From IMG/VR virus record IMGVR_UViG_2547132488_000023, positions 1 to 32,281 of that record: a DNA stretch of 32,281 nt; one strand, 5' to 3'. How positions within the stretch are numbered: the stretch's first letter is position 1; every line of letters starts with the position of its first letter. The position numbers were made by a program, and so were the translations under genes. This DNA comes from a virus (lineage: Duplodnaviria > Heunggongvirae > Uroviricota > Caudoviricetes). Below the pieces are notes generated by a model that saw only the letters and a list, made by a program, of their open reading frames with translations, searched no databases and was not told where the DNA came from. This document shows, one piece after another, positions 1-32,281 of the stretch.

Positions 1-996
1 TTATGGACGCATTATGGACATTCCTGACACCGGGTTAAGAGTCACAGCATCTTGTAAGAAATCCGGTGCAAAGTGTGCGTAGGTCATAGTTTGCTGAATG
101 TTAGAATGACCCAGGATGCGCTGCAATGTGATTATGTTACCTCCATTCATTATAAAATGTGTGGCAAATGTATGCCTCAAAACATGCACTGCCTGTCCGT
201 CAGGTAAATCGGGTTTTACTTCCCTGAGAGCGTTGCGCACTTTGTAGTAACTGGCATTAAAAAGCCTGCCTGAATTTTTGGTCTTGATCCGTTTAATCAG
301 GTCCTGCGAAACGGGAATTGTCCTGCGCTTTCCGTTTTTAGTTTTCATAAACGTAACCATCTGGTTAATGATGTGTTCAGCTTTCAAATTAGACACTTCA
401 CTCCAGCGTCCACCAGTAGAAAGGCAGACCAGAGTTGCATTTAACTCATCACCATCAAGCATGGATAACAGCCGCGTAATCTCTTCACTGGACAAAAAAG
501 CCATTTCAGTAACAGCTTCACGTAACCGCTTAACCTCACGGAACGGGTTGTGAGAGTGGTATTCACCGGCGTCAATTAACTTGGTGAACATCCCGCTCAT
601 TATTGCCAGATGCCGATTTACGCTGGCTGGTTTAAGACCATCGTTCATCATTACAACGCGATAATCAGTTATCGTTTTCTTTGTTAGCTGGTCAGCTCTG
701 GACACTCCCATTTCTGCAAATTTGGCGATTATTGTCGTCAAACGCCCCCGTTCAATATTTCCACGCTCATGTGATTTTCCGTGATATATCCACCATCTGC
801 CTAACAACTCTGTAAGAGTTCGGCGGTCGGCTGGCTTCTCCAGCCACTCTTTGTTGTGGTAGTTAACCAGCACATGACGTTCGAATGCTTGAGCTTCACC
901 TTTAATTTTAAATTTCCGCCTGATACGTTTTCCATCTGCACCCTGCGGTCTGACGTCCACTTCATAACGACCATCATCGAGCTTTTTAATAGACAT
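1..996 (-). CDS. int: Tyrosine site-specific integrase (P2 Int-like); stop codon is at window position 1-3
   Basis: 331 aa; C-terminal catalytic region HVLRHTFATHFIMNGGNIITLQRILGHSNIQQTMTYAH carries the R/H-x-x-R and Y hallmarks of tyrosine recombinases; lies at the prophage edge next to the repressor, as in P2. Confidence 0.9.
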   Translation of the reverse strand: MSIKKLDDGRYEVDVRPQGADGKRIRRKFKIKGEAQAFERHVLVNYHNKEWLEKPADRRTLTELLGRWWIYHGKSHERGNIERGRLTTIIAKFAEMGVSRADQLTKKTITDYRVVMMNDGLKPASVNRHLAIMSGMFTKLIDAGEYHSHNPFREVKRLREAVTEMAFLSSEEITRLLSMLDGDELNATLVCLSTGGRWSEVSNLKAEHIINQMVTFMKTKNGKRRTIPVSQDLIKRIKTKNSGRLFNASYYKVRNALREVKPDLPDGQAVHVLRHTFATHFIMNGGNIITLQRILGHSNIQQTMTYAHFAPDFLQDAVTLNPVSGMSIMRP

Positions 997-1089
997 AAAG
1001 CCCTCCGATGACGCTGTTTACTTCTACTACTTGAAAATTAATGCAATTTTCTTTCGTACATTTACTGCACACATATGCTGAATAAATCG

Positions 1090-1389
1090 TCAGCCAGTCT
1101 TTTGGTCTGAGTGGTGCAAGGTTGTTGAGTCTTGTCCAATGTGTGCGAGAGCCGGGGCTATTTGTCCAGCTTCGGGATCTATTTCATCAAACATGAACCA
1201 GTCACGATACTTGCGAAAGCGTGGATGCTTAAACAGCTTCATACCTGCTTCCATAGGCATTTTTGATTTCCCTGATTCATATCCATGATATGTGTAGTAA
1301 TTAATTCCAATTAATTCAGCAAGTTCCTTAGTTTTAAGGCGTTCGGATTCACGAATGAGCTTTAATTTCTCGCTTTGTTCACTTGACAT
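1090..1389 (-). CDS. C: Immunity repressor C (HTH); ORF extends to 1407, but the ATG at 1389 gives a 99-aa product with a GGAG upstream
   Basis: Small HTH protein (KELAELIGINYYTYHGYESGKS) on the same strand as int and divergent from cox-like gene; position matches P2 C. Confidence 0.7.
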   Translation of the reverse strand: MSSEQSEKLKLIRESERLKTKELAELIGINYYTYHGYESGKSKMPMEAGMKLFKHPRFRKYRDWFMFDEIDPEAGQIAPALAHIGQDSTTLHHSDQKTG

Positions 1390-1482
1390 AATTTTGCTAA
1401 TCTCCAATTATATGGCTACTTGGTAATTTGTGATGCACTCAAAAAGGCTCTAGATGGCTCCAGTTGGTGAATTACAAATCTT
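1390..1482. promoter_or_regulatory. Immunity switch region between divergent repressor and cox-like genes (expected Pc/Pe promoters and operators)
   Basis: 93-bp AT-rich spacer; TATAAT hexamer on minus strand at 1407-1412; candidate TTGTGA-N17-TAGATG on plus strand; operator repeats not resolved. Confidence 0.45.
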
Positions 1483-1854
1483 ATGGAGGATAGCAAAGTG
1501 ACGACAAATGTAGAAATTTCTTGTCAAACTAGCGATGAGGCAAGTTTCGAAAACGAAGCCAAACGCAAAAGCATTCAGATTTCAGAGCGCCCATCAGATT
1601 TGCTGTCGAAAGAGGGGTTTGCTCTTTACATCGGTAAGACACCACGCGCGGTGGCTGAAATGGCTAAAGCGGGAAAGCTGCCAGCCTTCTATATGACAGA
1701 CCCATTAAAACCAAGAGGGAAAGCTGAATTATGGGTAAATCGTCGTGAGTGGGATAAGTATGCGGCACAACTAGTCGAAGAGGCTCCGACCGAGTGGCAT
1801 GACTGGAAAAATCGCATTAGTTACAGCAAATCAAGACATGGCCGTGCGGCTTAA
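1483..1854 (+). CDS. cox: Cox-like excisionase/early-switch regulator (HTH); alternative GTG start at 1498 follows a GGAGG
   Basis: Segment GFALYIGKTPRAVAEMAKAGKLPAFYMTDP resembles the P2 Cox HTH core as I recall it; first gene of the rightward early operon. Confidence 0.55.
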   Translation: MEDSKVTTNVEISCQTSDEASFENEAKRKSIQISERPSDLLSKEGFALYIGKTPRAVAEMAKAGKLPAFYMTDPLKPRGKAELWVNRREWDKYAAQLVEEAPTEWHDWKNRISYSKSRHGRAA

Positions 1855-2035
1855 GGTGGAAAGGATGAATGAGCCGCGTTGTATTGCTCAGTTATTGCGT
1901 AACGAAAGCCCCAGGGCGATTGACTTCACCATCACCCACGGGAAGGGACGCAAGGGAATCATTATCCGCACCAAAAAACAGAGTCCGTTAAAAAAGGCTC
2001 TGACCTTTCTGAAAAGCCGGAGGGTATGGAAATGA
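1799..2035 (+). CDS. Hypothetical early protein (P2 orf78 position; 78 aa)
   Basis: 78-aa ORF between cox-like and B, same length and position as P2 orf78; overlaps the end of the cox-like ORF so true start is uncertain. Confidence 0.4.
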   Translation: MTGKIALVTANQDMAVRLKVERMNEPRCIAQLLRNESPRAIDFTITHGKGRKGIIIRTKKQSPLKKALTFLKSRRVWK

Positions 2036-2532
2036 CAGTGATGACGCTCAATCTCGTTGAAAAACAGCCAGCAACCATGCGTCGGATAATTGGTAAGCAT
2101 CTTGCCGTTCCTCGCTGGCAGGATACATGTGATTATTATAATCAGATGATGGAACGCGAACGGCTAACGGTTTGCTTTCATGCGCAGTTAAAACAGCGTC
2201 ACGCAACGATGCGTTTTGAAGAAATGAACGACGTCGAACGTGAACGGCTGGGTTGTGCAATTGATGAACTGCGTGGGGCATTCTCAAAACGCCGTCAGGT
2301 TGGCGCAAGTGAGTATGCATATATTAGTTTTTTAACAGTCAGTCAGCGTCGCACTTTATTTATGCACGCACGACTGACAGAAAAAGAATTCAACCAGCCA
2401 TACTGGCGAATTAATGAAGAATCATGTTACTGGCGTGATGCTTTATTCCGTGCATTACGTGAATTATTCAGTCTGTTTGAGTATGCACCGACAATTCTGA
2501 CGTCGGTAAAACCAGAGCAATATCTGCATTAA
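2026..2532 (+). CDS. B: Replication protein B (P2 gpB, helicase-loader-like)
   Basis: 168 aa; sequence MTVMTLNLVEKQP...SVKPEQYLH looks essentially identical to P2 B as I recall it. Confidence 0.8.
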   Translation: MEMTVMTLNLVEKQPATMRRIIGKHLAVPRWQDTCDYYNQMMERERLTVCFHAQLKQRHATMRFEEMNDVERERLGCAIDELRGAFSKRRQVGASEYAYISFLTVSQRRTLFMHARLTEKEFNQPYWRINEESCYWRDALFRALRELFSLFEYAPTILTSVKPEQYLH

Positions 2533-2562
2533 GTAATTAACCAGAGTTTTTAACGCACTTAA

Positions 2563-2820
2563 TTGTGCGGGGCTTCTTTTTGCCTGGAGAAAGTCATGCA
2601 TACAGTTTCTGAAAATCAGTGCGGTAAATACGCATTACTGCTGCAACAGGCCAGAACCGAAGCACAGGCCGACGCGGCGACGCGCTTTTCTTCTCATCTT
2701 GACGCCATGATTCGCCACATCACAAAGGCGGAGTTATCCCGCGTGGAGATAGTCGAGCTGCTCAGTCAGGAGTCGGAAAAATTTCACAATATCGGATTGT
2801 CTCGCGGGGAGGTGCTTTGA
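2563..2820 (+). CDS. Hypothetical early protein (P2 orf80 position)
   Basis: 85-aa ORF in conserved early operon position. Confidence 0.55.
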
Positions 2821-3122
2821 TGTCCTGTTCTCATTCAGTTGTATTACTGAATAACGCCTTAAAAATCGCCGTTATGAAAAATGGCGATTTGTCTCTTATT
2901 CAACTTGGTCTTGATAAAGAAAAACGCGACATAACTGAATCTGTAATCGCGATTTATCAGAATGAATTAAACCTCCTGTCTGATGTGGTCAATTTACTTG
3001 TTAAACGCGCTGTATTTCATAAGCAAATCTCCTCCGTGGATGAACTGACAAAATTAACGACAGAAATCGCCAGCTATTGCGCTGATGAATTTAAGAAGCT
3101 GAACGACAAAAGGAGCTGGTAA
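2817..3122 (+). CDS. Hypothetical early protein (P2 orf81 position)
   Basis: 101-aa ORF with ATGA-type overlap to neighbours. Confidence 0.55.
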
Positions 3123-3346
3123 TGCCGGACAACGTAGATTTTATTCAGGAACAACAGGCTGAATTACTGGAGCGCCAGATTAATGCGGCAAGGGTAAAAC
3201 ATTGCGGTGTTTCTTCGCTGGTTTGCGAAGAGTGTGATGCGCCAATACCTGCTGCCCGTCGTGCGGCTTATCCGTCAGTCACGCGTTGTGTTTCCTGTCA
3301 GTCAGTCTTTGAAGCAAAAAACAAGCATTACCGGAGAATGGCATGA
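3122..3346 (+). CDS. TraR/DksA-like C4 zinc-finger protein (P2 orf82 position)
   Basis: 74 aa with CEEC-x17-CVSC four-cysteine zinc-finger spacing typical of the TraR/DksA family. Confidence 0.65.
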   Translation: MPDNVDFIQEQQAELLERQINAARVKHCGVSSLVCEECDAPIPAARRAAYPSVTRCVSCQSVFEAKNKHYRRMA

Positions 3347-3624
3347 GCATTCGTATCGAGATTGGCGAGCGTTATGTAGTCACAAATGACCGTTTTCAGT
3401 TCATTTTGCAGGAGAGAAAGACCGCTGAAACCGGGAAGAATGCCGGTAAAGAGTGGCTGGATGTTGTCGGCTATTACCCCAAATTAAACCAGCTCGTTTC
3501 CGGTCTGATCCATCACGATATTTTGAGCGGTAACGCTGTCTCTTTTGAGGCGCTGAGCTCTCAGGTTGAGCAGCTCGGTCAGCAGTGTCTGACTGCGTTT
3601 CTCTGTGCGGGGAAATCTAAATGA
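3343..3624 (+). CDS. Hypothetical early protein (P2 orf83 position)
   Basis: 93-aa ORF immediately upstream of the inserted PP-loop gene, overlapping starts/stops. Confidence 0.55.
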   Translation: MSIRIEIGERYVVTNDRFQFILQERKTAETGKNAGKEWLDVVGYYPKLNQLVSGLIHHDILSGNAVSFEALSSQVEQLGQQCLTAFLCAGKSK

Positions 3625-4628
3625 TAGTTGATACCCGCTGCCGAGCTGAAAGCTCTATCAATATTATTTCTGTTTCTGGCGGAAAGGATAGCCTTGCTCA
3701 ATGGCTTGTTGGTATTGAAAGCGGTGTGCATTTTTTGCCGGTTTTTGCAGACACCGGGCATGAGCATCCGCAGACAATGGAGTATCTCGATTATCTGGAG
3801 AACCGACTCGGGCCGGTTAAACGGGTTAAAGCTGACTTCTCCCGACAGATTGAAGGTAAGCGCAAGTTTATTGCTGAGAAATGGCCTGTTTCTCTGGTTG
3901 AAGAGTGCGGAATGTCTCCAGGGGAAGCGGCAGAGCGCATCAATTGTGCGCTGGAAATTCTCAAGCCTACTGGTATCCCATTTCTTGATTTGTGCATGTG
4001 GAAAGGGCGATTTCCTTCCACTAAAGCCAGATTTTGCACTTTTGACCTTAAACATGAGCCAGTACGTACTCAGGTCGTGTTACCTGCGCTTAATGAGTTT
4101 GATGAGGTAATTAGCTGGCAGGGGGTTCGCGCTCAGGAGTCTCCTGCGCGCGCGGGTCTGCCTGCCTGGGAAGAGGATGCGGACAATACGCCCGGGCTCC
4201 ATGTATACCGTCCTATTCTGAACTGGACGCATGAGGAGGTATTTGCATTTGCAAGACGTCATGGAATTAAACCTAATCCGTTATACCAGCAGGGATGCAG
4301 TCGTGTCGGTTGTATGCCCTGCATCCACGCCAGAAAGTCTGAATTAGCTGAAATTTTTAGTAGCTGGCCGGAAGAGGTTAAGCGTGTTGCGGAATGGGAG
4401 CGACTTGTCGCCGCATGCTCCAGACGCGGAAATTCTACTTTCTTCCCGTCAACTCATGACCCGCGTCGTGCGGAACGCCGCATTGATATTATTACTGTCG
4501 ATGCTTACGGAATTGAGTCTTATCGTGACTGGGCGATGACCACGCGTGGCGGGGCACAGTTTGATTTGCTGGCTTCGGTGAATGATAAGTCAGTTTGCAG
4601 TAGTGTCTATGCCGGTGTATGTGAATGA
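3621..4628 (+). CDS. PAPS reductase-family (PP-loop ATP pyrophosphatase, DndC/CysH-like) protein; accessory moron in the early operon
   Basis: 335 aa; N-terminal PP-loop SVSGGKDS; C-terminal cysteine cluster CSRVGCMPC; ATGA overlaps with orf83 (3621-3624) and A (4625-4628); not part of canonical P2 backbone. Confidence 0.75.
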   Translation: MIVDTRCRAESSINIISVSGGKDSLAQWLVGIESGVHFLPVFADTGHEHPQTMEYLDYLENRLGPVKRVKADFSRQIEGKRKFIAEKWPVSLVEECGMSPGEAAERINCALEILKPTGIPFLDLCMWKGRFPSTKARFCTFDLKHEPVRTQVVLPALNEFDEVISWQGVRAQESPARAGLPAWEEDADNTPGLHVYRPILNWTHEEVFAFARRHGIKPNPLYQQGCSRVGCMPCIHARKSELAEIFSSWPEEVKRVAEWERLVAACSRRGNSTFFPSTHDPRRAERRIDIITVDAYGIESYRDWAMTTRGGAQFDLLASVNDKSVCSSVYAGVCE

Positions 4629-6901
4629 GTCATTCTTTCCAGGAGCAATACACCTGCGTACCTCCGTCAGCATTTGCTGCAGGCACCGGTAAGACGTTTA
4701 CCGGTGCTTATGCATGGAACGCGCCACGCGAGGCCGTCGGGCGCGAAAGACCCCTTACACGTGACGAGATGCGTCAGGTGCAAGGTGTTTTATCCACGAT
4801 TAACCGCCTGCCTTACTTTTTGCGCTCGCTGTTTACTTCACGCTATGACTACATCCGGCGCAATAAAAGCCCGGTGCACGGGTTTTATTTTCTCACATCC
4901 ACTTTTCAGCGTCGTTTATGGCCGCGCATTGAGCGTGTGAATCAGCGCCATGAAATGAACACCGACGCGTCGTTGCTGTTTCTGGCAGAGCGTGACCATT
5001 ATGCGCGTCTGCCGGGGATGAATGACAAGGAGCTGAAAAAGTTTGCCGCCCGTATCTCATCGCAGTTTTTCATGATGTATGAGGAACTCTGCGATGCCTG
5101 GGTGGATGCGCATGGCGAAAAAGAATCGCTGTTTACGGATGAGGCGCAGGCGCATCTGTATGGTCATGTTGCTGGCGCTGCACGTGCTTTCAATATTTCC
5201 CCGCTTTACTGGAAAAAATACCGTAAAGGACAGATGACCACGAGGCAGGCATATTCTGCCATTGCCCGTCTGTTTAACGATGAGTGGTGGACTCATCAGC
5301 TTAAAGGCCAGCGTATGCGCTGGCATGAAGCGTTACTGATAGCTGTCGGGGAGGTCAATAAAGACCGTTCTCCTTATGCCAGTAAACATGCCATTCGTGA
5401 TGTGCGTGCGCGCCGCCAGGCAAATCTGGAATTTCTTAAATCGTGTGACCTTGAAAACAGGGAAACCGGCGAGCGCATCGACCTTATCAGTAAGGTGATG
5501 GGCAGTATTTCTAATCCTGAAATTCGCCGGATGGAGCTGATGAACACCATTGCCGGTATTGAGCGTTACGCCGCCGCAGAGGGTGATGTGGGGATGTTTA
5601 TCACGCTGACCGCGCCGTCAAAGTATCACCCGACACGTCAGGTCGGAAAAGGCGAAAGTAAAACCGTTCAGCTTAATCACGGCTGGAACGATGAGGCATT
5701 TAATCCAAAGGATGCGCAGCGTTATCTCTGCCGTATCTGGAGCCTGATGCGCACGGCATTCAAGGATAATGATTTACAGGTCTACGGTTTGCGTGTCGTC
5801 GAGCCACACCACGACGGAACGCCGCACTGGCATATGATGCTTTTTTGTAATCCATGCCAGCGTAACCAGATTATCGAAATCATGCGTCGCTATGCGCTCA
5901 AAGAGGATAGTGACGAAAGAGGCGCTGCGCGAAACCGTTTTCAGGCAAAGCACCTTAACCGGGGCGGTGCTGCGGGATATATCGCGAAATACATCTCAAA
6001 AAACATCGACGGCTATGCACTGGATGGTCAGCTCGATAACGATACTGGCAGGCCGCTGAAAGATACTGCTGCGGCTGTTACCGCATGGGCGTCAACGTGG
6101 CGCATTCCGCAATTTAAAACGGTTGGCCTGCCGACAATGGGGGCTTACCGTGAACTACGCAAATTGCCTCACGGCGTCAGCATTGCTGATGAGTTTGACG
6201 AACGCGTCGAGGCTGCACGCGCCGCCGCAGACAGTGGTGATTTTGCGTTGTATATCAGCGCGCAGGGTGGGGCAAATGTCCCGCGCGATTGTCAGACTGT
6301 CAGGGTCGCCCGTAGCCCGTCGGATGACGTTAACGAGTATGAGGAAGAGGTCGAGAGAGTGGTCGGCATTTACGCGCCGCATCTCGGCGCGCGTCATATT
6401 CATATCACCAGAACGACGGACTGGCGCATTGTTCCGAAAGTTCCGGTCGTTGAGCCTTTGACTTTAAAAAGCGGCATCGCCGCGCCTCGGAGTCCTGTCA
6501 ATAACTGTGGAAAGCTCACCGGCGGTAATACTTCGTTACCGGTTCCCACGCCTTCTGAGCACGCCGCAGCAGTGCTAAATCTGGTTGATGACGGTGTTAT
6601 CAAATGGAATGAACCGGAGGTCGTGAGGGCGCTCAGGGGCGCATTAAAATACGACCTGAGAACGCCAAATCGTCAGCAAAGAAACGGAAGCCCGTTAAAA
6701 CCACATGAAATTGCACCATCGGCCAGACTGACCCGGTCGGAACGATTGCAAATCACCCGTATCCGCGTTGACCTTGCTCAGAACGGTATCAGGCCGCAGC
6801 GATGGGAGCTTGAGGCGCTGGCGCGTGGGGCAACTGTAAATTACGACGGGAGAAGCTTCAGTTATCCTGTTATATGTGATTGGAGAGCGTATGAATTATG
6901 A
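4625..6901 (+). CDS. A: Rolling-circle replication initiator A (HUH endonuclease; ori expected inside the gene)
   Basis: 758 aa; HUH motif HHDGTPHWHMM and tandem catalytic tyrosines in GYIAKYISKNIDGY; size and position match P2 gpA. Confidence 0.9.
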   Translation: MSHSFQEQYTCVPPSAFAAGTGKTFTGAYAWNAPREAVGRERPLTRDEMRQVQGVLSTINRLPYFLRSLFTSRYDYIRRNKSPVHGFYFLTSTFQRRLWPRIERVNQRHEMNTDASLLFLAERDHYARLPGMNDKELKKFAARISSQFFMMYEELCDAWVDAHGEKESLFTDEAQAHLYGHVAGAARAFNISPLYWKKYRKGQMTTRQAYSAIARLFNDEWWTHQLKGQRMRWHEALLIAVGEVNKDRSPYASKHAIRDVRARRQANLEFLKSCDLENRETGERIDLISKVMGSISNPEIRRMELMNTIAGIERYAAAEGDVGMFITLTAPSKYHPTRQVGKGESKTVQLNHGWNDEAFNPKDAQRYLCRIWSLMRTAFKDNDLQVYGLRVVEPHHDGTPHWHMMLFCNPCQRNQIIEIMRRYALKEDSDERGAARNRFQAKHLNRGGAAGYIAKYISKNIDGYALDGQLDNDTGRPLKDTAAAVTAWASTWRIPQFKTVGLPTMGAYRELRKLPHGVSIADEFDERVEAARAAADSGDFALYISAQGGANVPRDCQTVRVARSPSDDVNEYEEEVERVVGIYAPHLGARHIHITRTTDWRIVPKVPVVEPLTLKSGIAAPRSPVNNCGKLTGGNTSLPVPTPSEHAAAVLNLVDDGVIKWNEPEVVRALRGALKYDLRTPNRQQRNGSPLKPHEIAPSARLTRSERLQITRIRVDLAQNGIRPQRWELEALARGATVNYDGRSFSYPVICDWRAYEL

Positions 6902-6955
6902 GATTGTGATAAAAAGTAAATAATTAATATAATGCAATTGCTTGACTGTTTTAAA

Positions 6956-6986
6956 AGGGACAACGTAGTTGTGAACTATATTGTCC
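6956..6986. terminator. Hairpin (GGGACAA / TTGTCCC stem) between convergent A and putative endonuclease genes; possible bidirectional terminator
   Basis: 7-bp perfect inverted repeat 6956-6962 / 6980-6986 in the AT-rich 93-bp spacer between convergent stop codons. Confidence 0.4.
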
Positions 6987-6994
6987 CGGGAGTA

Positions 6995-8050
6995 TTAATT
7001 TTTAAATATGGATTGTATGTATTCTATAGTGCTATCTTTAGCTCTGATGTCTTTTAAAGTGTTATTTATGAAATCTATTATTCTGTCATTACTTAATAGT
7101 GGCGATAACGCATAACATGTTGTTGTGAATGTCATGACGTCACTAAAGCTTAGTGAAACACCTTTTGTCGCAGCGTTCTCAATCGCAATAGACTCATCAA
7201 TATCTAAGTTTGTTGCTCTTGGCCCTTTAAGGAAGATAACTTTTGAAATCCCGGATGCAGATGCTTTTGAAACGGCGTGATTAACATCTTGATAATTAAA
7301 TGGTTTGTCTTTCACTTCTATAGAAAGGAAAACTATATCATCATGATATACATCTATGTCCAGTATCTCTTTTGAGGAGCTACCGGCCTGATTGACGGGA
7401 TGTGCTTTTATTATCCATCCTCTTTGTTCACCTAATAAGTGTAGCGAAATTGCGGCAGCAATCGCGCATGTTTCTCCATCACAAGGATGAGATATAATAT
7501 TATAAATAATCTTATGGAAATCAAAATTAATTGAGTTCGGCGTTATAACTCTATTGGTTCGCTGTAGGGTAAAATATAATGCAATAACAAGCATTTCATA
7601 AGCTAAGGTTTGGGTTGTTGCTGCATGTAATATATCAATTGAAAGTTGTTGTAAAACCTTATCATTTCCTCTGCGCACAGGGTTATCAGAGGAGTGGAGC
7701 ATGTAACGAGCTGGTTTATTTAGAAATGGCTCATTTGATGCGCCTAACTTACCCTCTAAAAATGGGCCTTCTACTTTGCCTACTATTACCGAATGACATA
7801 AACTTCTTGCATCATAGGCTCCGTCTACGGGGGCATTAGCTTGTAAAGCCAGAGGGTTTACTCTAGGGTCTGTTGCTTTTGCAAGTAAACCAGTAATAAG
7901 TATATATCTGTATGTAAGGTGGGTGCCTAAAATTACATTTTGAATGGAGACCCATTGATTATTTGTTTTGTAATCAGTTAATTTTTTTGCATCGTTGATT
8001 GCATTTATAATTACATTATAGGCTTGCTCATGATTTACTAATACTTTCAT
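6995..8050 (-). CDS. Putative type II restriction endonuclease (family not recognised) of an R-M cassette
   Basis: 351 aa; start overlaps the last codons of the upstream HTH controller gene; divergent from a C5-MTase; candidate PD-(D/E)xK-like segment ILDIDVYHDDIVFLSIEVKDK; markedly AT-rich. Confidence 0.5.
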   Translation of the reverse strand: MKVLVNHEQAYNVIINAINDAKKLTDYKTNNQWVSIQNVILGTHLTYRYILITGLLAKATDPRVNPLALQANAPVDGAYDARSLCHSVIVGKVEGPFLEGKLGASNEPFLNKPARYMLHSSDNPVRRGNDKVLQQLSIDILHAATTQTLAYEMLVIALYFTLQRTNRVITPNSINFDFHKIIYNIISHPCDGETCAIAAAISLHLLGEQRGWIIKAHPVNQAGSSSKEILDIDVYHDDIVFLSIEVKDKPFNYQDVNHAVSKASASGISKVIFLKGPRATNLDIDESIAIENAATKGVSLSFSDVMTFTTTCYALSPLLSNDRIIDFINNTLKDIRAKDSTIEYIQSIFKN

Positions 8051-8342
8051 AGGTGTCCTTTAGTAAGATATCCATTGGTAGACCTAATCGGCTTGCAACC
8101 ACCTCTAATAATTCAAATAGTTCTAAAGCATCTAATCGCCTTTCAAAGCTTTCGATTTTAGATATATCTGATTGTGATAATCCTAGAAAAATGGCCAATT
8201 CTGACTGCGAAAGAGAAGCTTCTTTGCGTAGTTTGGTGAGAAGCTGGACTAGGCACCTGTATCTATGATCATGTATAGTTGGTTGTCGTTTTGCCATGTG
8301 GTTTAGAAGGTGATTGATTGTGTGTCGATCCTTACCTATCAT
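8028..8342 (-). CDS. Controller (C-protein-like) XRE-family HTH regulator of the R-M cassette; possible alternative start at 8297 (89 aa)
   Basis: 104-aa ORF with HTH SLSQSELAIFLGLSQSDISKIESFERR; immediately upstream of and overlapping the putative endonuclease gene, divergent from the MTase, as in PvuII-type C-controlled systems. Confidence 0.65.
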   Translation of the reverse strand: MIGKDRHTINHLLNHMAKRQPTIHDHRYRCLVQLLTKLRKEASLSQSELAIFLGLSQSDISKIESFERRLDALELFELLEVVASRLGLPMDILLKDTYESISKS

Positions 8343-9511
8343 TGGTTTTATTCCAAAATCGAATAATTGGTGCTAAAGAAGTGAACAAAATTTCAGCGGT
8401 GAGCTTATTTACTGGGGCAGGAGGGATGGATGTCGGTTTCTCTAATGCCGGGTTCCGAACAGTTTGGGCCAATGATATAGATAAGGATGCATGTGATACA
8501 TTTAAGCTTAATCATGAATCACCTGTTTTTTGTGGTGATATTGATGAGATGCTAAGTGAATTGTCTGGGCTGAAAAATATAGGTTGTGTTTTTGGTGGGC
8601 CTCCATGCCAAGGATTTTCTGTGGCAGGGAAAATGGACGCTCATGATCCACGTAGTAAGCTGGTTATGTCATTCATGCGGGCGGTGGATATAATTCAACC
8701 AGAATGCTTTGTTATGGAGAATGTTAAGGCTTTAGCACAGTTGTCCAAATTTGAACCAGTTAGGTGTGAACTGTTTAAGATGGCTGAAAAGTCAGGCTAT
8801 CGTTCAGCCTTGCTGGTGCTGAATTCTAAAGATTTTGGCGTTCCTCAGAATAGGGAACGTATGTTTTTTATAGGGTTTCGTTCCGAAAATGATGTGAAAC
8901 AAGTTGAGGTGGCGATAAAAAAATACCAATATCTTTCGCCCACAGTTGGTGAGATTATTCGGCCTTTAGGGCGAGCGGGTAATCCAAACAATTCAAGAGT
9001 CTGTAATGCAAGGATTACAAATGCTGCTAAGCCAGTATTACGGAAGTCACCTTACGCGGGAATGATGTTTAACGGGCAGGGAAGACCAATTAACCCGAAT
9101 GGGTATGCTTCAACTATAGCTGCTTCTATGGGGGGGAATAGGACACCAATTATTGATGAAGAACACCTTTATGATGGCTCAACAAGTTATGTTGAGACTT
9201 ATCATAATCATCTAATGAATGGTGGTGAGCCAAAAGATATGCACGATGTACCTAGTCGTTTACGTCGACTAACGATAGATGAGGCTCTTTTGATTCAAAC
9301 ATTCCCGAGTAATTATGTCTTTGTGGGGAAAAATTCGTCAATTTGGCGTCAGATAGGGAATGCTGTGCCTTGTAAATTGGCGCAGGCTGTTGCTGCAGGG
9401 GTTTTGGATGTCCTTACTGGAAAAACTATTAATGTTCAAAAGAGTCAAACAGAGTTGAGTTTGAATTCGAAAAACGGATCACATTTTCAAACCGATGGAT
9501 GCAGAATTTAA
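8318..9511 (+). CDS. DNA (cytosine-5) methyltransferase (Dcm-like); true start may be the in-frame GTG near 8381
   Basis: Motif I FTGAGGMDVGF, motif IV GGPPCQGFSVAGK, motif VI ENVKAL, motif VIII QNRERMFFIGF, motif X GNAVP; variable region between VIII and IX. Confidence 0.9.
   Translation: MCVDPYLSLVLFQNRIIGAKEVNKISAVSLFTGAGGMDVGFSNAGFRTVWANDIDKDACDTFKLNHESPVFCGDIDEMLSELSGLKNIGCVFGGPPCQGFSVAGKMDAHDPRSKLVMSFMRAVDIIQPECFVMENVKALAQLSKFEPVRCELFKMAEKSGYRSALLVLNSKDFGVPQNRERMFFIGFRSENDVKQVEVAIKKYQYLSPTVGEIIRPLGRAGNPNNSRVCNARITNAAKPVLRKSPYAGMMFNGQGRPINPNGYASTIAASMGGNRTPIIDEEHLYDGSTSYVETYHNHLMNGGEPKDMHDVPSRLRRLTIDEALLIQTFPSNYVFVGKNSSIWRQIGNAVPCKLAQAVAAGVLDVLTGKTINVQKSQTELSLNSKNGSHFQTDGCRI
8343..8380. 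promoter_or_regulatory. Divergent control region of the R-M cassette with palindrome TTATTC-N7-GAATAA (8348-8366); candidate C-box/operator
   Basis: Perfect 6-bp inverted repeat with 7-bp spacer between the divergent C-R and M genes; tandem GATT repeats just upstream at about 8310-8325. Confidence 0.35.
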
Positions 9512-9628
9512 CATTGCTGCATGAGTTTGCATCTTGAAATCATAAGTTGTACTGCTTGGCTTGACCAGAATTGATGTGGGTAAGAAGTGGTTATGCACCC
9601 GCATTAAAACCGACCCATGAAGCGGGCG

Positions 9629-9647
9629 GGCGAGGCGGGGAAAGCAC
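9629..9647. other. cos: cos site: 19-nt P2-type cohesive end GGCGAGGCGGGGAAAGCAC
   Basis: Exact 19-mer I recall as the P2/186 cohesive end, in the expected place between the old-locus equivalent and the portal gene. Confidence 0.7.
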
Positions 9648-9789
9648 TGCGCGCTGGCGGTGGTGCTGATTTTATTTTTTCAGCGTCTGAGCGCGTCGTG
9701 ATGGCGTTTAGTCGGCCTGCCGGGGCGTTGGTGTGTCTGCGGGGTGTTTTGTACAGTGGCGAACGTGTGAGGGCGTGATGACGGGGTGT

Positions 9790-9811
9790 AAAAAAGCCGC
9801 CCGCAGGCGGC
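9790..9811 (-). terminator. Rho-independent terminator downstream of portal gene Q
   Basis: GCCGCC-cgca-GGCGGC hairpin (9796-9811) followed on the minus strand by a U6 run (plus-strand AAAAAA 9790-9795), immediately after the Q stop. Confidence 0.55.
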
Positions 9812-9816
9812 GATGT

Positions 9817-10851
9817 TCAGCCGTTGTCAGTGTCCAGTGAGTAGTTTTTAAATCGGATGACCTCCTGACCGAGCCAGCCGTTTATCTCGCGGATCCTGTC
9901 CTGTAACGGGATAAGCTCATTGCGGACAAAGACCTTTGCTACTTTCTCAATATCGCCCAGCGACCCGACGTTCTCCGGTTTGCCGCCCATCAACTGAAAG
10001 GGGATGCGGTGCGCGTCCAGCAGGTCTGCGGCACTGGCTTTTTTGATATTAAAAAAATCGTCCTTCGTCGCCACTTCACTGAGCGGGATAATTTTAATGC
10101 CGTCGGCTTTTCCCTGCGGGGCATAGAGAAACAGGTTTTTAAAGTTGTTGCGGCCTTTCGATTTCACCATGTTTTCGCGAAGCATTTCGATATCGTTGCG
10201 ATCCTGCACGGCATCGGTGACGTACATGATGTATCCGGCATGTGCGCCGTTTTCGTAATACTTGCGGCGGAACAGCGTGGCCGACTCATTCAGCCAGGCA
10301 GAGTTAAGGGCGCTGAGATATTCCGGCAGGCCGTACAGCTCCTGATTAATATCCGGCTCCAGCAGGTGAAACACGGAGCCGGGCGCGAAAGGTGTCGGCT
10401 CGTTGAAGGACGGCACCCACCAGTAAACATCCTCTTCCACGCCACGGCGGGTATATTTTGCCGGTGAGGTTTCCAGTCTGATGACCTTACCGGTGGTGCT
10501 GTAACGCTTTTCCAGAAACGCATTACCGAACACCAGAAAATCCAGCACAAAGCGGCTGAAATCCTGCTGGGAAAGGCACGGGTGCGGGATAAACGTTGAA
10601 GCCAGAATATTACGTTTGACGTAAATCGGTGAGCTGTGATGCACGGCAGCACGCAGGCTTTTTGCCAGACCGGTAAAGCTGACCGGTGGCTCATACCATC
10701 TGCCGTTACTGATGCACTCGACGTAATCCAGAATGTCACGGCGGTCGAGTACCGGCACCGGCTCGCCAAAGGTGAATGCCTCCATTTTCGGGGCGCTGGC
10801 GGTCATTGTTTTTGCCGCAGGTCGCGGTGTTTTCCCTTTTTTCTTGCTCAT
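9817..10851 (-). CDS. Q: Portal protein (P2 gpQ)
   Basis: 344 aa, same length as P2 Q; first gene next to cos, transcribed leftward with P. Confidence 0.9.
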   Translation of the reverse strand: MSKKKGKTPRPAAKTMTASAPKMEAFTFGEPVPVLDRRDILDYVECISNGRWYEPPVSFTGLAKSLRAAVHHSSPIYVKRNILASTFIPHPCLSQQDFSRFVLDFLVFGNAFLEKRYSTTGKVIRLETSPAKYTRRGVEEDVYWWVPSFNEPTPFAPGSVFHLLEPDINQELYGLPEYLSALNSAWLNESATLFRRKYYENGAHAGYIMYVTDAVQDRNDIEMLRENMVKSKGRNNFKNLFLYAPQGKADGIKIIPLSEVATKDDFFNIKKASAADLLDAHRIPFQLMGGKPENVGSLGDIEKVAKVFVRNELIPLQDRIREINGWLGQEVIRFKNYSLDTDNG

Positions 10852-12623
10852 CAGTAAAACTCCAGAATGGTGGATGTCAGTGGGGTGCTGATACCGGCGG
10901 TGAGTGGCTCATTTAACAGGGCGTGCATGGTCGCCCAGGCGAGGTCGGCGTGGCTGGCTTCCTCGCTGCGGCTGGCCTCATAGGTGGCGCTGCGTCCGCT
11001 GCTGGTCATGGTCTTGCGGATAGCCATAAACGAGCTGGTGATGTCGGTGGCGCTGACGTCATATTCCAGACAGCCACGGCGGATAACGTCTTTTGCCTTG
11101 AGCACCATTGCGGTTTTCATTTCCGGTGTGTAGCGGATATCGCGCGCGGCAGGATAGAACGAGCGCACGAGCTGGAACACGCCGACACCGAGGCCGGTGG
11201 CATCAATACCGATGTATTCGACGTTATATTTTTCGGTGAGTTTGCGGATGGATTCAGCCTGGGTGGCAAAGTCCATGCCTTTCCACTGGTGACGCTCAAG
11301 TATTCTGAATTTGCCACCGACCACCACCGGCGGTGCCAGTACCACGCATCCGGCGCTGTCGCCACGGTGTGACGGGTCGTAACCAATCCATACCGGACGT
11401 GAGCCGAACGGATTGGCGGCAAAGGGTGCATAGTCTTCCCATTCTTCCAGCGTGTCGACCATGCAGCGTTGCAGCTCCTCGAACGGGAACACCGATGCCT
11501 TGTCGTCAACAAATTCACACATGAACAGGTTTTTAAAATCGTCGGCGCTGTTTTCGCGTTTGAGCTGCTCAATGTCGAACAGCGTGCAGCCGCCTTTCAG
11601 GGCGTCCTCAATGGTGACAATCTGCCGCCACTGGCCGTCCGCACAGAGAAGACCTCCGGCAAGGGCGTTATGACTGACGTCGATTTCCACGCGTTCGGCG
11701 GCGCTGGCGCGTCCCCGGTTGAACAGTTCACCCGACCAGAACGGGTAGGCGTCGTGCGCCAGCGTGGACGGGGTGGAGAAATAGGTCGAGCGCAGGTGGC
11801 TCTGTGAGGCCATACCTGATGCCACCTTACGCAGTACCTGAAAATTCGGGATCCAGAAAATCTCATCGACGTACAGGTCGCCGTTATGGCTCTGTGCGGT
11901 GTTGGAGTTGGTGCCGAGAAAAATCAGTTTTGCGCCGTTATTGCCCAGGACAATCGGGTCACCGGTCAGGTCAACGTCAACCAGACGGGCAAAGGCGATG
12001 ATGTATTCACGGAACACATACGCCTGCGTTTTACTGGCCGACAGAAAAATCTGGTTATGGCCGGTTTTCAGGGCGCGCAGCAGCGCCTCGCGGGAAAAAT
12101 AAAACGTCGCGCCAATCTGGCGGGATTTCAGGATATCGCGGATGCGGTGCTCAAGCCCGGCGCGATACCAGTGCAACTGATAGTCGAAAGACTGCTCAAA
12201 GAAAATCTGCTCCAGCTTTTCGATGGCCTCGTCACTGAAAAAATTCTTTTTCGGTTTGCGCCGCCCGCCTTTGTTGCGGTTAGCGACGTTCGGATTAAGG
12301 TCTGCCTCGTTGCCGGTCTGACTGTAACGGTTTACCCGTGCCAGTCGTTCAATCTGACGTCCCAGCAGGTCAATTTCCTTGAAGTCACCGCCGGTTTTCT
12401 GCGGTTTGATGATGAGCTGGGTCAGCCGCGCTTCCAGACTCATTTCGACACGGCTGATGGGGGCAACACTGTCCCAGCCGTCGCGCTGTTTCCAGCTCTG
12501 CACCGTCGGGCGTTTCATCTGCAACATGGCGGAAATCTGCGGCACGGAAAACCCCTGCCAGTACAGCAGCGCCGCCTGACGACGCGGGTCGTGTAAAAGA
12601 GTGGTGTCTGTGGTGATGGTCAT
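10851..12623 (-). CDS. P: Terminase large (ATPase) subunit (P2 gpP); ORF extends to 12653 but ATG at 12623 has a GAGG 6 nt upstream
   Basis: About 590 aa starting MTITTDTTLLHDP; position adjacent to portal; matches P2 gpP. Confidence 0.88.
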   Translation of the reverse strand: MTITTDTTLLHDPRRQAALLYWQGFSVPQISAMLQMKRPTVQSWKQRDGWDSVAPISRVEMSLEARLTQLIIKPQKTGGDFKEIDLLGRQIERLARVNRYSQTGNEADLNPNVANRNKGGRRKPKKNFFSDEAIEKLEQIFFEQSFDYQLHWYRAGLEHRIRDILKSRQIGATFYFSREALLRALKTGHNQIFLSASKTQAYVFREYIIAFARLVDVDLTGDPIVLGNNGAKLIFLGTNSNTAQSHNGDLYVDEIFWIPNFQVLRKVASGMASQSHLRSTYFSTPSTLAHDAYPFWSGELFNRGRASAAERVEIDVSHNALAGGLLCADGQWRQIVTIEDALKGGCTLFDIEQLKRENSADDFKNLFMCEFVDDKASVFPFEELQRCMVDTLEEWEDYAPFAANPFGSRPVWIGYDPSHRGDSAGCVVLAPPVVVGGKFRILERHQWKGMDFATQAESIRKLTEKYNVEYIGIDATGLGVGVFQLVRSFYPAARDIRYTPEMKTAMVLKAKDVIRRGCLEYDVSATDITSSFMAIRKTMTSSGRSATYEASRSEEASHADLAWATMHALLNEPLTAGISTPLTSTILEFY

Positions 12624-12796
12624 GAATACCTCGCCGTGATGAATACACGGCAAGGCTACTGAGTCGCGCCCCGCGATTCGCTAAGGTGCTGTTGTGTCAG
12701 TGATAAGCCATCCGGGACTGATGGCGGAGGATGCGCATCGTCGGGAAACTGATGCCGACATGTGACTCCTCTAATCACTATTCAGGACTCCTGACA
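12624..12796. promoter_or_regulatory. Divergent late promoter region for the Q-P and O-N-M-L operons (Ogr-dependent, by analogy with P2)
   Basis: 173-bp non-coding gap between divergent P and O starts; equivalent to P2 PP/PO region. Confidence 0.5.
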
Positions 12797-13651
12797 ATGG
12801 CAAAAAAAGTCTCAAAATTCTTTCGTATCGGCGTTGAGGGTGACACCTGTGACGGGCGTGTCATCAGTGCGCAGGATATTCAGGAAATGGCCGAAACCTT
12901 TGACCCGCGAGTCTATGGTTGCCGCATTAACCTGGAACATCTGCGCGGCATCCTGCCTGACGGTATTTTTAAACGTTATGGCGATGTGGCCGAACTGAAG
13001 GCCGAAAAGATTGACGATGATTCGGCGCTGAAAGGCAAATGGGCGCTGTTTGCGAAAATCACCCCGACCGATGACCTTATCGCGATGAACAAGGCCGCGC
13101 AGAAGGTCTATACCTCAATGGAAATTCAGCCGAACTTTGCCAACACCGGCAAATGTTATCTGGTGGGGCTGGCCGTCACCGATGACCCGGCAAGCCTCGG
13201 CACGGAATACCTGGAATTCTGCCGCACGGCAAAACACAACCCCCTGAACCGCTTCAAATTAAGCCCTGAAAACCTGATTTCAGTGGCAACGCCCGTTGAG
13301 CTGGAATTTGAAGACCTGCCTGAAACCGTGTTCACCGCCCTGACCGAAAAGGTGAAATCCATTTTTGGCCGCAAACAGGCCAGCGATGACGCCCGTCTGA
13401 ATGACGTGCATGAAGCGGTGACCGCTGTTGCTGAGCATGTGCAGGAAAAACTGAGCGCCACTGAACAGCGCCTCGCTGAGATGGAAACCGCCTTTTCTGC
13501 ACTTAAGCAGGAGGTGACTGACAGGGCGGATGAAACCAGCCAGGCATTCACCCGCCTGAAAAACAGTCTCGACAACACCGAAAGTCTGACCCAGCAGCGC
13601 CGCAGCAAGGCCACCGGTGGTGGCGGTGACGCCCTGATGACGAACTGCTGA
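12797..13651 (+). CDS. O: Capsid scaffold protein (P2 gpO)
   Basis: 284 aa from MAKKVSKFFRIGVEG (internal start of the 12731 ORF); matches P2 gpO length and N-terminus as I recall it. Confidence 0.85.
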   Translation: MAKKVSKFFRIGVEGDTCDGRVISAQDIQEMAETFDPRVYGCRINLEHLRGILPDGIFKRYGDVAELKAEKIDDDSALKGKWALFAKITPTDDLIAMNKAAQKVYTSMEIQPNFANTGKCYLVGLAVTDDPASLGTEYLEFCRTAKHNPLNRFKLSPENLISVATPVELEFEDLPETVFTALTEKVKSIFGRKQASDDARLNDVHEAVTAVAEHVQEKLSATEQRLAEMETAFSALKQEVTDRADETSQAFTRLKNSLDNTESLTQQRRSKATGGGGDALMTNC

Positions 13652-13709
13652 CCGGCGTCAGTCAGTCCGGGAAAACCTTCACGATTACCCCTTAATTTCA
13701 GGAACAAAT

Positions 13710-14783
13710 ATGCGCCAGGAAACCCGTTTTAAATTTAATGCTTACCTGTCCCGTGTTGCCGAACTGAACGGCATCGACGCCGGTGATGTGTCGAAAAAAT
13801 TCACCGTTGAACCGTCGGTCACCCAGACCCTGATGAACACCATGCAGGAGTCATCTGACTTTCTGACCCGCATCAACATTGTGCCGGTCAGCGAAATGAA
13901 AGGGGAAAAAATTGGTATCGGTGTCACCGGCCCCATTGCCAGCACCACCGACACCGCCGGTGGCACCGAGCGTCAGCCGAAGGACTTCTCGAAGCTGGCG
14001 TCCAACAAGTACGAATGCGACCAGGTTAACTTCGATTTTTATATCCGCTACAAAACGCTGGACCTGTGGGCGCGTTATCAGGATTTCCAGCTCCGTATCC
14101 GTAACGCCATTATCAAACGCCAGTCCCTTGATTTCATCATGGCCGGTTTTAACGGCGTGAAGCGTGCCGAAACCTCTGACCGCAGCAGTAACCCGATGCT
14201 GCAGGATGTGGCGGTCGGCTGGCTGCAGAAATACCGCAATGAAGCCCCGGCGCGCGTGATGAGCAAGGTCACTGACGAGGAAGGCCGCACCACCTCTGAG
14301 GTCATCCGCGTGGGTAAGGGCGGTGATTATGTAAGCCTCGATGCACTGGTGATGGATGCGACCAACAACCTGATTGAGCCGTGGTATCAGGAAGACCCTG
14401 ACCTTGTGGTGATTGTGGGGCGTCAGCTACTGGCGGACAAGTATTTCCCCATCGTCAACAAGGAGCAGGACAACAGCGAAATGCTGGCCGCTGACGTCAT
14501 CATCAGCCAGAAACGCATCGGCAACCTGCCAGCGGTACGCGTCCCGTACTTCCCGGCGGATGCGATGCTCATCACGAAGCTGGAAAACCTGTCCATCTAC
14601 TACATGGATGACAGCCATCGCCGCGTGATTGAGGAAAACCCGAAACTCGACCGCGTGGAGAACTACGAGTCAATGAACATTGATTACGTGGTGGAGGACT
14701 ACGCCGCCGGTTGTCTGGTGGAAAAAATTAAGGTCGGTGATTTCTCCACACCGGCTAAGGCGACCGCAGAGCCGGGAGCGTAA
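13710..14783 (+). CDS. N: Major capsid protein (P2 gpN)
   Basis: 357 aa, same as P2 N; follows scaffold gene. Confidence 0.9.
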   Translation: MRQETRFKFNAYLSRVAELNGIDAGDVSKKFTVEPSVTQTLMNTMQESSDFLTRINIVPVSEMKGEKIGIGVTGPIASTTDTAGGTERQPKDFSKLASNKYECDQVNFDFYIRYKTLDLWARYQDFQLRIRNAIIKRQSLDFIMAGFNGVKRAETSDRSSNPMLQDVAVGWLQKYRNEAPARVMSKVTDEEGRTTSEVIRVGKGGDYVSLDALVMDATNNLIEPWYQEDPDLVVIVGRQLLADKYFPIVNKEQDNSEMLAADVIISQKRIGNLPAVRVPYFPADAMLITKLENLSIYYMDDSHRRVIEENPKLDRVENYESMNIDYVVEDYAAGCLVEKIKVGDFSTPAKATAEPGA

Positions 14784-14786
14784 CCG

Positions 14787-15530
14787 ATGACGAGTCCCGC
14801 ACAGCGCCACATGATGCGGGTCTCGGCAGCGATGACCGCGCAGCGGGAAGCCGCCCCGCTGCGACATGCAACTGTCTATGAGCAGATGCTGGTCAAGCTG
14901 GCCGCAGACCAGCGCACACTGAAAGCGATTTATTCAAAAGAGCTGAAGGCCGCGAAAAAACGCGAACTGCTGCCGTTCTGGTTGCCGTGGGTGAACGGCG
15001 TGCTGGAGCAGGGCAAAGGTGCACAGGATGACATTCTGATGACGGTCATGCTGTGGCGTCTGGATACCGGCGATATTGCCGGTGCGCTGGAGATTGCCCG
15101 TTATACCCTGAAGTACGGTCTGACCATGCCGGGTAAACACCGCCGCCCCCCGCCGTACATGTTCACCGAGGAGGTGGCGCTCGCGGCCATGCGCGCTCAC
15201 GCTGCCGGTGAGTCTGTGGATACCCGCCTGCTGACGGAGACCCTTGAACTGACCGCCACGGCTGACATGCCTGATGAAGTGCGCGCAAAGCTGCACAAAA
15301 TCACCGGTCTGTTTCTGCGTGACGCTGGTGATGCCGCAGGTGCGCTGGCGCACCTGCAACGTGCGACACAGCTCGACTGTCAGGCAGGCGTCAAAAAAGA
15401 GATTGAACGACTGGAGCGGGAACTGAAACCGAAGCCGGAGCCACAGCCAAAAGCGGCCACCCGCGCCCCGCGTAAGACCCGGAGTGCGACACCGGCAAAA
15501 CGTGGACGCCCGAAAAAGAAAGCCAGTTAA
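14787..15530 (+). CDS. M: Terminase small (endonuclease) subunit (P2 gpM)
   Basis: 247 aa; basic lysine/arginine-rich C-terminus; position after N. Confidence 0.85.
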   Translation: MTSPAQRHMMRVSAAMTAQREAAPLRHATVYEQMLVKLAADQRTLKAIYSKELKAAKKRELLPFWLPWVNGVLEQGKGAQDDILMTVMLWRLDTGDIAGALEIARYTLKYGLTMPGKHRRPPPYMFTEEVALAAMRAHAAGESVDTRLLTETLELTATADMPDEVRAKLHKITGLFLRDAGDAAGALAHLQRATQLDCQAGVKKEIERLERELKPKPEPQPKAATRAPRKTRSATPAKRGRPKKKAS

Positions 15531-15629
15531 CAACCGAATGCGCCCCGCGCCAGGGCGGCACGCCGGTCAGTGAGGGTGAATCACCTGACACTGCACCAGC
15601 GTCCACCGCCCGACTTTTCAGAGGTAGTC

Positions 15630-16139
15630 ATGATGACGCTGATTATTCCGCGAAAGGAGGCTCCCGTGTCCGGTGAGGGTACGGTGGTCATCCCGCAACC
15701 GGCAGGCGACGAGCCGGTGATTAAAAACACGTTCTTTTTTCCTGATATCGACCCGAAGCGCGTCCGGGAACGTATGCGCCTTGAGCAGACCGTCGCCCCC
15801 GCCCGTCTGCGTGAGGCCATCAAGTCAGGCATGGCGGAAACAAATGCGGAGCTGTACGAGTACCGCGAACAGAAAATTGCCGCCGGTTTTACGCGTCTGG
15901 CGGACGTTCCGGCAGACGATATCGACGGTGAAAGCATCAAAGTTTTTTACTACGAGCGCGCCGTGTGTGCGATGGCGACCGCGTCGCTTTATGAGCGTTA
16001 TCGCGGCGTGGATGCCAGTGCGAAAGGCGACAAGAAGGCCGACAGCATTGACAGCACCATTGATGAGCTGTGGCGGGATATGCGCTGGGCAGTGGCGCGC
16101 ATCCAGGACAAGCCGCGCTGCATCGTGAGTCAAATCTGA
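15630..16139 (+). CDS. L: Head completion/stabilisation protein (P2 gpL)
   Basis: 169 aa from MMTLIIPRKE with GAGG at 15621-15624; ORF extends upstream to 15570. Confidence 0.8.
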   Translation: MMTLIIPRKEAPVSGEGTVVIPQPAGDEPVIKNTFFFPDIDPKRVRERMRLEQTVAPARLREAIKSGMAETNAELYEYREQKIAAGFTRLADVPADDIDGESIKVFYYERAVCAMATASLYERYRGVDASAKGDKKADSIDSTIDELWRDMRWAVARIQDKPRCIVSQI

Positions 16140-16342
16140 TGAAGACCTTTGCGCTACAGGGCGACACGCTCGACGCCATTTGTGTCCGGTATTACGGGCG
16201 CACTGAGGGCGTGGTCGGGGCCGTGCTCGCCGCAAATCCGGGACTGGCTGAACTGGGTGTGGTGCTGCCACACGGCACCGCCGTCGAACTGCCCGACGTT
16301 CAGACCGCGCCCGTGGCTGAAACTGTCAATCTGTGGGAGTAA
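16139..16342 (+). CDS. X: Tail protein X (small LysM-like protein)
   Basis: 67 aa from MKTFALQGDTLDAICVRYYG; start overlaps L stop (ATGA). Confidence 0.7.
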   Translation: MKTFALQGDTLDAICVRYYGRTEGVVGAVLAANPGLAELGVVLPHGTAVELPDVQTAPVAETVNLWE

Positions 16343-16345
16343 CGC

Positions 16346-16627
16346 ATGACAGCAGAAGAAAAAAGCGTCCTGTCGCTTTTCATGATTGGGGTGCTGATTG
16401 TTGTCGGCAAGGTGCTTGCCGGTGGTGAACCCATTACCCCGCGTCTGTTTATCGGGCGCATGTTGCTCGGTGGTTTTGTCTCGATGGTTGCCGGTGTTGT
16501 TCTGGTGCAGTTCCCTGACCTGTCACTGCCTGCGGTGTGCGGCATCGGCTCCATGCTGGGTATCGCCGGTTATCAGGTGATTGAGATTGCCATTCAGCGC
16601 CGTTTTAAGGGCAGGAGGAAACAGTAA
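16346..16627 (+). CDS. Y: Holin (P2 gpY)
   Basis: 93 aa with hydrophobic membrane segments; first gene of lysis cassette. Confidence 0.8.
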   Translation: MTAEEKSVLSLFMIGVLIVVGKVLAGGEPITPRLFIGRMLLGGFVSMVAGVVLVQFPDLSLPAVCGIGSMLGIAGYQVIEIAIQRRFKGRRKQ

Positions 16628-17124
16628 TGCCGGTAATTAACACGCATCAGAATATCGCCGCCTTTCTCGACATGCTGGCCGTGTCCGAAGGGACGGCGAA
16701 TCATCCGCTGACGAAAAACCGGGGCTATGACGTGATAGTCACCGGACTGGACGGGAAGCCGGAAATCTTCACCGACTACAGTGACCACCCGTTCGCACAT
16801 GGCCGACCGGCGAAGGTGTTTAACCGTCGCGGTGAAAAATCCACGGCCTCCGGTCGTTATCAGCAGCTTTACCTGTTCTGGCCGCATTACCGCAAACAGC
16901 TTGCCCTGCCGGATTTCAGTCCGTTGTCACAGGACAGACTTGCCATTCAGTTGATCCGCGAACGCGGTGCACTGGATGACATCCGGGCGGGACGCATTGA
17001 GCGCGCCATTTCACGCTGTCGCAATATCTGGGCGTCCCTGCCGGGTGCCGGTTACGGTCAGCGTGAGCATTCACTGGAAAAACTGGTCACCGTCTGGCGT
17101 ACCGCTGGCGGCGTACCGGCTTAA
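16627..17124 (+). CDS. K: Endolysin (P2 gpK, lysozyme-like)
   Basis: 165 aa following holin; matches P2 K size. Confidence 0.85.
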   Translation: MPVINTHQNIAAFLDMLAVSEGTANHPLTKNRGYDVIVTGLDGKPEIFTDYSDHPFAHGRPAKVFNRRGEKSTASGRYQQLYLFWPHYRKQLALPDFSPLSQDRLAIQLIRERGALDDIRAGRIERAISRCRNIWASLPGAGYGQREHSLEKLVTVWRTAGGVPA

Positions 17125-17138
17125 ACGGAGTAAACACC

Positions 17139-17564
17139 ATGAAGAAATTATCCCTTTCACTGATGCTGAACGTGTCGCTGGCGCTGATGCTGGCACTGTC
17201 CCTGATTTACCCGCAGAGCGTGGCCGTCAGTTTTGTCGCCACCTGGGCGATTCTGGCGACGGTTATCTGTGTGGTTGCCGGTGGTGTCGGCGTGTATGCC
17301 ACTGAGTATGTACTGGAACGCTACGGACGGGAGCTGCCGCCGGAATCGCTGGCCGTGAAGATTGTCACGTCGCTGTTTTTGCAGCCGGTGCCGTGGCGCA
17401 GACGGGCAGTAGCTCTGGTGGTGATGGTGGCGACATTTATCTCGCTGGTCGCTGCCGGGTGGATTTTTACCGCGCTGATTTATCTCGTGGCATCGGTGTT
17501 CTTCCGGCTGATACGTACGGCCTGCCGTCAGCGTTTTGAGGGGCGGGAACCATGTCAAGGCTGA
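17139..17564 (+). CDS. lysA: Lysis timing membrane protein LysA
   Basis: 141 aa, multiple hydrophobic helices; position after K. Confidence 0.7.
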   Translation: MKKLSLSLMLNVSLALMLALSLIYPQSVAVSFVATWAILATVICVVAGGVGVYATEYVLERYGRELPPESLAVKIVTSLFLQPVPWRRRAVALVVMVATFISLVAAGWIFTALIYLVASVFFRLIRTACRQRFEGREPCQG

Positions 17565-17977
17565 TGATTGTGCTGGTCGTGTTGTTATCGCTGGCGGTGA
17601 CGGGTCTGTTTCTGGCGAAGCATAAAAACGCCAGCCTGCGCACCTCACTGGACAGGGCAAACAACGTAGCCAGCGAGCAGCAGGCGACCATCACCATGCT
17701 GAAAAATCAGTTTCATGTTGCGCTCACAAGGGCAGACAAAAACGAGCTGGCGCAGGTGGCACTGCGTCAGGAACTGGAAAACGCCGCGAAGCGTGAAGCT
17801 GAGCGCGAGAAAACCATCACGAGGTTACTGAATGAAAACGAAGATTTTCGCCGCTGGTACGGTGCTGACCTGCCTGATGCTGTGCGCCGGTTGCACCAGC
17901 GCCCGGCCTGCACCGACGCCAGTGATTGTTGCCAACGCCTGCCCGAAAGTGAGCCTTTGCCCGATGCCGGGCAGTGA
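17552..17977 (+). CDS. lysB: Inner-membrane spanin LysB (Rz-like)
   Basis: 141 aa with N-terminal TM helix then charged coiled-coil region. Confidence 0.7.
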   Translation: MSRLMIVLVVLLSLAVTGLFLAKHKNASLRTSLDRANNVASEQQATITMLKNQFHVALTRADKNELAQVALRQELENAAKREAEREKTITRLLNENEDFRRWYGADLPDAVRRLHQRPACTDASDCCQRLPESEPLPDAGQ

Positions 17978-18122
17978 CCCGCAGACGAACGGCGATTTAA
18001 GTGCTGATATCCGGCAGCTTGAGAACGCGCTGGCACGCTGTGCCAGCCAGGTAAAAATGATTAAACACTGTCAGGACGAAAACGATGCTCAAACCCGACA
18101 GCCTGCGCAGGGCGCTGACTGA
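17832..18122 (+). CDS. lysC: Outer-membrane lipoprotein spanin LysC (Rz1-like), embedded in +1 frame within the end of lysB
   Basis: 96 aa; signal peptide with lipobox LCAGC; proline-rich; overlaps lysB 3' end. Confidence 0.6.
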   Translation: MKTKIFAAGTVLTCLMLCAGCTSARPAPTPVIVANACPKVSLCPMPGSDPQTNGDLSADIRQLENALARCASQVKMIKHCQDENDAQTRQPAQGAD

Positions 18123-18552
18123 TGCCGTCACGGTGCTGAAAACTAACCCCGATATGCTGCGGATATTCGTGGATAACGGGAGTATTGCCTCCACGCTGGC
18201 GGCGTCGTTGTCATTCGAAAAGCGTTACACGCTCAATGTTATTGTGACCGACTTTACCGGTGATTTTGACCTGCTCATCGTGCCGGTGCTGGCGTGGCTG
18301 CGGGAAAATCAGCCCGACATCATGACCACCGACGAAGGCCAGAAAAAGGGCTTCACGTTTTATGCGGACATCAACAATGACAGCAGCTTTGATATCAGCA
18401 TCAGCCTGATGCTGACCGAGCGCACGCTGGTCAGTGAGGTTGACGGCGCGCTGCATGTGAAGAATATCCCGGAACCACCGCCGCCGGAGCCGGTCACCCG
18501 CCCGATGGAGCTTTATATCAATGGTGAACTGGTGAGTAAGTGGGATGAATGA
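18085..18552 (+). CDS. R: Tail completion protein R
   Basis: 155 aa in conserved position. Confidence 0.75.
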   Translation: MLKPDSLRRALTDAVTVLKTNPDMLRIFVDNGSIASTLAASLSFEKRYTLNVIVTDFTGDFDLLIVPVLAWLRENQPDIMTTDEGQKKGFTFYADINNDSSFDISISLMLTERTLVSEVDGALHVKNIPEPPPPEPVTRPMELYINGELVSKWDE

Positions 18553-18997
18553 GTTTAAGCGTTTTGAAGACCGGCTGACCGGACTGATTGAGTCGCTGTC
18601 ACCGTCAGGGCGTCGGCGACTGAGTGCCGAACTGGCGAAACGTCTGCGGCAGAGTCAGCAGCGTCGGGTGATGGCTCAGAAAGCCCCGGACGGCACACCC
18701 TACGCGCCACGCCAGCAGCAGAGCGCCAGAAAAAAGACCGGTCGCGTTAAGCGAAAAATGTTTGCGAAACTTATCACCAGTCGTTTTTTGCATATCCGCG
18801 CCAGCCCTGAACAGGCATCAATGGAGTTTTACGGCGGGAAGTCACCGAAAATAGCCAGTGTGCATCAGTTCGGTCTGTCGGAAGAAACCCGGAAAGACGG
18901 TAAGAAAATTGATTATCCGGCGCGTCCTCTGCTCGGCTTTACCGGTGAGGATGTGCAGATGATTGAAGAGATTATCCTGGCTCACCTCGACCGTTAG
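18545..18997 (+). CDS. S: Tail completion protein S
   Basis: 150 aa in conserved position. Confidence 0.75.
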   Translation: MNEFKRFEDRLTGLIESLSPSGRRRLSAELAKRLRQSQQRRVMAQKAPDGTPYAPRQQQSARKKTGRVKRKMFAKLITSRFLHIRASPEQASMEFYGGKSPKIASVHQFGLSEETRKDGKKIDYPARPLLGFTGEDVQMIEEIILAHLDR

Positions 18998-19063
18998 TTG
19001 TGCCATTCCCGACACCTCATCGTCACATTGCCGTCGGTATGACCCGGCGGCATCCTTCCCGTT

Positions 19064-19699
19064 ATGAACACTCTCGCAAATATCCAGGAACTCGCGCGCG
19101 CACTGCGCAACATGATTCGCACCGGCCTTGTCGTCGAAACCAACCTTAAAGCCGGTCGCTGCCGTGTGCAGACCGGCGGCATGTGCACCGACTGGCTTCA
19201 GTGGCTGACCTGTCGTGCCGGGCGTTCGCGCACATGGTGGGCACCTTCCGTGGGGGAGCAGGTGCTGATTCTGGCCGTGGGCGGTGAACTTGACACGGCG
19301 TTTGTTCTGCCGGGGATTTATTCCGGCGATAACCCCGCGCCGTCTGCGTCGGCGGATGCCCTGCATATCCGTTTCCCTGACGGGGCGGTGATTGAGTATG
19401 AACCCGAAACCAGTTCACTGACGGTAAGCGGAATTAAAACGGCCAGCGTGACGGCTTCTGATTCTGTTACTGCCACGGTGCCGGTGGTCATGGTGAAAGC
19501 GTCAACCCGCATCACCCTGGACACACCGGAGGTGGTCTGCACCAACAAGCTGATCACCGGCACGCTGGAAGTACAGAAGGGCGGGACGATGCGTGGCAAC
19601 ATTGAACACACCGGCGGTGAACTCTCATCAAACGGTAAGGTACTGCATACCCACAAACACCCAGGAGACAGCGGCGGCACAACCGGGAGTCCTCTATGA
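19064..19699 (+). CDS. V: Baseplate spike/central hub protein V
   Basis: 211 aa; first gene after a 66-bp non-coding gap (late promoter PV position). Confidence 0.85.
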   Translation: MNTLANIQELARALRNMIRTGLVVETNLKAGRCRVQTGGMCTDWLQWLTCRAGRSRTWWAPSVGEQVLILAVGGELDTAFVLPGIYSGDNPAPSASADALHIRFPDGAVIEYEPETSSLTVSGIKTASVTASDSVTATVPVVMVKASTRITLDTPEVVCTNKLITGTLEVQKGGTMRGNIEHTGGELSSNGKVLHTHKHPGDSGGTTGSPL

Positions 19700-20043
19700 C
19701 AGCGCGTTATCTCGGAATGAATCGCAGTGATGGCCTGACTGTCACTGACCTTGAGCATATCAGCCAGAGTATCGGCGATATCCTGCGCACACCGGTCGGC
19801 TCACGGGTGATGCGTCGTGATTACGGCTCGTTGCTGGCGTCAATGATTGACCAGCCGCAGACCCCGGCGCTTGAGTTGCAGATTAAGGTCGCCTGTTACA
19901 TGGCGGTACTGAAATGGGAACCCCGCGTCACCCTGTCATCTGTCACCACGGCGCGCAGTTTTGACGGGCGAATGACGGTCACGTTAACCGGCCAGCACAA
20001 CGACACCGGCCAGCCACTTTCGTTAACCATCCCTGTGAGTTGA
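19696..20043 (+). CDS. W: Baseplate wedge protein W (gp25-like)
   Basis: 115 aa; ATGA overlap with V. Confidence 0.85.
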   Translation: MTARYLGMNRSDGLTVTDLEHISQSIGDILRTPVGSRVMRRDYGSLLASMIDQPQTPALELQIKVACYMAVLKWEPRVTLSSVTTARSFDGRMTVTLTGQHNDTGQPLSLTIPVS

Positions 20044-20047
20044 AACC

Positions 20048-20956
20048 ATGCCGATTATCGACCTGAACCAGCTACCCGCACCGGATGTGGTCGAGGAGCT
20101 GGACTTTGAAACCATTCTTGCCGAACGCAAGGCGACACTGATTTCCCTTTACCCGGAAGACCAGCAGGAGGCGGTCGCCCGTACCCTGACGCTGGAATCC
20201 GAGCCTCTCGTCAAACTGCTGGAGGAAAATGCTTATCGCGAGCTTATCTGGCGTCAGCGTGTGAATGAGGCCGCACGGGCGGTGATGCTGGCCTGTGCAG
20301 CCGGTAATGACCTTGATGTGATTGGTGCCAATTACAACACCACGCGCCTGACTATCACCCCGGCAGATGATTCGACCATCCCGCCGACACCGGCAGTGAT
20401 GGAATCTGACACGGATTATCGTCTGCGTATTCAGCAGGCGTTTGAAGGCTTAAGCGTCGCCGGGTCGGTGGGAGCCTATCAGTATCATGGTCGCAGTGCC
20501 GACGGGCGTGTCGCGGATATCTCTGTCACCAGTCCGTCTCCGGCCTGCGTCACCATCTCTGTGCTGTCACGTGAAAATAACGGTGTTGCATCCGAAGACC
20601 TGCTGGCGGTGGTGCGTAACGCCCTTAATGGTGAGGACGTCAGGCCGGTGGCCGACCGCGTGACCGTGCAGTCTGCCGCCATCGTTGAATACCAGATAAA
20701 CGCCACGCTTTACCTTTACCCTGGTCCCGAAAGCGAACCCATCCGCGCTGCCGCCGTGAAAAAACTGGAAGCGTATATCACGGCACAGCACCGGCTGGGG
20801 CGTGACATCCGTCTGTCTGCCATTTATGCCGCTTTGCATGTGGAAGGCGTGCAGCGTGTCGAACTGGCTGCACCACTGGCCGACATCGTGCTCAACAGTA
20901 CGCAGGCGTCTTTCTGTACCGAATACCGCGTCGTGACCGGAGGCTCGGATGAGTGA
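20048..20956 (+). CDS. J: Baseplate protein J
   Basis: 302 aa in conserved position. Confidence 0.85.
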   Translation: MPIIDLNQLPAPDVVEELDFETILAERKATLISLYPEDQQEAVARTLTLESEPLVKLLEENAYRELIWRQRVNEAARAVMLACAAGNDLDVIGANYNTTRLTITPADDSTIPPTPAVMESDTDYRLRIQQAFEGLSVAGSVGAYQYHGRSADGRVADISVTSPSPACVTISVLSRENNGVASEDLLAVVRNALNGEDVRPVADRVTVQSAAIVEYQINATLYLYPGPESEPIRAAAVKKLEAYITAQHRLGRDIRLSAIYAALHVEGVQRVELAAPLADIVLNSTQASFCTEYRVVTGGSDE

Positions 20957-21479
20957 TTCGCGCCTGCTGCCGACCGGCTCATCACCGCTTGAGGTCGCCG
21001 CCGCAAAAGCCTGTGCGGAAATTGAAAAAACGCCGGTCAGTATTCGTGAGCTGTGGAACCCGGACACCTGTCCGGCAAATCTGCTGCCGTGGCTGGCGTG
21101 GGCGTTTTCGGTCGACAGGTGGGATGAAAAGTGGCCGGAAGCGACAAAACGCGCCGTTATCCGCGATGCGTATTTCATCCACTGTCATAAGGGCACTATA
21201 GGTGCAATCCGGCGTGTGGTGGAGCCGCTCGGCTATCTCATCAACGTGACGGAGTGGTGGGAAAACAGTGACCCGCCCGGCACCTTCCGGCTTGATATTG
21301 GTGTACTGGAAAGCGGTATCACAGAGGCAATGTATCAGGAAATGGAACGGCTGATTGCTGATGCCAAACCTGCAAGCCGCCACCTTATTGGTCTGAACAT
21401 TACCCGGGACATTCCCGGCTACCTGTTCGTCGGTGGTGTGGCTTATGACGGCGATGTAATTACGGTTTACCCCGGATAA
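20949..21479 (+). CDS. I: Baseplate protein I
   Basis: 176 aa in conserved position. Confidence 0.8.
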   Translation: MSDSRLLPTGSSPLEVAAAKACAEIEKTPVSIRELWNPDTCPANLLPWLAWAFSVDRWDEKWPEATKRAVIRDAYFIHCHKGTIGAIRRVVEPLGYLINVTEWWENSDPPGTFRLDIGVLESGITEAMYQEMERLIADAKPASRHLIGLNITRDIPGYLFVGGVAYDGDVITVYPG

Positions 21480-21489
21480 GTGAGGAATA

Positions 21490-23676
21490 ATGAGCACAAA
21501 ATTCAGAACCGTTATCACCACTGCCGGTGCAGCAAAGCTGGCAGCGGCAACCGCGCCGGGAGGGCGGAAGGTCAACATTACCACGATGGCCGTCGGGGAT
21601 GGCGGTGGTAAATTGCCTGTCCCGGATGCCGGACAGACCGGGCTTATCCATGAAGTCTGGCGACATGCGCTGAACAAAATCAGCCAGGACAAACGAAACA
21701 GTAATTATATTATCGCAGAGCTGGTTATTCCGCCGGAGGTGGGCGGTTTCTGGATGCGTGAGCTTGGCCTGTACGATGATGCGGGAACATTAATTGCCGT
21801 GGCGAACATGGCCGAAAGTTATAAGCCAGCTCTTGCCGAAGGCTCAGGGCGTTCGCAGACCTGTCGCATGGTCATCATCGTCAGCAGTGTGGCCTCAGTG
21901 GAGCTGACCATTGACACCACAACGGTGATGGCGACGCAGGATTACGTTGATGACAAAATTGCAGAGCATGAACAGTCACGACGTCACCCGGACGCCTCGC
22001 TGACCGCAAAAGGTTTTACTCAGTTAAGCAATGCGACCAACAGCACGTCTGAAACACTGGCCGCAACGCCGAAAGCGGTAAAGACCGCCTATGACCTTGC
22101 TAACGGGAAATACACTGCACAGGACGCCACCACCGCGCGAAAAGGCCTTGTTCAGCTCAGTAGTGCGACTAACAGCACGTCTGAGACGCTCGCCGCAACG
22201 CCAAAAGCAGTAAAGACAGCATATGACCTTGCTAACGGGAAATACACTGCACAGGACGCCACCACAGCGCGAAAAGGGCTTGCTCAGCTCAGTAGCGCCA
22301 CCAACAGCGATTCTGAAACGCTGGCTGCAACACCAAAAGCGGTGAAGTCTGCCTATGACAATGCTGAAAAACGTCTTCAGAAAGATCAGAACGGTGCAGA
22401 TATTCCGGGAAAGGATACTTTCACGAAAAATATCGGTGCCTGTCGTGCTTATAGCGGCGCTTTGAGCACTGAAGCCGGAAACTGGACAACCGCTCAGTTT
22501 ATTGAATGGCTGGATTCCCGTGGTGCATTTAATCATCCGTACTGGATGTGCAAAGGCTCCTGGTCATATGCAAATAACAAAATCATTACGGATACCGGAT
22601 GTGGTGATATCCACCTGGCTGGTTGTGTCGTCGAGGTCATGGGAACAAAATCTGCAATCACTATCCGAGTGACCACGCCGACAACATCAAGCGGTGGCGG
22701 TACAACCAGTGCGCAATTCACTTACATTAATCATGGGGACGGCTACTCCCCCGGCTGGCGTCGTGACTGGAATCGTCAGGGCGACGCAATGACCGGAACG
22801 ATTAATCAGGATGGCGGAAGCCAGAATGCCTATATGTCTACGGCCTTATGTTCAGGCACCAGAGGCGGCAAAAAATATCTCAGAAAGTTTCGTGGTGGAG
22901 AAGGAGACACTATCTGGCATGAAACAGTACAGGGCGGGGTAGTTCGCTGGGCGACTGGTAATACTGATGCTCAGGAAGAATTATCACTCAGCTCCGCTTA
23001 TGGTCTCCGTTCAAGAGGTGAGATTACATCACTCAGTGCTAATGGTCTGCGCATTGCTTATGGCAATTATGGATTCTTTATCAGGAATGATGGCGGCAGC
23101 ACATATTTAATGCTGACGGCCTCTGGCGATAAATTTGGGACATGGAACGGTTTAAGGCCGCTGACTATCAATAACGCTAATGGCGGAGTGTCAATGGGGC
23201 ATGGCCTGAGTGTTACTGGTGATATTGCCTCAAGTACCAAAGTACGTGCCGGTAGCGGGAAAAAATTCACGGTCAGCAGCAGCAATACATCCACGAAGGA
23301 AGCCGCATTCAATTTGTGGGGAAACTCAAGTCGTCCGGTGGTGGCTGAGTTAGGTGATGATGCAGGCTGGCATTTTTACAGTCAGAGAAATACAGATAAC
23401 AGCATCACTTTTGCTGTTAACGGGCAGGTATCACCATCTAACTATGGCAACTTTGATTCACGCTATGTCCGGGATATCCGGCTTGGTGGTGCTGCCACAT
23501 ACAAACCTGCGAACAATGGTATGACATGGACACATCAGGCACCGTCCGGGTGTGTATATTCCGGCATTATTGTTCAGGATACCGGCTCAAACTCTGCCGA
23601 TAACATTGGTGGCGTATATTACAGACCGGTGCAGAAATACATTAACGGGACTTGGTATAACGTGGCGCAGGTATAA
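21490..23676 (+). CDS. H: Tail fiber protein H
   Basis: 728 aa; conserved N-terminal fiber domain, internal 44-aa tandem repeats, divergent C-terminal region; followed by tail fiber assembly gene. Confidence 0.88.
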   Translation: MSTKFRTVITTAGAAKLAAATAPGGRKVNITTMAVGDGGGKLPVPDAGQTGLIHEVWRHALNKISQDKRNSNYIIAELVIPPEVGGFWMRELGLYDDAGTLIAVANMAESYKPALAEGSGRSQTCRMVIIVSSVASVELTIDTTTVMATQDYVDDKIAEHEQSRRHPDASLTAKGFTQLSNATNSTSETLAATPKAVKTAYDLANGKYTAQDATTARKGLVQLSSATNSTSETLAATPKAVKTAYDLANGKYTAQDATTARKGLAQLSSATNSDSETLAATPKAVKSAYDNAEKRLQKDQNGADIPGKDTFTKNIGACRAYSGALSTEAGNWTTAQFIEWLDSRGAFNHPYWMCKGSWSYANNKIITDTGCGDIHLAGCVVEVMGTKSAITIRVTTPTTSSGGGTTSAQFTYINHGDGYSPGWRRDWNRQGDAMTGTINQDGGSQNAYMSTALCSGTRGGKKYLRKFRGGEGDTIWHETVQGGVVRWATGNTDAQEELSLSSAYGLRSRGEITSLSANGLRIAYGNYGFFIRNDGGSTYLMLTASGDKFGTWNGLRPLTINNANGGVSMGHGLSVTGDIASSTKVRAGSGKKFTVSSSNTSTKEAAFNLWGNSSRPVVAELGDDAGWHFYSQRNTDNSITFAVNGQVSPSNYGNFDSRYVRDIRLGGAATYKPANNGMTWTHQAPSGCVYSGIIVQDTGSNSADNIGGVYYRPVQKYINGTWYNVAQV
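22008..22365 (+). repeat. Tandem 132-bp (44-codon) repeats inside tail fiber gene H, about 2.7 copies
   Basis: Repeat units starting at 22008, 22141 and 22273; encoded peptide KG(F/L)xQLS(N/S)ATNS(T/D)SETLAATPKAVK(T/S)AYD(L/N)A. Confidence 0.85.
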
Positions 23677-23679
23677 TTT

Positions 23680-24207
23680 ATGCAGCATTTGATAAATATA
23701 ACGGCAGGTAATCCAAAAACGGTTGAACAATATCAATTGACAAAAGACTTTGATGTTGTCTGGTTTTTTTCAGAAGATGGTAAGAACTGGTACGAAGAAC
23801 AAAAGTATTTTGCTGATGACACGCTAAAAATAGCGTACGACAAAGATAATATCATCCGCTATGTGGAAAAGGATGTGACAGCTATCAGACCGGATGGATT
23901 AAGTGTTGTTGAAGTGGCGGATATTACTGCTAACCGACGGGCGGACATTTCAGGGAACTGGATGTTTAAGGACGGCAAAGTGATTAAACGCATTTATACG
24001 GCAGAGGAATTGCAGCAGCAGGCAGAAAACCGGAAAGCCAGACTTCTTGCAGATGCTGAATCCGTGATTTTGCCGCTGGATCGCGCTGTCAGACTGAACA
24101 TGGCAACAGATGAGGAGCGTAGCCGACTGGATGCATGGGAGCGTTACAGCGTTCTGGTCAGTCGTGTGGATCCTGCAAATCCTGAATGGCCGGAAATGCC
24201 GCAATAA
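23680..24207 (+). CDS. G: Tail fiber assembly chaperone G
   Basis: 175 aa immediately after H. Confidence 0.8.
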
Positions 24208-24242
24208 GTTGTATGAGCTCTGGTGTGAGCTTACATATCTAT

Positions 24243-24282
24243 GGCACAGAGTAAAGACTAATCTGACAGTCCGCTCTGTGCC
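24243..24282. terminator. Hairpin (GGCACAGAG / CTCTGTGCC, 22-nt loop) in the convergent gap after G
   Basis: 9-bp perfect inverted repeat 24243-24251 / 24274-24282; no clean U-tract, so terminator function is tentative. Confidence 0.3.
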
Positions 24283-24411
24283 AAAAACGGACATGTCAAA
24301 GCGCAGAGTGAATGGCTAAGTCTAGCTCATTAGAAATGTTCGCTTCATGAAAATGGCTGCAGCAAGGATCTATCTCACTGCGGCCTCTTTACAATAACGA
24401 AATTTTGCGAG

Positions 24412-25167
24412 CTATTCCTTGGCCTCTTTATTTTTCTCGCCATCGCCAATGTAAAGAAGATAATCGTTTAAGGATATCCTTCCGGAGGGGCCGGTCCATG
24501 TTATCCATCCGTTCTCACGAAGATTAAATAATGCTTCCATGAACTCATTATCGTTAAAAGAATGATCCTCTGAGAACAGAATGTTCATTTTTCTCAATAG
24601 TTCTTCCACTTTAATCTTTTCATATCGCCTTATCAGACTTAGTGCTTTACGACGCATTAAGATTGTAGGTACTGCTTGTGAACGAATGGTTTTTTGTATT
24701 CCACTATCAAGAACTTTTTTGATCTTACTCTCTAACTCTTTGATTTTAGTTTCATTATCTCCATTGGACTTAAGCTTTTCATCAACGATGCAAATAATTT
24801 CCTGACTAATGCTGTTCTTGAGGTTGTTTATTTTTTCTTCATTGTTGAGAATCTCATCAGAGCTTCCTGCATGGGGTTTTTTCCATATGTGCTGACGCAT
24901 ATCCGTTACCGTATCTCTCATCATAGAGAATGTATCTGAATATAACTTGTCAAATATTTTTTCCAGTCGTTCGACACTTGCCTGGATGTCTTTTGCTGCT
25001 TTAGTTGTCTCTTTAGAAGCCTCATTCGACATTTTATAAAAAACAAAAGAAAGCCAAATAGCCCCAATGGCGAGTACTAATGAGGCTATTGTGGCAATAA
25101 AACCTATTATTGTTATTGCTGTATCTAATGTACCTGCTGCATCTGTGACTACTGTTTCTGCTGCCAT
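24412..25167 (-). CDS. Membrane-anchored protein of unknown function in the Z/fun-equivalent accessory slot
   Basis: 251 aa; GAGG 5-6 nt upstream of ATG; N-terminal TM helix TAITIIGFIATIASLVLAIGAIWLSFVFY; lysine/glutamate-rich helical middle; C-terminal region with aromatic GWITWTGP motif; AT-rich; antisense to late genes. Confidence 0.7.
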   Translation of the reverse strand: MAAETVVTDAAGTLDTAITIIGFIATIASLVLAIGAIWLSFVFYKMSNEASKETTKAAKDIQASVERLEKIFDKLYSDTFSMMRDTVTDMRQHIWKKPHAGSSDEILNNEEKINNLKNSISQEIICIVDEKLKSNGDNETKIKELESKIKKVLDSGIQKTIRSQAVPTILMRRKALSLIRRYEKIKVEELLRKMNILFSEDHSFNDNEFMEALFNLRENGWITWTGPSGRISLNDYLLYIGDGEKNKEAKE

Positions 25168-25600
25168 ATATCCTCAATATTTAACCATACAGGGTAGCGT
25201 GTTTTAACCGCGGGGAAGTCGGGGTGGTGACACCCTAGCCTTACCCCGATTCCAGAGTATTTATTTATCATACCATTGAAACTATTTAATTTTATCGAAA
25301 ATTTTGTCAGAGCGTGACTGAAAAGTCTTCAGCACGTCAAGCATATCGTCGCCGTTCAATTAACACTGAGCCTTTTCTTAGAGGGGTGGGCTGCGCAGTT
25401 GCGAGGTTATGCCCCAGTTCCTGGTTCCTCACTACATTCTAATTAAGCCGGCCAACTAAATGTCCGCTTTTCGCTCAAAGCAGACTGTCAGATTTGATAG
25501 CGTTTGGGCTAGGTAAATTGTCAGTTGAAAAATGAGTGAGTACAAATCAGGACGGGTGGGCGAGTTGCCCGCCTTTTCTTTAATCTGTTGTTTCATCCAC

Positions 25601-25615
25601 TGACCAGTCAGGTCA
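25601..25615 (+). promoter_or_regulatory. Dyad TGACC-N5-GGTCA upstream of FI; candidate Ogr-dependent late promoter (PF) activator site
   Basis: Perfect 5-bp inverted repeat centred about 71 bp upstream of the FI ATG, consistent with an activator site near -55 of a late promoter. Confidence 0.4.
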
Positions 25616-25678
25616 AATAGCGTCTTATGCACTGCCCAACAGAAAATAGTTGCACCCATTAACCTCGGAGTTAAACGG

Positions 25679-26869
25679 ATGAGTGACTATCATCACGGCG
25701 TGCAGGTGCTGGAGATTAACGACGGCACCCGCGTCATTTCCACCGTATCCACTGCCATTGTCGGCATGGTCTGCACGGCCAGCGATGCGGATGCGGAAAC
25801 CTTCCCCCTCAATAAACCGGTGCTGATTACCAATGTGCAGAGCGCAATTGCAAAGGCCGGTAAAAAAGGCACGCTGGCGGCATCGTTGCAGGCTATCGCC
25901 GACCAGTCAAAACCGGTCACCGTTGTCGTGCGTGTGGAAGACGGCACCGGCGACGACGAGGAAACGAAACTCGCGCAGACCGTTTCCAATATCATCGGCA
26001 CCACCGACGAAAACGGCCAGTACACCGGACTGAAAGCCCTGCTGGCGGCGGAGTCGGTAACCGGTGTTAAACCGCGTATTCTCGGCGTGCCGGGACTGGA
26101 CACCAAAGAGGTGGCTGTTGCACTGGCATCAGTCTGTCAGAAGCTGCGCGCTTTCGGGTATATCAGCGCATGGGGCTGTAAAACCATTTCCGAGGTGAAA
26201 GCCTACCGCCAGAATTTCAGCCAGCGTGAGCTGATGGTCATCTGGCCGGATTTCCTCGCATGGGATACGGTCAGCAGCACCACCGCCACCGCGTATGCCA
26301 CCGCCCGTGCGCTGGGGCTGCGTGCTAAAATCGACCAGGAGCAGGGCTGGCATAAAACGCTGTCCAACGTCGGGGTAAACGGTGTTACCGGCATCAGCGC
26401 ATCTGTATTCTGGGATTTGCAGGAGTCCGGCACCGATGCTGACCTGCTGAACGAGGCAGGCGTCACAACGCTGATTCGCCGCGACGGTTTCCGCTTCTGG
26501 GGTAACCGTACCTGCTCTGATGACCCGCTGTTCCTCTTTGAAAACTACACCCGCACCGCGCAGGTGATGGCCGACACGATGGCTGAGGCGCACATGTGGG
26601 CGGTGGACAAGCCCATCACCGCAACGCTGATTCGCGACATCGTTGACGGCATCAATGCCAAATTCCGTGAGCTGAAAACAAACGGCTATATCGTGGATGC
26701 GACCTGCTGGTTCAGCGAAGAATCCAACGATGCGGAAACCCTCAAGGCCGGAAAACTGTATATCGACTACGACTATACACCGGTGCCTCCTCTTGAAAAC
26801 CTGACCCTGCGCCAGCGTATTACCGATAAATACCTGGCAAATCTGGTCACCTCGGTTAACAGCAATTAA
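25679..26869 (+). CDS. FI: Tail sheath protein FI
   Basis: 396 aa, matches P2 FI size; followed by tube gene. Confidence 0.9.
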   Translation: MSDYHHGVQVLEINDGTRVISTVSTAIVGMVCTASDADAETFPLNKPVLITNVQSAIAKAGKKGTLAASLQAIADQSKPVTVVVRVEDGTGDDEETKLAQTVSNIIGTTDENGQYTGLKALLAAESVTGVKPRILGVPGLDTKEVAVALASVCQKLRAFGYISAWGCKTISEVKAYRQNFSQRELMVIWPDFLAWDTVSSTTATAYATARALGLRAKIDQEQGWHKTLSNVGVNGVTGISASVFWDLQESGTDADLLNEAGVTTLIRRDGFRFWGNRTCSDDPLFLFENYTRTAQVMADTMAEAHMWAVDKPITATLIRDIVDGINAKFRELKTNGYIVDATCWFSEESNDAETLKAGKLYIDYDYTPVPPLENLTLRQRITDKYLANLVTSVNSN

Positions 26870-26881
26870 GGAGCCTGACCG

Positions 26882-27400
26882 ATGGCAATGCCGCGCAAAC
26901 TCAAGTTAATGAACGTCTTTCTGAACGGCTACAGCTATCAGGGCGTCGCGAAGTCCGTCACGCTACCAAAACTGACCCGTAAGCTCGAAAACTATCGCGG
27001 TGCGGGGATGAACGGCAGCGCACCGGTAGACCTCGGCCTTGATGACGATGCGCTGTCAATGGAGTGGTCGCTCGGTGGCTTCCCGGATTCGGTTATCTGG
27101 GAGCTTTACGCCGCAACCGGTGTGGATGCCGTACCGATTCGTTTTGCAGGCTCTTACCAGCGCGACGATACCGGCGAAACGGTGGCCGTCGAGGTGGTCA
27201 TGCGTGGACGTCAGAAAGAAATCGACACCGGCGAGGGCAAACAGGGAGAAGACACCGAGTCGAAAATCTCCGTGGTCTGCACCTATTTCCGGCTGACTAT
27301 GGACGGTAAGGAGCTGGTCGAAATCGACACCATCAACATGATTGAGAAGGTGAATGGCGTCGACCGGCTGGAGCAACACCGCCGCAATATCGGCCTGTGA
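26882..27400 (+). CDS. FII: Tail tube protein FII
   Basis: 172 aa, matches P2 FII. Confidence 0.9.
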   Translation: MAMPRKLKLMNVFLNGYSYQGVAKSVTLPKLTRKLENYRGAGMNGSAPVDLGLDDDALSMEWSLGGFPDSVIWELYAATGVDAVPIRFAGSYQRDDTGETVAVEVVMRGRQKEIDTGEGKQGEDTESKISVVCTYFRLTMDGKELVEIDTINMIEKVNGVDRLEQHRRNIGL

Positions 27401-27456
27401 TTTTCATCCGGTCAGCCAGGCTGACCGGTTAACCCTGATTCAGAAGTGAGAAAACC

Positions 27457-27732
27457 ATGAACAAAGAAAATGTGATTACCCTGGACAATCCGGTCAAGCG
27501 TGGTGAGCAGGTCATCGAACAGGTCACGCTGATGAAACCCAATGCCGGGACGCTGCGCGGTGTCAGTCTGGCTGCGGTCGCGAACTCCGAAGTCGATGCA
27601 CTGATTAAGGTGCTGCCGCGCATGACGGCACCGATGCTGACCGAGCAGGAAGTCGCCGCGCTGGAACTGCCTGACCTTGTGGCGCTGGCCGGTAAGGTGG
27701 TCGGTTTTTTGTCGCCGAACTCGGTGCGGTAA
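27457..27732 (+). CDS. E: Tail assembly chaperone E
   Basis: 91 aa ending VVGFLSPNSVR; contains slippery run near 3' end. Confidence 0.8.
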   Translation: MNKENVITLDNPVKRGEQVIEQVTLMKPNAGTLRGVSLAAVANSEVDALIKVLPRMTAPMLTEQEVAALELPDLVALAGKVVGFLSPNSVR

Positions 27733-27884
27733 CGTTCCCGAAAAATCTGTCGGTCGATGACCTGATGGCGGATGTGGCAGTGATATTTCACTGGCCGCCA
27801 TCAGAACTGTATCCCATGAGCCTGACCGAACTCATCACATGGCGCGAAAAGGCGCTCCGGCGAAGCGGAAACACGAATGAGTAA
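27457..27884 (+). CDS. Tail assembly chaperone E+E' (programmed -1 frameshift product)
   Basis: Slippery heptamer T-TTT-TTG at 27705-27711; the -1 frame stays open to TAA at 27882-27884, overlapping the T start, as in P2 E/E'. Confidence 0.65.
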
Positions 27885-30324
27885 CAATGTAAAATTACAG
27901 GTATTGCTCAGGGCTGTTGACCAGGCATCCCGCCCGTTTAAATCCATCCGTACAGCGAGTAAGTCGCTGTCGGGGGATATCCGGGAAACACAAAAATCAC
28001 TGCGCGAGCTGAACGGTCACGCATCCCGTATTGAGGGATTTCGCAAGACCAGTGCACAGCTCGCCGTGACTGGTCATGCACTTGAAAAGGCACGGCAGGA
28101 GGCCGAAGCCCTTGCCACGCAGTTTAAAAATACCGAACGTCCGACCCGTGCTCAGGCGAAAGTGCTGGAATCCGCAAAGCGTGCGGCGGAGGACTTACAG
28201 GCGAAATATAACCGCCTGACAGATTCCGTTAAACGCCAGCAGCGGGAACTGGCCGCTGTGGAAATTAATACCCGCAATCTTGCACATGATGAGCAGGGAC
28301 TGAAAAACCGTATCAGTGAAACCACCGCACAGCTTAACCGGCAGCGTGACGCGCTGGCGCGTGTCAGTGCGCAACAGGCAAAACTTAATGCAGTAAAACA
28401 ACGTTATCAGGCTGGAAAGGAACTGGCCGGAAATATGGCCTCAGTGGCCGCTGCCGGTGTGGGGATTGCTGCTGCGGGAACGATGGCCGGAGTTAAGTTG
28501 CTGATGCCCGGTTATGAGTTTGCGCAGAAAAACTCAGAATTGCAGGCCGTGCTCGGTGTGGCAAAAGACTCCGCCGAAATGACCGCACTCCGCAAACAGG
28601 CGCGCCAGCTCGGCGACAACACCGCCGCCTCAGCGGATGATGCGGCTGGTGCGCAGATTATCATTGCGAAAGCGGGTGGAGATGCTGCGGCTATTCAGGC
28701 GGCAACGCCGGTCACACTGAATATGGCACTGGCGAATCAGCGGTCGATGGAAGAAAACGCGCAACTGTTGCTGGGGACTAAGGCATCCTTTCAACTGTCA
28801 AATGATGATGTCAGCCATGTGGGCGACGTGTTGTCGGCAACGATGAATAAGTCGGCGGCTGATTTTCAGGGACTCAGTGATGCACTGACTTACCTCGGTC
28901 CGGTTGCTAGGACGGCAGGTGTAAGTCTTGAACAGGCAGCGGCCATGACAGGTGTGCTGCATGACAATAACATCAGGGGGTCAATGGCGGGGACGGGGAG
29001 CAGTGCCGTTGTCACCCGATTACAGGCACCGACTGGAAAAGCATGGGATGCACTCAAAGAGCTTGGCGTTAAAACCTCGGACAAAAAGGGAAATATGCGT
29101 CCGTTGTTCACCATTCTGAAAGAGATTCAGGCCAGCTTTGATAAACACAAGCTGGGAACGTCTCAGAAGGGGGAATACCTTAAAACCATTTTTGGTGAGG
29201 AAGCCCTGAAATCAGCGAACGTTTTACTGGCAGCGGCAGCAAGCGGAAAACTGGATAAGCTGACCGCCACGCTGAAAGCCTCGGACGGTAAAACGGAAGA
29301 GCTGGTTAAAATCATGCAGGATAACCTCGGCGGTGACTTTAAGGAGTTTCAGTCTGCTTATGAGGCGGTGGGGACTGACCTGTTTAACCAGCAGGAAGGC
29401 GCACTGCGTAATCTCACACAGACGGCAACAAAGTATGTGTTAAAACTCGATGGCTGGATCCAGAAAAACAAATCACTGGCGTCAACCATCGGCCTCATTG
29501 CCGGTGGCGCACTGGCGCTTACTGGCATCATCGGTGCAATTGGTCTTGTCGCCTGGCCGGTTATCACCGGCATCAATGCCATCATCGCGGCAGCAGGCGC
29601 AATGGGTGCAATCTTCACGACGGTTGGCAGTGCCGTTATGACGGCCATCGGGGCGATTAGCTGGCCGGTAGTGGCCGTGGTGGCTGCCATTGTCGCCGGG
29701 GCGTTACTTATCCGTAAATACTGGGAGCCTGTCAGCGCATTTTTTGGCGGTGTGGTTGAAGGGCTGAAAGCGGCATTTGCGCCGGTGGGGGAACTGTTCA
29801 CGCCACTTAAACCGGTGTTTGACTGGCTGGGTGAAAAGTTACAGGCCGCGTGGCAGTGGTTTAAAAACCTGATTGCCCCGGTCAAAGCCACCCGGGACAC
29901 CCTGAACCGTTGCCGTGACACGGGCGTCATGTTCGGGCAGGCACTGGCTGACGCGCTGATGCTGCCGCTTAATGCGTTCAACAAACTGCGCAGTGGTATT
30001 GACTGGGTACTGGAAAAACTCGGTGTCATCAACAAAGAGTCAGACACACTTGACCAGACCGCCGCCAGAACTCAAGCCGCCACGTATGGCAGCGGTGGTT
30101 ATATTCCGGCGACCAGCTCTTATGCAGGTTATCAGGCTTATCAGCCGGTTACGGCACCGGCTGGCCGCTCTTATGTAGACCAGAGTAAAAACGAATATCA
30201 CATCAGCCTGACGGGCGGTACTGCGCCGGGGACACAACTTGATCGCCAGTTACAGGATGCGCTCGAAAAATACGAGCGGGATAAACGTGCGCGTGCCCGT
30301 GCCAGCATGATGCATGACGGTTAA
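27877..30324 (+). CDS. T: Tail tape measure protein T
   Basis: 815 aa, long helical N-terminal half, glycine/alanine-rich hydrophobic stretch (GLIAGGALALTGIIGAIG). Confidence 0.9.
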   Translation: MSNNVKLQVLLRAVDQASRPFKSIRTASKSLSGDIRETQKSLRELNGHASRIEGFRKTSAQLAVTGHALEKARQEAEALATQFKNTERPTRAQAKVLESAKRAAEDLQAKYNRLTDSVKRQQRELAAVEINTRNLAHDEQGLKNRISETTAQLNRQRDALARVSAQQAKLNAVKQRYQAGKELAGNMASVAAAGVGIAAAGTMAGVKLLMPGYEFAQKNSELQAVLGVAKDSAEMTALRKQARQLGDNTAASADDAAGAQIIIAKAGGDAAAIQAATPVTLNMALANQRSMEENAQLLLGTKASFQLSNDDVSHVGDVLSATMNKSAADFQGLSDALTYLGPVARTAGVSLEQAAAMTGVLHDNNIRGSMAGTGSSAVVTRLQAPTGKAWDALKELGVKTSDKKGNMRPLFTILKEIQASFDKHKLGTSQKGEYLKTIFGEEALKSANVLLAAAASGKLDKLTATLKASDGKTEELVKIMQDNLGGDFKEFQSAYEAVGTDLFNQQEGALRNLTQTATKYVLKLDGWIQKNKSLASTIGLIAGGALALTGIIGAIGLVAWPVITGINAIIAAAGAMGAIFTTVGSAVMTAIGAISWPVVAVVAAIVAGALLIRKYWEPVSAFFGGVVEGLKAAFAPVGELFTPLKPVFDWLGEKLQAAWQWFKNLIAPVKATRDTLNRCRDTGVMFGQALADALMLPLNAFNKLRSGIDWVLEKLGVINKESDTLDQTAARTQAATYGSGGYIPATSSYAGYQAYQPVTAPAGRSYVDQSKNEYHISLTGGTAPGTQLDRQLQDALEKYERDKRARARASMMHDG

Positions 30325-30338
30325 GGAGGTGACGAAAA

Positions 30339-30818
30339 ATGATGCTCGCGTTAGGTATGTTTGTTTTTATGCGCCAGACGCTGCCACACCAGACCATGCA
30401 GCGTGAATCAGATTATCGCTGGCCGTCAAATTCCCGTATCGGTAAACGGGATGCCTACCAGTTTCTCGGTGTGGGTGAGGAAAACATCACGCTTGCCGGT
30501 GTGCTTTATCCCGAACTGACCGGCGGCAAGCTGACGATGGCCACGCTCAGGCTGATGGCAGAGGAAGGCCGGGCGTGGCCGTTGCTGGATGGCACCGGCA
30601 TGATTTACGGCATGTATGTCATCAGCAGGGTGAGTGAAACAGGGAGTATTTTCTTTGCAGACGGCACACCCCGGAAAATTGATTTTACGCTGTCGCTCAC
30701 CCGCGTTGATGAATCACTGGCCGCGCTTTATGGCGATATCGGTAAACAGGCGGAATCGCTCATCGGTAAGGCTGGCAGTATGGCGACTAAATTCACGGAT
30801 ATGACGGGGGCGGGATAA
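30339..30818 (+). CDS. U: Tail protein U
   Basis: 159 aa in conserved position. Confidence 0.8.
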   Translation: MMLALGMFVFMRQTLPHQTMQRESDYRWPSNSRIGKRDAYQFLGVGEENITLAGVLYPELTGGKLTMATLRLMAEEGRAWPLLDGTGMIYGMYVISRVSETGSIFFADGTPRKIDFTLSLTRVDESLAALYGDIGKQAESLIGKAGSMATKFTDMTGAG

Positions 30819-31981
30819 TGCTGGATGCACTGACATTTGATGCAGGCAGTACGCTGACGCCGGATTACATGCTGATGCTCGACAGCAGGGATATTACCGG
30901 CAATATCAGCGACCGTCTGATGAGCATGACCCTGACGGATAACCGGGGCTTTGAGGCTGACCAGCTTGATATTGAACTGAACGATGCCGACGGGCAGGTC
31001 GGGCTGCCGGTTCGTGGCGCTGTCCTGACGGTGTATATCGGCTGGGAAGGGTTTGCCCTGGTATGCAAAGGGAAATTTACCGTTGATGAGGTTGAACACC
31101 GGGGCGCACCGGATGTGGTCACCATCCGCGCCCGGAGTGCAGATTTTCGCGGGACGCTCAATTCCCGCCGTGAAGGCTCCTGGCATGACACCACGCTCGG
31201 TGCGATTGTTGAGGCGATAGCCTCCCGTAACAGGCTGGAAGCCAGTGTCGCTCCGTCACTGGCCGGAATTAAAATCCCGCACATCGACCAGTCGCAGGAG
31301 TCTGATGCAAAATTCCTGACCCGTCTTGCAGAACGCAACGGCGGTGAGGTGTCGGTAAAAATGGGAAAACTGCTGTTTCTCAAAGCGGGGCAGGGGGGGA
31401 CGGCCAGCGGTAAAAAAATCCCGCAGATTACCATCACCCGCAGCGACGGCGACCGTCATCATTTTGCGATTGCTGACCGTGGAGCCTATACCGGCGTAAC
31501 GGCAAAGTGGCTTCACACCAAAGACCCGAAGCCACAAAAGCAGAAGGTAAAACTGAAACGCAAAAAGAAAGAAAAACACCTGCGCGCACTGGAACACCCG
31601 AAAGCGAAACCAGTCACGCAGAAGAAAGCGCCAAAAGTACCGGAAGCGCGCGAAGGTGAATACATGGCTGGTGAGGCTGACAATGTTTTTGCCCTGACTA
31701 CGGTATATGCCACAAAAGCGCAGGCCATGCGCGCCGCTCAGGCGAAGTGGGATAAACTGCAACGGGGCGTTGCGGAGTTCTCCATCAGCCTGGCTACCGG
31801 TCGGGCAGATATTTACACGGAAACGCCGGTCAAAGTATCAGGCTTTAAGCGCGTCATAGACGAGCAGGACTGGACAATCACTAAGGTGACACATTTTCTG
31901 AATAATAGCGGCTTCACGACGTCCCTGGAGCTTGAGGTCAGGCTTTCTGATGTGGAGTACGAAACAGAAGATAATGAATGA
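30818..31981 (+). CDS. D: Tail protein D (late gene control/tail hub)
   Basis: 387 aa in conserved position, lysine-rich internal segment. Confidence 0.85.
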   Translation: MLDALTFDAGSTLTPDYMLMLDSRDITGNISDRLMSMTLTDNRGFEADQLDIELNDADGQVGLPVRGAVLTVYIGWEGFALVCKGKFTVDEVEHRGAPDVVTIRARSADFRGTLNSRREGSWHDTTLGAIVEAIASRNRLEASVAPSLAGIKIPHIDQSQESDAKFLTRLAERNGGEVSVKMGKLLFLKAGQGGTASGKKIPQITITRSDGDRHHFAIADRGAYTGVTAKWLHTKDPKPQKQKVKLKRKKKEKHLRALEHPKAKPVTQKKAPKVPEAREGEYMAGEADNVFALTTVYATKAQAMRAAQAKWDKLQRGVAEFSISLATGRADIYTETPVKVSGFKRVIDEQDWTITKVTHFLNNSGFTTSLELEVRLSDVEYETEDNE

Positions 31982-32062
31982 TGTGTTTTATTTATCTGTT
32001 TGTTTTATAAGGATAAATTAACTAAAATGGCACCATCAACAAAACCGGAAGAGGTGCTCGCG

Positions 32063-32281
32063 ATGTTTCATTGTCCTTTATGCCAGCATGCCGCACATGC
32101 GCGTACAAGCCGCTATATCACTGACACGACAAAAGAGCGTTATCACCAGTGTCAGAACGTGAATTGCAGCGCCACGTTTATCACTTATGAGTCGGTACAG
32201 CGATACATCGTGAAGCCGGGAGAAGTCCACGCCGTAAGGCCGCACCCGTTGCCGTCAGGGCAGCAAATTATGTGGATGTAA
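32063..32281 (+). CDS. ogr: Late gene transcriptional activator Ogr (zinc finger)
   Basis: 72 aa MFHCPLCQHAAHARTSRYITDTTKERYHQCQNVNCSATF with CxxC-N22-CxxxxC pattern; GGAAGAGG upstream; looks identical to P2 Ogr as I recall it; stop is the last codon of the window. Confidence 0.88.
   Translation: MFHCPLCQHAAHARTSRYITDTTKERYHQCQNVNCSATFITYESVQRYIVKPGEVHAVRPHPLPSGQQIMWM

Follow-up and report, generated by a model that had tools for sequence, protein, structure and literature searches.

The PAPS-reductase-like gene upstream of A in a P2-type phage genome: an orthologue of coliphage 186 orf84 and a candidate counter-defense gene

The PAPS-reductase-like gene located between the orf83-like gene and the replication initiator gene A of a P2-type caudoviricete genome is, judged by its sequence and position, orf84 of coliphage 186, and it is not new, being already annotated in public records. 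The genome is represented by IMG/VR record IMGVR_UViG_2547132488_000023, from which we analyzed a stretch of 32,281 nucleotides (here called the window). By its profile matches, the encoded protein belongs to the PAPS-reductase/DndC/SspD branch of the PP-loop ATP pyrophosphatases. The reading that we favor, tentatively and at somewhat less than an even chance, is that the protein is expressed early and is a DndC/SspD-type Fe-S sulfurtransferase, dependent on ATP, which may act on DNA for counter-defense. Counter-defense or DNA modification is a candidate role that is better supported than the one implied by the database name "PAPS reductase."

An orf84-type gene in the early operon

At the DNA level, the gene is 99.7% identical to genes annotated as "PAPS reductase family" both in Yersinia phage P37 and in an entry titled Peduovirus P2, and it is 99.6 to 99.8% identical to PAPS-reductase-like genes in 14 complete Escherichia coli genomes. 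Its product shares 82% amino acid identity with 186 Orf84 over residues 2 to 335, and each of the two genes is flanked by a DUF5405 gene and by A; identity, synteny, and overlapping codons together assign it to the 186 orf84 orthologous group. The record of Burkholderia phage phiE125 (2002) had already marked its own gene as "similar to Phage 186 Orf84." The initial annotation described the gene as inserted between orf83 and A. The annotated copies at 99.7% identity show that it is not a novel insertion; the word "inserted" is correct relative to phage P2, in which A follows Orf83 with no gene in between, but the arrangement is native to coliphage 186. The coordinates of the gene and of the features discussed below are listed in Table 1.

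Table 1. Features of the window discussed in the text
Feature	Position	Strand	Basis or remark
Pe-like early promoter, predicted driver of cox-B-orf80-83-PAPS-A	1383..1411	+	TTGACA-17-AATTAT consensus match only
Upstream neighbor, DUF5405/P2 Orf83-like	3343..3624	+	Pfam DUF5405 (E = 6.8e-13), phrog_154
Exchangeable cassette: last 48 nt of orf83-like gene, whole PAPS-reductase-like gene, first 33 nt of A	3577..4657	+	
PAPS-reductase-family gene, 335 aa, orthologue of coliphage 186 orf84	3621..4628	+	ORF and PF01507
PP-loop SGGKDS, residues 19-24	3675..3692	+	ATP pyrophosphatase signature
Cys139, invariant, putative Fe-S ligand	4035..4037	+	Present in 100% of relatives
CSRVGCMPC, residues 226-234	4296..4322	+	C231/C234 form the conserved CXXC
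C-terminal tail C326-S-S-V-Y-A-G-V-C334-E335	4596..4625	+	Penultimate Cys invariant
Downstream neighbor, replication initiator gene A	4625..6901	+	Pfam Phage_GPA (E = 3.5e-123), phrog_91
R-M cassette: SacI-family endonuclease, HTH controller, C5 methylase	6995-9511		

The RefSeq record of phage 186 states that orf84 is of unknown function and not essential and that translation of the A protein appears to need translation through the end of orf84. By this record, the orf84-type gene is accessory and non-essential. A full-text literature search combining orf84 with coliphage 186 returned just an unrelated Paraburkholderia prophage paper and no functional study, in keeping with the earlier remark that phage proteins of this kind are poorly characterized.

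Both junctions of the gene have the form ATGA. Upstream, its ATG at position 3621 overlaps the TGA (3622-3624) of the DUF5405/orf83-like ORF; downstream, the ATG of gene A at position 4625 overlaps the TGA (4626-4628) of the PAPS-reductase-like gene. The overlapping stop and start codons reported on both sides were thereby confirmed, and the overlap with A, along with the 186 record on orf84-A translation, supports the proposed co-expression with the replication genes. The predicted Pe-like promoter occupies the same relative place as the annotated Pe of P2, and the gene is thus predicted to lie within a repressor-controlled early operon of the order cox-B-orf80-83-X-A, in which X is the PAPS-reductase-like gene.

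The dN/dS ratio of the gene is 0.04 to 0.08 in comparisons with 186 and with an E. coli orthologue, with synonymous sites saturated, indicating that the ORF is a real, constrained gene and no chance ORF. This value also bears on the idea that the ORF is a coupling spacer, which merely brings ribosomes to the A start and has no function as a protein. Such a spacer would account for the 186 annotation that A translation needs translation to the end of orf84, but the strong purifying selection shows that the protein itself is constrained, more than a ribosome conduit would be, and the catalytic motifs are invariant and the fold is confidently predicted. We regard the spacer as extremely improbable, and the selection analysis effectively refutes it.

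An exchangeable cassette and other occupants of the slot before A

DNA homology between the window and a twin prophage of E. coli FORC_082 that lacks the PAPS-reductase-like gene ends at position 3576 and restarts at position 4658, so that 1,081 bp in the window correspond to 58 bp at the matching site. Consistent boundaries were seen elsewhere: A-gene matches in genomes without the PAPS-reductase-like gene begin at query position 34 to 37. Among 5,426 complete E. coli genomes, the PAPS-reductase-like gene is present in 67 and an A gene similar to that of the window in 1,724 (2,029 places), and roughly 97% of the E. coli prophages with a similar A gene lack the PAPS-reductase-like gene. It lies directly upstream of A in 6 of 60 gene A loci representing different species. 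The comparison of A-upstream regions across P2-like prophages, a check proposed in the initial annotation, revealed a variably present gene. When the window was compared with 186 at the DNA level, the PAPS-reductase-like gene alone aligned (74.7%), indicating that the module has moved between P2-type and 186-type lineages. A compositionally foreign origin was considered and ruled out, the GC content of the gene (0.50 to 0.52) being like that of gene A.

This distribution argues against a replication accessory factor that would aid the A protein, a reading suggested by the translationally coupled position immediately upstream of A. The earlier note had named universality in P2-like phages together with a replication role as the case against its proposal; the gene is instead missing from P2, as it is from the great majority of E. 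coli prophages whose A gene resembles that of the window, and the 186 record calls it not essential. A is reportedly the sole 186 gene required for replication. In addition, the cassette is shared by lineages between which the DNA of the A genes cannot be aligned, and phages whose replication proteins are unrelated, lambda-like ones among them, also carry family members. An accessory role in replication is thus highly improbable.

The window also carries an R-M cassette, at the P2 tin/old position and with a GC content of 0.36 to 0.41, and its combination with the early PAPS-reductase-like gene had been described as notable. We found the same SacI-family R-M system in a near-identical prophage without the PAPS-reductase-like gene, and phages 186 and P37 have the gene without this R-M system. 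The R-M cassette was detected in 20 E. coli genomes, several of which have an A gene but no PAPS-reductase-like gene, and none of these 20 was among the best 20 of the 67 carriers of the PAPS-reductase-like gene (the other 47 carriers have lower identity). The R-M cassette is an independent acquisition, and its co-occurrence with the PAPS-reductase-like gene is a mosaic coincidence.

The site immediately upstream of A is occupied by various other genes. A prophage Dam gene is found in 1,260 of the 5,426 complete E. coli genomes, and in the one example opened, the order was TraR > Dam > A with overlapping codons. In loci from other species, the gene directly upstream of A encodes a C5 cytosine methylase (L048; PF00145, 4e-42), a DUF7415 plus Lar restriction-alleviation protein (L027), or a PHROG 6247 protein (L042). 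A further locus (L041) has, directly upstream of A, a protein of PHROG 887 "queuine tRNA-ribosyltransferase" (3.7e-91), an assignment that is a PHROG label with no Pfam match, and several others have small ORFs of unknown function. In IMG/VR, the most frequent order around the PAPS-reductase-like gene is TraR > Dam > PAPS > A. The slot before A is a hot spot for early-expressed genes, which in many cases serve DNA modification or anti-restriction, and has four main states (i.e., empty, Dam, PAPS, and Dam plus PAPS). By analogy, the slot shared with Dam suggests that the PAPS-reductase-like gene may have a similar role as an early DNA modifier.

The window itself has no methylase adjoining the PAPS-reductase-like gene. 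Among 80 IMG/VR loci of the family, a D12 Dam gene is immediately upstream in 28 and a C5 or N4/N6 methylase adjoins the gene in 9 more, giving 37 of 80 loci with a DNA methyltransferase neighbor; this is an observed association, methylases being common in phage early regions. ParB-HTH proteins are encoded near family members in at least 3 of the 80 loci. Relatives with 42 to 46% identity occur in early operons of unrelated temperate phages, including Burkholderia phage phiE125 (methylase-PAPS-ParB order), Agrobacterium phage Rivra (methylase-PAPS-methylase), Serratia phage Parlo (Dam two genes downstream), and Pseudomonas phage Riah (a ParB-domain gene nearby). The suggestion of DNA modification or counter-defense made from the sequence alone is strengthened, circumstantially, by these methylase neighbors and by the occupants of the slot (Dam, C5 methylase, Lar-like, and TGT-like proteins).

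Dam or ParB fusions were sought in ten longer representatives of the family, which contained just PAPS_reduct and one weak Methyltransf_23 match. Longer relatives of 370 to 413 aa were considered as E. coli YbdN-like proteins, and this was rejected: their clusters, from Aeromonas and Photobacterium, are named just "PAPS reductase family protein." A plasmid search detected a distant paralogue (29% identity over residues 132 to 269) in 1,261 plasmids, mostly conjugative; in one example, an IncC plasmid, it lies near a replication-initiator gene, and its neighbors are uninformative.

Protein family, conserved residues, and candidate activity

The protein matches Pfam PF01507 (PAPS_reduct) over residues 15 to 236 (E = 1.4e-35; 123.3 bits against a cutoff of 22.5), phrog_15238 (6e-88), and phrog_424 "PAPS reductase" (E = 3e-84; profile positions 150 to 420 of 460, with nothing in the protein corresponding to the N-terminal part of this profile). 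The best match in the defense libraries is PADLOC SspD (1.8e-21), with the best stretch covering just profile positions 72 to 202 of 277, followed by a BrxP profile (1.5e-15) and the PADLOC DndC profiles (7e-7, over residues 132 to 214 alone). The initial assignment to the PAPS-reductase/PP-loop family is borne out by these matches. Scores against the more specific models all fell below their cutoffs, namely, CysH TIGR00434 (42.4 versus 165.1 bits), PRK02090 (NF002537; 63.3 versus 154), APS reductase TIGR02055 (52.6 versus 235.3), PAPS reductase TIGR02057 (39.1 versus 254.2), and the DndC equivalog TIGR03183 (22.6 versus 290.4). An exhaustive search of representative sequences yielded 2,951 clusters at an E value of ≤1e-3 and 351 at ≤1e-30.

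The AF2 model of the protein has a pLDDT of 93.2, and among solved structures, CysH and APS reductase are nearest in fold. About 150 residues (i.e., an insert at 74 to 135 and a C-terminal extension at 240 to 335) have no solved structural counterpart. The tail of this extension has lower model confidence (59 to 82), consistent with a mobile C terminus. The protein is mildly acidic (pI 6.2) and contains no recognizable DNA-binding domain. A weak PDB match to "PptA" (21fy_C; E = 1.7e-4) was also recorded, and a literature search on this entry found nothing relevant.

Conservation was assessed in an alignment of 55 relatives with 37 to 90% identity. The SGGKDS PP-loop pointed out in the initial annotation is confirmed: no substitution occurs at G21, D23, or S24, and S19, G20, and K22 each persist in 90% or more of the sequences. 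The other invariant residues are D44, E48, D123, F131, C139, K144, G168, R170, E173, N219, L221, Y222, V229, C231, K239, E260, and C334, and C234, G332, C326, and E335 are present in at least 90%; among relatives, C326 and C125 are found in about 80%. The CSRVGCMPC motif had been described as a C-terminal cysteine cluster. The motif is present, but it sits two-thirds of the way along the protein, and as a cluster it holds for C231 (100% of relatives) and C234 (97%) but not for its first cysteine, C226, which is kept in just 11%.

In HMM alignments, the consensus RVGCmPCi falls on SIGCePCT and SIGCaPCT of the Fe-S APS reductases 2goy and 7lhr. On the C139 side, the alignment to solved structures starts no earlier than E146-P147, and the family has a single cysteine (C139) where the CC pair of APS reductases is expected; C139...K144 may be the equivalent of the CC...K Fe-S motif of those enzymes. 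The aligned PP-loop is degenerate in CysH and APS reductase (SSSFGIQ and SFSGAEDV), and SGGKDS is kept in the PAPS-reductase-like family.

These features bear on whether the protein is a genuine (P)APS reductase, that is, an auxiliary metabolic gene product that would raise sulfate assimilation during infection. Database names imply such an activity, the nearest solved folds agree with it, and a 2026 preprint reads PAPS reductases of Bifidobacterium prophages as sulfur-metabolism auxiliary genes while calling their role uncertain. Against this, the protein scores below every reductase equivalog cutoff, and its 62-residue insert and 96-residue extension are both missing from reductases. The hallmarks of CysH and PAPS reductases are a catalytic C-terminal ECGLH and a degenerate P-loop; here, the PP-loop is canonical and the C terminus reads YAGVCE, with no ECGLH. 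The gene context consists of replication and methylase genes and not of sulfur metabolism, and E. coli already possesses its own cysH. We consider a reductase quite improbable. Phage "PAPS reductases" are among the commonest metabolically labeled phage genes and are as a rule tallied as auxiliary genes of sulfur metabolism; the canonical PP-loop and the lack of a reductase tail, together with the slot and methylase context, argue that this metabolic label is wrong for the orf84-type clade, whose proteins look like DNA-modification or counter-defense enzymes.

A canonical PP-loop, three cysteines positioned as Fe-S ligands would be, and an invariant cysteine on a mobile tail together characterize sulfur-insertion enzymes that are driven by ATP and depend on a [4Fe-4S] cluster, among them DndC, SspD, TtuA, TtcA, and NcsA. 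The co-expression with A, the slot shared with DNA-modifier genes, and the links to methylases point to a DNA target and a role in restriction evasion. For the orf84-type protein, we infer Fe-S binding, ATP pyrophosphatase activity, sulfur transfer, a DNA substrate, and a role in counter-defense. In the proposed sequence of events, ATP would be bound via the intact SGGKDS loop, and a [4Fe-4S] cluster would be held on C139, C231, and C234. Sulfur, probably from host IscS, would be taken onto the cluster or onto the invariant Cys334, and a nucleic-acid oxygen would be adenylated and then swapped for sulfur. Being made alongside A, the enzyme could act on phage DNA at the start of replication or on the host phosphorothioate machinery, and the phage would be shielded from Dnd, Ssp, and similar modification-dependent restriction.

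DndC depends on DndD and DndE, and SspD depends on SspB and SspC. None of these partners adjoins the gene in the window, in 186, or in P37. A more specific version of the sulfurtransferase reading, possible but rather doubtful, is that of a self-sufficient phage enzyme for DNA sulfur insertion, in which a single polypeptide would use host IscS-type sulfur without DndD/E or SspB/C partners and would mark phage DNA with phosphorothioates or thio-bases as it replicates. If true, this would be a way of modifying phage DNA for restriction evasion that has not been described before.

The same chemistry could be directed at a target other than DNA (i.e., tRNA, rRNA, a nucleotide, or a cofactor that is thiolated or adenylated), altering host translation or metabolism or evading RNA-targeting defenses. 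TtcA, TtuA, and ThiI are precedents for RNA thiolation. This alternative is unlikely, as the genomic neighbors act on DNA (Dam, C5 and N4/N6 methylases, ParB, and the replication initiator) and the closest defense-library profiles are those of the DNA phosphorothioation enzymes SspD, BrxP, and DndC.

The homology to these enzymes and the solitary state of the gene would also fit a decoy or inhibitor, a mimic of host DndC/SspD that titrates IscS, DndD/E, or SspB/C, or keeps the sulfur donor out of reach, and so disarms immunity based on phosphorothioates while leaving phage DNA unmodified. A PAPS-domain protein with an anti-Dnd effect has been reported before: a two-gene cassette of a vibrio podophage, which includes a fusion of a PAPS domain and Dam (p0018 of phage 44E38.1), is described as conferring escape from host Dnd (Piel et al., Nat Microbiol 2022; preprint 10.1101/2021.05.05.442762). 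However, the invariance of the catalytic-type residues (the PP-loop, D44/E48, K144, R170/E173, and the Cys set) and the strong purifying selection along the whole length fit an active enzyme better, and the family occurs in phages of many hosts, usually paired with methylases. A decoy is decidedly unlikely. A sulfurtransferase acting on DNA for counter-defense is the reading that we retain, at the tentative level given above.

Comparison with known systems

The orthologue resides in coliphage 186, which is among the best-characterized temperate phages, and it is recorded there as dispensable for growth. The product of 186 orf84 (NP_052288; CP84) resembles the PAPS-reductase-like protein in the position of its gene, the overlapping stop and start codons, and the early operon, whereas the genes flanking the PAPS-reductase-like gene in the window are P2-type and not 186-type.

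Recent literature places phage PAPS reductases among candidate anti-defense genes. A 2026 NAR paper lists those in Aca-regulated operons as such, citing the vibrio Dnd work. JSS1_004, which we considered as a Dnd-evading phage PAPS reductase, proved unrelated, being a kinase of the T7 type that carries a shutoff domain. The resemblance to p0018 is that of a phage PAPS-reductase domain linked to a DNA adenine methylase, which in the present family takes the form of the Dam-PAPS adjacency seen in the IMG/VR loci. The two differ in that p0018, compared here by its description alone, is a fusion that was assayed with a second gene, and the window has no adjacent Dam.

The Dam of 186-like E. coli prophages (TraR > Dam > A) occupies the same translationally coupled slot before A. 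It is unrelated to the PAPS-reductase-like protein in fold and chemistry and is about 19 times commoner in E. coli (1,260 versus 67 genomes).

With APS reductase (Pseudomonas aeruginosa 2goy and Mycobacterium tuberculosis 7lhr) and CysH, about 183 of the 335 residues align. These enzymes have no functional PP-loop and carry the tail cysteine in ECGLH, and the PAPS-reductase-like protein scores below their cutoffs. Like DndC, SspD, and BrxP, the protein has the fold of PAPS_reduct, a PP-loop of the canonical SGGKDS type, and conserved cysteines that could ligate an Fe-S cluster. In contrast to these host enzymes, the phage gene is located in a lytic operon and not in a host defense island, lacks the DndD/E or SspB/C partners, and encodes a protein whose helical insert is distinct and whose C-terminal extension ends in G-x-C-E.

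Other occupants of the position upstream of gene A

The position directly upstream of the replication initiator gene A, which in the window holds the PAPS-reductase-like gene, is filled by other genes in P2-like prophages of other species (L041, L027, L048, and L042; see the table). The same position is taken by a prophage Dam methylase gene in E. coli AR_0085 (L147), the sole Dam example opened, in which the gene order is TraR, Dam, and A and Dam is translationally coupled to A. Prophage Dam methylase genes were identified in 1260 complete E. coli genomes, about 19 times more than the genomes bearing the PAPS-reductase-like gene.

Coordinates of features in the window and in the loci compared
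Feature	Location	Strand	Remark
PHROG 887 'queuine tRNA-ribosyltransferase'-type protein	L041 4222-4968		directly upstream of A; PHROG assignment, no Pfam match
DUF7415 + Lar-like restriction-alleviation protein	L027 4505-4927		directly upstream of A
C5 DNA methylase	L048 4009-4920		directly upstream of A
PHROG 6247 'DNA topoisomerase' family protein	L042 4072-4974		directly upstream of A
Dam methylase gene	L147 3501-4358		upstream of A
Distant PAPS-reductase-family paralogue	L151 5494-6609		371 aa; IncC plasmid pEC-13-49-NDM-1
cox-like ORF	window 1483-1854		123 aa
Orf81-like DUF5405 gene	window 2817-3122		early operon
Orf83-like DUF5405 gene	window 3343-3624		early operon
SacI-family endonuclease	window 6995-8050	-	R-M cassette
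HTH controller protein	window 8028-8342	-	R-M cassette
C5 cytosine methylase	window 8318-9511	+	R-M cassette

Relatives of the PAPS-reductase-like protein

A distant paralogue of the PAPS-reductase family, present on 1261 plasmids of which 1054 are conjugative, shares about 29% identity with the PAPS-reductase-like protein over residues 132-269. In the IncC example opened (L151), a RepB-family replication-initiator gene lies close to the paralogue. Among solved structures, the chain 'PptA' (PDB 21fy_C; 270 aa) matched the family profile weakly (E=1.7e-4; profile positions 182-247), and a literature search on this chain found no paper. Three IMG/VR loci (L077, L111, and L114) contain tblastn matches to the PAPS-reductase-like protein, at which no intact ORF was found by a simple ORF criterion; these matches may be frameshifted copies, or else the result may reflect start-codon or coordinate effects.

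Restriction-modification cassette

A type II R-M cassette of low GC content (0.36-0.41) occupies the P2 tin/old position (window 6995-9511). Twenty complete E. coli genomes carry this cassette at ≥99.5% identity, and in every example opened the prophage setting was that of the window.

Early genes compared with P2 and 186

The early operon of the window contains two DUF5405 paralogues, one Orf81-like and one Orf83-like. Both bear the PHROG label 'replication initiation protein', whereas the DUF5405 homologue of phage 186 is recorded as non-essential. The cox-like ORF, of the same length in E. coli 65COLEC, is longer than P2 Cox (91 aa); this difference suggests either a variant with an N-terminal extension or an alternative start located upstream. 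At window 4866-4886, about 240 nt into gene A, is a terminator-like hairpin of sequence AAAGCCCGGTGCACGGGTTTT, with ATTTT after it. This hairpin resembles tM1, an annotated terminator located early in 186 gene A, which reportedly halts transcripts if A is untranslated.

Follow-up and report, generated by a model that had tools for sequence, protein, structure and literature searches.

The variable segment next to the cos site of a complete P2-type prophage carries, with a probability of about 0.93, the type II restriction-modification (R-M) system EcoT38I as cargo of the cos-proximal hotspot between the genes for gpA and gpQ. The prophage was analyzed as a window of 32,281 nucleotides, i.e., the whole stretch of DNA under study, and the coordinates of the features are compiled in Table 1. 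The cassette consists of the genes for a nuclease (R), a complete m5C methyltransferase (M) and an HTH controller (C) with a conserved palindromic operator upstream, which bears out the C-controlled type II R-M cassette proposed in a first-pass annotation. The case of EcoT38I thereby confirms that an R-M cassette is recognizable from the raw sequence alone, and it is a classic example of an R-M system which a temperate phage carries in a cos-proximal defence hotspot.

The cassette is not new, because the presence of EcoT38I on a P2 prophage has been published and its gene arrangement has been catalogued for the P2 hotspot. The title of Kita, Kawakami and Tanaka 2003 (J Bacteriol 185:2296) already places the system on P2 prophages, and Table S5A of Rousset et al. 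2022 (PMC9122126), the study that defined the gpA-gpQ locus as a P2 defence hotspot, contains the combination HTH + RE_SacI + DNA_methylase at this position. The accession WP_134874246 in that table is the one which RefSeq gives for the R protein of one of our genome matches. Crystal structures exist for the EcoT38I endonuclease and controller, and nothing new follows from the cassette itself; the small additions of our analysis are refined gene starts and a comparative definition of the operator.

Table 1. Features of the EcoT38I cassette and its flanks (window coordinates).
Feature	Position	Strand	Basis
P2 replication endonuclease gpA, flanking the hotspot on the left	4625..6901	+	PF05840 E 3.5e-123; RefSeq annotation
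Variable AT-rich cargo segment with the whole EcoT38I R-M cassette	6902..9628	.	between gpA stop 6901 and cos 9629
ecoT38IR, R.EcoT38I type II restriction endonuclease, 351 aa, SacI family	6995..8050	-	PF09566; identity to PDB 7E8R/7EDB
ecoT38IC, controller protein, XRE-type HTH, 89 aa (most likely start)	8028..8297	-	HTH_3 E 1.8e-6; weak matches to PADLOC Control_protein; identity to 2EF8
Candidate M promoter, TTGATT, 17 nt, TATCAT	8314..8342	+	consensus scan, 9/12 matches; predicted
Putative C/R promoter, -35-like TTGGAA 8356-8351, 17-nt spacer, weak -10 AAGGAT 8333-8328	8328..8356	-	conserved geometry across loci
C-box operator, perfect 19-bp palindrome TTATTC-GATTTTG-GAATAA	8348..8366	.	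inverted repeat; family consensus ATATGCGATTTTGGCATAT
ecoT38IM, m5C DNA methyltransferase, 376 aa (most likely start, GTG)	8381..9511	+	PF00145; TIGR00675; identity to Q83VT0; closest solved structure M.HaeIII
P2 cos cohesive-end 19-mer GGCGAGGCGGGGAAAGCAC, right hotspot boundary	9629..9647	+	invariant when aligned to the two termini of P2 NC_001895
P2 portal protein gpQ, flanking the hotspot on the right	9817..10851	-	PF04860; annotation

Genomic slot and identity of the cassette

Three AT-rich genes had been annotated in the slot equivalent to tin and old, and they are present at 6995-8050 (minus strand), 8028-8342 (minus strand) and 8318-9511 (plus strand). As judged from the flanking gpA and gpQ genes, the cos site and the alignment with P2, the cassette occupies the space from the gpA stop codon to the adjoining cos site, where P2 carries orf91, tin and old. 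The segment therefore fits the cargo of the P2 gpA-gpQ hotspot, with variable genes adjoining cos in a prophage of the P2 type. A GC count gave values of 36–41% for the island at 7001-9500 and of 48–57% for the adjacent intervals. The cassette shares with tin and old the identical genomic slot and the presumed benefit for the lysogen of excluding other phages, whereas there is no relationship between the proteins or their mechanisms; Old and Tin are described as phage-exclusion (abortive-type) functions rather than as R-M. Among 5426 complete E. coli genomes, 20 contain the cassette in full length at ≥99% identity, and no phage record matched at this threshold and length. The cassette is retained in one RefSeq genome whose adjoining portal gene is interrupted by an IS66 element.

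The 351-aa product of the R gene, predicted as the nuclease of the system, is identical in 350 of its 351 residues to the "EcoT38I restriction endonuclease" of PDB entries 7E8R and 7EDB and differs from the crystallized enzyme by the single conservative substitution I289L. Its assignment as a type II restriction endonuclease is likewise supported by PF09566, which covers the protein with an E-value of 1.9e-76 (258 bits vs. a cut-off of 19.3, model positions 4–276 of 276), and by the PADLOC model REase_II, which is matched end to end. The residues D231, D233, E245 and K247 of the PD-(D/E)XK catalytic domain, which are invariant in the family, are all intact, and the AF2 model of the protein reached a pLDDT of 91.5. 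Translation of R starts at ATG 8050, behind an AAGGA Shine-Dalgarno sequence at 8060-8056 inside the end of the C gene, and codon 15 is AUA, matching the published rare-codon position of EcoT38I (Table 3, PMC6456624). The DNA-bound crystal structure is that of the EcoT38I endonuclease, which is near-identical to the R protein described here.

The divergent gene, annotated earlier as Dcm-like, was confirmed to code for a complete m5C methyltransferase containing every canonical motif: PF00145 is matched almost over its entire length (E 1e-66, positions 2–320 of 324), TIGR00675 gives an E-value of 3.4e-59, and the motifs FTGAGG, GPPCQGFS, ENV, QNRER and GNAVP were read directly in the translation. 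The protein is identical at 361 of 363 positions to P0036 (UniRef Q83VT0, filed under Peduovirus P2), the differences being R174Q and A177V. Because the stop codon of the 363-aa deposit is lost in the present allele, its C-terminus is 13 residues longer.

The controller completes the resemblance, since residues 21–104 of the 104-aa HTH reading frame match the 84-residue chain of PDB 2EF8 at 100% identity. This PDB entry is named only "Putative transcription factor". The cassette therefore resembles EcoT38I of E. coli TH38 in all three proteins and in the location between the A and Q genes, and the rare-codon fingerprint of R and M is reproduced exactly; the differences are the substitutions in R and M mentioned above and the C-terminal extension of M. 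With the refined gene starts (see below), the R and M genes are separated by 330 nt (8051-8380), and the same intergenic distance is reportedly given in the Kita 2003 abstract. The EcoT38I system is said to have been cloned and characterized in that year. While the title of the 2003 paper refers to "defective P2 prophages", the prophage described here contains a complete gene set from int to ogr.

Weak sub-threshold matches of the HTH protein to the antitoxin models of HipB, MqsA and Y4mF would fit a toxin-antitoxin or other non-R-M pair of the HTH and 351-aa genes with an unrelated methylase adjacent, which the earlier annotation had named as the finding that would speak against an R-M system. 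All of these matches fall far below the curated cut-offs, however, with the best one at 25.9 bits vs. 71.65. Moreover, the partner gene codes for a named, crystallized and DNA-bound restriction endonuclease, and an orthologous methyltransferase accompanies R across phyla. We rejected this reading as refuted by the identity of the EcoT38I endonuclease and the linkage to the methyltransferase, and it retains practically no probability. None of the contrary findings listed in the earlier annotation was encountered in our analysis.

Gene starts, operator and promoters

The coordinates of C and M used previously were those of the longest open reading frames and therefore needed refining. In these, C extends from ATG 8342 to 8028 on the minus strand (104 aa), M from TTG 8318 to 9511 on the plus strand (397 aa), and both genes overlap head-to-head by 25 nt. 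RefSeq annotates the same starts, and the long forms of both proteins are found in the databases, where the 89-aa and 104-aa forms of C are equally abundant, however (at least 1000 contigs each). The 15 additional N-terminal residues of the 104-aa form are not conserved among the homologues, and ATG 8342 is located within the spacer of the inferred C/R promoter, only 5 nt from the operator. When 24 C homologues are aligned, their conserved start falls about 8 residues ahead of a SIHD motif, which corresponds to ATG 8297. In the case of M, the P2-filed deposit begins at the position equivalent to GTG 8381, and codons 12 and 15 are GGG when read from there. As listed for EcoT38I in Table 3 of PMC6456624, the rare codons are AUA at codon 15 of R and GGG at codons 12 and 15 of M, and these positions fit only the start at GTG 8381, which supports it over TTG 8318. 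The sequence comparisons make ATG 8297 the most likely start of C (89 aa) and GTG 8381 that of M (376 aa), and we regard the longer versions as improbable. On this basis, the C and M genes no longer overlap, but are separated by 83 bp. The overlap of the HTH gene with the start of the 351-aa gene stands as previously annotated and amounts to 23 nt, with the C stop codon TGA at 8030-8028, while the earlier 5' ends of C and M are replaced by 8297 and 8381.

A C-box is present upstream of C in the locus of every C-bearing relative, scoring 25–34 bits in 22 of 23 cases. In C-less loci, the median score is 6.4 bits and no C-box was found, except for two truncated loci in which the presence of C is not assessable. 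Within the window, the copy at 8348-8366 is the sole strong match (25.5 bits, with the next best at 7.4 bits). Conservation of the box extends from enterobacteria to cyanobacteria, with arms that vary symmetrically between the lineages (GC...GC vs. TC...GA).

The -35-like hexamer TTGGAA of the putative C/R promoter lies inside the right arm of the C-box, and transcription is predicted to start near 8321. A generic sigma-70 consensus scan called no minus-strand promoter for C/R, and the inferred promoter is weak by consensus; its geometry (TTGGCA, 16–18 nt, TCAAnAT) is kept in the related loci. The spacing of 27 nt between box and ATG in cyanobacterial loci is compatible with leaderless C mRNAs, as they have been described for C genes (PMC2632904). 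For the candidate M promoter, the predicted transcription start lies around 8349 and thus borders on the C-box. Because the box overlaps both the -35-like hexamer of C/R and the predicted start of M transcription, the arrangement suggests that one operator at 8348-8366 activates C/R and represses M. 

The abstract of Kita 2003 is said to state that C.EcoT38I activates R and represses M, and the binding of C to its operator and the activation of C/R transcription are reportedly described there for EcoT38I as well. The motif class of the C.EcoT38I operator is not given in the main text of Sorokin et al. In this model, the operator would act at once as the -35 region of C/R and the +1 region of M; that such a logic has never been dissected experimentally appears possible, but unlikely, to us. 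If the model is correct, the EcoT38I/SacI family would represent a minimal form of the C-protein switch, with just one operator.

Comparison with related systems and proposed regulation

Orthologues of the methyltransferase adjoin those of R in about 70 loci from many phyla. Among 77 related loci in which R was found, 68 contain an orthologous methyltransferase within about 4 kb of R, mostly directly adjacent, and in 8 of the remaining 9 the sequence breaks off no more than about 400 nt upstream of R. Of 80 related loci, about 24 show the arrangement with C and R divergent from M. The cassette resembles the SacI family (PF09566) in the full-length model match, the PD-(D/E)XK core and the orthologous m5C methyltransferase partner, whereas most members of the family lack C and show gene orders that are tandem, convergent, or divergent without C. 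SacI recognizes GAGCT^C, of which the EcoT38I site GRGCY^C would be a degenerate superset.

The PvuII, AhdI and Esp1396I systems share with EcoT38I a small HTH controller gene upstream of and overlapping R and a divergent M gene, and probably also an operator placed over the -35 region of the C/R promoter and a delay of R by autoactivation of C. They differ in that the single 19-bp operator of EcoT38I is also positioned to repress M. PvuII-like motifs of types 1–4 are double boxes of 35 bp, with GTG at the centre and outer trinucleotides that are complementary (PMC2632904), while only one 19-bp palindrome is conserved at the EcoT38I-type loci, with neither a second box nor a central GTG. The comparison with PvuII drawn in the first-pass annotation thus holds for the gene order, but not for the type of operator, which rather resembles the palindromic single-operator classes of the EcoRV-like and EcoO109I-like systems. 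EcoO109I on P4-like satellites is also similar in being a C-controlled type II R-M cassette, with genes for an HTH protein, a restriction endonuclease and a DNA_methylase, next to cos in a hotspot of the P2/P4 family, and both cassette types appear in one supplementary catalogue (Rousset et al. 2022, PMC9122126). They differ in the endonuclease (RE_EcoO109I vs. RE_SacI) and in the carrier (P4 satellite vs. P2 helper phage).

From these features, a regulatory scheme may be proposed. M would methylate host and prophage DNA at the recognition sequence, which R would cut in unmethylated incoming DNA; this site is reportedly GRGCY^C with the inner cytosine methylated (REBASE, Kita 2003 abstract). 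A C dimer bound to the operator may touch RNA polymerase at TTGGAA and switch on the C-R transcript by positive feedback, with R being translated from its own AAGGA ribosome-binding site within the end of C. The same dimer would occupy the M promoter from +1 to +18 and lower the expression of M. Because the M promoter would initially be unrepressed and R would depend on C, M is expected to be made first after entry into a naive cell, and R only once C has accumulated. Owing to this delay, the phage would be able to install the system while its new host survives. Unmodified superinfecting phages would be restricted in the lysogen, and the system may also penalize loss of the prophage.

Defence, addiction and integrity of the system

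A working R-M system may also have its main selective role as an addiction module, with post-segregational killing upon loss of the P2 prophage and only a secondary function in defence. Type II R-M systems are known to be capable of post-segregational killing (cf. Naito et al. 1995). The retention of EcoT38I on "defective P2 prophages", as worded in the title of Kita et al. 2003, and of the cassette beside the IS66-disrupted portal gene in one RefSeq genome would also fit such a role. On the other hand, the gpA-gpQ slot is a hotspot of many bona fide anti-phage systems, and its cargo has been shown to protect lysogens (PMC9122126). Both roles can coexist, and the sequence does not discriminate between them; we consider addiction as the main role possible, but unlikely.

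The functional R-M reading also has to be weighed against a decayed system, with an inactive R and with M serving as an orphan or anti-restriction enzyme. Methylases without a cognate nuclease are frequent in phages. In addition, one gene is missing in some rows of the table of Rousset et al. 2022, and the M gene is split in one genome copy. In the present prophage, however, R is of full length with I289L as the sole substitution and intact family-invariant residues, C and its operator are intact, and M keeps all motifs, which renders decay very improbable, and we rejected the reading of M as an orphan methylase. The split M gene belongs to the assembly of E. coli FORC_082, which also contains a frameshifted portal gene, suggesting a sequencing error. 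We therefore judged it a probable assembly error and rejected this locus as a case of R without M.

Finally, the window contains 3 GRGCYC sites, compared to 27.5 ± 5.9 expected ones. P2, which carries tin and old, and phage 11W contain none, although both lack the cassette, and many other 6-bp palindromes are also missing from the window, P2 and phage 11W. We therefore rejected the depletion as evidence for the specificity of the cassette; it is a family-wide counter-restriction trait.

Identity and position of the restriction-modification cassette

The first-pass annotation had read three AT-rich genes as a type II restriction-modification cassette under the control of a C protein, and all three ORFs were found exactly where it had placed them (see table). 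The genes code for an endonuclease (R), an HTH controller (C) and an m5C methyltransferase (M) and lie in an island of 36–41% GC over 7001–9500 versus 48–57% in the adjoining windows. This island is flanked by the gene for the replication endonuclease gpA (4625–6901; PF05840, E 3.5e-123) and the gpQ portal gene (9817–10851).

Features of the cassette in the window (longest ORFs for C and M)
Feature	Positions	Strand	Description
R ORF	6995-8050	-	351 aa
HTH (C) longest ORF	8028-8342	-	104 aa
MTase (M) longest ORF	8318-9511	+	397 aa
Operator TTATTC-GATTTTG-GAATAA	8348-8366		perfect inverted repeat

R belongs to the SacI family of restriction endonucleases and is full length (PF09566, 258 bits, E 1.9e-76); it also matched the 351-position REase_II model of PADLOC from end to end with 832 bits. 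Its AlphaFold model, calculated with 42 homologues as input, was confident (pLDDT 91.5), and the top PDB matches were 7EDB, "EcoT38I restriction endonuclease complexed with DNA", and the apo enzyme 7E8R. Direct sequence comparison with these entries revealed 350 of 351 identical residues, I289L being the sole change. Residues D231, D233, E245 and K247 show the spacing typical of the PD-(D/E)XK superfamily and are invariant across the family alignment. M aligned nearly end to end with PF00145 (E 1e-66), also matched TIGR00675 and contains all classical m5C motifs, as had been claimed for a Dcm-like enzyme. It is identical at 361 of 363 positions to the 363-aa UniRef entry Q83VT0, whose taxon is given as Peduovirus P2. 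The allele in the window is without the stop codon of the deposited protein and therefore 13 residues longer (KNGSHFQTDGCRI; 9470–9511); both the long and the short C-terminal alleles are common in databases. C gave an HTH_3 match and weak matches to the "Control_protein" models of PADLOC, and its long ORF matches PDB 2EF8, an 84-residue chain named "putative transcription factor", with 100% identity over residues 21–104. The reading as a restriction-modification cassette is supported: R is nearly identical to the EcoT38I endonuclease and M is a complete m5C enzyme.

A 2003 paper by Kita, Kawakami and Tanaka (J Bacteriol 185:2296) placed the EcoT38I restriction-modification genes on a P2 prophage, as its title states. 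If M starts at GTG 8381, R and M are separated by 330 nt (8051–8380), which agrees with the distance reportedly given in the abstract of that paper. Given the same start, the window also has both rare-codon features listed for EcoT38I (PMC6456624 Table 3): codon 15 of the endonuclease gene is AUA, and in the methylase gene codons 12 and 15 are both GGG. This pattern serves as an independent fingerprint of the system. Anti-phage systems concentrate in the cos-proximal locus between gpA and gpQ, a hotspot described with 1,650 arrangements in 18,150 loci (Rousset et al. 2022, PMC9122126). Table S5A of that catalogue contains the arrangement HTH + RE_SacI + DNA_methylase and includes WP_134874246, the RefSeq accession for R in the identical locus of E. 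coli Res13-Lact-PEB08-01. As judged by sequence, the cassette is the published EcoT38I system at a location that has also been published; it is already known, with structures solved for two of its three proteins and an entry in a systematic hotspot catalogue.

The window extends from int (1–996) to ogr (32000–32281) and is, apart from the cassette, about 96% identical to Peduovirus genomes, which indicates a complete P2-type prophage gene set. Aligning 9480–9830 with both ends of P2 (NC_001895) located the 19-nt cohesive end GGCGAGGCGGGGAAAGCAC at 9629–9647; therefore, the cassette fills the slot completely, from the stop of gpA up to cos. This slot carries orf91, tin and old in P2 itself, which bears out the proposed tin/old-equivalent position. 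Of 5426 complete E. coli genomes, 20 carried the full cassette at ≥99% identity, on the chromosome every time, and no deposited phage genome did so at that threshold; Salmonella enterica also has identical proteins.

Gene starts, operator and proposed control

The HTH gene had been described as overlapping the start of R, and its end, including the stop codon, indeed covers the first 23 nt of R, whose ATG is preceded by an AAGGA ribosome-binding site. In an alignment of C with 23 homologues, the conserved part starts some eight residues ahead of the SIHD motif (MAKRQPTIHD), and the N-terminal extensions that the longest ORFs carry bear no relation to each other, which points to ATG 8297 as the likely start of an 89-aa protein. 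The location of ATG 8342 inside the spacer of the predicted C/R promoter (see below) further argues against the 104-aa form; both forms are found in at least 1000 contigs each in databases. The likely M start at GTG 8381 coincides exactly with that of the deposit filed under P2. With these starts, C (8028–8297) and M (8381–9511) do not overlap and enclose an 83-bp control region, and the refined starts represent a modest addition of this analysis.

One conserved element, ATATGCGATTTTGGCATAT, is present upstream of the C genes. A weight matrix derived from these sites scored 25–34 bits in 22 of the 23 loci from relatives that have C, in each case a short way upstream of this gene, and gave a single match of 25.5 bits in the window, the next best reaching 7.4 bits. 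The median of loci without C was 6.4 bits, and the two high scorers among them are truncated such that C is not assessable there. The arms vary symmetrically between lineages (TATGC...GCATA vs. TATTC...GAATA), as expected of a site read by a dimer. While PvuII-like motifs are 35-bp double boxes with a central GTG (PMC2632904), the operator in the window is a single palindrome, so the likeness to PvuII drawn earlier holds for the gene order and not for the operator type. Because a site has been predicted for C.EcoT38I as well as for other controllers (PMC2632904), the operator itself is probably not new; its comparative definition as a single palindrome placed to control both promoters is a modest addition. 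The Xanthomonas cucurbitae locus has a C-like HTH ORF (1276–1566, minus strand) on the far side of M and, close upstream of this ORF at about 1612, a variant palindrome with unchanged spacer and symmetrically altered arms (ATAGTCCATTTTGGACTAT); the two may be a diverged operator-controller pair.

Within the right arm of the operator, TTGGAA (8356–8351; TTGGCA in most relatives) is predicted to be a good −35 hexamer facing C, with a weak −10, AAGGAT (8333–8328), 17 nt downstream. Cyanobacterial loci have the M start codon immediately beside the operator and 26–28 nt between the operator end and the C ATG; transcription of C would start on the ATG, which fits the leaderless C mRNAs described (PMC2632904). 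The corresponding distance of 50 nt in the window implies a predicted C leader of about 24 nt. A consensus scan of the plus strand yielded a candidate M promoter (TTGATT, 17 nt, TATCAT; 8314–8342) whose predicted start, near 8349, falls on the first base pairs of the operator. With the C/R −35 in the operator and the M transcription start at its edge, the two promoters are predicted to lie back to back and to overlap. Bound to the operator, a C dimer would sit at the −35 of the C/R promoter and could activate it, and would cover M promoter positions +1 to +18 and could repress M. By the logic usual for the establishment of such systems, M would be expressed first in a naive cell and R only once C had built up by positive feedback; translation of R would use the gene's own ribosome-binding site, inside the end of C. 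These regulatory and establishment steps are what the anatomy most likely implies. The proposed dual action agrees with the 2003 abstract, in which C reportedly regulates R positively and M negatively.

Linkage of R and M in the SacI family

To see whether R and M are more than chance neighbours, we searched the ORFs of 80 loci with SacI-family endonucleases, one genome per species, with R, M and C of the window. R was found in 77 loci, and 68 of these had an M orthologue (E 1e-110 to 1e-195) no more than about 4 kb away, mostly right beside it; in eight of the nine exceptions the sequence breaks off less than about 400 nt upstream of R. The loci come from enterobacteria, cyanobacteria, Bacteroidota, Firmicutes and one archaeon. 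Four gene orders were observed: C-R divergent from M as in the window (about 24 loci), divergent without C, tandem with M before R, and convergent. C and the operator are confined to the divergent order; C is therefore an optional accessory found only with this layout.

In E. coli FORC_082 (NZ_CP026641.1), a frameshift splits M (locus positions 1717–2909) and R is annotated as intact; an assembly error is the likeliest cause because that prophage's portal gene, too, is annotated as frameshifted. Several P2 hotspot rows read 'HTH + RE_SacI' without DNA_methylase, e.g., NZ_NTIH01000052 (PMC9122126 Table S5A, supplementary file 6), where M is presumably unannotated or a pseudogene. R without M, if a genuine case, would be surprising.

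Biological role and other cargo

In a lysogen, R would cut entering DNA that lacks EcoT38I methylation. Such a defence role would fit the function of the slot; protection of lysogens has been demonstrated for its cargo, old/tin among others (PMC9122126). The sequence is equally compatible with an addiction module stabilising the prophage, and the two roles may coexist. In strain Res13-Lact-PEB08-01, the IS66-family element ISCro1 is inserted in the portal gene adjoining an intact EcoT38I cassette (locus positions 14916–18657), leaving a defective prophage that retains the restriction-modification system.

GRGCYC, the EcoT38I site, occurs three times in the window (3555, 4194 and 24215) versus 27.5 ± 5.9 times in shuffles. 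We rejected this depletion as evidence for the cassette, since P2 (NC_001895) and phage 11W, both cassette-less, have no such site and many further 6-bp palindromes (AGCGCT, CAGCTG, CGGCCG, GGCGCC and others) are likewise missing from all three genomes; it reflects a palindrome avoidance general to P2-like phages and is uninformative on the cassette. The sites in the window fall only in or near accessory segments, two of the three in or beside a gene for a 335-aa protein with a PAPS-reductase domain (3621–4628, plus strand; PF01507, E 1.4e-35; phrog_424). This gene lies directly upstream of gene A, overlapping its start, and is missing from reference P2. Another AT-rich region, with 35% GC, lies between the genes for tail-fibre assembly (G) and sheath (FI) and contains a 251-aa ORF (24412–25167, minus strand) without significant Pfam or PADLOC matches, assigned to phrog_36054 (unknown function) alone. 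Its N-terminus has a hydrophobic stretch that resembles a transmembrane helix by eye, and its position corresponds to the fun(Z) slot of P2, making it uncharacterised cargo of another variable P2 locus.

Follow-up and report, generated by a model that had tools for sequence, protein, structure and literature searches.

The EcoT38I restriction-modification cassette of a P2-like prophage and a conserved palindrome predicted to lie at its two divergent promoters

In the EcoRV restriction-modification (R-M) system, a high-affinity site for the controller protein (C) activates c-res and at the same time lies across the strong met promoter (Semenova et al. 2005, cited through PMC6237814). Operators of the PvuII type are 35-bp double boxes in which GACT-N3-AGTC occurs twice, 15 bp from center to center and with a conserved GT spacer. 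The C mRNAs of systems of the PvuII, AhdI, and Esp1396I type are often leaderless, and an “SQE” patch of C proteins has been reported to contact region 4 of sigma-70. In Kpn2I, lower transcription of the methyltransferase (M) gene raises the overlapping divergent C promoters. The system most relevant here is EcoT38I. Its restriction endonuclease (R) and M genes are reportedly spaced by 330 nt and located between genes A and Q of P2, C is said to regulate R positively and M negatively, and the recognition sequence is reportedly GRGCY^C. EcoT38I comes from Escherichia coli TH38 and was described in a paper whose title names P2 (Kita, Kawakami, and Tanaka 2003, J Bacteriol 185:2296). A published table of its rare codons lists AUA at codon 15 of R and GGG at codons 12 and 15 of M. 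Sorokin et al. (2009) list C.EcoT38I among the C proteins for which they predict a site upstream, and also describe classes of motif that consist of a single palindrome.

The window considered here (the whole stretch of DNA that was analyzed, 32,281 nt) carries this system on a P2-like prophage. The R gene (minus strand, 6995..8050) is an open reading frame for a 351-aa SacI-family restriction endonuclease, R.EcoT38I (Pfam PF09566 RE_SacI, E=1.9e-76; named “restriction endonuclease, SacI family” in RefSeq). Its ATG at 8050 overlaps by 23 nt the 3′ end of the C gene (minus strand, 8028..8297, start ATG 8297), which encodes the 89-aa controller C.EcoT38I with a Pfam HTH_3 domain. The M gene (plus strand, 8381..9511, start GTG 8381) encodes M.EcoT38I, a C5 cytosine methyltransferase of 376 aa (Pfam PF00145, E=8e-67) that has only nine residues N-terminal to motif I and, based on Pfam and on comparison of start codons, lacks an HTH domain. 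From the start of R to the start of M there are 330 nt (8051–8380), the two genes being head-to-head with C in between, and the flanking genes, gpA (4625–6901) and the portal gene (9817–10851), place the cassette between genes A and Q of the P2 map. In its length, its HTH_3 domain, its co-orientation with R, and the 23-nt overlap, C has the profile of a controller protein, and this arrangement is kept in all close orthologs.

The system is EcoT38I, because the location, the 330-nt spacing of R and M, and the rare-codon fingerprint all match. Codon 15 of R is ATA, and codons 12 and 15 of M are GGG if counted from GTG 8381, as the table for EcoT38I requires, whereas the positions disagree with the table if M is counted from TTG 8318. 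Two further rare glycine codons of M (GGA at codon 14 and GGG at codon 24) are absent from the published table, and the cassette in the window may be an EcoT38I allele with a small number of synonymous differences. The identification is also supported by the C protein, which is 100% identical to PDB 2EF8 along the entire 84-residue chain (C residues 6–89). We take 2EF8 to be C.EcoT38I; its record and one citing paper label the protein as an E. coli “putative transcription factor.” Compared with EcoT38I of E. coli TH38, we saw no substantive difference: C is identical, R belongs to the SacI family, M is a C5 enzyme, C overlaps R, and the insertion is between A and Q. The system, its controller, the crystal structure, and the regulatory role are all already published, and a binding site was predicted in 2009.

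An R protein of the SacI family is compatible with GRGCYC specificity, given that GAGCTC is a subset of GRGCYC. The window contains three GRGCYC sites, versus 16–27 expected, but this scarcity is weakened as evidence of specificity because P2, which lacks the system, has none at all. These three sites (3555, 4194, and 24215) are the only ones in the window, and a methylation-sensitive promoter was rejected, there being no GRGCYC near the control region.

Gene starts required some attention because the longest open reading frames overlap. As the sequence-only reading had pointed out, an ATG-initiated frame of 104 aa (minus strand, 8028..8342) and a TTG-initiated frame of 397 aa (plus strand, 8318..9511) share the 25 bp from 8318 to 8342, head-to-head. 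That reading preferred a C start at 8297 and an M start near 8381, separated by a divergent region of roughly 80 bp, and the orthologous cassettes agree with it. The minus-strand ATG of C (CAT at 8295–8297) is the Met at which conservation among orthologous C proteins begins (MAKR.PTIHDHRYRC), and upstream of it the extensions vary in sequence and length, with a TGA after five codons in L029 and AGG in place of ATG in L030 and L031. For M, GTG at 8381–8383, nine residues before FxGxGG, is the only start position common to all orthologs (it is ATG in L003, L025, L027, and L028), and it is the position that fits the published codon numbers. An in-frame stop occurs immediately upstream of it in L003, L025, and L029. 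A Shine-Dalgarno sequence, GGTG (plus strand, 8369..8372), precedes GTG 8381 by 8 nt, and its counterpart on the C-sense strand, CACC, is conserved in all orthologs. The divergent control region is thus 8298..8380, 83 bp between the start codons of C and M; orthologous spacers are 90–98 nt.

It is true that RefSeq annotation, which we compared in two E. coli records, has the overlapping long forms in one of them (both are called in the PGAP record NZ_CP075640), and that an ATG equivalent to 8342 is found in most close orthologs. That both long proteins are genuine nevertheless appears highly improbable. PGAP calls the 89-aa C in NCTC9088, the stops directly upstream of the M start argue against a 397-aa M, and the start codons of the long forms would lie upstream of their own predicted transcription starts (ATG 8342 for C–R, TTG 8318 for M). 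Because orthologous cassettes do not conserve the N-terminal extensions, in sequence, length, or frame, we regard these as noncoding, and the long overlapping frames are most likely artifacts of reading frames that simply stay open upstream of the true starts. The practical value of the comparison is for annotation, as it settles where the two genes start (C at 8297, M at 8381). The peptides specific to the long forms are MIGKDRHTINHLLNH and LCVDPYLSLVLFQNRIIGAKE. Incidentally, C forms of several other lengths are present in protein databases.

The control region holds a perfect 6+7+6 inverted repeat (8348..8366), made up of TTATTC (8348–8353), CAAAATC, and GAATAA (8361–8366). By within-window statistics alone it is unremarkable: allowing at most one mismatch, TATTC-N7-GAATA occurs twice in the window against an expectation of 0.56, a result equaled in 14 of 100 shuffles. 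It is conservation that makes the palindrome significant. Across eight orthologous control regions, 16 of the 19 palindrome columns are invariant (the invariant core is 8349–8364), and no other element of the control region is strongly conserved. The corresponding counts are 17 of 83 for the remaining intergenic columns and 25 of 48 for the coding flanks, and the observed invariant run was reached in none of 100,000 column shuffles. Symmetric changes are seen on both arms. The outer base covaries (TTATTC..GAATAA vs. ATATTC..GAATAT), and in L004 and L006 the inner T/G pairs with A/C (TATGC..GCATA). The palindrome is also found upstream of C homologs with 43%–58% identity from unrelated bacteria (Thalassospira, Legionellales, Bryobacteraceae, and Thiotrichaceae), with the consensus TAT[T/G]C-[G/C]A[A/T]TTT[G/C]-G[A/C]ATA, and all of these distant homologs except L005 face a divergent C5 methyltransferase. 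Because the palindrome is conserved, family-wide, and has arms that change symmetrically, it most likely binds a C dimer (one dimer at the predicted site). The window holds what is typical of controllers, a dyad upstream of the controller's own gene that overlaps a predicted promoter.

Of the two candidate operators named in the sequence-only reading, only the palindrome stands. The other, a two-copy GATT repeat (GATTGATT; plus strand, 8312..8319), overlaps the −35 hexamer (TTGATT) of one M promoter candidate, and was rejected as an operator because it is not conserved in orthologs and does not match the family-site matrix. In the suggested comparison with known C-boxes, the dyad, a single TATTC-N7-GAATA, is not a 35-bp double C-box of the PvuII type. 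With a matrix derived from 12 sites of the family, we found no second, weaker operator in the window or in close orthologs (the best second score was <0); in L004, L005, and L006 a weaker second site lies 15 bp from the main one. The exact 17-mer was matched 26 times in viral contigs, 12 of which carry the cassette. Because the other 14 have no C gene, the 17-mer sequence alone is not diagnostic of the system.

Position-specific promoter scoring predicts a C–R promoter on the minus strand, with its −35 hexamer (TTGGAA, 8351..8356) in that arm of the palindrome which is nearer to C, its −10 hexamer (AAGGAT, 8328..8333) 17 nt away, and a start near 8321. The same scoring finds TTGGAA-17/18-nAnnAT at this place in all eight orthologs, and TTGG[A/C]A-17..19-nAnnAT across close orthologs and most distant homologs (L008 was unscored, and L007 has a poor hexamer). 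None of the columns for the A, A, and T of nAnnAT varies, and an invariant AGG (8335–8337) puts a G at −14. For M, two alternative promoters are predicted in the window. Candidate (a), TTGATT-17-TATCAT (plus strand, 8314..8342), was identified by consensus scan and scores higher than any other promoter in the region; it would start near 8349, placing the palindrome at approximately +1 to +18, and its position is kept in L003, L025, L029, and L030 and is weaker or absent in L027 and L028. Candidate (b) has CAAAAT at the palindrome center as its −10 (plus strand, 8354..8359), a weak −35 (TTACCT, 8332–8337), and a start near 8366. Its geometry is near-consensus in other members of the family (TTGACT-17-CAAATT-7-ATG of M in L033 and L034; TTGACA-18-CAAAAT in L006). 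The M and C–R promoters are thus predicted, from their sequences, to overlap at the palindrome.

The predicted C leader is ∼24 nt long and has no Shine-Dalgarno sequence, and six of the first 25 C codons are rare. From the palindrome center to the C start codon there are 60 nt in the window and 37–39 nt in five homologs, the latter being a leaderless geometry. A leaderless C mRNA was rejected for the window itself, where no −10-like hexamer is found 7–12 nt upstream of ATG 8297 and nAnnAT is 31–36 nt upstream. Residues S30 and Q31 of C are invariant, and those that follow vary (SQSE in the window; SQNF, SQSI, and SQRD in homologs).

The best explanation, and one that we consider probable, is an EcoT38I-type switch in which one C dimer on a single palindrome acts on two overlapping divergent promoters. 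M, transcribed rightward toward its start at 8381, would diverge from the C–R operon (8297 to 6995), with one dimer of C on 8348–8366. The A/T-rich palindrome center (CAAAAT) and/or the sequence that precedes it would supply the M promoter with its −10/+1 region, and the C-proximal arm would be the −35 of a weak C–R promoter. Upon entry into a new cell, M would be made first, from the stronger promoter, and C would build up slowly owing to its short leader and its rare early codons. Once on the palindrome, C would cover the M promoter, and less M would be made. The accompanying increase in C–R could be direct, with C, an activator of the class-II or OL-like kind centered near −36 to −38, standing in for −35 recognition, or it could arise because C removes the competing RNA polymerase of the M promoter; we lean slightly toward direct activation. 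The comparison shows the gene starts, how conserved and symmetric the palindrome is, and its constant placement relative to promoter-like hexamers. Binding by C, the points at which transcription begins, and the direction in which C–R responds are inferred, that direction being the one which the 2003 abstract reportedly gives.

Other readings of the palindrome have to be weighed against this switch. One is that it is conserved merely because it contains core promoter hexamers (the M −10 and the C–R −35), and is not a protein-binding operator. The CAAAAT center and the TTGGAA arm do correspond to promoter elements, and the central T-tract always has the same orientation with respect to the genes. 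Yet the M-proximal arm, TATTC, is invariant although it has no promoter role for C–R, different lineages show symmetric changes of the two arms, and a dyad with 12-bp half-site spacing suits an HTH dimer. In addition, an independent motif search also picked a C.EcoT38I site. We therefore think it very unlikely that promoter hexamers are the whole explanation. Scarcely credible is the idea that the inverted repeat works at the RNA level, as an attenuator or terminator hairpin of the M leader, or that the methyltransferase itself binds it. The repeat would fall in the M 5′ leader if transcription starts near 8349, but the RNA fold of 8340–8385 is −4 kcal/mol (z=0.30, with 117 of 200 shuffles folding as well), no terminator-like site was found, and M has neither an HTH domain nor more than its nine residues before motif I.

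If the palindrome is an operator, C might still be a pure repressor at this single site, blocking the M promoter along with its own −35, with R increasing only indirectly through relief of competition or occlusion, as in systems of the Kpn2I or SsoII/Ecl18kI type. Kpn2I provides a precedent, the palindrome covers the predicted C–R −35 (the place of the repressing OR in PvuII), and the sigma-contact SQE patch is not clearly conserved. Moreover, the embedded −35 of L005 and L006 is near-consensus (TTGGCA) and would need little activation. Against this, C sitting on the −35 would also bar ordinary use of the C–R promoter, so that competition relief alone cannot account for a net rise. A G that never varies at −14, together with a poor −10, suits a promoter that is activator dependent and −35 independent, and OL of PvuII and MuC likewise abut or overlap the −35 of promoters that they activate. 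On balance, we consider pure repression unlikely, although it deserves to be taken seriously, and retain the switch in which C both lowers M and raises C–R.

With this switch in mind, the cassette can be set beside the other described systems. As in EcoRV, M diverges from the C–R operon and the predicted C site is on the M promoter, where one binding event would lower M and raise C–R; unlike EcoRV, which combines a high-affinity distal site with a low-affinity proximal site that represses later, the window has one detectable site. A tblastn search of C against plasmids returned one weak match and no link to EcoRV-type systems. As in PvuII, AhdI, and Esp1396I, C is a small Xre-type HTH dimer whose gene is upstream of, and cotranscribed with, R, and the predicted operator is within its own weak promoter, touching the −35. 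Protein similarity is marginal (E=0.046 to C.AhdI and E=0.015 to C.BclI), and whereas PvuII-type boxes end 17–18 nt before the ATG, the dyad in the window is centered 60 nt from it. Overlapping divergent promoters, in which silencing of the strong M promoter lifts the opposite one, are a feature shared with Kpn2I and SsoII/Ecl18kI. However, the Kpn2I site works as a roadblock within the C coding sequence, and the SsoII-type regulator is a domain of M, neither of which holds for this cassette. The single detectable site contrasts with every experimentally studied C system.

The scientific weight of these observations is small, given how much of the system was already described. The geometry in which a single dyad is operator, M −10, and C–R −35 may be undescribed, and, with confidence that falls somewhat short of even, we tentatively suggest that EcoT38I-type controllers constitute a distinct minimal C-box class, in which TAT[T/G]C-N7-G[A/C]ATA would be at once the operator, the M −10 (in its center), and the C–R −35 (in its arm). 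The family-wide geometry offers a simple, testable model of a single-site controller that switches two genes. If the class is real, a single dimer would flip a bidirectional promoter pair without a second repressing site. Both mRNAs would then be leaderless in distant members, where the ATG of M is 7 nt past the central −10 and the ATG of C is 37–39 nt from the dyad center.

The longest reading frames of the two divergent genes at this locus, both identified from the ORF list and Pfam, are those of the HTH_3 controller C (104 aa from an ATG, 8342 to 8028, minus strand) and the C5 cytosine methyltransferase M (397 aa from a TTG, 8318 to 9511, plus strand). They overlap head-to-head over 8318-8342. 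This 25-bp overlap, which the sequence-only reading had judged implausible, is borne out by the sequence and the ORF list. In-frame alternatives are present at ATG 8297 for C and GTG 8381 for M, and the gap between them, expected to be about 80 bp, measures 83 bp. We found 15 homologues of C, fetched the loci of nine, and added loci from a genome scan. Conservation of the C protein starts at MAKR.PTIHDHRYRC, whereas the extensions upstream of this Met are unrelated in sequence and unequal in length among orthologues, several of which are annotated from exactly this residue (89 aa). In the DNA, the reading frame from the upstream ATG is closed by a TGA after five codons in the Enterobacter ludwigii locus (L029), and AGG replaces this ATG in two other close-orthologue loci (L030 and L031). 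The position of GTG 8381, nine residues before FxGxGG, is the sole start codon common to all close orthologues of M (ATG in L003, L025, L027, and L028), lies 8 nt after a conserved GGTG (8369-8372), and is directly preceded by a stop codon in L003, L025, and L029. Both proposed starts are thus upheld. The third gene, R, encodes a SacI-family restriction endonuclease of 351 aa (8050 to 6995, minus strand; Pfam PF09566, E=1.9e-76), and its start shares 23 nt with the end of C.

Database annotation of these starts is inconsistent. RefSeq/PGAP gives an overlapping 104-aa C (2629-2943) and 397-aa M with a TTG start (2919-4112) in NZ_CP075640 and an 89-aa C (1629-1898) in NZ_LR134226, and C is also deposited in protein databases as 69-, 73-, 82-, and 83-aa versions. 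Part of the remaining value of the comparison lies in a clear correction of these start sites.

PDB 2EF8, an E. coli entry labelled “putative transcription factor” that we take to be C.EcoT38I, matches the 89-aa C at 100% identity along its entire chain. The EcoT38I system reportedly has the specificity GRGCY^C, with R and M head-to-head, 330 nt apart, and the C gene between them, overlapping R. C is said to be positive for R and negative for M, and the entire cassette is said to have its insertion site between genes A and Q of P2. In the window, exactly 330 nt (8051-8380) separate the R and M starts. The rare codons tabulated in the literature for EcoT38I are AUA(15) for R and GGG(12,15) for M; R codon 15 is ATA in the window, and M codons 12 and 15 are GGG if translation starts at GTG 8381, with no fit to TTG 8318. 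Because of the C identity, the spacing, and the rare-codon fit, we take the locus to be EcoT38I or an allele nearly identical to it. The title of Kita et al. 2003, as it appears in reference lists, mentions both P2 and EcoT38I. Cloning, assays, and crystallisation of the system date back years, and an operator had already been predicted for it; the earlier observation was real and its interpretation essentially right.

Within the control region, TTATTC (8348-8353) and GAATAA (8361-8366), separated by 7 nt, form a perfect inverted repeat, which had been put forward as a candidate C operator. The frequency of this palindrome within the window alone is not beyond chance, so its weight rests on comparison with other sequences. 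In an alignment of eight orthologous control regions (Escherichia, Citrobacter, Enterobacter, Yersinia, and three uncultured sources), the block ATTCGATTTTGGAATA (8364 to 8349, C-sense strand) is invariant. Invariant columns make up 16 of the 19 in the palindrome, versus 17 of 83 in the remaining intergenic sequence and 25 of 48 in the coding flanks, and none of 100,000 column shuffles (0/100000) reaches so long an invariant run. The outermost pair co-varies on both arms (TTATTC..GAATAA in Escherichia, Citrobacter, and Enterobacter vs. ATATTC..GAATAT in Yersinia and the close-orthologue locus L028). The same dyad lies upstream of C in homologues with only 43-58% C identity (Thalassospira, Legionellales, Robiginitomaculum, Bryobacteraceae, Thiotrichaceae, and other metagenomic bins); except in L005, it is flanked there by C on one side and a divergent C5 methyltransferase on the other. 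The family consensus is TAT[T/G]C-[G/C]A[A/T]TTT[G/C]-G[A/C]ATA, the inner T/G pairing with A/C in some distant homologues. Conservation and symmetric arm changes support the candidate operator: the dyad bears the signature of a dimeric HTH operator, from which we infer binding by C, and this predicted operator accompanies the C gene rather than P2. In Sorokin et al. (2009), C.EcoT38I is already one of the C proteins for which an upstream site is predicted, and some of the motif classes described there consist of a single palindrome. A direct repeat, ATCATTGGT / ATAATTGGT (8338-8346 and 8363-8371, 25 nt apart), flanks the dyad; it is not obviously conserved among orthologues and is probably due to chance.

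The suggestion that GATT repeats also serve as operator elements found no such support. The repeat GATTGATT (8312-8319) is not conserved in the orthologue alignment and overlaps TTGATT, which is the -35 of the predicted M-sense promoter that scores best; a position matrix derived from 12 family sites gives no second dyad match in the window or in the close orthologues, and the enterobacterial cassettes have no detectable second, repressing site. A weaker second copy does occur in three distant homologues, at -47 (L004), -54 (L005), and -23 (L006) relative to the C start, each 15 bp from the main dyad with one arm in common; the OL-OR centre-to-centre distance of PvuII-type C-boxes is also 15 bp.

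The predicted C-R promoter (minus strand) has its -35, TTGGAA (8356 to 8351), inside the C-proximal dyad arm and its -10, AAGGAT (8333 to 8328), 17 nt farther on; promoter scoring puts the pair in the same position in every one of the eight orthologues. Within this set the A, A, and T of nAnnAT never vary, nor does the AGG immediately upstream (G at -14), and TTG[G/C][A/C]A-17..19-nAnnAT is present in most of the distant homologues scored. Transcription would start at ~8321, giving a leader of ~24 nt. Five of the distant homologues have their C start codon 37-39 nt from the dyad centre, which would imply a leaderless C mRNA from this predicted promoter. For M (plus strand), the best-scoring candidate, TTGATT-17-TATCAT (8314-8342), would start at ~8349 and place the dyad at +1 to +18. 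The other, TTACCT-16-CAAAAT (8332-8359), has its -10 at the dyad centre; it is weak in the window and near-consensus in L006 (TTGACA-18-CAAAAT) and in the distant metagenomic homologues L033/L034 (TTGACT-17-CAAATT, then 7 nt, then the M ATG), the last geometry implying, if the prediction holds, a leaderless methyltransferase mRNA. The dyad centre precedes the C reference codon by 55 nt in L033/L034. With either candidate, the predicted M and C-R promoters overlap and the dyad lies on both.

Several other explanations of the repeat were weighed and rejected. An RNA hairpin is not indicated, as the fold is not significant (z=0.30), and no terminator was predicted. The methyltransferase as binder is disfavored because M lacks an HTH domain and has just nine residues ahead of motif I, and methylation sensing is excluded because there is no GRGCYC site near the control region. 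Conservation for the promoter hexamers alone would fit the central T-tract, whose orientation is fixed across the family because the hexamers are embedded in the dyad, but it leaves the invariant M-proximal arm and the symmetric changes unexplained.

A C dimer on 8348-8366 would necessarily interfere with the M promoter, occluding its -10 or its +1 to +18 region, in agreement with the negative effect on M that C is said to have. Relative to the predicted C-R start, the dyad is centred near -36 (near -37 to -39 in homologues with the leaderless geometry), and it therefore overlaps the C-R -35. The positive effect on R that C is said to have could arise by two routes. C may act directly as an OL-like or class II activator that takes over the role of -35 recognition, comparable to PvuII, where OL abuts the -35 of the activated promoter, and to MuC, which overlaps the -35 of the promoter that it activates. 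Alternatively, C may clear RNA polymerase off the stronger overlapping M promoter, a relief of competition that has been demonstrated for Kpn2I and described for EcoRV. The poor C-R -10 and the invariant G at -14 speak for direct action, as does the consideration that bound C would otherwise also block its own promoter; however, the SQE patch, reported to contact sigma-70 region 4 in C proteins, is not clearly conserved across this family. On balance we lean slightly toward direct activation. Slow accumulation of C is plausible, because there is no Shine-Dalgarno sequence upstream of ATG 8297 and six of the first 25 codons (8223-8297) are rare (CGA4, ATA8, AGA12, AGG14, CTA16, and CTA23). The other part of the value is a concise model, open to testing, in which a single-site controller would occupy a bidirectional promoter pair.

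According to the ORF list, the cassette is flanked by P2-type replication gene A (4625-6901) and portal gene Q (9817-10851). The corresponding interval in phage P2 (window 6902-9816 vs. 30316-33593 of the P2 reference), likewise bounded by gene A and cos/Q, is filled by orf91, tin, and old. GRGCYC, the reported EcoT38I recognition sequence, is strongly depleted, with three sites in the window (3555, 4194, and 24215) versus 27.5 +/- 5.9 in shuffles or 16.5 under a Markov-3 model. P2, which is without this R-M system, has 0 sites versus 14.5 expected; avoidance therefore belongs to the P2 lineage and is not peculiar to this prophage. The same cassette is present in 20 complete E. coli genomes at 99.4-99.7% identity or better, adjoins ogr at the prophage-host junction in Yersinia (L025/L026), and is not within any phage in Enterobacter ludwigii. 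The final ~60 nt of the 6900-9650 query (~9587-9650) match cos-proximal ends of P2-like phages. In strain NCTC9088 (NZ_LR134226; locus positions 2027-3072) the methyltransferase is annotated as frameshifted and the endonuclease is intact, and in a viral contig (L077, 3997-6504) M matches in two pieces and R in three; decay of these copies or sequencing error may account for this.

What the first reader, a model, noticed from the sequence alone, without database searches (positions are those of the whole stretch)
24208..25678. Single AT-rich antisense gene for a membrane-anchored 251-aa protein in the G/FI (Z/fun-equivalent) accessory slot
Between tail fiber assembly gene G and sheath gene FI the compact late operon is interrupted by about 1.47 kb holding one minus-strand gene (24412-25167), 204 bp of 3' spacer and 511 bp of 5' non-coding DNA. 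The protein has one N-terminal transmembrane helix, a charged helical middle and a C-terminal globular region with no motif I can assign to a known family. Its base composition is visibly more AT-rich than the flanking structural genes, which points to horizontal acquisition. In P2-like phages this slot is a documented hotspot for anti-phage and superinfection-exclusion cargo, and a lone membrane protein expressed from the lysogen is the architecture expected of an abortive-infection or exclusion effector. I cannot place it in a named system.
Basis: partly seen in the sequence, partly recalled or inferred. Interest (0 to 1): 0.82.

Follow-up and report, generated by a model that had tools for sequence, protein, structure and literature searches.

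The report
Orphan membrane-anchored winged-helix gene in P2 hotspot
A P2-like prophage carries, between two tail genes, a self-contained AT-rich cassette encoding a membrane-anchored protein of an unnamed but very widespread family; many kinds of phages and plasmids carry single copies of this gene, which makes it a good but untested candidate for a new anti-phage or exclusion gene.

Summary
One minus-strand gene (24412-25167, 251 aa, 37% GC against 52% for the window) sits alone between tail-fibre assembly gene G and sheath gene FI. This is the documented Z/fun accessory hotspot of P2-like phages.

Only about 1.17 kb (24293-25459) is cargo. The rest of the "non-coding" DNA is conserved P2 backbone: two inverted-repeat arms, a terminator and the late promoter PF.

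The protein matches no Pfam, NCBIfam or PADLOC model, no solved structure, and not Fun(Z). It belongs to phrog_36054 (function unknown) and to a family of about 480 clusters spread across many bacterial phyla and Methanoregula.

Its architecture:
- a short outside tail;
- one TM helix;
- a near-invariant amphipathic juxtamembrane helix (dN/dS 0.02-0.04);
- a variable helical region and a C-terminal winged-helix domain (dN/dS about 0.25), all predicted to be cytoplasmic.

It is always a solo gene. It has been captured by P2-like, lambdoid, other myoviral and filamentous prophages, by IncF plasmids and by chromosomal islets, usually antisense to lytic operons.

My best reading (about 0.35) is a single-protein sensor-effector immunity or abortive module. 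A broader role in phage-phage conflict is about 0.55. No phenotype is shown. Interest is moderate.

The parts
23680..24207 (+). Tail fibre assembly gene G (left flank of the slot)
   Evidence: ORF; annotated GpG in phage 9W and P2.
24208..24292 (.). Conserved P2 backbone spacer after G. It ends at the left junction of the variable cargo.
   Evidence: Conserved in P2, P2-EC31 and the window up to ...GTGCCAAAAACGGAC, then divergent. Many E. coli genomes match only query 1-87.
24260..24294 (.). Left inverted-repeat arm (AATCTGACAGTCCGCTCTGTGCCAAAAACGGACAT)
   Evidence: 35-nt arms, 86% complementary. It corresponds to the 'left inverted repeat' annotated in AJ512677. The core is retained at the cassette end in lambdoid, C. 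koseri and S. oryzae contexts.
24293..25459 (-). Cassette-specific cargo DNA (39.4% GC): terminator, gene, 5' UTR and promoter region
   Evidence: Junctions. GC. The same unit (24269-25486) is 99.1% identical in a lambdoid prophage.
24347..24385 (-). Intrinsic-terminator-like hairpin (GGCCGCAGUGAG...CUUGCUGCAGCC) plus AUUUUCAU tail, downstream of the cargo gene
   Evidence: RNA fold of 24295-24425(-): -39.6 kcal/mol, z = -2.89, 1 of 200 shuffles as stable. Conserved in diverged cassettes.
24412..25167 (-). Cargo gene, 251 aa. Residues 1-16: outside tail. 17-44: TM helix. 45-95: near-invariant amphipathic helix. 96-164: variable helices. About 165-240: winged helix.
25171..25175 (-). Shine-Dalgarno GAGGA, 3 nt upstream of the ATG
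   Evidence: Read from the sequence. TTGAGGATATATG is invariant in diverged cassettes.
25267..25275 (-). Candidate extended -10 promoter element, TGGTATGAT (5' UTR of about 90 nt)
   Evidence: Conserved as TGnTATnAT in window, C. koseri, S. oryzae and Buttiauxella cassettes. Inference; the TSS was not measured.
25281..25310 (-). Alternative sigma-70-like site, CTGACA-18-AATAGT (9 of 12)
   Evidence: The number of such sites in the region is no higher than in shuffles, so this is weak.
25460..25494 (.). Right inverted-repeat arm (ATGTCCGCTTTTCGCTCAAAGCAGACTGTCAGATT). P2 backbone resumes here.
   Evidence: 'Right inverted repeat' of AJ512677. Alignment with P2 and P2-EC31. Most E. coli hits start at query 1251-1252.
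25553..25584 (+). Conserved plus-strand terminator-like hairpin (GGGTGGGCGAGTTGCCCGCC + TTTTCTTTA) ahead of PF
   Evidence: conserved in P2 and P2-EC31.
25583..25611 (+). Position equivalent to the activator (Ogr) binding site of late promoter PF
   Evidence: P2 annotation mapped through alignment A3.
25653..25655 (+). Position equivalent to the transcription start of the F operon
   Evidence: P2 annotation mapped through alignment A3.
25679..26869 (+). Tail sheath gene FI (right flank)
   Evidence: annotated GpFI in 9W and P2.

Best explanation
The cassette is an autonomous moron: its own promoter, one gene and its own terminator. It was inserted antisense into the P2 late region at the Z/fun hotspot.

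Its product is anchored in the inner membrane by one N-terminal helix. A few residues lie outside and everything else is in the cytoplasm.

I propose a single-protein sensor-effector immunity module. The variable coiled-coil/winged-helix C-terminus recognises a component of an invading phage, either a protein or a nucleic acid. The near-invariant TM helix plus juxtamembrane amphipathic helix is the output. It self-associates through a stripe of small residues. It then perturbs the membrane, or a universally conserved membrane-proximal process, so that the infection aborts or is excluded.

Shown here:
- gene, boundaries and composition;
- predicted topology;
- the conservation asymmetry between the two halves;
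- the winged-helix fold;
- solo status;
- carriage by many kinds of mobile element.

Inferred: expression in the lysogen, oligomerisation, which half is the sensor and which the effector, and the anti-phage role itself.
For: Location and orientation match the known exclusion gene fun(Z) and a locus that yielded three validated defence systems.

The cassette is self-contained. It has a terminator hairpin with z=-2.9. It has a conserved extended -10 and SD. Its GC is 37% against 52-57%.

The same gene is carried singly in many elements:
- a lambdoid early region;
- between terS and terL of three Serratia prophages;
- prophage ends in C. koseri;
- four filamentous prophages;
- IncF plasmids next to a transposase;
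- a primase island.
In most of the tailed-prophage and filamentous contexts it lies antisense to, or divergent from, the neighbouring phage genes.

There is no conserved partner gene in 44 species loci, nor among ORFs of 25 aa or more in 55 loci.

Topology: 248 of 252 members have more K/R after the TM helix than in the N tail, whose median length is 6 aa.

Residues 21-95 are nearly invariant across phyla, with dN/dS 0.02-0.04. The C-terminal half has dN/dS 0.22-0.26. This is the pattern expected for a fixed effector joined to a fast-evolving recognition module.

Small residues recur at positions 22, 25/26, 29, 33, 36 and 40 with period 3.5.

Some members add an OST-HTH/LOTUS domain.

Some neighbours in other species are defence-type genes: Old, AriA/GajA-like, PD-T4-6 and BstA.

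The prophage's other hotspot carries a type II R-M system.
Against: No phenotype exists, and there is no homology to any characterised defence or exclusion protein.

Guilt by location is weak. P2 hotspots also carry non-defence cargo such as partition systems and toxins (PMC9122126).

In distant phyla most neighbours are ordinary housekeeping genes. I could not count defence neighbours per locus.

A single TM helix is a minimal effector. Pore or lesion formation is pure inference: the monomer model has pTM 0.32 and no multimer could be modelled.

The recognition helix and wing are not basic (net -3 and 0 in this protein), so DNA sensing is not favoured and the ligand is unknown.

The strong conservation of residues 45-95 could equally reflect binding to a conserved host partner for a non-immune purpose.
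Confidence: 0.35

Rival explanations
1. Superinfection exclusion at the inner membrane. The protein sits in the membrane of the lysogen and blocks genome entry of incoming phages, without killing the cell. It could do so through its TM helix at the entry channel, or by its cytoplasmic domain capturing the entering DNA end or pilot proteins.
For: It occupies the same slot as fun(Z), which blocks T5. It is membrane-anchored, a lone gene, and oriented like a lysogen-expressed gene. Carriage by many temperate phages fits phage-phage competition.
Against: Almost nothing is exposed outside the membrane (median N tail 6 aa). The TM and juxtamembrane region is nearly invariant from enterobacteria to Bacteroidota, Actinobacteria and Methanoregula. 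Entry routes and membrane receptors differ across these hosts, so a receptor-specific block is hard to reconcile. There is no match to PHROG families annotated as superinfection exclusion.
Confidence: 0.2
2. A non-immune lysogenic-conversion or regulatory function. The protein would be a membrane-tethered winged-helix adaptor that binds or sequesters a conserved cytoplasmic host or phage factor. Possible roles include modulating envelope physiology, stress responses, or prophage induction and maintenance.
For: The closest winged-helix matches are protein-interaction modules: cullin WHB, RPA32 C-terminal domain and MCM WHD. The recognition helix is acidic. The extreme conservation of residues 45-95 suggests a conserved binding partner. 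Many homologues sit among housekeeping genes with no mobile-element genes within 8 kb.
Against: The distribution is patchy and rare: 44 of 185,579 species genomes hold the conserved N-terminal peptide patterns used for the scan, and 10 of 5,426 E. coli genomes hold the cassette. The gene has been captured repeatedly by unrelated mobile elements at accessory slots. Both are more typical of conflict genes than of physiological regulators. There is no conserved neighbouring operon that it could regulate.
Confidence: 0.2
3. A selfish or nearly neutral hitchhiker. The cassette would be maintained by its own mobility (an inverted-repeat-bounded unit) or by mild toxicity or addiction, with no benefit to phage or host.
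For: The 1.2-kb unit keeps the same inverted-repeat ends in at least five genomic contexts. This suggests movement as a discrete unit. It is rare in E. coli.
Against: Purifying selection is strong on the whole protein and extreme on the N-terminal domain. The family persists across phyla at 40-79% identity in that domain. It has no transposase or recombinase of its own and no antitoxin-like partner.
Confidence: 0.1
4. A structural, assembly or lysis component of the P2-like phage, for example a holin or antiholin, or a tail accessory protein.
For: It lies among tail genes and has a single TM helix, as class III holins do. There is one very weak PHROG hit to an Rz-like spanin (E=1.1).
Against: It is absent from 99% of P2-like prophages that share the flanks. 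It is antisense to the late operon and AT-rich. It is also present in filamentous prophages and plasmids, which have no tails or lysis cassette. The predicted topology is N-out/C-in. There are no holin or tail family hits.
Confidence: 0.01

Closest known systems
P2 Fun(Z) (lysogenic conversion, blocks T5) and other Z/fun-slot cargo
   Same: Same G/FI slot and same antisense orientation. It is bounded by the same inverted repeats and placed ahead of the PF promoter.
   Different: No sequence similarity (best BLASTP E=8.7). Fun(Z) is 528 aa against 251 aa here. Fun(Z) is not described as a one-TM plus winged-helix protein.
phrog_36054 (PHROGs v4, unknown function)
   Same: Full-length match, positions 1-251 of 251, E=2.8e-176. 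This is the protein's own family among sequenced phages.
   Different: The family carries no annotation. It adds only that the gene has been seen in phage genomes.
Lactococcal AbiP (single-gene abortive infection; N-terminal membrane anchor plus cytoplasmic nucleic-acid-binding domain). Recalled from memory (Domingues et al.), not fetched.
   Same: Works-like analogy only: one gene, an N-terminal TM anchor, a cytoplasmic binding domain, similar size.
   Different: No sequence was available to compare. Homology is untested and unlikely given the host range. AbiP is not known to have the conserved juxtamembrane helix.
Membrane-anchored single-protein defences such as PD-T4-3/DUF4041 (SNIPE-type), and the TM effectors of CBASS, Pycsar and retron systems
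   Same: An inner-membrane anchor joined to a cytoplasmic module. TM proteins in defence systems are generally thought to act as suicide effectors (PMC9122126).
   Different: No PADLOC model matches. There is no nuclease or enzymatic domain. There is no partner gene that could supply a signal. It has one TM helix instead of two to four.
Classical superinfection-exclusion proteins (T4 Imm, P22 SieA, HK97 gp15, lactococcal Sie2009). Properties recalled from memory.
   Same: Small prophage- or phage-encoded inner-membrane proteins acting alone.
   Different: No family match. Here the bulk of the protein is predicted to be cytoplasmic and only about 6-16 residues lie outside.
Winged-helix domains of cullin (WHB), RPA32 C-terminus, MCM WHD, and PadR/MarR regulators
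   Different: The similarity is at fold level only (6-20% identity). None of these is membrane-anchored. The recognition helix here is acidic.

Membership tests
P2 Z/fun product (Fun(Z)) | Sequence homology to P2 NP_046777 (528 aa) | tested here: not met
   BLASTP best E=8.7 over 12 residues.
P2 Z/fun hotspot cargo (positional class) | Lies between G and FI, bounded by the left and right inverted repeats, upstream of PF, and variable among P2-like phages | tested here: met
   886 E. coli genomes share the flanks; 7 have this cargo in the slot.
Moron (autonomous accessory transcription unit in a phage operon) | Own promoter and terminator, deviant base composition, absent from close relatives | tested here: met
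   Terminator z=-2.9. Conserved extended -10 and SD. GC 37% against 52-57%. Absence from relatives. Promoter activity itself was not measured.
Known anti-phage defence families (PADLOC-DB v2.0.0) | Significant match to any of 5027 models | tested here: not met
   Only PDC-M49B at E=0.42.
Any Pfam-A or NCBIfam family | Score above the curated cut-off | tested here: not met
   Best Pfam hit is MCM4_WHD, 18.6 bits against a cut-off of 24.4. Nothing is above cut-off.
phrog_36054 | Full-length profile match | tested here: met
   E=2.8e-176, positions 1-251 of 251.
Winged-helix fold (C-terminal domain) | H1-b1-H2-H3-b2-b3 topology and structural superposition on solved winged-helix domains | tested here: met
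DNA-binding wHTH transcription factor | Basic recognition helix and wing; DNA binding | tested here: inconclusive
   Net charge of H3 is -3 and of the wing 0. Family means are -0.3 and -1.0. Binding cannot be tested with these tools.
Holin / antiholin | Located in the lysis cassette, holin family match, conserved across related phages | tested here: not met
   It lies outside the lysis region and is antisense. No holin hits. It is absent from most relatives.
Toxin-antitoxin or two-gene defence system | A conserved adjacent partner gene | tested here: not met
   No neighbour family is shared across 44 species loci. No conserved small ORF in 55 loci, apart from relics among close cassettes.
Abortive-infection or superinfection-exclusion gene (functional class) | Reduces productive infection by other phages when expressed | not testable with these tools
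   This needs plating and infection assays. Only contextual evidence is available here.
Bitopic N-out/C-in inner-membrane protein | One TM segment; positive-inside charge bias | tested here: met
   One hydrophobic segment, 17-44. Mean K/R count is 0.19 in the N tail and 2.93 in the 15 residues after the TM, and 248 of 252 members show this bias. This is a prediction, not an experiment.

The most novel reading that the evidence does not exclude
The gene founds an undescribed anti-phage immunity family that works as a single protein and spans many phyla. A near-invariant one-TM plus juxtamembrane effector would be fused to a rapidly diversifying coiled-coil/winged-helix sensor. The gene would be spread as a solo gene by filamentous, P2-like and lambdoid phages, plasmids and small islets, in both bacteria and a methanogenic archaeon. 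This would make it a minimal membrane-anchored innate-immune receptor.
Probability: 0.3. Interest if true: 0.72.

Novelty: new variant of a known kind. Interest (0 to 1): 0.5.

Why it matters
If the gene protects against phages, it adds a very compact (0.75 kb), partner-free defence family to the known set. Current tools (PADLOC, Pfam, NCBIfam) miss it.

Its domain logic is unusually clean: a fixed membrane module joined to a variable winged-helix module. That would make sensor swapping and trigger mapping straightforward.

Filamentous prophages, P2-like phages, lambdoid phages and plasmids all carry it. This bears on how temperate elements compete.

The inverted-repeat-bounded cassette moves intact between unrelated prophages. 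This bears on how hotspot cargo is exchanged.

If the gene has no anti-phage role, it is simply one more uncharacterised hotspot moron.

Tried and rejected
1. Family libraries. Pfam, NCBIfam and PADLOC gave nothing above threshold. PHROGs gave only the protein's own unannotated family.
2. PDB by sequence and by profile. Only winged-helix and coiled-coil noise appeared, such as apolipoprotein A-I at E about 0.04, which I disregard as compositional.
4. Fun(Z) homology: none.
5. Conserved partner gene. None was found. The only shared 'neighbour' is an antisense shadow ORF inside the gene. Small upstream ORFs are relics; one is broken by a stop codon in S. oryzae.
6. General link to filamentous phages. 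Zot, Rep and secretin queries found nothing in the 44 species loci. The inovirus association therefore holds for four proteobacterial members only.
7. RNA elements. There is no Rfam hit. The 5' UTR fold is not better than shuffles and no covariation was found.
8. Inverted-repeat core scan of IMG/VR. It gave 97 exact hits, but only 6 are true P2-type arms and the rest are about the number I estimated by hand for chance matches.
9. Literature. No paper mentions the RefSeq accessions. The DefensePredictor supplements do not contain them or the motif. No supplements are held for PMC13586616. Nilsson et al. 2004 is not held.
10. Defence neighbours per locus. Alignment-mode scans return only aggregate numbers, so I could not count these.
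Full report
**1. The observation**

The window is a complete P2-like prophage. Gene G (23680-24207) and sheath gene FI (25679-26869) are separated by 1471 bp. The only substantial ORF in that gap is 24412-25167 on the minus strand, 251 aa. The near-identical phage 9W annotates the three genes as GpG, hypothetical protein and GpFI.

The gene is 36.9% GC (GC3 34%). FI is 57.1% GC (GC3 70%) and the whole window is 51.8%.

The ORF is a real gene:
- its ATG is preceded by GAGGA;
- it matches phrog_36054 end to end, E=2.8e-176;
- it has 351 homologues in the word-indexed search and 480 clusters at 50% identity in the exhaustive search;
- it evolves under purifying selection.

**2. Anatomy of the slot**

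Not all of the 'non-coding' DNA is cargo. Alignments with P2 and P2-EC31 show that P2 backbone runs from the G stop to about 24292 and resumes at about 25460. So do the hit boundaries in 61 phage records and 886 E. coli genomes.

The junctions coincide with a 35-nt inverted repeat at 24260-24294 and 25460-25494. These arms correspond to the 'left/right inverted repeat' features annotated in the GenBank record of the P2-EC31 Z-region.

The right-hand backbone also holds:
- a conserved plus-strand terminator hairpin at 25553-25574;
- the activator-binding site of late promoter PF, mapped from the P2 annotation to about 25583-25611;
- the PF transcription start, mapped the same way to about 25653.

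The cargo proper is 24293-25459. On the minus strand it contains:
- a conserved upstream region with an extended -10 (TGGTATGAT, 25267-25275) that survives in diverged cassettes;
- a 5' UTR of about 90 nt with no supported structure and no Rfam match;
- the gene;
- a stable terminator hairpin at 24355-24385 with a U-rich tail (z=-2.9).

It is therefore a textbook moron.

**3. The hotspot**

P2 itself carries fun(Z) here, antisense, annotated as blocking T5. The literature describes this as a second defence-enriched P2 locus that yielded three validated systems (PMC9519451). It is also described as a mixed accessory and tail-fibre hotspot (bioRxiv 10.1101/2024.10.15.618418; PMC13586616).

In 5,426 complete E. 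coli genomes, 886 share the flanks. Only 10 hold the cassette: 7 in the P2 slot and 3 elsewhere. Other occupants are annotated as DUF4145, DUF6615, Lit-family, 'lysogenic conversion protein' and similar. Only two distinct sequenced phages, P22H4 and 9W, carry this gene.

**4. The protein**

No Pfam, NCBIfam or PADLOC model reaches threshold. No solved structure is related by sequence. There is no similarity to Fun(Z). Every database copy is named 'hypothetical protein'.

The AlphaFold2 model (91-sequence alignment, mean pLDDT 71) has these elements:
- one long helix, 5-95, with the TM part at pLDDT about 95;
- two further helices, 104-133 and 139-182;
- a compact H-b-H-H-b-b domain.

That C-terminal domain is a winged helix:
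- Foldseek agrees;
- a family profile hits the archaeal RPA32 winged helix at E=0.001;
- Pfam gives a sub-threshold MCM4_WHD hit.

Its recognition helix is acidic (net -3) and the wing is neutral. This is closer to protein-binding than to DNA-binding winged helices. However, two family members append an OST-HTH/LOTUS domain, so nucleic-acid binding is not excluded.

There is one hydrophobic segment, 17-44. Across 252 family members the N tail is short (median 6 residues) and almost free of K/R (mean 0.19). The 15 residues after the TM helix carry 2.93 K/R on average, and 248 of 252 members show this bias. The predicted topology is therefore N-out/C-in, with essentially the whole protein in the cytoplasm.

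**5. The family**

Conservation is strikingly lopsided. Residues 21-95 are almost invariant (for example L75, Y76, D78-F80, M82-M83, D89-R91, H93 and W95) from Enterobacterales to Betaproteobacteria and Methanoregula. Residues 96-251 are highly variable.

Among enterobacterial copies, dN/dS is 0.02-0.04 for residues 17-95 and 0.22-0.26 for residues 96-245.

In the TM helix, small residues recur at positions 22, 25/26, 29, 33, 36 and 40 with period 3.5. The juxtamembrane helix is strongly amphipathic. This suggests tight helix-helix packing, which is an inference.

The family is rare but taxonomically very wide. The 44 species genomes with the conserved peptide patterns include:
- Alpha-, Beta-, Gamma- and Deltaproteobacteria;
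- Bacteroidota, Ignavibacteriota, Chloroflexota and Planctomycetota;
- Actinomycetota, Acidobacteriota, Armatimonadota and Bacillota;
- Campylobacterales;
- Methanoregula.

**6. Context**

The gene is always solo. No neighbouring protein family recurs across the 44 loci, and no small partner ORF recurs across 55 loci. The contexts I examined are:

| Context | Locus |
|---|---|
| P2 G/FI slot | window |
| E. coli lambdoid prophage, between a DUF977 gene and hokD, 99.1% identical cassette | L002 |
| Three different Serratia marcescens lambdoid prophages, antisense between small and large terminase genes | L017-L019 |
| Citrobacter koseri lambdoid prophage end, next to a tRNA att fragment | L065 |
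| Citrobacter koseri myovirus prophage end, next to a tRNA att fragment | L066-L068 |
| DUF927-primase/AlpA island in Serratia oryzae | L064 |
| Filamentous prophage in Alcaligenes | L006 |
| Filamentous prophage in Pectobacterium | L014 |
| Filamentous prophage in Citrobacter freundii | L071 |
| Filamentous prophage in Providencia | L077 |
| Klebsiella IncF conjugative plasmids, beside an ISNCY transposase | L079 |
| Chromosomal singleton in Limnohabitans, between efp and earP | L009 |
| Chromosomal singleton in a marine gammaproteobacterial metagenome | L074 |
| Chromosomal singleton in Methanoregula | L012 |

In most of the tailed-prophage and filamentous contexts the gene lies antisense to, or divergent from, the neighbouring phage genes.

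In distant phyla the neighbours are heterogeneous. Many are housekeeping genes. There is a sprinkling of integrases, transposases and defence-type proteins such as Old, AriA/GajA-like ATPases, PD-T4-6 and BstA. I could not turn this into a per-locus statistic.

**7. Mechanism**

The data fit best a single-protein conflict module expressed by the resident element. The fast-evolving coiled-coil/winged-helix half would recognise something from an invader. The invariant TM and juxtamembrane half would be the output.

That half is conserved across hosts with very different envelopes and entry receptors. Its target is therefore most simply the membrane itself, its own oligomer, or a universal membrane-proximal process. 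This favours an abortive or effector model (0.35) over a receptor-specific entry block (0.2).

A non-immune role as a membrane-tethered adaptor remains possible (0.2). So does a selfish hitchhiker (0.1). A structural or lysis role is excluded by the distribution. Taken together, some role in phage-phage or element-element conflict has a probability of about 0.55. None of this is shown experimentally.

**8. Comparison with known systems and novelty**

By position it is a Z/fun-slot cargo and a moron; those membership tests are met. By sequence it belongs to no characterised family; those tests were run and not met.

In how it may work, the nearest analogues are:
- single-gene membrane-anchored abortive proteins (lactococcal AbiP, recalled from memory and not tested);
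- membrane-anchored PD-T4-3/DUF4041-type proteins;
- the TM effectors of CBASS, Pycsar and retrons.

It differs from all of these. It has no enzymatic domain, no partner gene and a single TM helix. I rate it a new variant of a known kind. An uncharacterised gene in this hotspot is expected. What is new is the family's architecture, its breadth and its repeated capture by unrelated elements.

**9. Side finding**

The 1.2-kb unit keeps the same inverted-repeat cores at both ends in at least five unrelated contexts. The same repeats bound different cargo in P2 and P2-EC31. I could not determine which recombination process uses them.

**10. Verdict**

Interest is 0.5.

Noticed in passing
window 6995-9511: The prophage's other hotspot lies between replication gene A and portal gene Q, the old/tin position. 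It carries a type II restriction-modification system: REase 6995-8050(-), PADLOC REase_II E=6.8e-252; an HTH control-protein-like ORF 8028-8342(-); a C5-methyltransferase 8318-9511(+), MTase_II E=2.9e-79.
   Followed up: partly
window 24260-24294 and 25460-25494; L002 7988-8026 and 9191-9229; L065/L066/L064 cassette ends: The cargo moves as a unit of about 1.2 kb bounded by the same inverted-repeat cores in P2-like, lambdoid, myoviral and island contexts. The same repeats flank different cargo in P2 and P2-EC31. Each arm also contains a small internal hairpin. The recombination mechanism is unknown.
   Followed up: partly
L006, L014, L071, L077: Four family members sit at the accessory or regulatory ends of filamentous (inovirus) prophages in Alcaligenes, Pectobacterium, Citrobacter and Providencia. 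Two of them lie next to antitoxin-like genes (dnstrm_HI1420, Xre_MbcA_ParS_C). No Zot or Rep homologue was found in the 44 other species loci.
   Followed up: partly
L017-L019, 8001-8741: In three different Serratia marcescens prophages the homologue is inserted antisense between the small and large terminase genes. This is an unusual moron position.
   Followed up: no
P0084, P0088 (family members): Some homologues carry an extra C-terminal OST-HTH/LOTUS domain after the winged helix (41-42 bits, cut-off 23.8). This hints at nucleic-acid binding by the variable half.
   Followed up: partly
window 21490-23676 (tail fibre H), about residues 170-300: The tail fibre protein contains three tandem copies of a repeat of about 44 aa (…SSATNSTSETLAATPKAVKTAYDLANGKYTAQDATTARKGL…), visible in the translation.
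   Followed up: no
window 23550-24000: The end of H and the 5' half of G are also low in GC (0.38-0.40 against about 0.55 upstream). This is consistent with the tail-fibre and assembly-gene swapping reported for this region.
   Followed up: no
window 25282-25359 (-): A 25-aa ORF lies in the cassette's upstream region (MNGDDMLDVLKTFQSRSDKIFDKIK). It resembles the C-terminus of a 98-aa ORF upstream of the Buttiauxella homologue and a 48-aa ORF downstream of the Klebsiella plasmid copy. It is broken by a stop codon in S. oryzae and is probably a relic of a lost neighbouring gene.
   Followed up: partly
L009 8001-8681: In Limnohabitans lacus the homologue is a singleton inserted between efp and earP. 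These two genes function together (EF-P and its rhamnosyltransferase), and the neighbourhood shows no mobile-element genes.
   Followed up: no

Follow-up and report, generated by a model that had tools for sequence, protein, structure and literature searches.

Boundary palindromes and a probably composite non-coding region at the G/FI cargo hotspot of a P2-like phage

The DNA analysed here, a stretch of 32,281 nucleotides that we call the window, raises the question of what occupies the 511 nt at positions 25168-25678, a gap bounded by the start of a minus-strand ORF for a 251-aa protein (24412-25167) and the ATG of the gene FI (25679). The large ORFs of the window fit the P2 gene order, with G matching Caudo_TAP and FI matching Phage_sheath, and the locus between these two genes is syntenic with that of P2-like phages. 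The original prediction saw here half a kilobase without a convincing ORF, and we agree: the gap contains only short ORFs and no conserved gene. It had also called the gap unusually long, but the spacing at the same locus in other P2-like phages is comparable, with 319, 320, 321, 329, 329, 408, 423 and 597 nt separating the cargo ORF from FI in eight of them. We propose, with a probability of about 0.8, that the 511 nt consist of two non-coding units that meet at a recombination boundary, an arrangement that would be ordinary for the G/FI spot of P2-like phages. As such the gap itself calls for no new biology, its contents being a probable cargo leader, a terminator and a probable late promoter; the interest of the locus instead lies in the palindromes that form the boundaries of the cassette.

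The composite nature of the gap emerges from its distribution across related phages. In the 70 other P2-like phage records, matches (89-96%) are confined to the segment from 25458/63 to 25678; the segment 25168-25458 is present, among phage records, only in P22H4 and 9W, both of which carry the same cargo. In alignments of eight P2-likes with different cargos, conservation stops exactly at a palindrome to the left of the cargo gene (L; 24269-24292) and begins exactly at a second one inside the gap (R; 25462-25485). From these alignments we regard the two-part pattern of conservation and the position of the junction as established: 25168-25461 is evidently the cargo half, co-inherited with the 251-aa minus-strand gene wherever that gene occurs, and 25462-25678 is evidently the backbone half, common to all P2-like phages. 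The latter 217 nt are nearly constant in length in 27 unique P2-type sequences. The possibility that the gap is merely ordinary P2 intergenic sequence holds for its right 217 nt, which align end to end as such, while the left 294 nt are linked to the cargo. Similarly, the suggestion that the region is a remnant of the recombination that delivered the cargo is correct in placing a cargo/backbone junction here, which lies inside the palindrome at 25462-25485; however, "remnant" is the wrong word, because the left 294 nt appear to be a complete promoter and leader that are inherited together with the gene.

The cargo half forms part of a cassette, or moron, that would run as a self-contained unit from palindrome L to palindrome R, comprising in minus-strand order a distal spacer, a promoter block, a hairpin leader of ~90 nt, a strong RBS, the gene and its own terminator. 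The gene codes for a putative membrane-anchored protein, matching phrog_36054 and with 351 homologues, that combines an N-terminal transmembrane helix with long helices and a C-terminal winged-helix-like domain. Profile searches against Pfam, PADLOC and PDB recovered weak winged-helix matches only, and the AlphaFold model is of low confidence (pLDDT 66.5, pTM 0.31). The GC content is 0.369 for the gene and 0.393 for the cassette, as against 0.518 for the window. Downstream of the gene, a minus-strand terminator is predicted from the fold at 24347-24385 (hairpin 24355-24385, U-tract 24347-24354), in a region conserved in homologous cassettes.

Upstream of the gene, the predicted 5' UTR (25168-25260, minus strand) contains the RBS GAGGA (25171-25175), which is invariant in nine homologues, and a hairpin with the stem GGGTG/CACCC. 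This hairpin had been noticed before at 25229-25242; it exists, but its coordinates are 25222-25235. In Citrobacter the stem shows a compensatory change to GGCTG/CAGCC. Transcription of the cargo probably starts at ~25260, from a putative minus-strand promoter block (25262-25366) with an extended -10 element, TGGTATGAT, at 25267-25275 and A/T-rich sequence upstream of it. The -10 element was picked by eye from the sequence, and a consensus promoter scan lists another weak site (25310-25281) instead of it. The block is conserved in nine homologous cassettes, down to 69% protein identity, and the ~100 nt upstream of the promoter are conserved beyond neutral expectation. The remaining cargo-linked spacer (25367-25461, minus strand) is less conserved, with 7-8-nt indels between homologues and an identity about equal to that of third codon positions, and is not present in P2-likes with other cargos. 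We also considered a pseudogene remnant in 25300-25460, which seems unlikely, as the 7-8-nt indels and the near-neutral divergence speak against coding.

The backbone half begins with palindrome R and the remainder of a right inverted repeat (25486-25552), which is conserved in the 27 unique P2-type sequences and includes the hexamer TGTCAG at 25486-25491 and 25519-25524. It is followed by a plus-strand intrinsic terminator (25555-25581), kept in all aligned P2-likes, with the stem GGTGGGC (25555-25561)/GCCCGCC (25567-25573) and the T-run TTTTCTTT (25574-25581). The RNA folds with a dG of -18.2 kcal/mol (z -3.3), and none of 200 shuffles folds as well. The original prediction had described this element as GGGC-gagtt-GCCC with a T-run; the hairpin is real, with a stem longer than so described. 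It was further suggested that it could insulate the cargo promoter from the late promoter: an intrinsic terminator does lie between the cargo and the late promoter, but it faces rightwards and does not shield the minus-strand cargo promoter from PF. Given this orientation, it probably protects the FI operon against plus-strand transcription that arrives from upstream, and would keep transcripts of the G operon or of plus-strand cargos out of the tail operon in the lysogen.

The late promoter PF of P2, which is subject to Ogr/Delta-type activation (Christie & Calendar, 1985; Julien & Calendar, 1995, cited in PMC3931495), lies in the same place, directly upstream of FI. At the corresponding position in the window (25589-25606, plus strand), we read a putative Ogr-type activator site, TGT-N12-CCA, nearly invariant in 27 sequences, which resembles the P2 element but departs by one mismatch from the TGT-N12-ACA consensus given, along with the late operon structure, in PMC3931495. 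O is preceded by the same TGT-N12-CCA form, V by TGT-N12-ACC; an exact TGT-N12-ACA was found at none of the late promoters, all of them having one-mismatch versions, and an ogr gene is present in the window. The stretch 25642-25678 (plus strand), invariant in P2-likes, comprises the likely PF core, with an A/T-rich -10-like element, GAAAATAGT, at 25642-25650, then a short leader and the RBS of FI, GGAG (25667-25670); the transcription start would be where the -55 rule places it.

Both palindromes lie within repeats that were already annotated at this locus in other phages. On the left, positions 24208-24294 of the P2 backbone, downstream of G, correspond to the "left inverted repeat" of the Z/fun hotspot in AJ512677, and the stretch from the G stop codon to palindrome L is conserved in eight P2-likes with different cargos. 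The matching "right inverted repeat" is annotated in AJ512677, AJ512683 and AJ512685, and 25462-25552 matches it at 96%. Palindrome L, GTCCGCTCTGTGCCAAAAACGGAC, has 9-nt arms around the 6-nt loop GTGCCA and forms the left boundary of the cassette; palindrome R, GTCCGCTTTTCGCTCAAAGCAGAC, has the loop TCGCTC and marks the right edge of the cassette, where the P2 backbone begins. The 9-6-9 motif has these two matches only in the 32-kb window, with 0.18 matches expected in shuffled sequence at a looser threshold. A 35-nt inverted repeat pairs the core of the left repeat with 25460-25494 (86% complementary), and an alternative strong helix, GGCACAGAG/CTCTGTGCC, spans 24242-24282 (dG -23.1, z -4.75).

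The same palindromes recur around related and unrelated cargos. A lambdoid prophage of an E. coli from pig has a 99.1% identical copy of 24269-25486, flanked by a DUF977 gene and hokD; the homology starts at palindrome L and ends at 25485/6. This lambdoid locus harbors other cargos too, bounded by the same L and R palindromes; for instance, an HTH+acetyltransferase pair is found both there and in the P2 locus, at 97% identity. More diverged copies of our cassette (80-89% identity, including the ~310-nt upstream region) occur in Citrobacter and Serratia, and also in a P2-like phage of Hafnia, where S and V are the neighbors. In these, homology stops inside both palindromes, and at a Citrobacter junction with an unrelated flank only the inner arm and the loop are retained. 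The 76 P2-type loci contain 34 cargo types. Of 272 R palindromes collected, there are 198 different cargo ends, 12 of which adjoin more than one kind of flank; conversely, one right-flank haplotype is common to up to four cargos. The order L before R, plus arrays, is seen in over 100 species, and across 115 loci from more than 100 species there are only two loop types, GTGCCA and TCGCTC. We conclude from these comparisons that the hotspot is general, with the same two palindrome types flanking different cargos in many unrelated prophages.

Single positions within the palindromes separate backbone from cargo. Arm position 8 of L is backbone-specific, being C in P2 and T in lambdoid phages, while the inner arm tracks the cargo; position 21 of R is A in P2 and G in lambdoid phages, and tracks the backbone in all five shared cargos. 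We infer that L and R are the sites of cassette exchange between phages. No cargo-less site was found in IMG/VR, whether searched with P2 or with lambdoid flanks, which we count in favor of exchange rather than insertion. If so, the points of exchange at the P2 defence hotspots are narrowed to two 24-nt palindromes common to P2-like prophages, lambdoid prophages and many other contexts. The question of cassette exchange thereby becomes testable, and the motif can serve as a simple sequence tag with which to look for prophage cassettes that carry cargo or defence genes.

The locus is that of the Z-region (Z/fun) inserts of P2-like coliphages (Nilsson, Karlsson & Haggard-Ljungquist, 2004, Mol Biol Evol 21:1), between G and FI. 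The inserts in AJ512677, AJ512683 and AJ512685 have the same left and right inverted repeats and likewise carry a foreign low-GC cargo with its own promoter, here a predicted one. Consistent with this class, our cassette combines the G-FI position and AJ512677-type repeats with a foreign cargo that varies between near-identical phages; it differs in the cargo itself, a 251-aa membrane protein. It is also the locus of the P2 defence hotspots (Rousset et al., 2022, PMC9122126; Vassallo et al., 2022, bioRxiv 10.1101/2022.05.12.491691), where the rate of gene exchange is very high and its mechanism is stated to be unknown, cos ends being speculated upon for the other hotspot (PMC9122126). The boundary repeats are described in neither of these papers. 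The literature accessible to full-text search yielded nothing relevant on hairpin- or palindrome-bounded prophage cassettes.

With its predicted promoter block and terminator conserved along with the gene, and its position between phage operons, the cassette has the makeup of a moron. Morons of lambdoid phages were reportedly described by Juhala et al. in 2000 (J Mol Biol). Like these, it consists of one low-GC gene that is non-essential, has a promoter and a terminator of its own, here predicted ones, and is probably expressed from the prophage; the classical morons, however, are not known to be defined by two conserved boundary palindromes common to unrelated phages.

As for the mechanism, we prefer a double crossover within L and R as short conserved palindromic "linkers", a choice that we rate somewhat below even odds, in which homologous recombination, of the phage or of the host, would swap cassettes between phages that are co-resident or that co-infect. 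Linker or boundary sequences have reportedly been proposed for modular phage evolution by Susskind & Botstein in 1978 and Clark et al. in 2001, and the likeness is that of a short conserved sequence between exchangeable phage modules. However, the constant palindromic 9-6-9 geometry looks more like protein recognition than passive homology, and so do the restriction to two loop types over that range of species and the junctions with unrelated flanks that keep just the inner arm and loop, as in Citrobacter.

The strongest rival, which we hold to be possible though distinctly less probable, is that a dedicated cassette-exchange system, specific for the site or for a single-strand hairpin, may recognise L and R (GTCCGCTTT-N6-AAAGCGGAC) as att-like sites. 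The inverted 9-nt arms would then be bound by a putative enzyme of phage or host origin, and the crossover would take place in the 6-nt loop. L would recombine with L and R with R, in the manner of recombinase-mediated cassette exchange. Besides the constant geometry and loops, this would explain why the junctions always fall inside the palindromes, even with unrelated flanks, and is favored by the cassette arrays with R-spacer-L joints, by the right-flank haplotype with several cargos, and by the title of Nilsson et al. 2004, which invokes site-specific recombination. Against it, no recombinase is common to the P2-like, lambdoid, plasmid and other contexts examined, and neither an empty site nor an excised form was found in IMG/VR. 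Moreover, the differing loops of L and R are at odds with the simple integration of a circular cassette, and the informative SNPs place the crossover to ~10 nt at best, with which short-homology recombination is equally compatible. If such a system were to exist, promoter-bearing cargo, often defence genes, would be moved between hotspots of unrelated temperate phages, namely the P2-like G/FI and lambdoid DUF977/hokD loci and loci beside umuDC. Its range would include plasmids as well, throughout Enterobacterales and in some Alteromonadales, and the whole would amount to an integron-like system that has no integrase linked to it.

The comparison with integron cassettes extends to their bounding by imperfect palindromes, their arrays, the presence of cassettes with or without a promoter, and their being common to unrelated replicons. 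However, attC sites are 57-141 nt long with R''/L''/L'/R' boxes, whereas the palindromes here have 24 nt and no GTTRRRY core at either boundary; here there are also two alternating site types, one per cassette end, and no empty sites found in IMG/VR. Nor is an integron integrase apparent nearby among the large ORFs of the window, which fit the P2 gene order. To IS200/IS605-type or REP/RAYT elements (Y1 HUH transposase, cleavage tetranucleotides) the resemblance is limited to the hairpins at both ends. The better folding of both palindromes on the minus strand, due to G.U pairs, had suggested a single-stranded substrate; we rejected this idea because the fold asymmetry is mirror-symmetric about the cassette and partly reflects clonal backbone SNPs.

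Another reading of the palindromes is that they are primarily functional RNA or DNA elements, such as REP-like mRNA stabilisers, insulators or regulator binding sites, with recombination as a by-product. We consider this improbable, even though both fold well as minus-strand RNA (R, -14.2, z -3.7; L, -17.4, z -4.7) and are located at the ends of transcription units: neither has a U-tract, the G.U strand asymmetry is inconsistent across the family, and some P2 cargos lack the inner arm altogether. Further, in cassettes outside the hotspots the outer arms have decayed with the gene and promoter still conserved, which indicates that the palindrome is not needed for expression of the cargo. The REP/BIME elements of Enterobacteria are similar in being short intergenic palindromes of two types and alternating orientation that act as recombination junctions; they differ in that L and R are unrelated in sequence to the REP consensus, in residing in chromosomal operons rather than prophage cargo cassettes, and in that the RAYT transposase is not implicated here.

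Returning to the gap, the original prediction had raised a small RNA, and we found little to sustain it. That the region encodes a small regulatory RNA, or else a structured leader with a regulatory role in cis, seems to us still less probable than a primary RNA or DNA function of the palindromes. The several hairpins in the gap, the above-neutral conservation of the ~100-nt block and a small helix, ACUG/CAGU, with compensatory variants in three homologues are what could be said for it. However, an Rfam scan of 23600-26200 gave no match inside 25168-25678 even at E<=10, and covariation gives no net support: with RNAalifold on alignments of four and then seven homologues, the term ranged from +1.0 to +1.6 on the cargo strand and was -0.44 on the opposite strand, the value for the seven homologous upstream regions being +1.59 (positive, and as such unfavourable). 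A long inverted repeat, GCATATCTTCGC/GCGACGATATGC, seen with four sequences, is broken without compensation in more distant homologues. In addition, no promoter-terminator pair surrounds any candidate RNA, and the distal part has the 7-8-nt indels noted above.

Finally, a 67-aa minus-strand ORF (25456-25659) overlapping PF is very improbable as a real small gene, and from the analysis of its frame and variants we judge that it is non-coding. It has an ATG with GAGG 3 nt upstream, matches phrog_11095 (E 8e-49) and is annotated as a hypothetical CDS in phage 9W and others; the match reflects no more than earlier automatic annotation. The doubts already cast on this ORF are justified. The GAGG is CCTC (25663-25666), immediately next to the FI GGAG, read on the opposite strand, and most other P2-likes have CCAC (GTGG on the minus strand) in its place, so that the Shine-Dalgarno-like motif is not conserved. 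In 24 of the 27 unique P2-type sequences the ORF has 38-49 aa and an unrelated C-terminus, owing to an extra A that is present in the window at 25581, and further 1-nt and 4-nt indels occur. Its variants number one synonymous to ten non-synonymous, the other two frames being the same, and the conservation of the underlying DNA is already covered by PF, the terminator and the inverted repeat. The annotation of a 67-aa "hypothetical protein" in several phages should hence be dropped.

The window is a P2-like (Peduovirus) genome in which the genes H (21490-23676, +) and G (Caudo_TAP; 23680-24207) are followed by a minus-strand cargo ORF of 251 aa (24412-25167) and by the tail sheath gene FI (25679-26869), with FII, E, T, U, D and ogr beyond it. 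The G-FI locus, occupied by Z/fun in P2, has been recognised in P2-like phages as a second hotspot for defence genes. While we recovered the predicted 511-nt gap between cargo ORF and FI (25168-25678), which holds short ORFs only, it is not unusually long as had been proposed: the equivalent distance is 319-597 nt in eight other P2-like phages. The gap itself is ordinary, and its architecture, combining the P2 Z-region inverted repeats, the promoter PF, a terminator and a moron, is already known; the window contributes one further cassette to this class. The feature deserving follow-up is the palindromic cassette boundary at the centre of the gap.

This boundary divides the gap into two halves. 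In BLAST searches against phages the entire gap is matched solely by the records P22H4 and 9W (96.5%), both with the same cargo as the window, and in the other 70 phage records the match is confined to about 25460-25678 (89-96%). We aligned eight P2-like G/FI junctions with differing cargos (HNH, Shedu, S1 peptidase, a lysogenic-conversion protein, HTH+acetyltransferase, P2-EC31 ORF1 and P2DC1): the conserved stretch on the right opens exactly at GTCCGCT (25462) and reaches the FI ATG, and that on the left extends from the stop codon of G as far as GCGGAC (24292). These blocks are annotated as left and right inverted repeats in the P2-EC31 Z-region (GenBank AJ512677), one of the P2 Z-region inverted repeats known from the GenBank records of Nilsson et al. 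(2004); in the window, 24260-24294 and 25460-25494 form the core arms, with 86% complementarity across 35 nt.

The backbone half begins with the R palindrome (25462-25485), followed by the remainder of the right inverted repeat, in which TGTCAG occurs twice. The terminator-like hairpin of the original prediction proved to be a stronger intrinsic terminator than first stated (stem 25555-25561/25567-25573, T-run 25574-25581, +; dG -18.2 kcal/mol, z -3.3). It points rightwards directly upstream of a TGT-N12-CCA element (25589-25606, +), after which come an A/T-rich -10-like stretch and the FI RBS. The consensus TGT-N12-ACA characterises the four late promoters of P2 that depend on Ogr, of which PF drives FI-FII-E-T-U-D (PMC3931495). 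The PF element is nearly invariant across 27 unique P2-type sequences, and equivalent elements with one mismatch to the consensus lie upstream of O and of V in the window. The terminator probably bars transcription of the G operon, or of plus-strand cargo expressed in the lysogen, from entering the tail operon. Outside H, exact TGT-N12-ACA occurs solely at 8722 and 9002, within a segment (6995-9511) encoding three ORFs (351 and 104 aa, -; 397 aa, +) between the replication and Q/P packaging genes, where P2 has its other hotspot (old/tin).

A 67-aa ORF spanning almost the entire backbone half matches phrog_11095; doubts about it were justified. An extra A at 25581 is present in the window and P2-EC31, and in 24 of 27 unique sequences the counterpart measures 38-49 aa and ends in an unrelated C-terminus. 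Across the 25 N-terminal codons in common, nucleotide variants are one synonymous to ten non-synonymous, the other two frames being no worse, and the SD-like GAGG is missing in most relatives. As a protein, the ORF is not conserved.

The cargo half (25168-25461), judged by sequence comparison, is co-inherited with the cargo gene. In pig E. coli strains, a lambdoid prophage contains the segment 24269-25486 at 99.1% identity, flanked by a DUF977 gene and hokD. More distant copies in Citrobacter (89%), a Hafnia P2-like phage (between S and V; 83%) and Serratia (80%) retain about 310 nt upstream and about 120 nt downstream of the gene, and so do metagenomic copies, one adjoining TraI; the homology of all these copies stops within both palindromes. 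The cargo RBS GAGGA (25171-25175, -) is invariant in homologous copies. The predicted GGGTG-gtga-CACCC leader hairpin exists, 7 nt further left than proposed (25222-25235), with a compensatory change in Citrobacter. An Rfam scan found no match in the gap and alifold gave no net covariation support for a structured RNA, leaving the suggested small RNA unsupported. A putative promoter block (25262-25366, -), kept down to 69% protein identity, terminates in a predicted extended -10, TGGTATGAT (25267-25275, -), and the distal part (25367-25461) diverges about as fast as third codon positions and contains 7-8-nt indels. With co-inherited putative promoter, RBS, gene and predicted terminator (24347-24385, -), the cassette, of GC 0.39 against 0.52 in the window, appears to be a complete moron. 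We also observed that the ~100-nt block upstream of the predicted -10 (25300-25366, -) outconserves third codon positions, down to 69% protein identity, and that the motif ACG(N)nCTGA recurs in it; the block may serve as an operator.

The L palindrome, GTCCGCTCTGTGCCAAAAACGGAC (24269-24292), and the R palindrome, GTCCGCTTTTCGCTCAAAGCAGAC, are variants of a single 9-6-9 palindrome, GTCCGCTTT-N6-AAAGCGGAC, with near mirror-image loops (GTGCCA and TCGCTC), and the window holds no other match to it (shuffled sequence gives 0.18 matches at a less strict threshold). The outer arms carry backbone-specific bases (CTC/CTT in L, GCAGAC/GCGGAC in R) and the inner arms cargo-specific ones, so the switch falls within about 10 nt around the loop. 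Just 3' of G, a strong helix, GGCACAGAG...CTCTGTGCC (24242-24282, +; dG -23.1, z -4.75), overlaps L, and the two structures are therefore mutually exclusive; a weaker mirrored version lies right of R, and the lambdoid left flank retains the helix via G.U pairs.

An IMG/VR scan recovered R at no fewer than 119 loci, whose flanks are P2-like, lambdoid or of many other kinds; several of those listed adjoin prophage umuDC or SRAP genes. In a scan of one genome per species, R occurs at 115 loci from over 100 species, across Enterobacterales broadly plus Idiomarina, Alkalimonas and Rheinheimera, with L-type palindromes nearby in the order L...R, in places as arrays. The pooled R sites number at least 272 with at least 198 cargo ends, at least 12 of which stand beside more than one kind of flank. 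The 76 P2-type loci carry 34 cargos between them, and 5 of 42 right-flank haplotypes are common to several cargos. The lambdoid DUF977-hokD locus is another hotspot, where the same L and R bound varied cargos, and its HTH+acetyltransferase pair has a 97% identical copy in a P2 G/FI locus. Cassettes are shown to be swapped between unrelated phages, with junctions within the palindromes.

As to mechanism, we tentatively favour homology-driven exchange (probability roughly 0.45), in which a double crossover would occur within the short homology at the palindromes. Three observations fit this: cargo-less sites, looked for with P2 and lambdoid flanks in IMG/VR, were not found, there is no evident recombinase in common, and P2 and lambdoid sites show weak homology in their outer flanks. 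The first two observations also count against a site-specific system with a dedicated enzyme, which we consider less likely; in its favour are the constancy of the palindromic geometry, the restriction to two loop types over many genera, and junctions where the flanks are unrelated. Site-specific recombination figures in the title of Nilsson et al. (2004). That the palindromes are functional elements and recombination a by-product takes the probability left beside these two. Boundary repeats go unmentioned in recent papers on the hotspots, one of which describes the mechanism of exchange as unknown.

The DUF977-hokD interval (locus L002, 3933-5696; also L011, L012, L016 and others) is a Rac/Qin-like prophage hotspot with alpha/beta hydrolase, QueH, HTH+acetyltransferase and hypothetical cargos, and has at least five cassettes in common with P2 G/FI. 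In Pseudescherichia, Pantoea, Trabulsiella and lambdoid prophages, two or more L...R cassettes can stand in an array (loci L219, L223, L266, L071, L087, L091, L029, L089, L096), in some with R then L within ~15-40 nt; their organisation resembles that of integrons, but no integrase is evident. Two lambdoid loci with QueH cargo (L013, L015) lack a recognisable R, and their L-like palindrome has a different loop, GCATCA or GCGTCA; these may be further loop types or degraded sites.

The cargo protein belongs to a large uncharacterised family (351 matches; phrog_36054). It combines a transmembrane helix at the N-terminus with long helices and, weakly detected, a winged helix at the C-terminus. The family (loci L136-L144, L331-L336) is spread over very diverse mobile settings: the P2 G/FI and lambdoid DUF977/hokD hotspots, the S-V interval of a Hafnia P2-like phage, sites adjoining umuDC/SRAP/dinI and others adjoining hipBA, a Serratia site with terminase on one side and portal on the other, an inovirus-like contig, and a plasmid-like contig with TraI nearby. 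Elsewhere in the window, tail-fibre protein H has three tandem ~44-aa units (...ATNSTSETLAATPKAVKTAYDLANGKYTAQDATTARKGL...) at residues ~175-300.
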